Positions 1 to 64,000 of a stretch of 64,000 bases of DNA are shown piece by piece. The stretch spans positions 49,166,001-49,230,000 of the forward strand of contig OX597819.1 in NCBI GenBank assembly GCA_951406725.2. Reading direction: 5' to 3'. The notes under the pieces are model-generated. The model did no database searches and was not told the DNA's origin. It saw nothing but the letters and a program-made list of their open reading frames with translations. The first letter of the stretch is position 1. Every line of letters starts with the position of its first letter. The stretch comes from Octopus vulgaris (lineage: Eukaryota). A program made the translations under genes and the position numbers.

Positions 1-2407
1 CACAAGTAAACATGCATGGTTGATAGACAACTAGATAATATCATTGAAGTGTGTCTATGTTATTATACTTGTGGAAACGGGGGGGGGGGGGGGGGAATCA
101 TCTTTACAAAATTTATTTAGTGTTTCGGAAAGTCTAGACACCTAATTAGGGATTATTCCAGACATTTCTTTTCAAATATTCTCAGGGTTTGATTTCTCAT
201 TTGTCAGCTTTGTCATAGCTAAAATATTCATGAGACTCTATTTTCCAATATCTAAAGAAGCCAAACAAAAATGTATTTTCAATAACCAAAAGCAATGTAC
301 AAAAACTGTTGTTCTTCTTGCCATTGTTACTGTCATTATCAGCTTTATTATTTCAGTTTTGTATTTTCCTTGCATTCCAAATTACTTTCACTACCTGTAA
401 CCTCACCATTTTCATACAAACAAGATGTCTCAATGTGGTTGATCAATTTGCTAGATATATCAGCAAAATTTCCCTTAAATCACAACTCTGTGAGCATGGT
501 TTATAGGTACAGGCATGGCTGTGTGGTTCAGAAGCATGCTTTGTGATCATGTGGTTTCAGGTTCAGTCCCAATGTAAGGCACCTTGGGCAAGTGACTTCT
601 ACTTTAGCTCCAGACTGACCAATACCATGTGAGTGAATTTTTGTAAATGGAAACTGTATTGAAGCCTGTCATTACACACACACACACACACAGGTACTGA
701 CTCTCTTTCTCACATACAGACATATTGAGTTATAAGCCTTTAACATACTGGTTGTTTATTATAGTTGCATAACAAAACACAGTGTCCTTGCCAGCAATTA
801 ATATGTACATACCAGTTGCTGGGAATGTGTTAAATATGTAGAGTTGGTAAATCTAACTGTGTTACACTGCTATATTTGGTGGCTATTTAAGCAATGTGGT
901 CATGGATGGTTAATGTGTTGCTGAAGAAGGAGCAAAATCTCCTGATGCATTCATAAACATCTTTTACCTATTTTTCTATCTTTGATAGCATTGCTTACAG
1001 AGATATATTTGTATATGAAATGTAACTTTCACTACTAGCTATAATTTCTATAGAAAATCTGTGGAGATAACTTTAAAAAGTAATCTATCTGAAGAGAGCA
1101 GTAGACTGCACTTTATTTCTTAAGGCATTTCAGTTATTTAACATTTCCCCTCTCTGTATCCTGAATTGACGAAACACATGACATCTGGAAACCTCTTTAT
1201 AATGAATGCAATTGACTGTGAGATTTTACCAGAAGGGAACAGAAGAACAGAAGTTACCATTCTTGTGTAATAATATCTATGAGTTTACATGTATCTTTTC
1301 TTTCTTTTAAATGCAATGTGAAGAAACAGCAGGAATGAGTAAGAATTGTTAGGGTGTCATAAAATACTTTCCAGTATTTAGTTACGGCTCATTACATTCT
1401 GAGTTCAATTCCTGCTGAGGTCAGCTTTGCCTATGAACCTTAAGTGTTGAAAAAATAAAGTACCAGTCAGATACTAGAGTCAGACTAATTGACGGGTATT
1501 CTACCCTGAAATTGATGCCTTGTACCTATGATAGAAACCAATGCAAAATTAAAATATCTGCCTCACTTATTACACAAAGTATTATTGAATGTGATCACAT
1601 GAGCTAACAAGGAAGCAACTATGTGGTTCATTAAGTTGCTAGAAATAGCTGCCAAATCTCTCTCAATTTACACCTTACTTTCATCTAAAAAGCTACATTG
1701 AATAGTATTGTCTAAGGTACACCTGACCAGACAAATTTAGTAGAGATGGTCATAACTAGAATGTATTTTGATCATAAGTCTGCTCGATATGAACAGACTA
1801 AGGTCAAAACAACAACAACAATAAAGGAGGAATTCCAACCACGTTTCATGGTTTGCTACCTCACCAGCTCCTTTGTAGGATCCAGTGGCTAATGACATCA
1901 TCAGGAGGAACCATGTCTGGTTTCTGCCCCTACTCCTCAACTTTTTTCAACATGGTGTCCCCACAACTTTCGGATGTGAATCAACTCTGGTGTTGAGTAT
2001 GTTTTTACTTTCTCCTTTTTCTTTGGCCTTTTGTTCTTTGGTTTCTTCAATACAGTGTTAATGAAAGTAGCTACACAATGAATATAGATACACTTATATT
2101 TGGTTTTCTTCGAGACTGCTTGTCTTTTGTTAAAATATTTGCCTGTATAGCTAGCACCTGTCAAATACTAGTGTCAATTTAATTGACAATATCTTTTCCT
2201 TGAATGTGTGAGTTTGAGCCAATGTTGGAAATCAATATTTAGGTGGTGGGTGATAGATAGATTTACTAGATCACTGGGTTAAACACTTTTGAGTATTTAG
2301 TTATGTCTGATAACATTTCGAGTTCAAATCCTGCTGGAACTGACTTACCTTTTAAATCTCCTAGCATCAGTAAAATAAATACCAATCAATTATTGGGGTT
2401 GATCTGA

Positions 2408-2408
<1 letters not shown>

Positions 2409-2481
<73 letters not shown>

Positions 2482-2489
2482 TAACACAT

Positions 2490-2524
<35 letters not shown>

Positions 2525-2576
2525 AACATACACACACATGCACACACAAACACACACACACACAACACACACACAT

Positions 2577-2647
<71 letters not shown>
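2409..2647. repeat. (CA)n microsatellite
   Basis: Read directly; many similar CA/TA tracts occur throughout the window. Confidence 0.97.
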
Positions 2648-4193
2648 TTTGTCATAATGTACCAGCATCAGGAATAAAAATTAGCCAAGATACAAAAACC
2701 TCAAGGAGGAAAATTTCAAAGAAGCAATGTTCACAGATCTCAAATGATCTCCATCAAAGAACAAGGTTCAATGCAAAAATTTGTTATGCTAATGAAAGCA
2801 ATGATGAAAAGGAATATGTAAGTGTTGTGAAAAGTATTTCAGATCTTTATTGCCAGTTACTAAATAGCAATAAAGTTTTGGTTACTACATAAACCCGGCA
2901 TCAAATGTAAATGTGTTCTTGTGAAACATCTCAAACACAATGGCATTTATGTTCAAATAGGTGTTACTACATATTGGTTACTACATATACAAACTTGAAC
3001 TGTGGTAGATCTTTCTTCAGTTTCAACAATGAGCATTCACTTGTTCAATCAGTCGAATGCGAGGGTCATTAAATGAATGTGTCAGTAGCTGAGTATTCCA
3101 TAGATGCATGCTGTCTTAGTGCAATTCCCAAGTTGGATTAGCATGGCACTTCATCGTCGTCGTCATCACCGCTGCTGTAGTCGTCGTCGTTGTCGTTGTC
3201 ATCATCATCATCATCATCATCATCATTATCATCGTCGTCATCATCCTCACATATTGTCCACTTTCCATGCTAGCCTGGTTCGGATACTTTGACAGGAGTT
3301 GAGAAGCAAGAGGGTTGTCCCAAGCTCTAGCATCTGCTTTGGCATGGTTTCTACAACTGGATGCCCCTACCTAATGCCAGCCACTGTACAGAGTGTACTG
3401 GGTGCTTTTTACATAGCACCAGTACCAGTGGTGGTGGTGGTGGTGAGGTCACCAAATAACTTACAATAACTTACAAAACTTACAAGTAACTTACAAAACA
3501 AAGCCCCCCAGCTGAGGTGGGGAGTAGTACTGAGGAAGGCAACTTTGTGCCTGAGGATGAGAGGCAGAATGGTAGAGAGGCAGTATGGGTAGAGAGACAG
3601 AAATAGGAGTCTTGCAGTAAAGGAGATGCATGGATACTTCAGAAGGAGAGAGAGAGGTGGGGGGGAAGATGGCGATGATCTTGGTACATCCAAGTTATAG
3701 GGGAAGTGTATATAAGTGAAGTGGGACCTAGGACTGGGTAGGATGAATTAGTGAGTAATAAGGTTGCAAAAGGAGAGTGGGAGGTAATGGGGAGGGAATG
3801 TAGGGAGTGGACAGAAAGAGAAGGAGATTTTGTTTGGAGGATATGTTGTGGGGAAAAGATTAAACAGCGGGGATGAGAAAGCTGAATCCTTGAATTACAA
3901 GCATAATACATCTGATGGACTTCCATACAATTTCTGTTGTTGACCCATTTACAATCATAAGTCTTAGGTCAACCTGATGCTGTGATAAAGACACCTGCTC
4001 AAGGTGTCTTGCTGTGGGGTCAAGCATAAGGTCCACTAACTGTGAAGCAAACTTCATAACCACACAGCCATGCTTGCTTCAACCTAGAAATATAATAATG
4101 TGTTGGTTAGATAATGGGGTTAAATTTATGGATGTAGGTTGAAGGGCTGATGATATTTTCATGTTAATAATACTGAAGGAGGGGATTATGATA

Positions 4194-4510
4194 CATTGGA
4201 TCCTTGGTTTATGAATTTAATTTGTTCCTGAAAACTGTTTATCACACAAAATATTTGAAACTGAAACTATTTCTCCAATAGGAAATTTAAGTGAAGGCAT
4301 GGCAAATTCAAGCAGGGATGTGCACTGAACAGAAGCTACACAACAACTGATGCTCTTCCTGCTGATACTCCCAAGTTATCACTAACTTTAATTGTTGGCT
4401 TGTGTGTTCTTTACTCAAGACACTGTCACCTGAGATGCTTTATATCCAAAAAATTATTCATAAACTTATTTGTTTATGATGAAAGGCATTTGTAAACTGA
4501 GGTTCCACTG
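4194..4510. mobile_element. Tigger/pogo-type MITE
   Basis: TIR CATTGGATCCTTGGTTTA / TAAACTGAGGTTCCACTG, preceded by TA. Confidence 0.65.
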
Positions 4511-5014
4511 TTTCTCATGGACTGTTTAAACTGGAAACCAGTTTTTGTTTAGCCCCATGTAAGCCCTGATTCCTGATTGAATAAACTTATGATCAAAGGT
4601 ATTTCAAACATGATAATCCCATATTTTTGTATATTAGGGACTACGTTATTCAGTATGCCCTTATTATTTCAGATGGTAGGCTGTGATCTGAGGGAGATTT
4701 GGCTGCCATGTACAACAGAGAAAAACATCCAAATAGAAGTTCATATGTTGGCTATACCCTGTAAAAAGGACATTATCACTCCTCAACACACAGAAGCTCT
4801 GCTTCTTAATGCAAAGAATTCATGGAAAACTCTGATGATCACTCACATAAAGACATATGGCTTATGGAATATGTATAAAGAAAGGAACAATAGATCATAC
4901 ATCTTTACTGATACATGCACATATCCACAGATCTATGACTAAAGACCATTACAATTTGTTGTTTAACTCCAGCTCAGAACTGGGTTAATATAGTTAACAG
5001 TATACCTAGGATTA

Positions 5015-5247
5015 TAGTAGTTCTCAACCATTTCTTGCTTATGGACCCTCTTTGATTCCTTGTTTACTTGGATGGACCCTCACAGCCATTTGATATTTGA
5101 AAAACCCTATAATATTTTTATAATTAAATATCATTAGGAATTGTACAAAAAAAAATTGTTAAAAATATTTAGTGTATTGTAGAAGTATAACAACAAAATC
5201 TTACATGGAACCCCAAGGGGCATATGGACCCTGGTCAAGAACCATTG
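5015..5247. mobile_element. hAT/Charlie-type MITE
   Basis: Ends TAGTAGTTCTCAACCA / TGGTCAAGAACCATTG; internal TGGACCC repeats. Confidence 0.6.
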
Positions 5248-5896
5248 GTCTAATATGTACACCCTCTTTTAAGAAAATGGTGCGAATTTTGATGGATACC
5301 TCTATGCCGTTTCTAGTAGGTTGAGTGACTGTTTAGGACCTCTTTTATTGTTTTGTCCTTTCAGACATCACCAAAAGAGGTAACAGGCATTAACACCAGC
5401 TAAGAACAGACAATGGGAACAATTAAAGACAAAAAGGAATCTCACACAACATCTAATATAGTGAAGGCCTTGTGATCTTAGTTATAGTCTAGACTTTATT
5501 GCATAATAAATATATACACTTAATTTTATTATTATAATTTCTAGCAGAGTAATTCTTAATCTCTTTGATTCTCTTAACCATAAAACTGGCAAAATATAAC
5601 ATGTAATTATTGTATGTGTAGAAGCTAGAAGAGGGTGAAATTTCATAGTAACAGTTAAACATCCTTAGTGGAAATAGATTTTATATTCCACACAGAATGA
5701 TTTTCCAGTTAATGTATCTATGCCTCCTCTCTCTCTATGTGTAATTATGTATGTATGTATCTTTATATACATATATATGTTTACATTCACACACACACAC
5801 ATGCATGCACATGTATGCATGCACACACACACACATACACACACACACACATACACATACATATTTATATATATATATATATATATATCTCTCTCA

Positions 5897-5954
<58 letters not shown>

Positions 5955-6239
5955 CTTCTTGTGTGTTGTATTTCATGCCAAAGAATTATTCCTTTTGCAT
6001 CTGTAGTTATAGGCAGCACATTAAATAATCATGTTATTAATTATTCTAAATGAAATGAAAATCAAAAAATATATAAAATACTTTTAAAGTTACTTAAATT
6101 TTAAGGATCTTTGCCTATAATCTAAAATAAGACAGCGACTACTGTACAGTTTTGAGTAGACCAAACCTTTCAGATAATCTCTTTTTGAGTAGGACACAAT
6201 TTAAAAACAAAAATAAGTCATGTTGATGTGATGAAATTT

Positions 6240-6348
6240 TCAGTGTTGTCGACCATAGTAGACTTGAAAACGATTTGTTAGAATATATTCTATATTCTCT
6301 TCCAGAATTTTTATATCTTTGTATGGAACAATCGATATTGTATGCCAT
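6240..6348 (-). CDS. Candidate terminal exon
   Basis: ttggttctttgtattag|A-WHTISIVPYKDIKILEENIEYILTNRFQVYYGRQH*; unique sequence, product not recognised. Confidence 0.25.
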
Positions 6349-6485
6349 CTAATACAAAGAACCAAACATCAATTGTCTGGAATATAAACCACACCCTGTT
6401 TTGAGAATGTTATTACATTTCATTGACTTCAATCTTGAGAGTCTGGTGACTTCACCATTTTCATTAAAATGTATACAATCAAACA

Positions 6486-6882
6486 CAGGCATGGTTTTGT
6501 AGTAAGAAGCTTACTTCCCAACCACATGGTTCCAGGTTCAGTCTCATTGCATGGCACCTTGGGTAAGTCTTTTCTACTATAGCCTTGGGCCAACCAAAGT
6601 CTTGTGAGTGGATTTGGTAGACAGAAACCAAAAGAAACTTGTCATATGTGTGTGTGTGTGTGTCTTTGGGTCTGTGTTTGTCCTGCATCACTGAATGAAA
6701 ACCGGTTTTGATGTGTTTATGTCCCTGTAACCTAGCAGTTCAACAAAAGAGGCTGGTAGAATAAGTACCAGGCTTAAAAAAGCCAAAAAAGAAAAAAAAC
6801 ACTAGAGTTGATTCATTCAACTAAAAATTCTTCAAGGTGGTGCCCCAGCATGGCTGCAGTCTAATGACTGGAACAAGTAAAA
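6486..6882 (+). mobile_element. SINE family A
   Basis: Collinear with 10042-10433. Confidence 0.88.
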
Positions 6883-7949
6883 TGTAGAAGGTAATTAATT
6901 TGTTATTACTCGGAAAATAATTTGAAGAAGAAGAAAAAAAAGCGAGTTGAAGGTTTGAAATATGCAAACAACCACTGTATTGGCAAATGCACACATTCAT
7001 TTATATAGCATTCTTAAACTCTGTCTTACAGAGAGTATTCTTAAACAGCTAAGCAGAAATGAATGCTTCAGTCCACAGACTCGTTGATGAGTGAGTAATC
7101 ATAGCACAGTTATTAAAAACAAATATAATTTCATTAGAATAATACGAAGCAGAAATTTAGATAATCTAAACTAATCCTGTCAGTTGCAGAAGATTAATAT
7201 AACCCCTTAAATAGGCTTAATATAGCTTAGAATGTAATTTACAAATATAAAAGAGATCCTGGATGGTACAAACAATTGTAGATAGAATACATACTGTGTG
7301 TGTAAATAAATATACATACATACGTACATATATATATGTATGTATATATATATGTGTGTGTGTGTGTATATATATATATATGTATATGTATATAGATATA
7401 GATAATGTTGTATGCAACCTTGAGAACCTCCTGCATGCTATGTGGAATGACTCAAGTATGTTTAAAAGATTCCTCATACTCAGATATTTAGAGATGATGT
7501 ATGCATTAAGTGATATATAGAACAGAAGTATGTCGGATTGAACATATACTACTGGATAAATTTAGCTGTTTTTGTTTAGCCCCAGGTCATCTTTGACTTA
7601 AAAGGCCTGTTATCAAAGGTGTTTTCAATGATGACCATGCTCTTCTTTCTTTCGTTCTTTCTTTCTTTCTTTCTTTCTATCTTGCTTCCTTCCTTTCTTT
7701 CTTTCTTTCTTTCTTTCTTTCCTTCCTTCCCATCTTTCCTTCCTTCCTTCCTTCCTTTCTTTCTTTCTTTCTTCCTTCCTTTCTTCCTCAGGCACAGTAT
7801 TCCCATAGATATCATATCTAATGTGAACTTTTTTTTAAAGATGGTCTGGCCTAATCTTAGAAATATTTGGCTACTGTTTCTCGCAGATAAAACAACCATG
7901 TAGAGACTCCCTCATGAAAATTAGTAAAGAATAAATCCTATGATTTTTT

Positions 7950-8140
7950 ATTGTTTAGTCCCAGGTCAGCCTTGATAAAGTAGACCTATGATCAAAGGCA
8001 TTCCAGCTATGACCATCACATAATTTTGTATATCAAAACCTACTTTATCCAATGTATGCTTCTTTTTTTTTAATATAGTAGTGTAGTTTGAAGGAGATTT
8101 AGCCACTATTTCTAGTGTTTTGAGTGACCACATAGTGACT
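7950..8140 (+). repeat. Old interspersed repeat family F
   Basis: TTGTTTAG.CCCAGGTCAGCC...ATCAAAGGCATTCCAGC...GGAGATTT.GC..CTATTTCTAG also occurs at ~1600-1820(-), 4545-4710, 7570-7900, 13520-13720, 38710-38880(-), 39700-39900. Confidence 0.65.
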
Positions 8141-8392
8141 ACCTTGTTCAGTTGAAATATTATCAGTAGTCTGGGAAGGTCGCAATTTATAAATTAGTAA
8201 ATACTGATACTGTAGAATTGGGGCATGCAGTTGTTGAACTGTCTGACACTGCATGAATATGGAGAAACAAGTTAATTTTGGAAACAGTTTATGTGGGTGA
8301 AGCTTTTGAGAAAGAAAACAAAAATAGGTTTCAACCTTTATTTTTGTACATTTTCTAGTCATCAACTAGAAATGATAGTAGAACTAGAAATG

Positions 8393-8665
8393 AGAAGAAG
8401 AAGAAGAAGAAGAAGAAGAAGAAGAAGAAGAAGAAGAAGAAGAAGAAGAAGAAGAAAGAGGAGGAGGAGGAGGGGGAGATGGAGGAAGAAGAAGAAGAAG
8501 AGGAGGAGAAGGGGGAGATGGAGGAAGAAAAAGAAGAAGAAGAAGAAGAGGAGGAGGAGAAGGGGGAGATGGAGGAAGAAAAAGAAGAAGAAGAAGAGGA
8601 GGAGGAGAAGGAAGAAAAAGAAGAAGAGGAGGAGGAGGAGGAAGAAGAAGTAGACGAAGAGAAGC
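8393..8665. repeat. (GAA)n/(GAG)n polypurine tract with higher-order unit
   Basis: Pure GAA run, then three repeats containing GGGGGAGATGGAGGAAGAA. Confidence 0.95.
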
Positions 8666-9096
8666 TTCACATCAATTGAAAGAATATTCCAGTGCCAATT
8701 TTTATATTATTATGCAATACTGGCAATTGGGGAGGGGGGGCTAGAAGTTGAATCATGAGAATTTGGAATAAAGAAAAAAAATTCCTCATTGCTCGTTTAT
8801 ATTTTGTAACACTTTGCCTTCCAGTGATTCCTCGCAATACAGAATGAATATGTAATATTTGCTCTGTACTGGAGGGATCCCCAGCGATAACCATGCTATA
8901 AACCAATGTGGTCAGTTTATATAGTGAACTAGACACATCTCTTTTCATTTTTTCCCCTCTATTTTACTTGTTACAGTCAATGGATTGCAGCTATATACTT
9001 AAAAAATTAAAAAATACATAATCTATTAGAAAATTAAGTAGGCAAAGTGTTAACCTGTCTAAGACCATCCTTTGTTCAATGATACAAATGTCCTGT

Positions 9097-9900
9097 TTAA
9101 CCCTTTAGCAGTTAACATTACTCTGTCAAATGTAATGCTTATTTACTCACATTGCTTTGAATTAATCATACATTATCTCATAACTTCTACTATAGCCTCG
9201 GGCTGACCAAAGCCTTGTGAGTGGATTTGGTAGACGGAAACTGAAAAGAAGCCCGTCGTATATATGTATATATATACACCAAGGTGGCATGCTGGCAGAC
9301 TTGTTAGCGCGCCGGGCGAAATGCTTAGCGGTATTTCGTCTGTCGTTATGTTCTGAGTTCAAATTCCGCCGAGGTCGACTTTACCTTTCATCCTTTCGGG
9401 GTCGATAAATAAAGTACCAGTTTCGCACTGGGTGGGGGAGTCGATGCAATCGACTTAATCCCTTTGTCTGTCCTTGTTTGTCCCCTCTATGTTTAGCCCC
9501 TTGTGGGAAATAAAGAATATATATTTGTATATATATATATATATATATATATATTGTGTGTCTGTGTTTGTCCCCCTAGCATTGCTTGACAACCGATGCT
9601 GGTGTGTTTATGTCCCCGTTACTCACCGGTTCGGCAAAAGAGACCGATAGAATAAGTACTGGGCTTACAAATGAATAAGTCCCGAGGTCGAGTTGCTCAA
9701 TTAAAGGCGGTGCTCCAGCATGGACGCAGTCAAATGACTGAAACAAGTAAAAGAGTAAAAAAGAGTATTTCAGTGATATGGTTATTTATTTTAGAATGAC
9801 ATTGTAGGTAGGTGTGAGAGGCCAGATCTGGCTGGTTTGAACATAAAACAGGTAAAATATTTCAGTTGGATATGCCCAGTTTAAATACTAAAGGGTTTAA
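9097..9900. mobile_element. TTAA-flanked (piggyBac-type) MITE with nested SINEs
   Basis: TTAACCCTTTAGCA...TACTAAAGGGTTTAA. The same family occurs at 19701-20198 (interrupted), 23601-23820 and 30788-31013. Confidence 0.75.
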
Positions 9901-10041
9901 GTGATCTACAATAAAACCTTACATTACATCTAAGTTTCATGTTAATTTATGTTCCAAAATGGAGAGAGTCAGAATGATATAGACACCTCTGATGAGAACC
10001 CAATAAGGTTTGAAAATCGATTAAGGTTGTTCATCATTTTT

Positions 10042-10433
10042 AGGCGTTGGAGTGGCTGTGTGGTAAGTAGCTTGTTTACCAACCGCATGGTTCCGTGTTC
10101 AGTCCCACTGAGTAGCACCTTGGGCAAGTGTCTTCTACTATAGCCTCGGGCCGACCAAAGCCTTGTGAGTGGATTTGGTAGACGGAAACTGATAGAAGCC
10201 CGTCGTATATATGTGTATGTATAAATGTATGTGTGTGTGTTTGTCCCCCCAACATTGCTTGACAACTGATGCTGGTGTGTTTACGTCCCCGTAACTTAGC
10301 GGTTTTGCAAAAGAGATCGATAGAATAAGTACTAGGCTTACAAAGAATAAGTCCTGTGGTCAATTTGCTTGACTAAAGGCAGTGCTCCAGCATGGCCACA
10401 GTCAAATGATTGAAACAAGTAAAAGAGTAAAAG
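10042..10433 (+). mobile_element. tRNA-derived SINE family A, full length
   Basis: A box TGGCTGTGTGG, B box GTTCAGTCC, CORE-like CCTTGGGCAAGT, internal (TA/TG)n, tail GAAACAAGTAAAAGAG. About 20 copies or fragments in the window, e.g. 511-670, 9185-9765, 12980-13110, 35362-35752, 61377-61590, 63693-64000. Confidence 0.9.
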
Positions 10434-10902
10434 AAACCAGTTTAATAATGAGAATGTTATTCTATTCAATCCTTCATTATTTTCAAAATTAGATAAAACA
10501 AATGCTGTTCATTTCAACAAAAGAATGATGACAAAAGTGTTTAACCTAGAACTAACTCACTAACCTTTATCAAAAGCGGAAATAACTGTTAAAGATATTT
10601 TAGTAGTCTAAGATTAGTAATAGTTCAGATGGGATGATAAGTAAATAACTAGAAGGAAGTTACTAATTTTCTTGCCATGCAATCTGAACTACTTATTTAG
10701 CAACTAAGCATAACAGGAATCTGAACTAGGAACTTGCTTATATGACGTCAAGCTTAAAGACGTTGATGGTAAATTCAATGAATAAGTAATTTAAAAAGAA
10801 AAGAATAATAAAAAAATAAATTTTTAAATGCTGGAATAAATGTCTTAGAATGACATCATGCAAGAACTTCTAAATTCAGAGGACAAAAATGTTTTGACTT
10901 AC

Positions 10903-10926
10903 CAAAAGCAGAACCATAAATTTATT
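10903..10926 (-). CDS. Candidate 24-nt micro-exon
   Basis: ttttcttttctctctttcacag|AATAAATTTATGGTTCTGCTTTTG|gtaagt; reads NKFMVLLL in phase 0. Confidence 0.5.
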
Positions 10927-11042
10927 CTGTGAAAGAGAGAAAAGAAAATGGAATGTAAAGGTGGTTTAGATTTATTACAAGAAAAATAAACTAGTTCTTA
11001 TATAGATGAAAATTTATATCAGTATTAATGTAGTATGTTAGT

Positions 11043-11492
11043 ATATTCTTTTCTACTCTAGGCACAAGGTCTGAAATTTTGGGGAAGGGTGACAGTTGAT
11101 TAGATTGACCCCAGTGCGCAACTGGTACTTTAATTTATCGACCCCCAAAGGATAAAAGGCAAAGTCGACCTTGGTGCAATTTGAACTCAGGATATAAAGA
11201 CAGAAGGCGGCGAGCTGGCAGAAATGATAGCACATCGTGCGAAATGCTTAGCAGTAGTTCGTCTGCTGTTACGTTCTGAGTTCATATTCTGCCGAGGTCG
11301 ACTTTGCCTTTCATTCTTTAAATTAAGTACCAGTTACTGGGGTCGATGTAATTGACTTAATCCCTTTGTCCTTGTTTGTCCCCTCTATGTTTGGCCCCCT
11401 GAGGACAATAAAGAAATAAGAACGTAAAGACAGATAAAATACCGCTAAGCATTTCACCGGTCGTGCTGACATTTCTGCCAGCTCACTGCCTT
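11043..11492 (-). mobile_element. SINE B (minus) interrupted by SINE B (plus, 11205-11420)
   Basis: TAAAGACAGA is duplicated on both sides of the inner copy. Confidence 0.85.
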
Positions 11493-12136
11493 AGTATATC
11501 AGTATATTAATATAGCTATTGGTAACTAGACAGAAAATACATTTAATGAACCTATAGATATATGGCTATGTGGTTAAGAAGTTCACATTGCATGTGACCA
11601 AGTGATCCTGAGTTCAATTCCACAGTGTTTTGGGCAAGAGTCTTTTTCCATTGTCTAAGGTTGACCAATGCCTTGTGAGTGTAATTTAGTGGGCATAAAA
11701 TATGTGAAAGCCCACTGTGTTTATGTGTGTGTCCTTCTTATATATATTGGCACCAAATATAAAAACATCAGCATGAAAACTAGTAAACCAGTGTCTTTGA
11801 ATGGAAATATTCTGTGGCAGCTACCTGTATACATCGTACAGAGGCTTTCTTGACATCATAATGCAGTGACTATAATGCAGTTATATCATAATGCAGCAAC
11901 TCATTAAAAATTTCTAACATATGCTCACACAACATGATGTAAAATCTATTAAAAAAATAATATAAAAATATAGCCAATCTTAAAAGCAGTCATTCTTTTC
12001 CTTCACTCAATCACATTACTTCCTACTGGTAGTTATTGAGAACTTGAGGAGTTTAATACAACTGAGTAAGGAAAATCTGCCTAACATTAACAGCATATAA
12101 TTTTATCTAAATATTAATAATGCTACTTTGATATTT

Positions 12137-12800
12137 AGGTGGCAAACTGGCAGAATTGATAGCATGCTACACAAAAAACTTAGTGGCAATTCATCCGTCT
12201 TTACATTCTGAGTTCAAATTCTGCACAAGTCTACTTTCCCTTTCATCCTTTCAGGGTCAATAAAATAAGTGCCAGTTGAATACTAGGATTGATGTAATTG
12301 GCTTACTCCCTCCCTTGAACTTATTGGCCTTGTGCCAAAATTTGAAACCAATAGCACTATTTAATATTAAGGCAGGGAGCTGGCAGAAATGTTAGCACTC
12401 CGGGCAAAATGCTTAGCAGTATTTCACCTGTCTTTAGGTTCGGAGTTCAAATTCCGCCAAGGTCGGCTTTGCCCTCCATCCTTTCAGAGTCGATAAATTA
12501 TGTACCAGTTGCGAACTGGGGTTGATCTAATCGACTGACCCTCTCCCTCAAAATTTCAGGCCTTGTGCCTAGAGTAGAAAAGAATATTAAGGAAGCAAGC
12601 TGGCAGAATCATTAGCATGCCAAAGTGTTTAGCGGCATTTCGTTCATCTTTTCATTCTGAGTTCAAACTCCACCAAGGTTGACTTTACCTTTCGTCTTTT
12701 TGGTGTCAATGAAAGAAGCACCAGTTGAGCACTAGGGTTGATGTACTTGACTGGCTGCCTCCTCCCAAAATTTCAGGCCTTGTGCCTACAGTAAAAAGGC
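12137..12800 (+). mobile_element. Three head-to-tail SINE family B copies
   Basis: Heads at ~12137, ~12370 and ~12590, each ending GGCCTTGTGCC... Confidence 0.85.
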
Positions 12801-14332
12801 CACAACTGTTTTGATATTATCTGCTGTGTAAATGCCAGTAATAAACCTTAACTCCATCCTTACAAATATTTCCACTTGTGTATAATCAAATTAAATCCAT
12901 TAAGTTGAAGTAACTGCTAAATCCAGCAAATACAGGCTAAATGAATGCACTCAGTTCAAGTTGAAAAATGGTTGACGAATGGCTGTGTGGTAAGTAGACT
13001 GCTTACCAACCACATGGTTCCAGGTTCAGTCCTTTGGGCAAGTGTCTTCTACTAGAGCTTCAGGCTGACCAAAACCTTGTGAGTGGATTTTGTAGACAGA
13101 GACTGAAAGAAGCCTGTTGTCAGCTCCTGTCAAACTGTCCAATCCATGCCAACATGGAAAACGGTTGTTTCATGATGATGATGATGACAATGATGATGAT
13201 AATGGTGGTGGTGGGGGTGATGAATTTAGTCAATTCTTGCTTGACAAAGCATTACACACATCAGCAAACATACTATGTGTTATTCTAATATAAAGAATTA
13301 TTTTTGGACTGTGAAAGGCGGATTTGTGTTTGTCGGTTGCAACTTGAAAGAATGTTGAAACATATTTCCTGTGATCCAGTGATGCCATACACAATCCAAT
13401 ATATGTTTTCACATATGTCTTAGAGGAGAATTTTCTACTGAGACAATTTCCACAGCAGAAGGTCTTTCTACATCCATGTGTGTTTGAGTGTTAAACATGA
13501 AATGACAGAGGTTGCTGGTTAGTGTTGTTCAACCCCAGGTTAACCTTAATCAAACAGACTTAATGATCAACGGCATTCCAGCCATAACTGTTAATATTAT
13601 TTTCATTTACAGTATATCTAAGGTGGCGTTATTCAATGAGTCCTTTATTTATGATAGTAGGGTATGGTTTAAAGGAAATTTTGGAGCTATTTCTAGCAGA
13701 GCAAGGAGTTACATAGAAGCTCATTGATGGTTTTTTTTCTGTTGTTGCTTATCTCAAATAACACAGGATCAATTGAAGAGGCAAGATGTAAGACTGATCT
13801 AACCAATGCCAACCAGGAAAAACACATGTAAAAAGATGGTGGTGGTAGTGGAGATGGTGATGGTGATAATGATATCTATTTTAATTCCTTTAAATTGTTT
13901 CTGAGACCCAAGAGCCAGTACACAGCCAGTTTTTACAGCATTAAGTGAATTCTCAACAAATCTCCCTTTAGATAAGACACCAATTTATGCAAGGTAACTA
14001 TATCCCTAAAACATTAAATAGCCATTACTCTTTCTCCACAATCAAATGAACAGGGCAGAACCGACTGTCATTCTTAGAAACATAGAACAATATCTGCAGT
14101 GATGTTTAAATCTCACCCCAACAAGTCAACAACTCAATACACACGATACTTCAGACAAAATTTATTTACTTTTGTTTGAATTCACTCTTCATATTTATCT
14201 ATATTAGCAGGATCTTTAGAAATTTTACTTTTAATAAATTTTCTGATTTCTATTTTGAATGACACATTTATAGGATCTTCATAGCACTGTTTCAGTAAAA
14301 GTTTTGATTATGTCTTTGATTTTGTCCCACAG

Positions 14333-14455
14333 TTAACATTGTTAAAAGTACGACATTTCAACATTTGTAATGACAAGCAGAATAACATTATAGACATTCC
14401 ATATATCAAAACTGTAGTGGGAACATTTGGCAATCAGTTCACTGTATCTGATGTC
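14333..14455 (+). CDS. Candidate 123-nt exon
   Basis: tctttgattttgtcccacag|LTLLKVRHFNICNDKQNNIIDIPYIKTVVGTFGNQFTVSDV|gtgagt; product not recognised. Confidence 0.25.
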
Positions 14456-15528
14456 GTGAGTCACTAGAATATTTCCCATGTCACTCAAAAGATCTTACCA
14501 ATCAAGACTCCACCTAGAACCAGGTCCAGCAACATTTTCATCTTTTGGTGCATTTCTTTCTGAGCCTAACCATCACTATATATTCAGCACACCTTAGCTT
14601 CTATGGAGAGATGAGCTGGCAGGCAGACAGCAGAGAGATGGTGGACAGCAGTTGACTGAAGCTGATAACAGTTAGAGTAATGAACAGGCAGCAAACAAAA
14701 CATTAGAAGATGGTAGGAAGACCAGCAGCTAATCACTGTTTGACTGCTGCTATAATCACAGCTATCCAAGAAAAATTATCTCCAAACTATTAATGTTTGT
14801 TGTTTGTAGCAATGACATTTTTCTTCATTTTCAAAATGAATAAATATTTTACTTATGAAAAATCTCAACAGATATCACTGTTCTTCTTTGTAAGAAGACT
14901 ATGAAAAATTCTACATTTTCTTACCATTTTTTAAATTTCTTATTTATATACCTGTCAGTGGTTTTTACATCTAAGTGATTGACCATATGTAATTTTTCCA
15001 TCTCATTAAACCCACAATTCAGTGAGTTCTATCTACTATGTCCAACTATTTAACAACTTCCCACTTTTCAAAATATCAAGACCTGAATTCTTCATCAAAC
15101 ATTCCAGAATTTATCTAACTTATTTAGCAGCTCTGATGGCAAATGAATATTCAGCTTAGAAGTCAAAATAGTTTAAATCTTACTATTGGAATATTGATGT
15201 ATGGGTAAAGGAAAAGCAATTAAGTAAAATTCCGTTTAAATATCAAGAAATGCAAGGCCAATTATTAACACTGACAATTACAAACAGGAAGTTGTTGACA
15301 AGTTTATGAATCTGGAGGCCAGAAATCAGCAGATACTTCTCTCTTGATGTTGAAATTGCACTGAGAATACTATAACCACCAAACAGCAGAAACTGAACAT
15401 ACACAGACTCACATTAAACTACACAGTTATAGTCAACCAAATTCCACTCACAAGGTGTTAGTCAACCTGAAGGCTATGAGAGGGGAAGTTTGCTCAAGGT
15501 GGTATGTATTGAGATCAAATCTAGAATC

Positions 15529-16019
15529 CAACATCCAACATCCAAGGTTTCATCACTCCTGAAGGAGGAACTGCTGTCTGTCTCTGGCAAGTCATGGCTC
15601 CAAATAGCAGGTGAGACCATTTTGCCATCTTGTCTTTGGTTGGCCTTTTGATCTTGTCCATTGTCTTATCCATTCTGTCACCCTGATTGTCCATCTGAAG
15701 AATAGCACTTGGTTGGGCAGCCTTTGGGAAGGTGGAAAACCCCTTGAGAAGTCCCAGGGCTTTCATGAAAATTAACAGAAAGATCTACAATGAGTGCATC
15801 CTGCCAGTCACGAGTTATGACAGTGAAATGTGGGTTCTTAACATTCCCATCATGAATGCCCTCATTGTAGCCCAATGGAAAATGGAATGAATCTTGCTTG
15901 GCATTACATTACAGGACAAGAAAACAAATGCCTGGATTTGACAGCATATAAGAGGCAACATCATCCTAAGAACCATCAAGGAGAACAAATATAGATGGGG
16001 TGGCCATATTGCATGTCTG
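15529..16019 (-). mobile_element. RTE-clade LINE 3' fragment with 5' inversion, inserted in a SINE
   Basis: Plus 15698-16017 encodes RIALGWAAFGKVEN..RKIYNECILPVTSYDSEMW..LLGITLQDKKTNAWI..KYRWGGHIA. Minus 15697-15540 continues RWTIRVTEWIRQWTRSKGQPKTRW..ARDR, followed by a (TTGGATG)n tail. TSD-like AATCTAGAATC (15518-28) / AATTTGGAATC (16020-30). Confidence 0.85.
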
Positions 16020-16348
16020 AATTTGGAATCATGTTGTTACAAAACAAAACTTTTAAACTATACAACCATGCCCATGACCACAGTTTATTCCTGGTATTAT
16101 TGCAGGAGAGAATTCACACAAAGTATTGGAGAAAATTGTCTAATCTTAAATTCCTTAATCTCATAATTTACGTTCATCTCAGCTTTCACAGATCACAGAA
16201 AGAGTTTTGTAGAAATTAATAACATTAAAACAGCTAAACATTAGAGAAAGTGAATGAATGTAAAGAGAAAAGGAAACTAAGTAAGAAACAACAGGAATAT
16301 GAGAAAGTATAAATAGAGAGAAAAAGTGAGATACAAAAGAACGTAAAT

Positions 16349-16651
16349 TCTCTCTCTTTTACTCTTTTACTTGTTTCAATCATTTGACTGTGGCCATGCT
16401 GGAGCACCGTCTTTAGTCAAGCAAATCGACCCCAGGACTTATTCTTTGTAAATTATTCAACTTATTCTATCGGTGTCTTTTGCCAAACTGCTAAGTTACG
16501 GGGACGTAAACACACCAGTATCGGTTGTCAAGCAATGTTGGGGGGACAAACACAGACACAAATATATACACACACACACATATATATGCATATACATATA
16601 TACGACGGGCTTCTTTCAGCTTCCATCTACCAAATCCACTCACAAGGCTTT
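16349..16651 (-). mobile_element. SINE family A, 3' part
   Basis: Reverse complement of the family A body and tail. Confidence 0.85.
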
Positions 16652-17955
16652 GTGGAACCAGATGTGGTTTCAGGTAAGTTGATATCAAAGGGAGTACCTG
16701 CTAACAATGGTTAAAATTTTCTTCTAAACACACAAATTACTTTCTTTGAAATTCAGTTTTTAATCTTATGAAATTATCTCCCTTCTTTTTTGAAAGTTGT
16801 ATATAAATGCTACTAGGTTTTTATTTTCTTTCTCCAACTAAAAGATGTATTTTAATTATTTAAGAAGTTTTTGCATTTGTCATTCAACACATAACCATTA
16901 GTGGCATACAGTCTTTGATGTCAAAGTGTGTGCTATCATGCTGAACTTACTAATCTGGCATAAGTATTGCTGAGACTTAAACATACATATTATAGGCTAT
17001 TTATACACATAATATAATATCAATCTGAAATCATTTTTGTTTCAGAGTATGTATTATTAAATTTGATAACAAATTATTGCCAGCTAATACCATGATACTG
17101 CAAGTGTAGAATTATTATACAGAAAATATACCATCTTTGAAGGATGTGCTGTGCTCATCAGATAGTACATGTCTGCCAGAATATATACTGCTGAATACCG
17201 ACTTCCTGAGCCATAAATACTGTAGATAACCCCAAGAGGGTTCAAATATTATTAGAAGCAATGAGATAGGTTTGTGGGGTTAATAGAATATGAAGTAAAT
17301 TTATTTAAAATTTCAGAATTGAAAACTAAAGTTTGAGAAAATATATTTGGGATATTCAGATTTCAAAGGAAATAATATATACAATTTTTTTAATTTGTAC
17401 CGGCTGCATAAAATCTTTCAGAAAGAAAACATCTGTTCTTTAACATGGCCACAGTCATATGACTGTAGCTAATTAAAAAATTTTCAAAAATTAGAACTAT
17501 CTCTATACCCCTGGCAAGTTTATGGGCACATGTTCTTCTTTAAATTACTTTAAAAAAATAAAATATTCCCTTGTTGATGCTAGGATTTTACAGGGTGTAA
17601 TAAAATTCTATTACTATATTTATTATATATATATGGGAAGTGGATGGGTATGTTAGACAAAATTCCCTATGGTATTTAATTACAGTCTTTTATGTTCTGA
17701 ATTCATATTCTGCCAACATCAACTTTGCTGTTCATCATTCTGGGGGTGGGTGGGGCGATGAGATAAGGAATCAATCAATTACAGGGGGTCAATTTAATCA
17801 ACTAAACCCTCAATACAAAAATATGTGACATTAAGCCCATGTTAGAAATCATTACTTTTTATTACTGGAGCCAGAAGTTCTCACTTTAAAATTTGGAATA
17901 CTTGAGTCAGCAGATCCCAATTTTCTTAAAAATAGGAACTACTTGACCATCAAAA

Positions 17956-17990
<35 letters not shown>

Positions 17991-18903
17991 AAAATAAATA
18001 AAAATAATAATGAATAATAAATGAAAAAGAATAAGATAAAATATCTAACTGGTGCTCCACCGGTTATGATGATAAGGTTTCTAGTTGATTTGATCAATGG
18101 ATCAGCCTGCTCATAAAATTAATGTGCAACTGGCTGAGCACTCCACAAGACACATGTACCCTTAATGTAGTTCTTAGGGAAATTCAGCACAACACATGAC
18201 ATGACAAAGCTGGCCCTTTGATATACAGGCACAACTCATTTTTGCAAGCTGAGTGGACTGAAGTAACATGAAGTAAAGTGTCTTGCTCAAGAACACAATA
18301 TGCCACTGGAAATCAAAGTCATGACCTTACAATTGTGAGTCAAATGCCCTAACTACTAATTAGCCTAAATTAAAAAAGAATAATAATACAAAAAAGAAAA
18401 AATCAGTGATGACAAAAATATATTCCAGGTCTCAAAACATTTAGGAAATAATGGATAAACTAATGCCAGTTACCTGATACCCAGTTTTAAAAAAAGGGTA
18501 GTGGGGCTTGCATGAACAGTGTAAGGCTAAATTAGCTGTTATCTCAGTTCTGGACTAATTTCTATCCCATATATGATTCACTGACACCATCAAGAGTGGA
18601 TAACAAAAAGTCAGAAGTTAAAATTTTGACAAGATCTGACTTAAAGGTTGCAAGTTACTGACCTGCACCTTTAAACAAATCACATTATTCTATTTTTCCT
18701 CCTTCATTTAAGCGAAAATAAAGTATCACTTTCACTCTGTAATTGAATACTTGGTATAAGACACCCAATTATAAAATTTAACTTTATAGATGTGTGAAAA
18801 CATCAGAACTAATTATCCATTCTCTATAAACACTCTTATTATATAATGGAAGGATGATGAACTAGAAGACTTGTTGGAGTCTTACAATATCTATTCTAGT
18901 TCT

Positions 18904-19342
18904 AAGGCGGTGAGCTGGCGGAAACGTTAGCACGCTGAAGGTGGAGAGCTAGCAGAAACGTTAGCATGCCGGGCGAAATGCTTAGCGGTATTTCGTCTGC
19001 CGCTACATTCTGAGTTCAAATTCCCCTTTTGGGGTCGATTAAATAAGTATCAGTTACACACTGGGGTTGATAAAATTGACTTAATCCATTTGTCTGTCCT
19101 TGTTTGTCCCCTCTGTGTGTAGCCCCTTGTGGGCAGTAAAGAAATAAGAAACCTTAGCATGCTGGATGAAATGCTTAGTGGTTACTTCATCTGTCTTTAC
19201 GTTCTGAGTTCAAATTCCACTGAGGTTGACTTTGCCTTTCAACCTTCTGGGGTCGATAAATTAAGTACCAGTTGGGGTCGGTCTAATTGACTGGACCCCT
19301 CCCCCAAAATTTCGGGCCTTGTGCCTAGAGTAGAAAAGAATA
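18904..19342 (+). mobile_element. Nested SINE B pair
   Basis: Inner copy flanked by GAAACGTTAGCACGCTG / GAAACCTTAGCATGCTG. Confidence 0.85.
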
Positions 19343-20911
19343 TTTGTTCTTGTTCTTTACAATCTGAGTTCAAATCCCACCATGGTCAGCTTTGCCTTTC
19401 ATCTTACTGGGATTGACAAAATAAAGTACTAGCCAAGGATTGGGGTTGATGTAATTGACCAGCCGAACTTCCCTCAAAATTGCTGAACTTGTGCATAAAA
19501 ATGATAACTTTTCGGACTGCAGTTATACTGAGGCCAGAAACAACAGTATGACCAAAGAATTCTGCGATTAAAAGAAATGCAGAAATTCCCAAACAAAATG
19601 CATAACCTGCAGTTTTATCATTCAATTGTCATTATACTCACTCAATGGAGTGAATTTATACTGTAGAGTAGCCGTGAAACCTGGAAAAATCCTGTGATTT
19701 GACCCATAAGCATTCAGATTACTCTGTCAAGTGTAATGCTTATTTATTCACATTGTTTTTAATTTATTATGCATTATCTCATAACTTTGAGATTTCGATG
19801 ATATGATTGTAAATTTTTTGAATGATACTGACTGGCTTCCATGCCGGTGGCACATAAAAAGCACAAACCGATCATGGCCATTGCCAGCCTCCCTTGGCAC
19901 CTGTGCCGGTGGCACGTAAAAAACATCCACTACACTCACAGTGGTTGGTGTTAGGAAGGGCATCCAGCTGTAGAAACACTGCCAGATCAGACTGGAGCCT
20001 GGTGCAGCCTCCTGGATTCCCAAACCCCGGTCGGACCGTCCAACCCATGCTAGCATGGAAAACGGACATTAAACGATGATGATGATGATGATGATGATGA
20101 TGTTAAGTAGATGTGAGAAGCTGGATCTAGCTGGTTTGAACATAGAACAGATAGAATATTTGGGCTAGATGTAGCCAGTTTAAATGCTAAAGGGTCAAAG
20201 CAGGAACTCTCTACACTATAGATTTCTCTCATCTTCAGAAATTCAAAATGGAGATGTAAGTGTTAGCATAGCTATGTTGTTAAGAAGTTCACTTCACAAC
20301 CCTGTGGTTCTGAGTTTGATCCTACTACATAGCACCTTGGGCAAATGTCTGCAACTAGAACTTCAGGTTGATCAATATCTTCTTAGTGGAATCTGGCAGA
20401 TGGAAACTATGTGGAAACCTCTGTGTGTGTGTGTGTGTATGGTATGTGTGTGTGTATGGTATGTGTGTGTGTATGTGTCCCTGATATATATGTGTGCCTG
20501 TGTGCGCACACACACACACACACACCTATATATATATATACATGTATATATATATGTGTGCATTCATGTGTCATATATATATGTATTTTGTGAACTTCAG
20601 GTTGATCAATATCTTAGTGGAATCTGGCAGATGGAAACTATGTAGAAACCTCTGTGTGTGTGTGTGTGTGTTATGTGTCCCTGATATATATGTGTGCCTA
20701 GGCAAGTGATATATATACATGAATGCCCGTATGTGCACGCACACACACACCTATATATATATGTATATATATTTGTGTGCATACACGTGTCATATATATG
20801 TATTTTGTGATCATGTGTGATACATATATATATGTGTATATATATATATATTTGTGTGTACATGCATATGATATATATATTTTTGTTAGCATGCATGTAT
20901 GTTGTATATGT

Positions 20912-20944
<33 letters not shown>

Positions 20945-21476
20945 CATGTACCAGTATAAGGTGGTGCACTAAGTGGCATCACTCTAATTGAAAAGTAACT
21001 TAGACATTTGTAAAATAGTGGTCAAAAAAAAGAAACAAGTATCAGACCGAAATGTGAACTGAGGTCAATACCATTGATTAAACCACTTTAAAACTGTGCC
21101 CCAGCATGGCCAGTGTCCAATGGCTGAAAGCACTAAAAATGTAAAATAGTATTTATGCAACAAACAACTTTTATAAAGTGATTCAATAGTAAAGCCTCAT
21201 TCACATATTGTATGTTGTGAAAACCACAACCAAAGGAGAACCTCCTTAAGGCTATGAAGTGATTAAGGTCAATAAGGGCAGTAAGTTGTAAAAGTAAAAA
21301 AAAAAAAAAATAACAAAAGACTAAAGATTAATATGCTGACTATATCTTAGCATCAAATAAAGTTGATAAAATCTAAACAAGCAAAATGAAAATAAAAACA
21401 GATTTCGCATGAGTGTCTCCACTCAAATTGGAAGACGAAAGTAAGAACACAAACATGCATGTTTTCACACACAATT

Positions 21477-21514
<38 letters not shown>

Positions 21515-22856
21515 ATGTAAATAGAAATATAATTATCATATCGACGTATATATATCCTGATTCACATTGATAAATTGCAATAATAATAACTGTGGCTCTT
21601 TTCATGCATTGCAGCAATGTTAAGGGTCTTTGCCACTAATGTAGGAATTAGATGCTTAGGGAACCATGAAATTAAACAAGAAACGACTATTACTAGATCA
21701 AAAATTTGATGTTTCAGTTTCTGGTGATTTGAGGGAAGATAAAAAATCATTAATCTTTGCCCCTAAAGAGCTGATGGTTCGGAAGTCATTTAGCTATAAC
21801 AACAGCAAGACTAAAGCAAAGTGCAATAATTTTTGTGGTTTACAGAAACTGTGCTAAACTATGAGGGAGAGAAGGAAAGAGAAAGAGAGAGAGAGAAAGA
21901 GGGAGAGAAGGAGAGAGAGAGAAGGGGAGAGAAAGAGAGAGAGAGAATACTTTTTTCTTTTCTTTTCTACTCTAGGCACAAGGCCCAAAATTTTTTGATT
22001 AGATTCACCCCAGTACGTAACTGGTACTTAATTTATCGACCCCGAAAGGATGAAAGGCAAAGTTGACCTCGGTGGAATTTGAACTCAGAATATAGCATCA
22101 AACAAAATACCGCTGAGCATTTTGCCCGGCATGCTAGCGATTCTGCCAGCTTGCTGCCTTACTCAAGCCAAGAATACTCACAGAACTACAACTGCTATTA
22201 CTACTGATGACTATCATCATAATAGTTATCACAACCACTACCACTCCTACTACTTCTACTACAACCACCACATCACTACTAGAACCATGAGCAGCACCAC
22301 CACCAGCCCCACCATCAATACTACTACTACTGCTGCAGCTGCTGCTGCTGTTAAGCCATCAGAGACATAAAGATCATAACAAAACCTCCATCTTAAAAAA
22401 CACACAAATCAATTTGCTCTCTTTTCTAAGAGATAGTATACATTGGATAATGTAGTATCAAGTTCACTGAATAAAAGATGGAATGGGCATGGTAGGAATG
22501 TCTTCTATATTAGTTCTGCTGGGCCTAATGCTAAATAGCAACAACAGAAGTGTCTTTGTCTTCTTCTTCAGTGATTTCCATGTCAGTACAGATTAACATC
22601 TTTTGGGCCAGCACACATCTATCTTCTACACCTCAGTGGTATTGTGGCAAAGTGATAACAATAACGGTGATAGGTAGGTTGATGTGCACCACTAACACCA
22701 TCACCAGTACCAGCACCAACACCAACGCCAATGCCAGCGCCACAGTTCAGATTTGATACATTGAGACAGCACTGCAACAGTTGTACTTTGATGCATTCTC
22801 ACTTTCAATATGCCATCAAAGTTAAGGCAGATTGTTGTTCAAGGGAGCCTCTATAT

Positions 22857-23175
22857 CAGGAGTTCCCAACCAGGATCCACATGGACCTTCAGGGATCCAC
22901 AGAAGCTTTAAGGGGGTCCACAAGTAAAAAATTGTAATTTGTGAGTCCATACATAAATTTTGTTTACTAGGACAGGCACCTGTATTTGTTGAAATTCTCA
23001 AGATTTGTATTTGGAATTTACGTTATGAATATAATGAAATTGTTTCATTGTTAGTTTTTACTAACCTACAAACAAATATTTTATTTCAAAAAATTTAGTT
23101 GTGCATATATGGGGCCCACTGATGATAAGATAGCTCACAGGGAGTCCATAAGCAAAATAAGATCGGGAACCCCTG
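22857..23175. mobile_element. hAT/Charlie-type MITE
   Basis: TIR CAGGAGTTCCCAA / TCGGGAACCCCTG; 8-bp TSD CTCTATAT / CTCTACAT. Confidence 0.8.
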
Positions 23176-23600
23176 CTCTACATAGTCATTCGACCTACTA
23201 ATAATAGCAACTAAATCTTCTGCAAATCACACCCAACCTTCTTTTTCTTTAAAAAAAAAAATAGTAGTACACACTTGATACATGTAAATATTACTATGTT
23301 TTAGTCAGAACAAGGATGCTTTTAATCATGTCTGCACTTCAGGATTGTATAGGAGCACAACAACTGCAACACTAACAACAACAACTAGTTTAGTGAGTTA
23401 ATAAAAGGGTTTTATTACATAGTAGTCAAAATCTTAAATCTTCACCAAATTCTAAAACAAGTATTATATTTTCTTGTGGTAAATGTTAGAAGAATGGATG
23501 CCAACCATTTTACTGCCACACATGGTGTACCATAAAAAATCATAAGTGTGCTATATTAATTTTGGATATTTGGAAAATCATAATAATTATCATTACTTGA

Positions 23601-23820
23601 TTACCCCTTTAGCATTCAAATTCTGTCAAATTTAATGCTTATATATTCACATTATTTTGAATTAATTATGCATTATCTCATAGCTTTGCGATTTCAATGA
23701 TATGTTTGTATAATTTTAGAATGACATTGTAGGGTAGGTGTAAGAGGCCAGATCTAGCTGGTTTGAACATAAAACAAATATTTGAGCTAGATATAGCTGG
23801 TTTAAATGCCAAAGGGTAAG
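23601..23820. mobile_element. TTAA-type MITE, uninterrupted copy
   Basis: TTACCCCTTTAGCATT...AATGCCAAAGGGTAA; body matches the 9097 and 30788 copies. Confidence 0.75.
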
Positions 23821-24089
23821 TTATGTAATGATATTGTTTATTTTTCTAGGCTACCATGAATTGGATGATTATATCATTCTTTTCTACTCTAGGCACAATG
23901 CCCGAAATTATGTTATTAAGGTATTGTTTTGCCACTGGATGTCCTTGTCACCAATCATTCCTTGTTTTTCAAGTCAAGGATTTCTTATTTCTTACCTCTA
24001 CGAAAGTGCAAAGCAGACAGATGATTCGTTGGCAACAATAAGCGACAACACCACCACCCTATCTTATGACTTTCACTGAGCAAAGATGT

Positions 24090-24128
<39 letters not shown>

Positions 24129-25049
24129 AACAATAAGAACAACAACAGGCTGTTTCAGTTTCTGTTTACAAATTTCACTCATGTGGCATTTGTGGGCAAC
24201 AAAAGAACACATTTGCCCAACATACCATGTAGCAGGATTGAACCCGAAACCATGTGGTTGGGAAGTGAAATTCTTAACCACAATGCCATGCCTGAACATA
24301 TATACTATATAATTCCAACCATTCATTACAAGCAAGCAATGCAGAGATATGAACAGATAAATTATAATGTACTTTCAATGAGTAGGTATAAACATAGAAA
24401 TTATATTATTTCTCTATCAGTCTCCACAGAGTGCATCCATAAATGGTAGATAGCGTAAAATACTTAGGCAATCATATACTAAACTCTCTCCACTTGGTAT
24501 CAATATTGATATTAAATTTACACACACACACACACACAAGTACTCTTCTTACATTTAGATAATAATGGCTACAATCATATGTTTGTATGTATTTATGAAA
24601 ATAAATAATATTAAGGTGAAAATATTGAATGTAATCATGTGCACGTATCAACCAATTATTGAACATTATTGGGTAGAACAATAATTATATAGTAACAATG
24701 CTAGAACAGTGGAATATTCTGTATTATTGTTCTTATATAACAAAGTGAGTAACTTGTTCTTACTTAGATGTATTAAGTTTTTATCATCTTGAATTGATTT
24801 ATTTCTTAATATTAAGAATATAACAGACATAGAAAGAGCTTTACATGACATTTTTATTTATTTTAACTTGTTCTTAAAAATGTGCAAAATAACCGTAATT
24901 TTTTTGGTTCAAGCTTAATATATAATCAAAAACAAGTTTACTATCAGAACACAACCACCCCTGCAAACTGAAAGTGAATTCAATGATACCAATGTGTGTC
25001 TATCAATGCTATCAACACCAGCTGCCATGAAGCAAAATTACTTATTTAT

Positions 25050-26840
25050 CAATATCATCCTACATATTTGTTGTTTGGTTTCACCTGCAAATGTGATGAT
25101 CCGCTGCTTCCCAAATGAGTCATGGATGCTTTCTTTCCAATGAGTCAATAGCTCCAAGCAAATAAAAGACATCTGGAGAAGCACCGTAACCACTTGAAGA
25201 ACAAGGAAATCAAAAAATTCAGGCAGCTGCTACAAACTAACAAACATGCAAATAAAAGAATGATTAACTAAGTAACAGTTTTTGATAGGGTTTCTCTTCT
25301 AGCAACATACAAGGCATCACTTATAATTAACAATTCACTCGAAGCTCATACAAGTTGTGAAACACTAGTTCTTTCATAGAAGATACAATGAAAGTTTCTG
25401 CCTGGAACAATACAGTATATCATTGCTTCCCACAGTTCATTTGCTATAGATTCTCATATTGCTTTAAAAAAATTCAAATGTCTAAAAGCCTTCACATTAC
25501 AGTTAAATGAGGGTACAGATGTCAGTGAGATGATTCAGCTCATGGAATTTATCTAATTTATAGGAGGTCAAATTATTTCAGTTCTTTTGTTACCACATAT
25601 TGGTAATTACAACTAAGGGTATGGATATTTTCATCTGTATGGCAGTTGCACATACAATATACACTAATGTCACAAAGGCAACAACAGGAGCTGTTAAAGA
25701 TTTTATTGAACATTCACAGTAGAAATTATCTCAACTCAATGTTTTTATAACTTGAGATCTTAATATGATGGGTTCTAAATGATGATCTCTACTCTGTACT
25801 TAATCAAAATGGAAGTGGCTAATTTTGTCAAATCAAGACCTTTACAATCTTATTTCTATATTGAAGTGCATTGGGTGTCTTACAATAAAGTACTGCAATT
25901 CATTATTTATGAACCAAAAAGATGAGAACACTGTTTCCAGAGAATGAAGATCTGCATTTGATCAACATTTATCAGATAATAGTGCTTGATAAGGATATCT
26001 CACTGGTATATCTCACAGCTAACTAAATTCTTTAAAGGAATTAAGGCAGGGAATACAAAAAAATTTAATTGTTTCAATAAATAAGGCAAACACCTTTCCC
26101 AGAAGGCTAGAGTCTTGCAAAAGTACCATTCAGAAGAAGGAAAAGTACCATTCAAAGTGTTTCCCCGTTTTTGCAACACAGAGACAAATGGCCATGCAAG
26201 AGTGTTAAAGATTCTAATATCTGAGGATTTAATTCAGCCACAAGACTTATTTACTACTTTCTCTTTCTATTAGTAATCTTCAATGGTTAGTTGTGCTGTT
26301 CTTTATGGATTTACACAATAGTTACCTCACTGCCACAGAACAAGACCAACTGACTGTCACATCCTGCATCATTTCATTAATATAAAAATTCAAAGAACTA
26401 TTGCTTAATACCTTCTGGATGTCAGTACAAAAAGAATGGTCAGAGAGTGCAGCGAAGACTTTAAAAGAGTCACTACCTTTTCCTAATTCACATTCATGTG
26501 AGTTGGTATTCTCATCAGTAACAAGCATCAAAATGAAAAAAACTATATTGCCCATTATTACTAAAGCTAAGCTGCACATGGTTTTATCAAATATTCCACT
26601 ACGGCTAAATGAAATTTGTAAAATCACATCAAAGTCAGGTGTTTCATTATTAGCTTAGTAACAAACACGCAAGCATCTTTTTTTTTTTTGTATTGCTTAT
26701 TTAAGGTAGATAATTTAATTAATCTTTCTGTGTTAAGATGGCTTCTTAGGACTTTTGAGAGCTAATTATCGGTGGATGAGCTACAAATTTTTTTATATTC
26801 TCTGGGTGTGCCATGTTCTGAGAAAGATTTAGAACCACTA
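25050..26840 (+). mobile_element. Decayed hAT (Charlie/Buster-type) transposase and right TIR
   Basis: FTLQLNEGTDVSEMIQLMEFI at 25491 (cf. FSLQLDESTD), IEVHWVSYNKVLQ at 25860 (cf. TEVRWLSRGKVL), and hAT dimerisation-like FWMSVQKEW...LPFPNSHSCELVFS..IKMKK in ORF 26401. Terminus ...AGAACCACTA. Many stops and frameshifts; left boundary approximate. Confidence 0.85.
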
Positions 26841-27182
26841 TCTTAGAACCACATGACAACATTAAAGATGGGATGGTTATAATTGAAATTTTGATTGAAT
26901 GTTTTGTTCAATTAACTAATTATGTGTCCTAATTAGTTCTACAGTAGAGAGTTGATGAAAATAATTCCAGTACCACAACAGTAGAACTACTATCATATGT
27001 TAGTAACAACTGCACCGCAATAGTAATGATTGAAACACAATATTACAGCTGCTGCTGCTGCCACTGACACTGACTGCCACTGCCACCACTCATGCATCAA
27101 TTAATTTTGGAAAAATAATCATGAATTTGGAGGGATTTAGTGAAATAACCAGATTTTTTTTCATTATTAAGTTACTGCTTAA

Positions 27183-27645
27183 AGTAGTGAGCTGGTAGAA
27201 TTGTTAGAGAAGGTGGCGAGCTGGCAGAAACGTTAGCACACCAGGTGAAATGCTTAGCAGTATTTCATCTACCTTCTGAGTTCAAATTCCACTGAGGTCG
27301 ACGTTGCCTTTCATCCTTTCAGAGTCAATAAATTAAGTACCAGTTACGCACTGGGGTTGATGTAATCGACTTAATCCCTTTGTCTGTCCTTGTTTGTCCC
27401 CTCTATGTTTAGCTCCTTGTGGGCAATAAAGAAATAAGAATTGTTAGAGAATCAGAAAAATTGCCTTTGTGGTATTTCTTTTGGCTCATTACACAGTGGG
27501 TTCAAATCCTGTCAGGTTCAAACTCATCTTTCATTCTTTTAGGGTTGATAAAATAAAATACCAGTTAAGTACAGTGGTCAATAGTGCCAACTAGCTCCAC
27601 TTCCCATAAAATTGCTGGTCTTGTGCCTAAATTAGGAACTGTTAT
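27183..27645 (+). mobile_element. Nested SINE B pair
   Basis: Inner copy flanked by AGAATTGTTAGAGAA on both sides. Confidence 0.85.
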
Positions 27646-28030
27646 TAAGTTGGTGTTTGGAACATATCTTAGCAAAGACAGTCTTACATAAAATTATATT
27701 ATGATGGAGAGGTTCAACAAAAATATGAATGGTTTAAAATGAAAAGTTTAGTGCCAAAGCCAGAGGCAATTTCAAGTGAGTCTGTATTGAAAGGGTTAAA
27801 AGTACTGGGGAGGAAGTAGTCAATTCATCTCTCACCTGAATTGGCAATATTGCACAATGAGAAAGGCTGTACTCTTTTTTTTCAGAGAAGGGAAAAAGAA
27901 AGGAGTGGTGAGTGGCTTCTAGTAACTAGTTCTCAAAGAAAAACTTCTTAATGTTAAACATTGACTTTTTCAATAAGTAAATTGAAATACTTATATTCTC
28001 TTGATTTTTTGTAATTCAGACCACCTCGTA

Positions 28031-28630
28031 GTTCCAGCAGACAAAACGGAAAAGGTGTTCCCCCAAAAGATGGTGAGGGAGATGTGCTGGAATAGCCATT
28101 TTGACTCATGGGGCTTGCACTTGTGGTTAGCTATCTTTGCCCCAACAGTGGTAAGCAGGGGTATGGTCCAGGGGCCAAGAACATCAGAGGTCTCCTCTGC
28201 CACAAGCTCAACCATAAACCTGATACTGTGACAGTTTGCTTTTCTCAATCTGATGAGCAGCAGAGCCTGGGCTGGTAGCTGAGCACACCAAGTTGCCATT
28301 GGAGGTGGTGTTATAGCATGTGGCATCCCAGATGAAGGGACTACTACTCTGGAACGGGATAATTGTCATATCATCAGGCTTTTTACCATCCCCTTGGTCT
28401 AGCCCCACTGACCCAAGCTGGGAAGGGAAATCACTGGCATCAAGGCCATGTTTTATGATTTTGTTAAGGGCAGCATGACATCAAAGGTAGCTAGCACTAT
28501 GATGACATGACAATGGGTGGAGGCTGAAAGGATCCCTAGTGGATCTGCAGTAGCATTTGTAAAGCTCACAGATCAGAAGGCCAAGCCTTAGGGAAGTGCA
28601 AATGAAAAGATTTCTTATTGACACTATCCA
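28031..28630 (-). mobile_element. RLE-type (CRE-like) non-LTR retrotransposon C-terminal fossil
   Basis: Zn-knuckle remnant C.C...HPLSC...HAALN, then GDGKKPDDMTIIPF..FIWDATC...PGSAAHQIEKSKLSQY and (frameshifted) VAEETSDVLGP...WLFQHISLTIFWGNTFSVL, a PD-(D/E)xK restriction-like endonuclease pattern. Confidence 0.8.
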
Positions 28631-29589
28631 AGGAGGGTCTCATATGTAACACAACAAGGAGTAATGTAACGTAAAGAAAAGTGCCTTACAAACAATGGTG
28701 GACTGACACCAGATTGAGAACTGAAGGGGAAGATACTGTTACATTAAGATTTGATCTCAATGGCAAGGAATAACCAGCATAAAACAACTATGCATTAGCA
28801 GCAGTAGGCCACCACCACCTCCTCCTCCTCCACCACCACCACCTCCTCCACCACAATCGCCGCCGCCGCTGCCACTGCCGCAGCCGCCGCCGCCGCCGCC
28901 GCCAACACCACCATCACCATCATCATCATCATCATCATTTCCATTGCCAAACTACTATTTTACCTCTTGTCCAGTCTGTGAAGCATTGGCCTATAGGAGC
29001 TGATTTATTAGTAATAAACCTTTCGACTTGCTTACAATGACATCACATTTTTTTTCCCTAGTATTTATCCATGACTATTATTCTGGAATTGGTTGGTTGT
29101 CTGCAGTACACAATTCCATTTAATTCCACTCATTATGTATTCTGTGCAAGAAAAGTTCCTCTATAGATTTGGTATATTACTTTTTAACTAACTTACAGGA
29201 ATTGCTTCTAATTGAGATGAATGGCAACAGATGAAGATTTCATGTTTGTCACGTCCATTTTTCTGTGCTATGATGATTTTATACAAATCTATTTAATCCT
29301 ATTTTGTACAATTTCAACAATGTTTGGTGAGATATAGTTGAATCGATTAGACTGCTGGACAACTAGTGGCTAGATTAGCAATGCGTGTCCTATCACTGCT
29401 TCTGAGTTGTTATTGCTGCTGCTGCTGTTGTTGTGGTGGTGGTGGCAGCAGTGGTGGTGGTAGTGGTGGTGGTAGTGGTGGTGGTGTGTGGTGGTGGTGT
29501 GTGGTGTGTGTGGTCAAAATTACTTGGCTTCATTTGTTTTTTAAATTGTTTTCATCAGGAAAAAAAGAGGATGTTCCAATGGACATTGT

Positions 29590-29880
29590 TGGCTGTCAGA
29601 GAGCAGAGAGAGTCAACATGGTTAATGCTCCCTTTTGAACAATTCAAGTCAATGGTTGCAGAAATAACATGAGCAGGGATCAAATTCTTGAGGAACGATG
29701 TTTTCGGAATGAAGAACATGGAACACTCAACAGTGTAAGATCCGGGGTGGGGGGGGGACATAATGTGGGTGACAAGAAAAGGAGAGACAAATAAGTTAGA
29801 AGTGCGTAGGGAAGAGACAACACATTGGTAAACCAGAAACTGGAGTATCAATAGCTAAGTCCATCAAGCTCTAGTCCACC
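29590..29880 (-). mobile_element. CR1-like LINE fragment, same family as 37040-37290
   Basis: FFIPKTSFLKNLIPAHVISATIDLNCSKGSINHVD aligns with the 37-kb copy; both share AAAAGGAGAGACAA. Confidence 0.65.
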
Positions 29881-30211
29881 TACATGGTATATACTGTGAA
29901 TGATGTAATGCACTATTTCCAACAGTGGCAATACTGCTGAATTGATGAGTATCTTAAGGTCAAGTAATGTTGTGTTTTACAGTCGTCGTCGTCGTCATCG
30001 TCATCCTCCTCCTCCTGCTCCTTTAATGTCCATTTTCCATGCCGGTATGGATTGGACAGTTTGACAGGAAACTTGTTAGATGGGGAACTGCGCCAAGTTC
30101 CAGTCTGATTTGGCATAGTTCCTATGGCTGGATGCCCTTCCTAATGCCAACCACTCCCAAAACGCTGTCTATGATAACAAATTCATATTCTATCAAAGAG
30201 GTAGAAATATT

Positions 30212-30499
30212 GGTGCTATGTCTTTTCGTCTGGCGTCACTTCGTCAAACATCTTTTTGTCCATGTCTTTTGGTCTGACATCTATTTGTCTGATGATTTTT
30301 TTGTCCAATGACAAATCCTATCAATAACATTCTCTATGATTATTTGATTTTGATGTTCACCTTGTTTTCTAAAGAGTTTATTTAAAGTTGGACAAAAAGT
30401 CATTGGACAAAAAATTCATTGGACAAAAAGACATTGGACTAAAAGGAGTGGACGAAGTGACGTTGGACAAAGTGACATTGGATGAAAAGTCAGGTCACA
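30212..30499. mobile_element. Mutator/Foldback-like MITE with ~15-bp subterminal repeats
   Basis: Inverted arrays of TTTTTGTCCAATGAC / GTCATTGGACAAAAA, imperfect TIRs, and a 9-bp TSD AGAAATATT at 30203-11 and 30500-08. Confidence 0.75.
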
Positions 30500-32042
30500 A
30501 GAAATATTTATCCTTCATATGCTTAACACTATAGAGAATAATTCTTGGCCTGTGGGTCATAGTGGAATAGTGAAAGAATTGTAAGGACAAAATCTTTTAC
30601 TTTTGAAATATTTGATAAGATGTAAAATGTCCATGAATATTATTATGCTTATGTTTAGAATACAATATTTTCTGCTAGCAAAAACAGGAATATTTCCACA
30701 TGGCAAGTATCAGATGCTATTGTTTTTATCTAAATTTTTACCCTATTGTTTTACCTAAATTTTGCCAAAAATAGTCACAGAGGACGAACCCTTTAGCATC
30801 CAAATTACTCTGTTAAATTTGATAATTATCTATTTCACATTGTTTTAAATTTATCATGCATTATCTTGTAGATTTGAAATTTCGATGATGTAATTGTGTA
30901 TTTTTAGAATGACATTGTAGGGTAGGTGTAAGAGGTCAAATCTTGATAGTTTGAACATAAAACAGGTAAAATATTTTGGCCAGATACGGTCAGTTTAAGT
31001 GCTAAAGTCTTAATGATTTGACAAAACCAATTACAATAATAAATGGTTGAGAACCACTTCATTTTATATATGCTGTTTACATAGCTTGTATAGAGACGTT
31101 CATGGACACAGTATGGTCAAATGTTTAGAAGTTTGCTTTGCACCCAATAAGTTTGGGGTTCAATCCCATTGTATGGCGTCTTGGGCAGTTACCTTTTAAC
31201 ATTGCATCTGACCAGCCTAAGCCTTGTGAGTGAAATTAGGTAGAAGGAAACTGCAAAAAAGCCTGTTGGTTGGAGTGTACCCATAATTCAAAGGCCATAC
31301 ACTGTATCATACTGATACTGCCTGAGAATTACATTAAGGGTGCAAGTGTCTATGGAATGCTCAGTCACTCACATGTTAATTCAATGAGTAGGAAATCAGT
31401 TGATTGAACAACTGAAATCTCATTGTTTAAACCAACCAAGATATTTATAGAAACATTTCCATTTATCATTTCACTTGTATTATTGTATGCTACTATGATT
31501 AGGATAGTTTTTTTCATATACACATATATCATATGTGTATGTGAATTATTGAAGCTGCTGAGATTCCTTTAAGCAATCAATATGGCTGGCAATGAAACTT
31601 ATTTCCAGCTAACAGACTAAATATGTCTTATCTCGTACCAGGATACTACATCTACAAGGTTTTAACCTGAAGTCACAAGTACACTGCTTTATAACCTTCC
31701 AACTATTGTTGTATTATATTTAGTATTTTAAAAGTCCGTTAATTGAAGCGGAAGATTTTATAGCCAAATACCATTTTATATGGCAAACATTCTATTATAG
31801 TAGTATCCATTTCCTTAGATGTGTCATACTCTGTTGCTGTTTAGGGAACCGTATCACTTTCATTAATGACAGCATTAACTTGAAGATATATATGACCCTT
31901 TCATTCCAAACAGAAGTGCTGTTTCATTTAATTTTGGAATAATGCCAAAAGTTTCCTTGTGGACAAATTTTTTGATGTTCCTGTTGGCATTGTGCTTAGA
32001 AAATTAAACCATAGCAATGAAAATTAAAAAAAATAAACTGAA

Positions 32043-32360
32043 TAGGTGCAGGAGTGGCAGTGTGGTAAGTAGCTTGCTTACCAACCACATGGTTCTGGGT
32101 TCAGTCCCACTGTGTGGCACCTTGGGCAAGTGTTTTCTACTATAGCCTTGGGCAGACCAAAGCCTTGTGAGTGGATTTGGTAGACAGAAACTGAAAGAAG
32201 CCCGTCATATATATATATATATATGTATATATGTCATTTTGAATATTATTTGAGAATTAGATTAAATATAGAAAAACTTTAAAATGCAAGACTAGTCTTC
32301 TTGACTCATTTCTAAAACTTGGTTTTTGAAATAAAACATTAACAAGGTAAAAATACACTC

Positions 32361-32400
<40 letters not shown>

Positions 32401-32631
32401 GTATGTATGTATGTGTATATGTTTGTGTGTCTGTGTTTGTCCCCCAAAATCACTTGACAACCGATGCTGGTGTGTTTATGTCTCTGTAACTTAGTGGTTC
32501 GGCAAAAGAGACTGATACAATAAGTACTAGGCTTACAAAGAATAAGTCCTGGGGTCGATTTCTTTGACTAAAGGCAATGCTCCAGCATGGCCACACTCAA
32601 ATGACTGAAACAAGTAAAAGAGTAAAAGAGT
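32043..32631 (+). mobile_element. SINE family A with foreign insert in its microsatellite
   Basis: Full head and tail; extra ~135 bp at 32232-32368. Confidence 0.88.
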
Positions 32632-35525
32632 GAATATTCAACTATACACTATCTTACTTCCTAGTCTATGTAACATTAGCATAAAAGTATTCAGTTTGCT
32701 GGAAGGAAGTACCAGGCAACTATCTGCTATAGTTCAAGACTTACTGATAATTCTTAAATTGTTCAATTTTGTCATTTTGAATATTATTTGAGAATTAGCT
32801 TAAATATAGAAAAACTTTAAAATGCAAGACTAGTCTTCTTGACTCATTTCTAAAACTTGGTTTTTGAAATAAAAGATTAAATGCTCAACAGAATAATTAC
32901 AATTAGTCCATCACAACTTTCACCATGAATGACATTCAGGTGACCTTCTCTACATTTGACCTTAAAATTAAATAACTATACAACTGAGAATTACAATTAA
33001 CATATGTCAGTTTGACTTTAAATGAAGTTTAATTTGTTTCAGTATTTTAACCAGTTTGTGAAACATTCACAATAAGAAAAACAACTTTATTTTTTACTCT
33101 TTTTAACCAGTGAAGGAAATGTTGCTAATGAGTTAACAACTATCCACCCTTATATTTAGCTTGTATCTCACTTATAAAAGTAGTTCCCATGACTTAACTG
33201 AAATGAGTGACCCCTAATTAACTCGACATGATGTCGCCTCCTTGATTGTTGCAATAAGTGAATATGTAACTTAAATCAACTAACAAGATTCTTTTCTCTA
33301 TTATGTCTCACTAAATAATAAAACAAAACTATCCTTTCTATATATATATATATTGTTTGTGATATACAGTAAGGAAAACATAATCAATGTTTCTCCAAAC
33401 ATTTTAAAATCAGGTTAGTAGCTCATTAGTAAAGCATTGAAATAGCAACCACATGGTTCCATACTTTGATTCTATCAGATCTAACATTTTTTTTTCCTTT
33501 TGTCTGTTTGGAAATTAGATAAGTAGATTGATGAATATCATAAGTGGTAACAAGGTGGCAGATTAGCAGGGGTGTAAAAGCAGCAGACAGAATACATTTT
33601 GGTGCTTGTTCCAATCCTTTGCTTTCTGAGTTCAAATCCCATTAAGGTTAACTTTGCCTTTCATTCTTTTGAGGTTGATAAATACCAGAGACTTTCTCTC
33701 TCTCTCCCTCTCTCGCCCTCTCACCCTCCTTCACACTTTCTTTCTTTGTTTCCTTTTCTCTTTCTTTGACTCTTCCTTTCACCTCTGAATCATCTATGTT
33801 ACAGGAGCCAACAAGAAATGAATTTTCATATTAAACCTTTCACCATTAATCTGTAAAATCACTAAGAAAGAAAGAACAGGTAATGTTCAGATCATGAAAA
33901 GCTGACATTAGGCCCGTGCCATCTGTAAAATGAAGGTCCCATTTCAAACTAATTGTAAGTGCTAAATATACATGAATTATGTATAGGTTATGGGTATATA
34001 CATATGTAATTGGATTATGAGTATATACATGGATATGTACTTACAAATAACAAGCAATTGAATCTTAACAGGCAATTGAATCTAAGAGCTAAAAAGATTT
34101 ATAGAAAGGAAATACTTTTGCTTCCAACAAGGGAAAGTAGTCCCCTTCAAATCTGTAGGACTGTGCCAACAGGCCCACTTATCACCTGCTCTGTTGCAGC
34201 CTGGATGACCAACACCTTTAGAATGTTGGGCCTCATGGAGGCAATGATGAATGTCTGAGACCATTGGCATTATGCTGTGCTTGTGAAAGGCAGTGAGCTG
34301 GCAGAAATGTTGGCGTGCTGGGTGAAATGCTTAGTAGTATTTCATCTGACTTTACATTCTGAGTTCAAATTCTGCCAAGGTCGACTATGACTTTCATCTT
34401 ATCAGGGTTGATAAATTAAGTACCAGTTGCATACTGGGGTTGATCTAATCAACTGGCGCCCTCCCCCAAAGTTTCAGGCCTTGTGCCTAGAATAGAAAAG
34501 ATTATAATGTGCTTGAGAAGAAGACCCATCAAATCAAGTTAAATCACAGTCATGGCAGATACTGGTGTCATGCAAATGGTACCTGTGCCAGTGACACGCA
34601 AAAGTACCTATCACACTCTCAGAGTGGTTGGCGTTAGGAAGGGCATCTAGCCATAGAAACCATGCCAAATCAGACTGGAGTCTGGTGCAGCCTTCCAACT
34701 TGCCAGCCCTGGTCAAACAGTCCAACCCATGCCAGTATGGACAATGGACATTAAATGATGATGATGATGATGATGATGAATAAACTATTTGCATTTCAAT
34801 ACTGAAGAATAATAATTTCAAATTTCAGCACAAGGCTAGCAATATTAGGGGAGAGGGTCAGTCAGTTGCATTGACCCCAATTCTCAACTGGTACTTTATT
34901 TTATCAACCCCAGGAGGATGAAAGGTAAAGTTGACCACAACAGGATTTGAACTCAGAATATAAAGAACCAGAAGAAAAGCTGCCACACATTTTGTCCAAT
35001 GTGCTAATGCTTCTACCAGCTGAAGAATAATAAATTATTTGTCCCCATATTCATACTTTAACCATCAACATTTGATTCCATCTCGTTCTGCTGAGGTCGA
35101 CTTTGCCTTTCATTCTTTTGGGGTCGGTAAATTAAGTACCAGTTATGTACTGCAGTCATTCTAATCAACTGGTCCTCTCCCCCAAAATTTCGGGCCTTGT
35201 GCCTAGATTAGAAAAGAATATTTGATTCCTTCTGCACAAAATTCTAGAGCTGAATTGTTAATGTAGCCAGTCTTTTGGTAGTATAGTGGTAAATAGTCAT
35301 ACCTGTTATGCAGGAGACCAGGGCTCAGTTGCTCATCAGGGAGACGATTATACTAGAAGCACAAGGCGTGGCTATGTGGTAAGAAGCAGCATGGCACCTT
35401 GGGCAAGTGTTTACTATGTGAGACTCAGGCTGACCAAAACCTTGTGAGTGGATTTGGTAGACAGAAACTGAAAGAAGCCTGTAGTATATATATATATATA
35501 TATGTATATATGTGTGTTTGTGTGT

Positions 35526-35574
<49 letters not shown>

Positions 35575-37039
35575 TCCCCTACTGGTGATGGTGTGTTCAA
35601 GTCCCTCTGACTTACTAGATTGGCAAAAGAGACTGATAGAATAAGTACCAGCTAGGTTTAAAATAAAGTAAGTACTGCGACCAAATTCTTCAACTAAACC
35701 CTTCGAGGTGGTGCCAAAGCATGACCACAGACTGAAACAAGTGAAAGATAAAAGGTATAGTAATAGGAAAAAGATAACCATAACCTAAGAAATTGGGGAA
35801 TGAACTAAGATAAAATACTTTGAAATAATTGGTTGAAGAACATTTTAGTAATTTAAATCAGGGTTATGTAGTATGTTGGTGGGTGTTTTTGTGATTCATG
35901 CTTTCCTTATTTGGAAAGGGACTAAATTCTTGCATTTCTGTCTATGCTGAAGTGCTGCACAAAATTATGTGAACAGCAGAAGAGGTAGGGTAGACGAACT
36001 TGGGCAGCAGTAGATGAATTGATGAAGATGGAGAGAGGGAATGAAAGAGAAGGGGGAGAGAGGATGGAGAAGAGAGAGAGAGATGGGGAAGCAGGAGAGA
36101 GAGAGGGAAAGAAGGGGAGAGATGTAAAATGATATAGTTACCAAGGTAGACAAACGGATATACTAAATAAAGAAACATAAATAGACAGATAAAAACACAT
36201 ACAAAGGAAATAAATTTATAGAAAGATACATGTAAAAATAAAAAACAGAGGGACAAGTTGGGGAGGGAAAAAGAAATCTGATTTATAACCTGAAGAACAT
36301 TCATGATTAAGAGAAAACGAGTAAGATAAATTTGGGATTTCATTTCCAAAAGTAGTGTAACAAAAATATATCGATTGACTCATTCTATATTCTTGGTTCT
36401 GATGAAAACATGTTGAAAAGTAAAAGAATTACATACTTAAGAGAATTTTATGTATATATATATATATAAATATATATATATAAATATATATATCTAAAAT
36501 AAGATTTGTTTGAGATTTCAGCTGCTGTAATCTCATGCTCAAAGAAACCTGGGAGACACTGCAACAGGTGCAGGTGTGACTGTGTAGTAAGAAGTTTGAT
36601 CCTCAACCACATGGTTTTGGGTTCAGTCCCACTGCATGGCACCTTGGGCAAGTGCTTTCTACCGTAACCTCTGGCCAACCAAAAGCCTTGTGAGTGGCAT
36701 GTCATCCTTCTTTACGTTCTGAATTCAAATTCTACTTAAGTCAACTTTGCCTTTCATCCATTTAGAGTCGATAAAATTGGTACCAGTTAAGTACTGGGGG
36801 TTGATGTAACTGACTTACCCTTCTTTTGAAATTGCTGGTCTTGTGCCAAAATTTGAAACCAACATTGCCTCTCGAAGCAAAGAATAGAAAGTGCAGAAAC
36901 CCAAATATTTATTACAACATAAGACTGTATTAAATGAGGTTTAACATGGTCTAACAGAAATATATTTATTATTAATTTTACTTGTTTGATCTAGAGAAAG
37001 AAGCTTTGCTCATGGCCATTGCAGGATATCTGAGACTGT

Positions 37040-37290
37040 AGAGATTGATGTAATCAATGTTTTTCTTCAGTTGTTGCATGACAACACTAGCAGGAAAAAC
37101 ATGTGCAAGAAGATAATTCCAGTGAGTTGAAGTTTCAGGGAGAAAGAACTGGTTGTAGTAGCTAGTGCAGCACATTGGAGGATGGACAAGAAAAGGAGAG
37201 ACAAGTGTGTCAAAGAATGCCTTAGAAGGTGGCTTGAGACCAGCTGCTCTGAAGAGGAGAGGCCCACAATAATGGAGTTAGAAAAAGAAA
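37040..37290 (-). mobile_element. CR1-like LINE ORF2 C-terminal fragment
   Basis: CCTSYYNQFFLPETSTHWNYLLAHVFPASVVMQQLKKNID in ORF 36978-37175. Confidence 0.75.
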
Positions 37291-40219
37291 ATAGATTCTC
37301 ATATATTTTCTTTTTCTTGGGGTCAGAGGCCAGGGCATGTTGATGAACAATAACATCTTGGGGTGTAAATTAATGAAATCCTTGTCTCCATATCAATAGA
37401 GTGAAAATGAATGTATTCAAGTCTTCAATTTGAACCAATATAAATAGTCACAAGAGCTATAACATGACAAAGACATTGATATATCATTAACAGAATTTTC
37501 AGTAGTAGCCACTAATCAATATTAAAGCTGAGAAGGTTTTGCAGGACAATCTTTGACAAACTCATGACTGTGCATATTAAATAGAAGATGGAGTCCAGCA
37601 ATCTGGACAAGTCGTTTATTGATGTTTGTCTTACTGAAGCTAACAAGTAAAGAACAACACAAAATGATCTGAATATAATTAAAGCCTGGATAAAGATTTC
37701 TCAATGAGACAGAGACAAGAATTTACAAATACTCAATATTTTTTTTTTCTGATATAAAGATAGCAACTGCAGTAAATCTTATTGATGCAGTCATTGAGAT
37801 TCTGTAGAAAGTCTTAATGTATATCCATGTATTTTATGCTATTAACAAAACACAAGGTTTTATCAGCTTTAGTGGAAGTATTATGGATACACAAGTAATA
37901 TATGAAAGCTATGTCTAAGAATATTGTAATTTCTGCTTCTGATTCATACTTTTATTCGTTTGTATTTTGTCATCTAGTATGTCATTCTTAAAGGAGAATG
38001 AAGAAAAAGAAAACAGAAATGCCACTATTATTCTCTATCTTGTAAACAACCTAGTTGTAACAAACACCTTGTAATTATTTACTGTTATCCTTTTACTGTC
38101 TTCTATTGCTACTGTGCACATGGATGTGTGGGTAACAAGTGCGCTTTGAAACTAGATACTTTCAGGTTCGATTCTAGTATGTGATACTATGAAAATGGAA
38201 AATGTGCTTCTACTAAAGCCTTGGGTCAATCAAAGCCCTATGAGTGAACTTTGGCAGATAGAAACTATGCAGAAGCCTGTCTGAGGGGGGGGGTCCATTC
38301 CAGTTATTGAGTGATAAGTTGAATCCAGCACCAAGTTTAATCCTAGTTTCCTTTGGCAGAGTTCACTTTGTTGGAAGCATTTGAGTCAAGTCTCTGGACT
38401 AAAGATAACTTCTCCCCTCCCTCCCACCAGTCACAAGGGCCCAGAAATGGTTCATGCACACTGCTCTTCCTCATCTCAGTCAATAAGTAAATAATTCTTT
38501 CCATCATATGCTCAGGACTTGAAATTTTTGGGAAAGTCAATTACATTGACGTCAGTGCTCAAATGGTACTTACTTTATTGTCCTGAAAGGATGAAAGGCA
38601 AAGTTGACTTCATTGGAATTTGAACTCAAATGAAATGCCACTAAGCATTTTAACTGGTGTGCTAACAATTCTGCCAGCTCATTACTAGTCAATAAGTAAA
38701 TAATAAAACAGCAGTTGTTTGATCTGCTTGAAGCAAAAGCCAGATATCCTTTAAATTACATTCTACCACTTATGAAAAGAAGGACATATTAGAAAATGTA
38801 GTCCTAGTTATGATGATCACAAATAAAATGCTTTTTAGCGAAGGTATACTAAAATAGGCTGACCGAGGGTTAAACAATAGGCCTTCCTTCCCCATTTGGC
38901 ATAACTAGAGTTTGTACAACACAGAGTGATTTTTTTGTGTTTTCAGACCACCTCCCACAAAAAAAAAACAACAAAAAAAAACAGAACATAATACACTTCA
39001 AATGTGTCACTCCATAAAAATGCTGCCCAAGGCAAGCTGCTCCACCCTGTCCTTCTTTTAGCTATGCTTGTTCCCTGCTCTCAGTGAAGATTAAGAAAAT
39101 ACATAGTTTAATGAATTCAATTGCAAACAAATATTAAAATATGTTATAATCAAAAACCACAAAATGTGAGCTAGAGTTTAGCATAACAGTGACCAATTAC
39201 TCGGGTCAACTTTTAGTTGATAATTTTCCAAATGAAAATAAAAAACAACACAGCTGCAAATAAAGTTGACAGCCATAATTTGGGTTGCCTCCCTTCCACA
39301 ATTGTAAACCAAATATGATTTTTTTATATAGTGCATTAACATTTTGTTTTAGAAAAATAGAAAATTTTTCTTTTCTTTTATTCTCTTTAAACGTTTTAAT
39401 GTTTAACAAGGACTGGATTGTATTAAATGCAAAAGCTTTATGTTGTAAAATGCTATGCTCCATTAAAGATAATAGAATCTGTTTCCTAGGTAACCAAATT
39501 GGGGTTGGAGTAAAATATTGTACAAGAAATAATTGGTAGTGGCTTAGCAGAAATAGTTAAGCAGTGGTTAGAAAAAAAAAAAGACATTGTGGTATTATGT
39601 TACAGCTATTTACATTCAGAGCTCAAATCCCATTGAGGCCAACTCTGCTTTCCATTCTTTTGAGAGTCAATAAAATAAATGGAGATGTGGAGTGGGGGCG
39701 GGGGAGTTAGCCCTTGGTCAGCCCTTTTGAGTATACCTATAATGCAAAACATTTCATTTGTGATCATCCTGTTTTTTTTTTTTTATTCAGAATTAGTATG
39801 TCTTGGACTAGATTATCAAATATGTCCTTCTTTTCATAGGTGGTAGGATGTAATTTGAAGGAGATCTAGCTCTTATTCCTTGCAAGTCAAACAACTGTAT
39901 AGGGGCTTAGAATAGGAGTAGATAGGGGTAGATATATGGATGCATATACCTTACTGCTGAATAATTTCCATATCCTTATAAAGCATCCTATACATGAATG
40001 GTTGTGATGGTGGTGGTAGTGGTAGTAGTAGAAAAGAAGATGAAGATGATGATGATGATGATGATGATGATGACTAGAGCCTATACCAATGATACTGAGA
40101 CATACTGTGTGGTGTAATTATGTTTTCTTGTTATCAGTAGTGTTTGTGCTTTCTTACTATTGAAAGAGACAAGACTAGCATATCTTGACTGGGGACATCT
40201 TCCATACCACTCACACCCT

Positions 40220-40396
40220 TGTGTTAACATGTAGGATGTGTTAACATGTAGGGTGTGTTAACATGTAGGGTGTATTAACATGTAGGGTGTGTTACCATGT
40301 AGGGTGTATTAACATGTAGGATGTATTGCCATGTAGAGTGTGTTAACATGTAGAGTGTGTAACATGTAGAGTGTGTTAACATGTAGGGTGTGTTAA
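40220..40396. repeat. 17-bp minisatellite (TGTGTTAACATGTAGGG) x ~10
   Basis: Read directly from the sequence. Confidence 0.95.
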
Positions 40397-41025
40397 TTAA
40401 GGAGGTGGACTTGAAATGCAAATTTAAAACAAGTCACTGACACAAGCAGTTTTTTTGGTTCTTGTTTCTGTTGTATAAATTTGTTCTCTGGTATACATTC
40501 CTATCAATAAAACATATCTAAGCACATTTAATCCAGAGGTATTAAATGAGTTGATCTAATTAGCAACATAAATTTAACAGTCTTTTGGAGATTCTTTACT
40601 TTCTTAATCCCCTAATCGCACACCAGAAAGCAAGATCATGAATATATATATATATATACTTAATAAAGATGATAGCTAGTATTCACTTGTGTGATTGTTT
40701 ATAACTTGTCCTATATCTCCTGTGTATATAACTTATTTAACTTCACCTGCAAATTAACAATTCTTTTAATGAAAATGATTTTGTATCTATGTGTGTGTGT
40801 ATGCATGTACATATATATATTGTGTGTGTATGTGTATATATATATATATATATATACCACACACACACATGTGTGTATATATATATATATATATATATGT
40901 ATTTATATATATATATACCACACACACACACACATGTGTGTATATATATATATATATATATGTATTTATATATATATATATATATACCACACACACACAC
41001 ACACATGTGTGTATATATATATATG

Positions 41026-41067
<42 letters not shown>

Positions 41068-41926
41068 CATGTGTGTATGTAATTGATAATAGGAATACAC
41101 GTACATAAATGTATGATGTATGTATACATATACATATATATATGCACACATATATGAAAGTAAAAAGAAAATGTGTGTGTGCATGTATTTACATACATAT
41201 GTGAGTGTGTATATGTACATACACACACACACACACATATTCTCCATTTAGTTTGTTTGCATTTTTTTTCATTTTCCTTCTGGCCTTTCCATGGAAATAA
41301 ATAATATTATTGGTATCTAGTGAGCATACTCGGTGGGAAATTGGATCTATTTACTATTGCGCCACATAGGGTGATTTGCTTCTGGTCTAGAAATCAATTG
41401 GCAATTAATTTCAGACTCCCATAGAAAACCTAGAACGCAATAAAATAAAGAGGAAGTCTAAAACAAAACAAAAAAAAACAACAAAAAATATTAATTCAAC
41501 TGTAACAAACAACTTTTTTCATTCACTTATTCTCATCCTTTCCTTCTTTACACTTCCTTTTCCCCCCACTTACCCCATTTTCCTCTTTTATATAACCCTA
41601 CATAACAATTTTTTTTCACTTGCACACACCGTAATTTTTTTTTTCCCTCCGTTTGTGATTTTCACTTAACATAGACATTCTCACTATTAAATCTGTCTCT
41701 CGTTCTCTTGTCTTTCTTGTTCTTTTAATTTCGCTTTCTAATGAGTTTTATAGACACACTTTCACATAATCAGTCAAATTACAAATGATCTGTCTACCTT
41801 TCTCATTCTCAATACAAACACTATATATATGTGTATATATATATTACTAAACTTACAATTTATATGAAGGTAAATGCTAGAATACTTTTTCCAGTACATA
41901 CCTGTATACACATATATGTATTTATG

Positions 41927-41964
<38 letters not shown>

Positions 41965-42419
41965 GATATATGTGAACAAGCAAAGTCTGTATTTTTTGAA
42001 GCGTTGAGAAGTATTGAAATATACAGATATGGAAATATTTTATTCTCAAACACTTAATAATAATGCTGAATAGTATACATAGGATAGAACATCCTTACAT
42101 TGCATAAACATTTGTTAGCAGCCAGCCATGAGTACACACACACACACACACATACATATATGAATGTATATATACACATATGTATGTATGTATATTATAT
42201 ACTGTATGTAATGGCATAAAAAATGCACAGGCATATTAGAAAAACCCCAATTTCAGTAGCAGATATTCAGGGGAAAACATTCTTAGTGCATTAAAGCCTG
42301 TAATATAGGCCTAACTTCACATATAGAACCTGGAGTGAATTTTGAGACAACTTTGGGTAAAAAAAAAGTGTAATATGGCACACATACACATACATTCATC
42401 TATCTACCTGTCTGTCTGT

Positions 42420-42459
<40 letters not shown>

Positions 42460-42464
42460 ATCTA

Positions 42465-42530
<66 letters not shown>

Positions 42531-42544
42531 CGTTCGTCCGTCCA

Positions 42545-42584
<40 letters not shown>

Positions 42585-42598
42585 TCTATATACATATA

Positions 42599-43172
42599 TC
42601 ATCATCATCATCATCATCGTTTCACGTCTGCTTTCCATGCTAACATGGGTTGGACGATTTGACTGAGGACTGGTGAACCAGATGGCTGCACTAGGCTCCA
42701 ATCTGATCTGGCAGAGTTTCTACAGCTTGATACCCTTCCTAATGCCAACCACTCTGAGAGTGTAGTGGGTGCTTTTTACATGCCACTGGCACAAGGACCA
42801 GTCAGGCGGTACTGGCAACGGCCACACACAAATGTTGTTTTTACATGCCACCTGCACAGGATCCAGTCCAGCGGAACTGGCAACGACCTCACTGGAATGG
42901 TTTTTTCATGTGCCACTGGCACAAGTGCCAGTAAGGTGATGCTGGTAATGATCACATTCGAATGGTGCTTTTTACGTGTCACTGGCATAGAAGCCAGTTA
43001 GCTGCTTTGGCAACGATCACGCTTGGATGGTGTTCTTAGCGCTCCACTAGCACGGATGCCAGTCATCGACTTTGATTTCGATTTCAATTTCACTTGCCTC
43101 AACAGGTCTTCACAAGCAGAGTTTAGTGTCCAATGAAGGAAAGGTACCCATGAGTGGACTGGTTACACCTCT

Positions 43173-43177
<5 letters not shown>
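42599..43177 (-). mobile_element. (GAT)n-tailed retroposon family E (RTE-related)
   Basis: Family consensus ends CCATGCTAGCATGGAAAACGGACGTTAAAC(GAT)n and carries GGCGTTAGGAAGGGCATCCAGC and repeated GTGCCA.TGGCAC palindromes. Other copies at 3200-3430, 19826-20102, 29983-30157, 34255-34780, 43215-43410, 62770-62925. Confidence 0.75.
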
Positions 43178-43207
<30 letters not shown>

Positions 43208-43433
43208 TTATCATTATCATCATCATCATCATTTAATGTCTGTTGACCATGCTAACATGGGTTGGACTGTTTGACTGGGCTGACATGCTGGAAGGCTGCA
43301 TCAGGATCCAGTCTGATTTGGCATGGTTTTCTACAGCTGGATGCCCTTCCTAACACCACCCACTCCAAGAGTGTAACGGGTGCTCTTACGTGCCACTGGC
43401 ACGGGTGCCTTTGTGTGTGTGCGTGTGTGTGTG

Positions 43434-43572
<139 letters not shown>

Positions 43573-43733
43573 CTACCCATGAGGAATAAAATAACTTTGT
43601 TTTATATATATATATATGTATGTATATGCATATGCATGTATATATATATATGTGTGTGTATATACATATGCATATATATATATAAAACAAAGTTATCTTA
43701 TTCCACACGGGTAGAAATATACATACATATATA

Positions 43734-43927
43734 CAGTAATCCCTTATCTATTGCGGGTGAAAATCCACAAAGTAGAAACAGTACTGAATTGTATAGTTAA
43801 AAAATTTTTTTAAATAATTTGTGTATATTTATTTTATTATAAACGCAAAACAACACCATAGAGGAATCAATGTAAGCTTAAATAATAAACTGTAATAGGT
43901 GAACTGCGATACGGCGAGAGATTACTG
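43734..43927. mobile_element. Tigger-type MITE
   Basis: TA|CAGTAATCCCTT...GAGAGATTACTG|TA. Confidence 0.75.
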
Positions 43928-45132
43928 TATGCATAGTTTTAATAAAAGATCAATAGAATTACATCTGCTGATTTCGAAAGTTTTGTACAATTGTCAGATG
44001 CTTTGTGCATTGATAAATGTTTTAATCTATATTTTAACATATTGAGTCTTTTGTATGTTTGAATACTGTTCTTAAACTCTATATTAAGTTAGTCATCTGT
44101 TTGTGTAACTTACCAATGAAACAATAAATAGGGAATAATTACTAATGAGGACAACATTGAAAATGACTCTTTGTATGACAATTTTTCTTGTATAATATTG
44201 AATAGTCATGACAACAAGAATAGTAAAAACATTTAATCAATATTTATCTCATGATGGTGAATAAAGTAAACAAGTTGCAAGGCATTCTTACAGAATCGCT
44301 CTTCTGTTTTTATTATCCAAATATATATTAGATGCTTCCAGTGTATACAAAATAACAGGAGACCTGCAGGCTGTTCAATATTATATCAAAACAGGTAGAA
44401 AAAATAAACATATAATAGTTTGTTTAATTTCTATTTTAATACCCATTTGACATTAACCCACCTGAGACTGACTTTGTTTCTAACATACAAAACATCTAAA
44501 TTCAAAGTGTTTATATTTAAATTGATACATTCCATCATAATTTTGTATAAGATCCTTCTGTTAGGTATGTCACAACAGCATGATGATGATGATGATGATG
44601 ATGATGAAGGTGACGCCGCCACGAGGATGATGATCTTTCTCTCCTTCCTCCCCTTTCTCTTTCTCAGCCAAAGCCCTCAACAAATTCTTTCCAAGTCATC
44701 CTGTCTCAAGGAATTCTTTCTAACAACTTTTTGTTGTTTCCGTCTTGCTTGGCTTGAAGTTTGCTGAAGTGATTCTTTTTGTCCTGTTGGCTCTCAGGAA
44801 ATTAGAACAACCCTCTTTCCCTATCCTCTCCATATATCAGCAGACAGTACTGATGCTGCTCATTCTGTGTACAGTGGCTTCACCTTCTTTATATCTTGAG
44901 GTCAGAGGTTGTTCCAGTTGTCAACAGGTTTTGCCTAGAAGATATCATCAATCTCTGTGACAGAGAATATCTCTGACTCAAGACAGATGTTTATGTAGCA
45001 AGAAATATCATTATGTGACATGGTTGGTAACCCAACACTGGTGGTTTTCAACCAAATATGTTTTCAACCAGCCCTCCCTATTTTGAGATCAAATCATGCT
45101 AAAGTTAGCTTTGCCTTTCATCCCCTCTAATA

Positions 45133-45402
45133 TCAACTCGACTTGCATCCAGTTCTCATCAGTATACTGTGCAACTTCCTAAGTGTCATAAAGCACTTTA
45201 TAGCACCAGCTTCTTCCCTTGCACCTTTGAACTTTGGAATTTCCTTCCACAGTTTTGTGCTTCTCTTCAATATGACCTCGTGTCTTTTAAGTCTAATGTA
45301 CATTGTCACCTGTTGACTTCTGTCTAGCGTTAATTTTATTCTAGTAGCTCTTACGTTTTCAGTGGTCTAAGGACCTTGTAATGAGTGAATGCTTTAAAAA
45401 AA

Positions 45403-45403
<1 letters not shown>
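45133..45403 (+). mobile_element. CR1/Jockey-group LINE 3' end with A-tail
   Basis: STRLASSSHQYTVQLPKCHKALYSTSFFPCTFELWNFLP...YDLVSFKSNVHCHLL* (SFFPRT..LWN.LP motif), followed by a short UTR and an A-run. Confidence 0.85.
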
Positions 45404-45446
<43 letters not shown>

Positions 45447-46034
45447 ACATGCATGCACACACATGTACACACATCATCATCATCGTCATCATTATTTTAA
45501 TGTCCACTTTTCCATGCTTGCTTATACATAGCCACTGTTGCTACTGTTGGACAATTTTCATTTGTCACTGATCCATTTCTATGTTATTTTTACTCTGTAC
45601 ATCTGTAAGAGATATTATCTCAGGATGGATACCTCAGTTAACTTGGCTTTCCATGATGTATCTGCATTAAGTATGATACACAAATTGATGCATGTATACA
45701 TACATACATACGTACGTACGTACATATTCATATGTATGTATATACTTTGTGTTTATGTGCATGTATATTTTAGGGTGTGTATATATGCTTATGTATTACA
45801 TACACACACACACACACACACACACTGAGATAGCAGAATCACTGAAGCATTGGGTAAAATGCCTTACAATACTCATCCCTTTGGCATTAATAGATAAATG
45901 ATGTACAAGTTGATATTACTTTCTCTCTCTCTCTCTTTCCACTTTCTCTTTCTCTGGAAGAAGTCAACTATGATTAGACCTGGAGAGGAATGGGCTCCAC
46001 TGTGTCTAGATGCTTGAAACATGCTATACACCCA

Positions 46035-46081
<47 letters not shown>

Positions 46082-46097
46082 GTATGTATATAAATAT

Positions 46098-46130
<33 letters not shown>

Positions 46131-46131
<1 letters not shown>

Positions 46132-46436
46132 GTGGAGGCGCAATGGCCCAGTGGTTAGGGCAGTGGACTCGCAGTCGGAGGATTGTGGTTTCAATTCCCA
46201 GAACGGGCGTTGTGTGTGTTTATTGAGTGAAAACAAGGCTCAGGCAGGGGGTGTTGGCGACCCCGGTTGTACTATTTTGCCCCAACTTTCTCTCACTCTT
46301 TCTTCCTGTTTCTTGAGTAACGCTGCAATGGAATGGCGTCCTGTCCAGCTTGGGTGAACACATACACCACAGAAACCAGGAAACCAGGCCCAAGAGACTG
46401 GCTAGGCTTGAAAAGGGTGCATAAAAGAATAAATAA
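46131..46436 (+). mobile_element. tRNA-derived SINE family C
   Basis: GGAGGCGCAATGGCCCAGTGGTTAGG...GGTTTCAATTCCC head; inserted in (TA)n. Confidence 0.8.
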
Positions 46437-46455
46437 ATATATATATATATATATA

Positions 46456-46649
46456 TTGGTAAAAATGGTAAGATAGCAAAAGAAAGAAAGAGACCTCAAT
46501 ATCATGTAAATAGAGGAAATTTATCTGTAAAATAATGTGACAATTATTCAATAGCCAAGATAAAACTCTGAGTTTTGGATGCCGAGGTGGAAATCCACAA
46601 CACCCTGTGTTTATCTTGGCTATTGAATAATTGTCACATACTATTTTAC

Positions 46650-46654
<5 letters not shown>
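46456..46654 (-). mobile_element. Penelope-like pLTR remnant with short inverted arm (sibling of 53989-54429, no U2)
   Basis: Shares GTGACAATTATTC..TAGCCA.GATAAAACTC.GAGTTTTGGATGCCGAGGTGGAAATCCA and the TTGGTA.AAATGGTAAGA terminus with the 54-kb element. Internal inverted repeat at 46522-46564 / 46610-46654; embedded in (TA)n. Confidence 0.75.
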
Positions 46655-46685
<31 letters not shown>

Positions 46686-47420
46686 AGGCCAGTGCTGTCT
46701 TGATGTAGGTGCTATAAGTACTGCAATATTGGGGTCCAGTGAGCCTATGGATCCATTGATAAAACCAAACTATACATCAATAGGAACGGGTGGGGGGGGC
46801 ACTGCTTTGATAAATCACCTGAGCTCAGAAGCCAGCATATGATGTGTGTCTGTGTGTGTGTATACACACATGCATACAGCATAATATATAACACGAACAC
46901 ATATCATAATCTAAGTGCAACAAAATACATAGAAATATATATAAATATATATTTTACATATTGCATACATTGTTTGATATAACGCTATAATGCTTAATAC
47001 ACTGAGTAGAGTGGATAGATATAGCTATCCAATAACATTACACTGCTTTGTTTTGTGGCTATTTAAGCAATGAGTTCATGAATGATTGAAGGGTTAGATG
47101 GGTGCTGGTGAAGGAGGAAAATCTTCTGGAATATGTCACATACGTCCATTACCTATTTTTCATCTTTGATCTCATTGTTTGTTTACATCAGGCAATTCAG
47201 CTATGAAATGTCATAACAAAATCAGTGCTGGCTATAATTTCTAAAGTATATCTGTAGAAATAACCTTAATGAGCGACACAGTAGCACTGCTAACACAGAA
47301 GAACACAGTAGTGAACTTATGAAAATGTTTAATATACTCTGTAGTATATTATTGTTGCATAACAAAATATTGTGTTCCTACAAGTCATTCATTTCAATAT
47401 AATATATCTAATGCTATTTA

Positions 47421-47636
47421 TAGTTAATCCAAACATGAACAAAGAGAAAACACAACAACACAAGGACGTAGAACAAGTATAGTGTTATTGGACGCTCAGG
47501 AAAGGAAAGAAAGAAGGAGGATTTAACGTTTTGAGCAGAGCTCTTCGTCAGAAACATAGAAAAAGGAAGAGTCCAAGGAAGGGAAAACGGAGAAAGAAAA
47601 TCGCCAACGATACACATGTGGTCACATATTGAAATG
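47421..47636 (-). mobile_element. Second hammerhead-bearing (Penelope/retrozyme-like) short element
   Basis: Minus strand 47555-47521 reads GTTT-CTGACGA-A-GAGC-TCT-GCTC-AAAA-C-GTT-AAAT, a minimal type I hammerhead layout with palindromic AACGTT helix III. Element boundaries are approximate. Confidence 0.5.
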
Positions 47637-47812
47637 ATCGGAAGGGAATGGGTGTGTTGGTATAGGTGAAAATGGTGGCGACAAAAAGAGAAAAGTGAAA
47701 GTAGAAAGAAAGAAGAAAGGTAAAAAGAGGACAAGAAAAAAGAGGATGAGAAAAAGTTATATATATATAGGTATATGCAAATGTAAAAAAGTAATATGTA
47801 TTTTATTTCCAA

Positions 47813-48184
47813 CTAGCACTATGACCTGGCAACGCCAGGTCATAGTGCTAGTGCATGCATATACAGCTATGTGCGTGCGCACACACATGCGAGTACTGTC
47901 CAAATCTCTGACCAATCACATAAAGCTAGCTGGTATTCAATTGGTGCATCAAGTTTCAGGCATTTTGATTGGGTTTTGGATAGAAAATTCACAAAAAAGT
48001 CACTTCTTCTGATTTTTTAATGGCTTTGCAGGGTGACTGGGGAAATATAAAGATGTGCACGACTACCCTTGGATGGTTTTGAATGACCATAGAAAGTGCG
48101 AGCTCTCTAACTGAAAAATTGTGAATTTGTATAAAGGATACACACACACACAAACAGACATTTTGCCATTTATATATAGAGAGA
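47813..48184 (-). mobile_element. Non-autonomous Helitron
   Basis: Minus strand begins A|TCTCTCTATATATAAATGG and ends ...CTAG|T, with a terminal hairpin at 47812-47852 and no TSD. Confidence 0.75.
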
Positions 48185-48729
48185 TTTTTGTAACTTTATT
48201 CAATATCGCAATATTTCAATGAAACAGAATAACATTTATTCCATATGTAAAGCAACAGGCAATACACTACTTATATAAAATTCTCCATACAGCTAAACTC
48301 CATGGCATTTCCTTCCCACATATAACAATAGATAATGATTATTGTACCAGACTATGACAATAATATTTGCTCCAATGATACCAAATTGATGCTACCAGAG
48401 AATGTCCAATTCTTCACGCAAAAAATTACAATGTCAGTTGTCAGTAAGCAAGATATAGTTTCTATATTAATACAAAATTCAGATTTTCAAATCGAACTAT
48501 GTTCTAATTCACTACACATGTTTAAATTGCTTGTGAGACATCCTGCTGCATGGCTGTTGTACCTTAGTCGATATGTTTACATTTGTGTTGGAGTTTATTT
48601 TAATTTTAGTTCAAATAATCTGAGTATATGTTGATTCAATATGTGTAATATATTGATCTCTTTCTGTTTGAAGAATACACACCAACATACATGTATATAC
48701 TTATAAATATTTGCGTGTTTGTGAATATA

Positions 48730-48829
<100 letters not shown>

Positions 48830-48875
48830 CATATATATTGAAGATCATCTGAGTAATAACCTCATAGCATGCAGC

Positions 48876-48928
<53 letters not shown>

Positions 48929-49035
48929 TGTCTGTATGTATATGTATGTATATAATATACATTACATCAAAGAGAAGTGTATTGGTTTCAATATACTATA
49001 CCTGTACATTTTGAATCAATGTATAAACTGCAATA

Positions 49036-49073
<38 letters not shown>

Positions 49074-49149
49074 ACACACACACACATGCACATACATACA
49101 CATCTATATGTGTATATATACATATACACCCACCCCATATACAATAACT

Positions 49150-49180
<31 letters not shown>

Positions 49181-49790
49181 CACAAGGTGAACTTAAACAC
49201 AAAGCCATACCTCTGTGTATATGTATATTTGAAACAAACAAAAAAAGGGGAAGAGAAGAGGTAAGAGAGCTAGAGAGAGACAGACAGACAGAAAAGAGGA
49301 AGAAAATGTGAGTACATATCTGTGTCACAGAGAAAGATAGAGAAAGAGAGGTGGGGTAAGGGTAATAGGGAAGTAAGCAGTAATAGTGAAGTGGTTTTAG
49401 CTGCCAAACAGGCGGATGAATGGCATGGGAAAATGAATTTTATGTTGATACTTGTGAATTTTTAATACAAACTGATGTATGTTGCTGTTAGCACTTGATC
49501 AGTAATGAATGAGCAGATCTGCAATCCAGACCATCCATTCCAAGACCAAAACTATCTATTACCTAATGTTCATTCAATGTGGCTCCCGTTTTAAAAAAAA
49601 AATTGTAATGAGTGAGCTGGCAGAATCATTAGCACACCTGATGAAATGCATAGCGCTATTTCATCTGCTGTTGCATTCTGAGTTCAAATTACGCTGAGGT
49701 TGACTTTTCCTTTCATTCTTTCAGGGTCGATTAAATAAGTACCAATTACACACAGGTGTCAATGTAATCAACTTAATCCCTTTGTTTTAT

Positions 49791-49956
49791 AGGCATAGGA
49801 GTGGCTGTGTCATAAGTAGCTTGCTTACCAACCACATGGTTCCGGGTTCAGTCCAAATGCATGGCAACTTAGGCAAGTGTCTTCTGTTATAGCCTCAGGC
49901 CAACCAAAGCCTTGTGAGTGGATTTGGTAGACGGAAACTGAAAGAAGCCTGTCGTA

Positions 49957-49996
<40 letters not shown>

Positions 49997-50222
49997 AATA
50001 TGTGTTTCTGTGTCTGTGTTTGTCCCCCCAACATCGCTTGACAACCAATGCTGGTGTGTTTACGTCCTCGTAACATTAGCAGTTCAGCAAAAGAGACTGA
50101 TAGAATAAGTACTAGGCTTACAAAGAATAAGTCCTGGGGTCGATTTGCTCGACTAAAGGCGGTGCTCCAGCATGGCCACAGTCAAATGACTGAAACAAGT
50201 AAAAAGAATAAAAAAAAAGAGT
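49791..50222 (+). mobile_element. SINE family A
   Basis: Full length, collinear with 10042-10433. Confidence 0.9.
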
Positions 50223-51184
50223 GATTTGAAGAAGATTTGGTAGCTAGATCTAGTAGGTTGCATGAATAGATAAATATTCTCTCATTAGCCTACAAATTAT
50301 TAATTTAGTATAGTATATAATTAAAAAAGAAGACAAATCATAAGATGCTCAATCAGTTAAGAGAAGAATGTCAAGCTATCAAATCTAGGAAGTAAATTGA
50401 GAGATCATACTGGTTTTACATTTTGGCACAAGGCCAGCAATTTGGGGGGAGGGGATAAGTTGATTACATTAAACCCTGTGCTCTACTGGTACCTATTTTA
50501 TTGACCCCAGAAGGATGAAAGACAAAGTCAACCCTGGTGGAATTTGAACTCAGAATGTAAAGACAAATGAAAAGCCACTGTTTTAACCAGCATGCTAACA
50601 GTTCTGTCATCTAGCTGCCTTCAGTTGAGAGATTATATTGATAAGCAGTGATAGTCTTTATCTAGAATGTCTCCTTGGATGGACACAGACATGGAAGAGT
50701 GGCTAAGAAGCTTGCTTTACAATAATAATAAGATACCACTGAGTGGTATCGTAAGCAAGTGTCTTTTATTGTTTGCCCTGGTCAGTCTGAGCCTTGTGAA
50801 TGAAACTGGAGAAACAGAAACCATGGAAACCAGTTGGACAGATTGCATTTATAATTTAAAGCAGTAGTTCTTAGCGGTTCAACATAAGCGACTGATAAAA
50901 TAAGTACTATGCTTACAAAGAATAAGTCCTAGGGTCGATTTGCTCAACTAAAGGCGGTGCTCCAGCATGGTCACAGTCATATGACTGAAACAAGTAAAAG
51001 AGTATATATAAATATATATATATATATATGGTTACATACATATATTGGTCAGTATACCAATGTACAACTAACCAGCACAGCATGCTAAGGAGATCTCAGT
51101 ATATCTGGTCGGATATTTTCCTACACCAAGCACCTGAAGTGATACAGCCTGCACTGATAGATGCAATGCAACAAGAGGCACATA

Positions 51185-51426
51185 AGGCGACGAGCTGGCA
51201 GAAACGTTAGCATGTCGGGCGAAATGCTTAGTGGTATTTCGTCTGCCGCTACGTTCTGAGTTCAAATTTCACCGAGGTTGACTTTGCCTTTCATCCTTTC
51301 GGAGTCGATAAAATTAAATACCAGTTATGCACTGGGGTCAATATATAATCGACTTAATCCGTTTGTCTGTCTTTGTTTGTCCCTTCTGTGTGTAGCCCCT
51401 TGTGGGCAGTCAAGAAATAAGAAATA
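51185..51426 (+). mobile_element. tRNA-derived SINE family B with TSD
   Basis: GGCGACGAGCTGGCAGAAACGTTAGC...GAGTTCAAATT...GACTTTGCCTTTCATCC...AAGAAATAAG; TSD AAGAGGCACAT. More than 20 copies in the window, e.g. 9281-9516, 21956-22160, 34288-34502, 52650-52882, 52910-53125. Confidence 0.9.
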
Positions 51427-52352
51427 AGAGGCACATTATCCTATGGGACAAATGCAGGATGTGTCAAAATGACCATCTTGCTGAACAAAGATTCATACTA
51501 AATCAGTCTTCTGTTTCTTTTATCAGCTGTAAACTCAACAAACACTGCGAAGTTCCTGACATAGATCCTGCGAAAATTATATTGTTACTGTGGATGACAC
51601 CAGGTAGCCCAAACGGTGAATGTGCTTTGACATACTAATAGACATATACCCAAAGTCCAAACAGTTACATATATATGTAGACAAAAGACAACTTACAATA
51701 AAAGATAAAATCAAAGAATAATTTATTTTACACATACCCATTAAAGGAGATGACATTCCACAAATGATTCAGAATGGATATAATATATCCTATGATTCAT
51801 TGTTGTAGCTATTTGTTAAAGATTCCTTAACATTTAAGTTCAGATTTACTTGCATTCCTTCAAGCCCAAATTCCATAATCAAGGTGTGGTTGCACAATGT
51901 AGAACAACTGAGTAATAATTGCATCTACAATAGGGAAATGGCTACATAACTTTTATACAGAAAAACGATAGCTTTTGAAACTGTTAGGATGACTAGATAT
52001 GAAAATGTTTCCCCTTCACTTTGTTTGGTCAAAATTTGCAGCTAAGGAAGAACGGAATTAGCTATGTTAGTTCTCCAGTTCTTCGTGCACTTTTATTTAT
52101 ACGCAGTGAATAAACATTGACATCATGCTTGAGGCATGGTTAACATTGGTGTCAAGTAATCAGTAGTTGGTCTTATTAGTATTTAAGACACGTTTCTTAG
52201 AATTCTGATATGTGACAGACATATTTCATTAACTATATGCTTGCTTAAGATTCACATAATCACTTGTATAGAATTATGCGATTATGTGAAGCTGTTTCTG
52301 AAAGATTTACACTGACAATTTGAAATGCGTGTGCATACACATACACATACAC

Positions 52353-52436
<84 letters not shown>

Positions 52437-53131
52437 TTCATTATGTGTCTATATTTTGTTTACTTCTTAAATAATTCTTTTAGAGTTTTCTTTTAAAAGT
52501 ATGGCCAGAAATTAATGAAATTTAATCAAATGTTAGAAATTCTATAAATTTTAGAAATTATTTCTCTTACTTTTAATATTTCATTTTCTAGATTATTCTG
52601 CAGTTACACTGTTGCATAGTCAGTAAAATTAGCAGTAGTGGTAGTAGTAAGCAGTGAGCTGGCAGAAACGTTAGCATGAAGGGCGAAATGCTTAGTGGTA
52701 TTTCGTCTGCTGCTATGTTCTGTGTTCAAATTCCACCAAGGCCGACTTTGCCTTTCATCCTTTTGGGGTCGATAAATTAAGTACCAGTTACGCACTGGGG
52801 TCGATGTAATCGACTTAATCCATTTGTCTGTCCTTGTTTGTCCCCTCTATGTTTAGCCCCTTGTGGGCAATAAAGAAATAAGTAGTAGTAGTAGTAGTAG
52901 TAGTAATAATCCTTTCTACTAAAGGCACAAGACCTGCAATTTTTGGGCAGGGAACTAGTTGATTACATCAACCCCAGTGTTTCACCGGTACTTAATTTAT
53001 CAATCTCAAAAGGATGAAAAGCAAAGTCGACCTTGGTGGAATTTGAACTCAGAATGTAGCGATGGGTGAAATGCTGCTAAACATTTTGCTTGTCGTGCAA
53101 ATGATTCTGTCAGCTCGCCACCTTAATGCTG

Positions 53132-53174
<43 letters not shown>

Positions 53175-53661
53175 CAACAACAATAACAACAATAATAATA
53201 ATAGTAATAATAATAACAACGATAAGTACCATCCTATATTTGGCAAGAATCCAAAGAAAAATTCTTGAGATTTGAGGGGACTTCCCCGTTGAAATTGCTT
53301 CAGGTAAAAAAATTTTTTTATCCTTATTCAAACCGATCTTTACTAGATTTATTTCCCTTAAAAATTGATTCTTTGCTTTTCTCTTATTACATGTAGGCAG
53401 AAATCAGGATGGTGAACTGTTAAGGGGTGAAAAACTGAAAAAAAAGCTTGAAAGTTACATGTGCAAGTATGGCTACTGTGGTTAAGATACTTGCTTTGAA
53501 ACCTTATGGTTTCAGTTCAGTCCCACGGTGCTGCACCTTGGACAGATGCCTTCCATTACAACCCCCAAGTCAACTAATGCTCTGTGAACTTGGTTGACAG
53601 AAAATGTGTGGAAGCACCTTGTGTGTGTGTGTAAGTGTGTGTGTGTTTATATATATATATA

Positions 53662-53962
53662 TCACTGTGACTGACCAGGCTATCAGATGTTGCTACACAT
53701 CGCTGGTCACAATGCGCTTCACATTGTTTTAGCCTTCAAATGATGCCACCCTGCTGGCTAAGTGAGCAGGCCAACAGAAGAAAGAGTGAGAGAAGGTTGT
53801 GGCAAAAGAGTACAGCAGGGATCGCCACATCCCCCCTGCTGGAGCCTCATAGAGCTTTAGGTGTTTTCGCTCAATAAACACTCATAATGCCCGGTCTGGG
53901 AATCGAAATCGCGATCCTACAACCACGAGTCTGCTCCCCTAACCACTAGGTCATTGCGCCTC

Positions 53963-53966
<4 letters not shown>
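53662..53966 (-). mobile_element. SINE family C with a different 3' tail
   Basis: Same head and body as 46131 up to CTCTCACTCTTTCTTC, then an unrelated tail. Confidence 0.8.
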
Positions 53967-53993
<27 letters not shown>

Positions 53994-54028
53994 GCAAAAG
54001 TAATATGTGACAATTATTCGGTAGCCAT

Positions 54029-54089
54029 GATAAAACTCCAAGTTTTGGATGACGAGGTGGAAATCCATGCCACCATCTCTTCAGTTATC
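54029..54089 (-). ncRNA. Hammerhead-like motif in the inverted left arm
   Basis: Minus strand reads GATAA-CTGAAGA-GATGGTG...CGTCATC-C-AAAA-CTTGGAG-TT-TTATC. Confidence 0.55.
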
Positions 54090-54100
54090 CAACCATCAGA

Positions 54101-54258
54101 TGTAGCATCTGTTCTTATCAGCTTAATATCTGATACGGTCCCTATTTGGGACCATCGATATTAAACTGATTTTTAGAATGAGGCGAAGAGTTAGGGGCTT
54201 GCTCTGCCTTTGCTATGGGTTGGCCTGGTATAGCAGTACTTCCAGGATTCCGCCCACC
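54101..54258 (+). pseudogene. U2: U2 snRNA copy lacking the first ~31 nt
   Basis: TGTAGCATCTGTTCTTATCAGCTTAATATCTGATACG matches U2 from nt ~32 (canonical TGTAGTATCTGTTCTTATCAGTTTAATATCTGATACG). Also present: stem IIb GGTCCC-tattt-GGGACC, Sm-like GATTTTTAG, stem III loop GGGGCTTGCTCT, stem IV CCTGG-TATAGCAGTACTT-CCAGG. Branch-point pairing GTAGTA is changed to GTAGCA and loop IV TTGCAG to TAGCAG. Confidence 0.93.
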
Positions 54259-54284
54259 ATAATGAGGCATTTTTCCGATGGCCA

Positions 54285-54345
54285 GATAACTGAAGAAATG
54301 GCGGCATGGATTTCCATCTCGGCATCCAAAACTCGGAGTTTTATC
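54285..54345 (+). ncRNA. Type I hammerhead-ribozyme-like motif (GAAA core reads AAAA)
   Basis: GATAA-CTGAAGA-[helix II ...TGGATTTCCA...CATCC]-AAAA-CTC-G-GAG-TT-TTATC. Helix I is GATAA/TTATC, the core is CUGANGA, helix III is minimal, and the cleavage triplet is GUU. Confidence 0.6.
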
Positions 54346-54487
54346 ATGGCTACTGAATAATTGTCACATATTACATTTACAGATAAATTCCTCTCTTTCT
54401 TTCTTTTGTTGTCTTACCATTTATACCAATATATATATAAATATATATAAATATATATTGTATTATATTTTATAGACATGTATATAT

Positions 54488-54828
54488 ATGAGGTGGCCCC
54501 TTTTGATCATAAAAGACTATGGGATTGCACCTAGAAAGTTACTCTCTGAGGCACAAGTCTGGGCAAGGTTGCTTATGGAAGGCCAGTAGTTTCCCATGCA
54601 TATCAGCCTCCCCTCCACACACCACTGATGTTATCCAAGGGAAAGGCAAAGGCCAATGCAGCTTGGCACCAGTGATGTTTCAACTCATTTCTACAGCTGA
54701 GTGAACTGGAACAACGTGAAATAAAGTGTCTTGCTCAAGAACACAACACGCAGCCCGGTTCAGGAATTGAACTCACAACCTCATGATCGTAAGCTCGACA
54801 CTCTAACCACTGAGCCATGCATCTTCAC

Positions 54829-54830
<2 letters not shown>
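54488..54830 (-). mobile_element. tRNA-derived SINE family D
   Basis: TGGCTCAGTGGTTAGAG...GAGTTCAATTCC...GTGTTCTTGAGCAAGACACT. A related copy with another tail lies at 18048-18360 (-). Confidence 0.8.
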
Positions 54831-54905
<75 letters not shown>

Positions 54906-57900
54906 TTATAGTCATATATATAAATATATAAAGGTAGTTTGTTAAAGTGTTTAGGATTCATGGAATGATAAAGAATAGTAGTGTTGAACTTTAGCATAGG
55001 GTCACTGACTCCTGTTCTTTTAAACCTGTGTACTTACTGGAGTGTTATTGTTGATTATTTCTATAAGAATCTGTATTAACTGCTAAAAGGTGAAAGCTGA
55101 TATATTAAAGCAGGGAAGTCTATAGTGCTGAATGTGATAAATTAAACAATAAATGGTAACTGAGAGAGTCATAAAAAACCAATGCAAAACATCAACAGGA
55201 TTTTATAAGATACTAATAAATACCACAGATAGCACAGTTTTGATGCAATAGATGCATTTGTAGTATGGAACAAATGTATATTGTAATTTTTATTTGGTTT
55301 AGAAGTTTTAGACAAGGTTCCACAGTACAGATGTTTGCTGGATAATGAGTAGGATGTCAAGAATGGATTTACAACTCAAAATATCTTATCAGAACCAGAA
55401 GGTACTTTTCCATAAAATTCTACAAGTGATAGTGCAGAAATTCTGAATAAGAGTATGCTAGAATTTGAAAACACTTAATTTTCATTGAATAATCATTAAA
55501 AGACAAAAGTAGGAAATCTATGCAGAACAATAATGATTATATGATTTCAAATCTTGACACAAGGCCAGTAATTTTTGTGGAAGGAGTTCATTGATTACAT
55601 CAACTGCAGTACTTGACTGGTATTTTATTTTATTGACTCTGAAAGGATGAAAGGCAAAGTTGATCTCTATGGGATTTGAACTCAGCATATAAAGATCAGG
55701 AAGAAATGCCACTAAGTATTTTGTTCACCATGCTAAGAATTCTGCCATCTTGCTACCTTTGGAACAGTAATAATCAAATGCTAACATTAATATACAGGAG
55801 TTATAATTCTTCTAGTCAATAGGTATTTAATATTTCTGTAGTCCAACAGCAGTTCTGCCTTCTCTTTCTATCCAAACTTCTTGAATTTTAAAGAAATCAA
55901 GGTCAATATGACAGTTGTGAGAGAACCTCCTTGAAGCTATTGATTGCTTCAGATTAAGTGATCAATGATAGAAATCTACATCGATATACAGACACATACA
56001 GTGATATACAGATATTCAGAGATACTTATACTCTCTCAACTGCTTATAGAAACAGCTCTTTCCTTGCTTTAGAGATGCAATAATCTCATTTCAAAAGAGG
56101 TTAGAATGTTTGGTGTATTCTCCCACGGTTCTTGTTCTGAAGAGATATCAGCCATCAGCCATCAACTATTTTTGATATTTTCTCAATAAAATCAAGACGT
56201 TAATATTACTCATTACCTTTTTATGTTTCAAAACTGATGTTATCTATACAATTATTGATAGACTTTTATTCTTGATATTTCTTGTAAAAATTAGTTTTCC
56301 AACATTTTATAACCCCATGGTTCCAGTCAAACGTAATGACTTAAGATTATTAGAAGATGCACAAATAAATATGGGTTTATTCTGAACAGATTGAAATATA
56401 ATCTTAATGATGGACACAACCCAAGGTTACACAAGTATGCAGTGGCAAATAGTCCTGTCATAAAGTAACCATTTAAAAATATTTAAATCCCATAGCCATA
56501 CAATCCATGTCAATAGATAATTATGTTTCTTGTAAAATCAAAGAGATTTTTTTAAAATTTTGTTTAAATGTAAATATATATTTCTTTAATGGTTCTAATT
56601 ATTAAATACCAGTGTGGTTTAGTGTGGTGTTAGAAATATTTGTTGTTGTTGTTGTTGTTGTTGCTGTCACTCAGTTTTAATATGCAAACTCATGATTAAA
56701 GTATTCCAGCCATAATCCCCACCTCAGCCTATCTAATATTACAATATCTATTGTTTTTTAAGATGATGGAACAGGGTACTATTTGTAGCAACCAAAATTT
56801 CCCCACATGTACAACCTCACTTGTTGGCCCACTATGCTTGTATTTGCATAAGTAGACATGCTACATCTGTAAAATACTTACAAATATTGCAACGAGACAC
56901 TCTATGTATGTGCACATTTATAGCACTTATCTTCAGTTGTTACGAATGTACAGCTTACTGAGGCAGTGACTATAACATGCAGTCACTGCAAAGCGCCATG
57001 TGGTGTTCAGAGTTCAAATTAATGAAAATCAATCTAGTACAAACTAGAACAGAATATAAGTGAAGCTAGACAAATGTGATATTGATTCAAGGTCAAAGAT
57101 TATTATTTCGGTTTCTAAGACTACAAAAAGATTGTGTGAAAAACATCTTCAGAAATATCAGGAAGTGAACTAAGACTTGTCAATGTTCAAATGACCTTCA
57201 AACTTTAAACTTTTACTTCTAAAGTAATTTAGCTAATAGGTGTCAACATTCTTACAGCTACTTGGCTAAGTTTCATTTGCTTGCTGCTGTTCTGTATTTC
57301 ATCCAATGAAACACGAGTATTTCCTATTCTTCTTTCTTTTTTCCATATGATCCAATCAATTTTTGTTGGATTATCACTTTTAGGACAACTCTATTTAGTA
57401 GAGCTCCATTCTGGCTGTTTGGCACAGCCTGTTTTTCTACAACAGCTGCAAACAACTGCCAACCCATCAGTATTTTGCTAACCAGGGGGACCCAAGTGTC
57501 TATTCTCCATGACACTTATAACATATTGAGAAACACATCCATAAAAATTGTAAATTATATAACTGAACAATACAGTGTAGACAGCTTAGAAATTACAGAT
57601 GTACTGACAGTTTTGTTAAGATAACTGGGTCATTCAGTAAAAAATCCCAGGATGAGAGTTGGTGTAAAGAAAATAGATGTGTGTGTGCGTGTTTTTATAT
57701 ATGAGGGAGAGAGAGAGAGAAAGCAAGCAAGAGAAAGAAATGAAGGCAAAGGATTTATGTGATGCTTGTATATTTATCTCTCTCTCACAGTATGTGTGTG
57801 TGTAACCCATGCTAGCATGGAAAACGGATGTTAAACGATGATGATGATGATGATGATATATAAATATATACATATACATATAGAGAAATACTTGAGTTTG

Positions 57901-58012
57901 TATCTGTTTGCAAGTGCATCTTTTTGTTGTATGTAGAAATGCAAAGATATGTATGTTTGTGAGAGAAAGAGGGAGAGAGAGAGAAAGAGAAAGAAAGAGA
58001 GCATGTATGTGT

Positions 58013-58068
<56 letters not shown>

Positions 58069-59203
58069 ATGTGTGTGCGCGTGGCATGTGTGTGCCGGTG
58101 AGGGATGGGGGAGAGACGGAATTAGATAAAGGGGGAAATTGAACTAAAGGTAGTGCAGTTTTGTCTTCAAACAGCTGTTTGTGAAGAAAATAGATGAAAG
58201 AGGTCAGTATCATAATTAAAACATTACCATCCCCCACTCTTGTTTCTTGTTGCTTCTTAAAGAAGCTAAACATAAAGAGAAATGTAAAGCAATATATCTG
58301 CTGGAAACACAACTTTTGTTTTTGTTTAACCCAAGGTTGGTTCTGATTCAGAAGACCTCCAATCAAAAGTTTTCTAGCTGTAACTGCTACATCATCATCA
58401 TCATCATCATATACTTAATATATAGAACAGGCCAGCTACTGGGATATTAGTCCCGGTTAGAAACTTAACAAAAATCCAAGCCAGCAGGGACTAGCAAGGA
58501 TGCCTAATGCATTTTGGCCCCACAACCAGCCACATGCTTGGATGAAAATTTGTCATTTTCAATAGAAGAAACAGTGGATAAAGCATCCACTGATGTTGTA
58601 AATAACTGCCCAACTGAATATAAATCTGGTATATGCAATTGTGGCGGAATCAAATAAAAATAGCAAATATGTAACATTGAAAAGGCTTCAAAGGGCTAAA
58701 ATATATTTGACATTCTTGCTAGCCATAGCTGGGGTGGATTCTCATCTCTTACTGATATTTATTGTGTTTTTAACACTGCACATCCATAAGAAATATTATT
58801 TTGGGACAAATATCAGCAGTATTTATACATTAGATATGGTATATAGATAAGTATATTGAAATATTCAAGTTTGTAATAGTGAAACAGTTGACATAGGAAC
58901 CAGTCCCATTTGTTGTGTTCATTAAGAAATAAATTAATCTAATTATATAATTAGCAATGTGTCACTATTTCCCACTTTGTTCATTCTGTGCTGTGGTATT
59001 TTCACTAAGTCTGAAATTTGTAGAAAGAAATACTGACACATCATTCAGTTAGCTCTGCTCTGATATTTTCACTATGTCTGAATTTCATGGAAACACTAAC
59101 AGGTCATTAAACGTATTGATTACTGACAAGAAATATACATGTGTATATGTCTATGTTCATGCCTGCATGTGCACACGCACGCACACACACACACATACAC
59201 ACA

Positions 59204-59268
<65 letters not shown>

Positions 59269-59450
59269 ACACACACACACACACAACAGGATTCCTTTTC
59301 AGTTTTCTGCCTACCAAATTTACTCACAAAGCTTTAATTGGTCTAGGATTATGGTATGAGACAACTGTCCAAGACGTCAAGCAGTGAGACTAAATTCAAA
59401 ATTATGAGCATCTATATCATTATATTACATATAATACTATATAACTATAT

Positions 59451-59913
59451 TATGGCTGTTTGGTTAAAAACTTGCTTCCCACCATTTGGTTCTGGGTTCA
59501 GTCCCATTGCATGGCACCTTGGGCAAGTGTCTTCTACTATAGCCTCAGGCCAACCAAAACCTTGTGAGTGGATTTGGTCGACAGAAAGTAAAAGAAGCCT
59601 GTTGTGTATATAAATGTGTGTATATATACATACATACATATAAATAGATATATGTATATATATATATACACACACATATATGTATGTATATGCATATATC
59701 TGTGTGTCTGTCCCACACCACCACCATTTGACAAAGGTGCTGGTATGTTTATATCCCTGTAACTTAGCAGTTCAGCAAAAGATATCGATAGAATAAGTAC
59801 CTGGCTTAAAAAAATAAGAGGTACAGGGGTCGATTTATTTGACTAAAATTCTTCAAGGTGCTGCCCCAGCATGGCCACAGTCTAATGACTGAAACAAGTA
59901 AAAGAATAAAAGA
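59451..59913 (+). mobile_element. SINE family A
   Basis: Full-length collinear copy. Confidence 0.88.
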
Positions 59914-60396
59914 ATATTATATACATGATTGATACTACTACAGGCCATGCTGACTCTGGCAACTGAGGCCTATAAAATCTAACTGAAACCCTTTCCCAAA
60001 ATGTGTGGCTTTATGCCTTTGTAAAAAAATTACTATATGTACCTTACTTAATAAACTATGAATACATAAAGTAGTCATAGCAACAGCAATGGCAGTAGAA
60101 GTAGTGAAGAAGGATGATGGTGGTGGTAGTGGTGGTGATGGTGATGTAGTAGGGACAGCACTAATGATGGTGGTAATGGTGATATTGGTGACTGTCTTGA
60201 TTATAGTAGTGATAACAGTAGTGATAATGGTACTGGTATGGTCATGTCAGTAGTACAAATTAAAGGATGGTAACAACAATAATAGTTAAGTGGGCTCATT
60301 AACAGAATTACCAATGAGACCACCTACGACATTTTTAAATAGATTATTTTCAAAACAGTTAGTTAGTCTGAGAGAAGCATAAGTGTTTCAACTTAC

Positions 60397-60434
60397 CAAG
60401 CTTTCAGTAACTGATGCTTGTAGTAACTCTGTCC
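60397..60434 (-). CDS. Candidate 38-nt internal exon of an unidentified gene
   Basis: ttttattttcttcttcag|GGACAGAGTTACTACAAGCATCAGTTACTGAAAGCTTG|gtaagt; open as xTELLQASVTESL or GQSYYKHQLLKA. Confidence 0.5.
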
Positions 60435-62220
60435 CTGAAGAAGAAAATAAAATGTTCAAGATATTTAAAACATAAGAGATTGTTGATACTATTCTGGGAA
60501 TTGATTAGAACTTTATGGTAAAAAAAAAAAAATTAAAATAGAACAAATATATTTTAAGTAAAACGTGTTGTATATTTGTACAAAATATCTGTGGGAGAGA
60601 AAAAAATCTCATTCATATCCTTGATAAATCCTAACTAGACATTTTTGCAGGTGATTGCTATTATCATTTCTATAAAGGTTATTCTTATCTGTTCACTCTA
60701 CCCCACAATCATTATCATCACTACAGACATATTTATTCATTACTTCTTTTAAATCCTGGCTGATAAATAGACTGACATGAACAGATCTCTTGCTCTTTCT
60801 CAATATATCACACATATTTATGCATGCACTGTTAGGAAATAATTCAATTGTGTAACTCAGCTCAAATTGCATTTACTCTGATGTACAAATAAAGACTAAC
60901 TAAATGGTTAAATCATTGATTTACAGCCAGACTACTAAGTCAAAATTGCAACCTACTCCCGCAAGTAATCGCACATCTGTACATCAATGTCTACCTGAAA
61001 AATACCGGGAGTGGAGGCCCAGGGATGAGCCTGCTCTAAATGCTTACAGTAAAGAGAAATTTTTTTAAAGGAACCCAAGAACTAGGTAACGGTGGTGGGG
61101 ATGGTGCTAACCCAGGTGATGATTATGTAAACAAGAGGTATTGTTTAACCAGATGAATTAGGTATATGATCTTATTCATATAACTGAAAACATTAGTGTA
61201 TTTCTCCCTTTGAACAGATTAGTGATTGACTGCATGAACTGTGTTCTTCTTGAAAACGGTTTTTTAAAAGCATATTTGAAATTTGTAGAATCATTCAGTC
61301 TATTTTGGGTCCATAAAAATTCCGTGCAATCCAAGTACAAAGACCAAGGGAAACAAAATAATATTCAGAATTTCATAGGTGCAGGAGTGGCTTGTTCCCA
61401 CACCATCGCTTAACAACTGATGTTGGTGTGTTTATGTACCCATAACTGAGCAGTTCGGCAAAAGAGACCGATAGGCTAAGTACTAGGCTTACAAAGAATA
61501 AGTCCTGGGGTCGCTTTGTTCGACTAAAAGTGGTGCTCCAGCATGGCTGCAGTCAAATGACTGAAGCAAATAAAAGAATAAAAGAATAAAATAATAAATT
61601 ATGTGAACAGAAGATGAGCCATCAAGAACAAGGTCCAGAATGGTGAGAAAGCATCTAGCTGTCTCTGACTGAGAAGAGGTGATAGTGGGACCAGAAGAAG
61701 GCCACTTGGACACAGGCCTAGACTTTACGAACCTTGGTCTGGTTGTCTTATAAGTAATATATAGGCTTTTTTTTTTTCTTTTCGTCATTTTTTACATTCT
61801 GAGTTCAAATTCTGCCAAGGTCAACTTTGCCTTTCATTCTTTCGGGGTTGATAAAATATACACTAGTTGAACACTGGAGTTGATCTAATTGACTTATTCC
61901 CTCCCTCAAAATCGCTGACCTTGTGCCAAATTTTTAAAATCAATACATAGGTTGTTTACATAAATTTTCCTTCATTCATAACCTCCAAGATGAAATGGTG
62001 TGTGTGTGTGTGTTTGTCACAAGTTCTTATAAAATTGGTCATATTGATTAATATTCTGCCAATTCTCTTCTACTTTTACGCAATAGTCAACAAAAGATTG
62101 GATGATGCTAGTACCATTTTAATTTATATCAGTTAATCATTTTTCTTTAGATCTACATCAAACCTCACCAATTAGACCTATAATGAATGACATTCTCGGT
62201 AAGACCATGCCAACTATTTT

Positions 62221-62583
62221 GCAAGACTGCACGTTTCTTTGGGAACCAGACAAAAATTGCTGAAGCTTGGCTGGGATGTGTTACTTCACCCTCCATAGTC
62301 CCTAGATATTGCTCCTTCGGATTTCCCTTTATTCAGGTCTCTGCAGAATAGTCTTAAAGGTAAGAATTTCAATTCCTTGGATGACGTAAAAAGATACCTT
62401 GATGAATTCTTTGCCATGAAACCACCTCAATTCTGGGAAGAGGGTATTTTCAAGTTAAAGGAAAGATGGAGACGCATTGTGCAACAAAATGGTTCGTATT
62501 TGGTTGATTAAAAATGTAATGGCAAGTATTTATTGACCTTTTTCTTTCCTTTAAAAATTGGCACAAACTTTCTGGACAACCCA

Positions 62584-62586
<3 letters not shown>
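62221..62586 (+). mobile_element. mariner transposase 3' fragment with right TIR and TA
   Basis: ARLHVSLGTRQKLLKLGWDVLLHPP*SLDIAPSDFPLFRSLQNSLKGKNF...[25 protein letters not shown] (YSPDLAPSD motif with one in-frame stop). TIR AAATTGGCACAAACTTTCTGGACAACCCAG|TA. Confidence 0.93.
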
Positions 62587-62620
<34 letters not shown>

Positions 62621-62981
62621 CATACATATATATATACATACATATATATATACATACATATATATATATATACATACATATATATATACATACATATATA
62701 CATATATATATACATACATACACACACATATATATATACATACATATATATATATATACATATATATACATGGCGTTAGGAAGGGCATCCAGCCATAGAA
62801 ACACTGCCAGATTTGACTGGGCCTGATGAAGCCTTCTGGCTTCACAGACCCCAGTAGAACCGTCCAACCCATGCTAGCATGGAAAACGGACGCTAAACGA
62901 TGATGATGATGATGATGATGATGATACATACATACATATATATATATATACATATATATACATACATACATATATATATAT

Positions 62982-63062
<81 letters not shown>

Positions 63063-63066
63063 CATA

Positions 63067-63126
<60 letters not shown>

Positions 63127-63191
63127 CATACATACATATATATATACTTACATACATACATATATATACATACATACATACATATATATAC

Positions 63192-63234
<43 letters not shown>

Positions 63235-63265
63235 CAAAATAAATATATATATATATATATATATA
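62587..63265. repeat. (TA)n/(TACA)n microsatellite with a retroposon E fragment inside
   Basis: Read directly from the sequence. Confidence 0.95.
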
Positions 63266-64000
63266 TTCATGTTAACATGTGCAGGATGATTTCATAAACT
63301 GAAAAAACATTGACTTATGAATTATCTAATCATGTGGTTTTTGCTATGGTTGCTTCCTTCAACAATGGAAAAGGAGTGGCAGGATACAGAGCAGCTGTGC
63401 AAAATTTTCCACTCATGGCTAAGCAATCAATCAATAGTTTAGCAAGAAAACCCTGGAAGAATGGAGCATTGAATACACACAATCTAAAAGTGCCACATTT
63501 AAAGAGATATACAATAAACTGACTGAATTAATGTCTAAATTGTAACTTAATGAAATTGCAAAGAATTAAAAGACTGAATGGAAATAGTCAATCTCAAATT
63601 GTTTTAAGAGCAATTTTGGTGATTGTTAACATAATTAGTTAATGAGATTTTAAAAAGATATATAATTAGTGAGCTATTTAAAGAAAAATTATTGCTGTGT
63701 GGTAAGAAGTTTGCTTCCCAACCACATGGTTCTGGGTTCAGTGCCACTGCATGGTACCTTGAGTAAGTGTCTTCTAATATAACCTCAAGTGTCTTCTACA
63801 ATAACCTCAAGCTGACCAAAGCTTCGTGAGTGGATTTGGTTGATGGAAACTGAAAGAAGCCCATCATATATATGTATGTGTGTGTATATCTTTGTGTTTG
63901 TGTTTGTCCCCCACCACCACTTGACAGCTGGTGTTGGCATGTTTATGTCCCTGTAACTTAGTGGTTCAGTGAAAGAGATCAATAGAATAAGTACCAGACT

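Follow-up and report, generated by a model that had tools for sequence, protein, structure and literature searches.

How a piece of U2 small nuclear RNA (snRNA) came to lie between two inverted, hammerhead-bearing arms, and whether the unit so formed moves as a family of its own, is the question raised by this locus of Octopus vulgaris. An earlier note on the same DNA had offered two answers, namely a template switch of a Penelope reverse transcriptase (RT) onto U2 RNA, or a family that sits just 3' of U2 genes and is transcribed as U2-ribozyme read-through RNA. Both are weighed here using the window, by which is meant the whole 64,000-nt stretch that was analysed, together with loci fetched from the genome.

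Organization of the locus

The features of the locus are collected in Table 1. The two arms, already described as inverted, are 88% complementary over 115 nt (53986-54100 with 54274-54388) and stand head-to-head, with the U2 piece filling the gap between them in sense with the right arm. Measured against the family copy L034, the left arm is identical at 97 of 107 nt and the right arm at 112 of 118 nt (54267-54384). Both arms are real, but their starts have moved. The left arm, formerly placed from 53989, begins at about 53993, the first bases assigned to it being TA repeat, and its 5' end falls ~7 nt short of the 5' breakpoint that recurs in the family. The right arm starts at 54267 rather than 54274, and what had been taken for a 15-nt spacer resolves into seven bases (54259-54265), an extra G (54266) and seven bases that belong to the element. 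The position 54267 is, moreover, the putative transcript start of the Penelope-like element (PLE) family to which the arms belong. The tail of ~45 nt described for the right arm is indeed confined to it, although 21 internal nucleotides are missing relative to L034; longer copies of the family continue past it into 5' UTR and open reading frame (ORF).

The surroundings of the insertion are as first described, with (TA)n on both sides, no poly(A) and no target-site duplication (TSD) beyond the TA repeat, which is the only sequence common to both flanks. The proposed ATCA microhomology between arm and U2 does not withstand comparison: the family has G where the motif ends in A (54098), a change of CpG type, and the motif lies 2 nt from U2 nt 33 where U2 itself has 3. 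The arms do not stand out by folding z-score (-1.1 to +1.6). Elsewhere in the window, another inverted pair (52656-52815 and 52957-53116; 160 nt, 79%, 141 nt apart) is a common interspersed repeat.

Table 1. Features of the U2-containing insertion, in window positions
Feature	Position	Strand	Basis or remark
(TA)n target, left side	53983-53992	.	Sequence, and TA repeats beside other arm ends of the family
Left arm: inverted, tail-less 3' end of Hydra-clade PLE pseudo-LTR	53993-54100	-	
Type I hammerhead motif, left arm	54023-54094	-	G12 to A at 54046; would-be cleavage base 54034
U2 snRNA retrocopy, 5'-truncated, nt 33-190	54101-54258	+	Rfam and the genome's U2 genes
Seven bases matching neither U2-gene flank nor element	54259-54265	+	Comparison with both
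Extra G at the recurrent arm 5' breakpoint	54266	+	G precedes 22 of 35 arms broken there
Right arm: PLE pseudo-LTR 3' end, from recurrent breakpoint to first 3' end site	54267-54381	+	
Type I hammerhead motif, right arm	54280-54351	+	Core 54290-54296; would-be cleavage base 54340
PLE tail, right arm only	54382-54429	+	21-nt internal deletion relative to L034
(TA)n target, right side	54430-54489	.	

Identity of the arms

The arms are the hammerhead-bearing pseudo-LTR end of a PLE, and motifs and by-eye comparison place this element in the Hydra clade. A 27-mer of the arm has 292 exact matches in the genome, 251 preceded by A and 41 by another base (control, 0), and in L053 and further loci a PLE ORF begins in the sequence past the tail. 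In L109, L110 and L112 the arm is linked to an ORF for RT and a C-terminal endonuclease of GIY-YIG type, the motifs being read by eye against Hydra-1_Obim. L109 (G000:C3:174091500-174098000, about 838-4054) is a near-full-length, decayed PLE of ~3.2 kb, with pseudo-LTR parts at both ends, a decayed ORF and a long 3' region rich in simple repeats. As Hydra-clade diagnostics, PMC8557442 gives RWK, a change of DKG to DKT, and C-terminal CxxC and CxH. The ORF of L109 carries RWK, a CxCX5C linker, a GIY-YIG-like core without cysteines and a terminal CxH, its CxxC having one cysteine, while DKG is changed to DKT in L074 and to NKT in L109. Further Hydra diagnostics of L109 lie at positions 2748 and 2804-2867, in a single decayed copy, and long blocks in common with the Hydra-1_Obim sequence of the PMC8557442 supplement can be followed by eye. 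Pfam does not recognise the decayed ORF, and its neighbours in the protein atlas are mostly unnamed, with a weak RVT_1 lead in 13% of members. With Pfam silent, the clade call is a motif-based one. The (TA)n target, the inverted partner and the tail on one end, all Hydra-type traits, are likewise present in the arm family.

A reading of the ORF as Neptune was dropped once the Hydra diagnostics fitted. Terminal inverted repeats (TIRs) of a DNA transposon or MITE, which the earlier note had set against a Penelope pseudo-LTR, were also rejected: the arms vary in length, lie head to head and continue into the RT ORF. In L225 (upstream of the arm, inverted) and L038 (downstream), a different hammerhead-like repeat with a CTGAAGA core adjoins the arm, and is possibly a second PLE family joined to the Hydra PLE family.

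Hammerhead motifs

The examined set comprised 125 distinct arms: the non-A class in full (41 arms), together with 84 arms out of 251 in the A class. A type I hammerhead descriptor matches 64 of the 125 on the sense strand, with no match in reverse orientation or among 5000 shuffled sequences. A type I hammerhead architecture is thereby upheld for the arm family, but both arms of the locus fail the descriptor, the left one matching only with GAAA relaxed to AAAA. G12, which has a catalytic role in the hammerhead, is A in both of them (54328 and 54046), and a further G-to-A change, at 54297, has cost the right arm the first pair of stem II; with these changes, both hammerheads of the locus are probably dead. 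The Rfam hammerhead models, proposed earlier as a check, yield nothing for the window and nothing for an intact copy, even with E allowed to reach 10. The motif was instead established by the descriptor and by comparison with published Hydra motifs; the family layout, including stem III, agrees with the Hydra hammerheads of File S2 of PMC8557442. In the intact copy the hammerhead fold (-23.2 kcal/mol) lies 2.8 above the minimum (-26.0 kcal/mol). Within the family, G-to-A changes at 54306 and at 54328 tend to be found together (8/82, p=4e-4); both arms of the locus have the two changes, which may reflect either a shared source RNA or plain CpG ageing.

Two-armed insertions and a recurrent breakpoint

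The two-armed, head-to-head, one-tailed mini-insertion is the usual form of the family. Of the 84 short arms, whose cut lies no more than 30 nt from the GCATTTTT site, 70 have an inverted partner upstream and 14 have none, an insertion with both arms sampled counting twice. The partnered arms are joined within 15 nt in 49 cases, enclose the element's own sequence in 13 and hold other filler in 8; one arm carries a tail in 58, neither in 12 and both in 0. By eye, long foreign filler is found in two of the eight, namely the U2 piece of the window and a 204-nt piece in L079, which looks like part of a different interspersed repeat and has no Rfam match. The same two arm ends that enclose U2 in the window are joined directly in L034, over a common GA. 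A second two-armed copy in the window (~46456-46651), also in (TA)n, has its tail on the left arm, a gap of ~11 nt and no U2. Inverted two-armed structures are described for PLEs generally (PMC8557442; PMC4209133).

At two end sites, TA repeat follows 61 of 84 family arm ends. The 3' ends of the arms pile up at reference positions 122 (22 arms), 186 (36) and 142 (24), the last of which probably arises where private changes in the reference copy interrupt the alignment. A recount of the arms by motif gave 41 with tail, 41 without and 43 unclassified.

The 5' ends cluster in a 16-nt stretch: in 35 of the 41 arms of the non-A class the break falls exactly in front of GCATTTTT, in a sample whose search pattern demanded intact GCATTTTT and left breaks downstream of it outside. 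Immediately before the break stands G in 22 of those 35 arms, T in 9 and C in 4, whereas G makes up 25% of the nearby non-A bases (p=2e-6). Of the 84 sampled A-class arms, 40 break within 16 nt upstream of GCATTTTT, and a second cluster lies near GGTCATTTT. Two insertions, L104/L105 and L220/L221, have a single start site for both of their arms, each arm with the extra G, and part of the PLE's own ORF lies in between. The arms of these two pairs and of L214, L222, L224 and L230 all begin at either of two fixed positions, the extra G being present in most; the filler of the latter four consists of fragments from the 5' ORF region of the element itself. From other retroelements, an extra G is known as the signature of a copied cap. 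The breakpoints are accordingly open to being read as capped RNA 5' ends, with the G as the copied cap, a reading drawn from genomic junctions. In the two PLEs characterised, the transcript start lies inside the pseudo-LTR (PMC8557442).

The U2 segment and its origin in RNA

U2 is the one RNA family found by Rfam in the 64-kb window (RF00004, 54075-54262, 127 bits, E 2e-25). Judged by the genome's own U2 genes, its true extent is 54101-54258, nt 33-190, in keeping with the earlier assignment of nt ~32 to the 3' end. The copy differs from the gene copy L004 at six positions, three of them CpG transitions, and one substitution falls at nt 38, inside GUAGUA, the branch-point-pairing motif of U2. 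The copy ends at the mature 3' end without gene flank, the same stop as in other U2 retrocopies, and was therefore derived from RNA.

For comparison, 29 other U2 loci were fetched from the genome. Of these, 24 are full-length with a common gene 3' flank, five are 5'-truncated and joined to repeat 3' tails, and no PLE arm is present at any of the 29, the 24 intact genes included. A family situated 3' of U2 genes is refuted by this count. The bases called spacer, which the earlier note had suggested comparing with the 3' flanks of U2 genes, do not match such flanks; as they are not U2-gene sequence, the read-through model is removed.

Independent 5'-truncated U2 retrocopies (L207-L212, L005, L021, L022, L028, L029) are fused to the tails of other high-copy repeats. 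Their junctions lie at or just past the U2 3' end, and the tails are short repeat 3' tails; one such pattern has six exact matches genome-wide with differing junctions (control, 0), and L021 carries a second tail type. These truncated chimeras of U2 and repeat tail are SINEU-like raw material. Intact U2 genes form a tandem array with a period of ~1.75 kb (L007-L012, L019; G000:C23:43.30-43.33 Mb), and many more are dispersed, with at least two types of upstream flank.

Uniqueness of the U2-arm junctions

The earlier note had held that many loci with the same U2-arm junction would support a family, and a unique junction a one-off capture. Among the scored candidates (40 of 3842, and 40 of 941), no further match of U2 with an arm was found. 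Whole-genome scans with exact patterns, which can miss diverged copies, returned the window locus alone for the left junction, and for the right junction the window locus and one further match, L145 (control, 3 matches). L145 is a lone U2 fragment and was rejected as a second U2-plus-arm copy. Both U2 and arm are held by 6 of the 232 loci fetched, and all six are the window locus. Rfam finds no RNA family in 40 other family loci, hand-picked for odd upstream sequence from 195 arm-bearing loci, some of them duplicates. As both junctions were found once, a one-off capture rather than a system is indicated by the note's own criterion, and the locus is a real structure that represents a single event and not a family. 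Without a U2 promoter and with decayed hammerheads, its product is most likely an inert fossil.

Proposed mechanism and rival explanations

Of the two original answers it is the template switch of a Penelope RT onto U2 RNA that is supported, since the arms are the pseudo-LTR end of a PLE and connect with an ORF for RT and endonuclease, and the U2 piece has RNA ends. The proposed event, to which a probability of about 0.8 is assigned, is a single abortive insertion of a Hydra-clade PLE into (TA)n, with the RT jumping onto U2 snRNA meanwhile. The endonuclease would nick both strands of (TA)n, and the RT would prime twice on the element RNA at two internal sites, the tail end and the tail start. 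The right cDNA would copy tail and hammerhead up to the capped 5' end, with the cap copied as G, after which the RT would add seven untemplated bases (54259-54265), jump to the U2 3' end and run back to nt 33. The left cDNA would stop ~7 nt before the breakpoint, not quite reaching the RNA 5' end, and would then be joined to the right cDNA without clear microhomology. An anole PLE protein has been described to cut both strands of AT-rich DNA and, in vitro, to begin cDNA synthesis at two neighbouring internal sites, one at each boundary of the tail (PMC11167929). Jumping between templates after untemplated addition was demonstrated for the R2 RT (PMC8857657), and may be extended to the PLE RT by analogy with that other enzyme. 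For head-to-head structures, PMC3846280 offers antisense self-priming instead.

The U2 cDNA might alternatively have entered later, between the arms of an existing insertion, either by way of the RT of another retroelement or as filler at a break in a hairpin-prone palindrome. Other retroelements do capture U2 repeatedly in this genome, as the five truncated loci with repeat 3' tails and the six chimeras with different junctions matching one pattern attest, and the GA shared by the arm ends of L034 could be read as a 2-nt duplication at the window locus; arms joined in this manner leave room for a later insertion of U2. However, the other U2 chimeras all bring a tail of their own, whereas the U2 piece of the window has no tail, no poly(A) and no repeat longer than 3 nt around it. 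U2 and right arm are, furthermore, about equally decayed (6/158 and 6/118), and the gap between the arms is routinely filled during the PLE family's own insertions. Later entry is thus regarded as unlikely. That the unit is an assembly chimera of two repeats is very improbable: it is built of repeats and known from the assembly alone, but private substitutions are found in the U2 copy and in each arm, and the junction coincides with the biological breakpoint of the family, extra G included.

There is hardly any chance that the window locus is one copy of a U2-driven, ribozyme-processed, non-autonomous family. U2 does lie in sense with the right-arm hammerhead, and U2-headed SINEs of the SINEU type exist (PMC4494074); against this stand the solitary junctions and the Rfam survey reported above, the missing U2 5' end and gene flanks, and the core changes in both hammerheads. 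A retrotransposon of the Utopia or Keno kind, inserted into a U2 gene, can be set aside almost completely. The lead arose from the nearness of the U2 break (nt 33) to the known target site of these elements, yet their U2 flank is reported to begin at nt 39, after the element 3' end, in Utopia and in Keno alike (PMC4640811), whereas here nt 33 meets the 5' ends of the arms. The insertion ends of the element face (TA)n rather than U2, no U2-gene flank is left, and no arm lies near any of the 24 intact U2 genes fetched. Capture of U2 during PLE insertion is retained as the preferred explanation, and the locus is most likely a real, single and inert U2 capture by a Hydra-clade PLE, i.e. a footprint of element copying rather than a new mobile family.

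Comparison with known systems

Hydra-1_Obim, as given in PMC8557442, is the nearest known element, alike in its ORF motifs, in a hammerhead near the 3' end, and in the core and stem III layout of that hammerhead. The arm family is nonetheless distinct, its hammerhead stems differing from those given for Hydra-1_Obim, and its tail of ~64 nt exceeds the 30-40 nt described for PLEs (PMC8557442). The window copy further differs from Hydra-1_Obim in having no ORF and in carrying U2. With Hydra-clade PLEs as described in the same source, the locus shares the (TA)n target, the inverted, 5'-truncated partner and the tail on one end (PMC8557442). The hammerhead pairs of Schistosoma PLEs, on opposite strands and 100-700 bp apart, resemble the window pair (PMC4209133; bioRxiv 10.64898/2026.07.22.740005). 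A non-LTR retrozyme was rejected, since the locus holds two inverted, mutated motifs and no tandem hammerhead units (bioRxiv 10.64898/2026.07.22.740005).

Template-switch chimeras of snRNA and LINE, e.g. U6/L1, are likewise independent one-off events with the snRNA in sense and 5' of the retroelement 3' end (PMC4476161; PMC4494074), and the U2 piece is placed in just this way and stops at an RNA end without gene flank. In contrast to U6/L1, as these sources present it, the partner here is a PLE and the switch lies at a fixed breakpoint of the element; an inverted second arm closes the 5' side, and neither poly(A) nor TSD is present. In Adineta vaga, foreign sequence is similarly framed by Penelope pseudo-LTRs, some of them inverted, in a single insertion, but the cargo described is an intron-bearing gene or unspecified non-coding DNA with TSDs, whereas that of the window is a mature snRNA with an RNA-defined 3' end (PMC3846280). 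SINEU elements also have U2-derived sequence 5' of a retroelement end, probably through a template switch, but their families were amplified from master copies, whereas the window unit was found once (PMC4494074). By analogy, the window locus would work like a template-switch chimera of the U6/L1 type while resembling host capture between Penelope pseudo-LTRs.

Significance

Chimeras with snRNA are already known for LINEs, and host capture for PLEs. No PLE-snRNA chimera is evident from titles or the first lines of abstracts in the literature covered, from which subscription papers are largely absent. As an object the locus is minor, being one decayed pseudogene chimera, and its value is mechanistic. 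PMC8557442 counts among the open problems how tandem and inverted pseudo-LTR structures of PLEs are formed, and the in vitro PLE study leaves the later steps unvalidated (PMC11167929). Together, the clustered breakpoints with their extra G, the fillers of own RNA and the capture of U2 yield a specific and testable account, from run-off at a capped start to template jump. Tentatively, and at slightly less than even odds, this account may extend to the Hydra PLE RT in general, which would prime twice near the RNA 5' end, run off the capped start with the cap copied as G, and jump end-to-end to whatever RNA is at hand; jumps onto the element's own RNA would be the usual case and would build pseudo-LTRs and inverted structures, while now and then the acceptor would be a host RNA such as U2. 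Such a step of the Penelope cycle would be an undescribed one. It is the breakpoint signature across the family that is the part worth following. If the account is true, the U2 locus would prove cleanly, from within a genome, that the jump is made onto RNA, and snRNA-headed chimeras could arise by way of PLEs.

Follow-up and report, generated by a model that had tools for sequence, protein, structure and literature searches.

The pair of inverted arms at 54 kb in the window, the 64,000-nucleotide stretch of Octopus vulgaris DNA analysed here, is very probably a dead, heavily 5′-truncated insertion of an endonuclease-bearing Penelope-like retrotransposon (PLE), for which we propose an origin from two primed cDNAs and a jump to U2 snRNA, and whose hammerhead motif would now be inert. 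Evidence for a PLE comes from the head-to-head arms, the high copy number of the family, a tail on one arm, ends in (TA)n, and a family-majority core that has both G12 and G10.1. No reverse transcriptase or GIY-YIG gene was found among the window ORFs of at least 90 amino acids or in a crude motif scan of 44000–57500, and Pfam gave no match above cut-off for the five of 90 window ORFs searched; with neither gene seen, PLE membership therefore rests on structure. Points against it are a tail of about 65 nt as opposed to the usual 30–40 nt reported in PMC8557442, an unpaired nucleotide 3′ of helix II that most PLE minimal hammerheads described in PMC4209133 have between positions 9 and 10.1, the lack of an Rfam hammerhead, and a descriptor result that, taken from the window alone, lies within chance.

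Two inverted insertions end in (TA)n

The window is AT-rich (35% GC) and carries many microsatellites. Two insertions in it share one plan (Table 1): the left and right arms of the 54-kb element stand head-to-head and are 88% complementary over 115 nt, and the insertion at 46457–46652 has the same combination of a long and a short arm, with U2 absent. In both window copies the arms are inverted, 5′-truncated pseudo-LTRs (pLTRs), each of the four outer ends lies in (TA)n, and a tail with a full length of about 65–67 nt is found on one end only.

Table 1 Features of the two inverted insertions, in window coordinates
Feature	Positions	Strand	Basis
(TA)n left flank, likely target site; (CA)n precedes	53982–53993	.	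sequence
Left arm: inverted, 5′-truncated pLTR without tail	53992–54100	-	repeat pairing, arm alignment
Left-arm minimal type I hammerhead, decayed: G12A at 54046, G10.1 kept, CTTGGAG	54024–54093	-	
U2 snRNA fragment, decayed pseudogene, model position 32 to about the 3′ end	54101–54256	+	Rfam RF00004, 127 bits
10-nt linker between U2 and right arm; 2 nt possibly U2 end	54257–54266	+	
Right arm: pLTR with tail	54267–54428	+	arm alignment, run contigs
Right-arm minimal type I hammerhead, decayed: G10.1A at 54297, G12A at 54328	54281–54350	+	
Tail, one arm only; 45 nt after 22-nt deletion, against about 67 nt in 46.5-kb copy	54384–54428	+	alignment with 46.5-kb copy
(TA)n-rich right flank	54429–54460	.	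sequence
Second member, long arm with tail; ends inside helix II; CAAAA core	46457–46597	-	
Second member, 12-nt junction; short CACA/TGTG palindrome at its edges	46598–46609	.	
Second member, short arm; start equivalent to 54340, at most 1 nt from predicted cut	46610–46652	+	

To place these arms in a family, we aligned contigs from four of 24 listed public runs (X1, X4, X6 and X8, with three organism labels) to 54140–54432 at 80% likeness; 5469, 4324, 2862 and 398 contig records aligned in the four runs, whose depth is not a copy count and whose variant letters are unphased. Loose contig ends behind 54385 enter (TA)n in all four runs, marking the short end of the arm, and it is this short end of the family that forms the outer end of the left arm; those behind 54398, present in each of the four runs as well, contain the 22 nt that the 54-kb tail has lost. 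A strand switch occurs at 8 of the 12 listed joints, so other copies also have inverted arms.

A profile made from the four arms gave no further arm copies in the window below E = 0.05, and the window holds no head-to-tail tandem arm units, its four arms being two inverted pairs. Outside the window, a 19-nt arm pattern returned 17 metagenome and 8 prokaryote loci; all 25 matches are 19–31 nt long and were rejected as chance.

The family core is a complete hammerhead core

Both 54-kb arms carry the parts that an earlier reading made from the sequence alone (the sequence-only reading) had named: a GATAA/TTATC helix I with 5 of 5 pairs in each arm (54285–54289 with 54341–54345 in the right arm, where it is extendable by 4 bp, 54281–54284 with 54347–54350), a CTGAAGA box (right arm, 54290–54296), an extended helix II (54297–54326) and a GUU triplet (54338–54340). 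The motifs also point outward as it had stated, the left arm reading on the minus strand and the right on the plus, and CAAAA replaces CGAAA in all three cores of the window (54327–54331 in the right arm), that of the 46.5-kb long arm included. Its CTCGGAG helix III, claimed for both arms, is found in the right arm only; the corresponding letters are CTTGGAG in the left arm and CTCAGAG in the 46.5-kb arm. This segment forms no hairpin (0 kcal/mol) and can instead form a 4+4-bp self-duplex with one central mismatch, at −9.7 kcal/mol for the right arm and −6.8 and −7.4 kcal/mol for the others.

A second lesion, absent from the sequence-only reading, is the A at 54297, by which the right arm loses the G10.1–C11.1 pair; the left arm retains G10.1. 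On the 3′ side, a single unpaired C separates helix II from the core. The predicted cut in the right arm falls after 54340. Only the 3′ half of the motif is present in the long arm of the 46.5-kb copy, whose other arm begins at the cut site.

By window evidence alone, a hammerhead is not clearly beyond chance. A strict hammerhead descriptor had 0 matches over the window, and a relaxed one (G or A at position 12) had one, the left arm, with at least one match in 14 of 200 shuffles; none of the six Rfam matches up to E = 10 in 53900–54500 is a hammerhead, and folds of the isolated motifs gave no signal against shuffles (z of −1.16, +1.05 and +0.04). The case for a hammerhead therefore comes from the letters of the family in the run contigs rather than from window statistics. 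At 54328, G accounts for 89.1, 87.6, 93.1 and 89.0% of the depth, and at 54297 for 96.0, 95.7, 97.0 and 89.2% (X1, X4, X6 and X8, respectively). Across the four runs, no variant at 5% or more is listed in CTGAAGA or at 54329–54331, the only such variant in helix I lies at 54343, in X8 only, and no indels are listed in the aligned arm contigs, the extra C staying 3′ of helix II. Taking the contig majority letters, the family core is thus a full CUGAAGA...CGAAA, plus a single unpaired C on the 3′ side of helix II. An AAAA consensus would have spoken against the sequence-only reading; in four of four runs G12 is the majority letter. Its assignment of the motif to minimal type I hammerheads of the Penelope-like kind is supported.

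Covariation in helix II appears only suggestive from these letters. None comes from helix I or from the four innermost pairs of helix II, which are nearly invariant. Further out, the pair 54307–54316 is T-A here and C-G in two and T-G in three of five loose-end consensuses, and 54308–54315 is broken in three of the five (both scored by eye on unphased letters); letter agreement within these consensuses is 0.59–0.80, and two internal helix II mismatches vary freely among them. A second subfamily is visible in the loose ends, with helix II unchanged in length.

Origin of the AAAA core

The suggestion that CGAAA became CAAAA by CpG decay is borne out: G at 54328 accounts for 88–93% of depth, and CpG is depleted across the window (observed/expected, 0.27). 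These observations support descent of the window's AAAA from an ancestral GAAA. Rather than each arm having decayed on its own, a sub-lineage already without G12 may have kept transposing, in which case cleavage would be dispensable for mobility; compatible with a truncated Penelope-like insertion, this is a genuine though doubtful possibility. In its favour, CA stands at the core CpG in 3 of 3 arms as opposed to 1 of 14 positions at five other majority CpG sites, which show TG in 6 of 14 arm positions (all by eye), and non-G letters at 54328 reach 7–12% of depth against 3–4% for T at 54327 in the genome-sized X1, X4 and X6. Core mutants of the anole PLE hammerhead, moreover, still insert in vitro, as reported in PMC11167929. 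The window arms are, however, strongly decayed as a whole (at six majority CpG sites, 10 of 17 positions, counted by eye) and sample two insertion events only, and contigs with the reference A align more easily and so inflate the frequency of A; reference bias could be the source of the A excess at 54328.

A decayed U2 fragment between the arms

The first 31 positions of the Rfam RF00004 model fall on the left arm, so that true U2 starts at model position 32 (54101). Where most contigs have C, at 54179, 54205, 54214 and 54216, the piece reads T (three of the four in CpG context), and at model position 37 (54106) it reads C against a consensus U. With its first 31 positions missing and four minority letters in 54140–54256, it falls short of a functional U2 gene, which would be full-length with its 5′ stem and branch-recognition region intact, and, judged by these letters, is a decayed pseudogene.

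Listed U2 contigs stop at 54248–54256 and listed arm contigs start at 54267 or beyond. No contig among the 32 pieces listed (13147 more lie beyond the listing) bridges U2 and arm, even for the 54-kb locus itself, and among the joints listed none leaves from the U2 end. Depth at 54250–54259 is 1.36, 1.76 and 1.27% of that at 54280–54289 in X1, X4 and X6, an upper bound, as part of it comes from U2 contigs ending at 54256. X8, possibly an RNA run, has no cover over most of U2, which carries no weight because U2-like records may have been filtered out. Because the junction depth is tiny and neither a bridging piece nor such a joint is listed, we conclude that U2 is a rare or single capture. To call U2 the cargo of the element, as the sequence-only reading did, is thus to overstate its part, since the typical family member is without U2 and junction depth is at most 1.3–1.8% of arm depth. 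Nor does this depth agree with a SINEU-like, U2-headed family of many copies, though it leaves room for a handful.

Entry of U2 through a template jump by reverse transcriptase is most likely; its sense and the position of its 3′ end beside the truncated arm fit such a jump. Template-switch chimeras of snRNAs with LINEs have been described (PMC4476161, PMC4494074), as has host sequence captured between PLE pLTRs (PMC3846280), and no PLE–snRNA chimera was found in the literature searched. We rejected a Keno-type insertion into a U2 gene, as Keno is a Tx1 LINE and here two arms enclose U2 within (TA)n. That U2 was ligated to a 5′ end produced by the ribozyme we likewise rejected: 74 nt separate the junction from the cut site, which lies downstream of it.

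Over 54140–54256, several low-depth long contigs contain diverged 3′ halves of U2, with 11–17 other letters; the genomes in the runs therefore carry many U2 pseudogenes. For the giant squid, PMC6962438 reports about 1300 U2 loci.

Cleavage and alternative explanations

On either strand, whole-element RNA folds as an arm–arm hairpin of about 115 bp, with energies of −211.9 and −227.1 kcal/mol (z of −18 and −24 for the two strands), in which the probability of helix I pairs is about 1e-47 on the plus strand and 1e-57 to 1e-59 on the minus; in RNA from 54101 onward, helix II forms and helix I has a probability of 0.00. Since the motifs lie on opposite strands, there is no dimer in cis, and since the antisense arm is transcribed first both ways, timing would presumably not rescue the fold. 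According to PMC2553840, the G12A change makes hammerheads slower by a factor of more than 500, and of as much as about a million. On these grounds, the 54-kb copy almost certainly no longer cuts. Self-cleavage of transcripts from either strand downstream of U2, as the sequence-only reading had it, fails on the arm–arm hairpin, the missing same-strand partner and G12A in both arms. Its wider picture, of a mobile unit that carries U2 and whose transcripts of either strand cleave themselves just past it, keeps in its favour that the family-majority core is intact and that both motifs face outward. Helix I pairing is, however, negligible in the whole-element RNA and in RNA from 54101, no same-strand partner is present, G10.1A joins G12A in the right arm while the left has G12A, junction depth is 1.27–1.76% of arm depth and U2 is without its first 31 nt; this picture is already largely refuted and can be given hardly any credence.

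Inverted repeats, TA-rich flanks and high copy number would suit the capture of U2 by a non-autonomous DNA transposon of the MITE or Pack type, one bounded by terminal inverted repeats and targeting TA, the resemblance to a hammerhead being incidental. Yet the outer ends differ, only one arm having a tail in each window copy, truncation of the inner ends varies and the majority sequence has a complete hammerhead core in correct geometry, and we consider such a transposon very unlikely. Somewhat less remote, but still improbable, is that two separate PLE fragments flank an older U2 pseudogene, or that U2 came from genomic DNA during repair: the many diverged U2 copies in the runs, the roughly 1300 U2 loci of the giant squid (PMC6962438) and the agreement of the 54-kb arm pair with each other (41 of 45 positions alike), scarcely different from the 40 of 44 for some cross pairs, would accord with this. 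What tells against it is that both inner junctions are flush and without microsatellite whereas four of four outer ends lie in (TA)n, that one arm is long and the other short as in the 46.5-kb copy, and that U2, which shares the sense of the tailed arm, stops at roughly its mature 3′ end. A single truncated PLE insertion with a U2 jump is the reading that we prefer.

A proposed origin by two-primed insertion

In such an insertion, the PLE reverse transcriptase–endonuclease of an autonomous copy elsewhere would have nicked both strands of a (TA)n tract, and two cDNAs would have been primed on pLTR RNA from two start sites, one for the long arm with its tail and one for the short arm. The first cDNA would have passed an uncut hammerhead as far as 54267, jumped to the 3′ end of U2 snRNA and copied U2 back to about nt 32, with the two cDNAs joined afterwards. 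The anole PLE protein is reported to extend both target strands, with two RNA start sites bounding the tail, and the hammerhead of that element to require protein (PMC11167929). In the autonomous parent, the motif would be a weak ribozyme assisted by dimer formation or protein, its helix III formable only between two copies; PLE minimal hammerheads are described in PMC4209133 as inactive monomers and weakly active dimers. The 54-kb copy would be inert through its decayed core, the lack of a same-strand partner and read-through RNA that forms a long hairpin.

Arm ends and a possible link to splicing

Loose ends before 54267–54270 finish in a pyrimidine-rich stretch followed by TAG, resembling a 3′ splice site, and 5 of the 8 listed strand-switch joints have one end at 54266–54270; 54267 is the first position of the right arm, and the left arm begins at the equivalent of about 54274. 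The stop of U2 at nt 32 adjoins what we take to be the U2 branch-recognition sequence. In D. virilis, the Penelope intron ends just before helix I (PMC4209133). A reverse transcriptase stalled on a spliceosome at a retained intron might truncate at 54267, jump to the bound U2 and stop near nt 32, and arm ends gathered at the cut site would be evidence of cleavage in vivo; we think this combination unlikely, if worth recording. The clustering near 54267 may be an artefact, because the reference loses the family sequence at exactly that point. Both leads are weak; that of arm ends at the cut site consists of the start of the 46.5-kb short arm, at most 1 nt from the predicted cut, and one joint at 54339.

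At the short-arm end (54375–54385 and 46644–46652), a T-rich stretch is followed by CAG, which is acceptor-like and may be only microhomology to (AT)n.

Neighbouring repeats

A SINE-like repeat has two copies, at 46133–46260 (+) and 53850–53963 (-), with 83% column identity and a head that we assume to be tRNA-like. Each copy adjoins one of the PLE-like insertions, with a microsatellite between them; the adjacency probably reflects a common preference for microsatellite tracts. Another abundant interspersed repeat occurs in both orientations, at 52656–53116, 49614–49781, 50414–50574, 51183–51312, 55590–55760 (this copy identified by eye) and 61778–61938. Two short stop-to-stop frames presumably resemble, respectively, the C-terminus of a hAT transposase (26386–26658, +) and a LINE restriction-like endonuclease (28208–28480, -); neither had a Pfam match. 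A tandem array at 40203–40422 has a 17-nt unit in at least nine overlapping registers.

Comparison with known elements

The motif resembles the PLE minimal hammerheads described by Cervera and de la Pena in 2014 (PMC4209133) in its CUGANGA/GAAA core, G10.1–C11.1, 5-bp helix I, long helix II, near-palindromic helix III suited to dimers, and a pair on opposite strands a few hundred bases apart (100–700 bp in the pLTRs reported there). Unlike those hammerheads, it has its unpaired nucleotide 3′ of helix II and not between 9 and 10.1, and the window copies have G12A. Endonuclease-bearing (EN+) PLEs are described with an inverted, 5′-truncated pLTR, a tail at one end and a target bias to TA or microsatellites (PMC8557442). 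The insertions share with Penelope/Poseidon, Neptune, Nematis and Hydra (PMC8557442, PMC11167929, PMC3846280) the head-to-head 5′-truncated arms, the tail at one end, the AT-microsatellite target and unrelated host sequence between pLTRs; unlike them, the window copies have no ORF and a tail of about 65 nt. In the anole PLE the ORF starts at an ATG that opens helix II (PMC11167929), and a like ATG here begins a frame at 54298–54360 (+) that stops after 20 codons. The hammerhead would argue against the Naiad clade, and the (TA)n target would fit Neptune without proving it.

As in the U6/L1 chimeras of PMC4476161 and the SINEU of PMC4494074, an snRNA lies upstream of the truncated 3′ end of a retroelement and shares its sense; unlike in these, the partner is a PLE, U2 is without its 5′ end, an inverted arm closes the element and there is no poly(A). 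The U2–arm unit is also not an amplified family, as SINEU is. With the non-LTR retrozymes reported in bioRxiv 10.64898/2026.07.22.740005, the insertions have in common that they are non-coding, related to PLEs and bear a type I hammerhead, but retrozymes are head-to-tail tandems with hammerheads on one strand, and the arms here are inverted with a single motif per strand.

Significance

Minimal hammerheads on opposite strands in truncated PLEs are an arrangement known since 2014 (PMC4209133). In the octopus literature searched we found no description of this arm family, which may already be catalogued in Repbase or Dfam, both outside that search. The family is very abundant, and the 5′ end of each arm records a stop of reverse transcription; a genome-wide tally of arm ends could therefore address both hammerhead cleavage by PLEs in vivo and the keeping of introns by PLEs. 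For the anole element, PMC11167929 reports no reads at the hammerhead cut site; if arm 5′ ends did form a second peak at that site, this would be genomic evidence for PLE hammerhead cleavage in vivo. If the reverse transcriptase did stall on a spliceosome, intron retention in PLEs would be tied to snRNA capture. The PLE–U2 chimera, at one locus, may add PLEs to the LINEs as partners in snRNA template switching.
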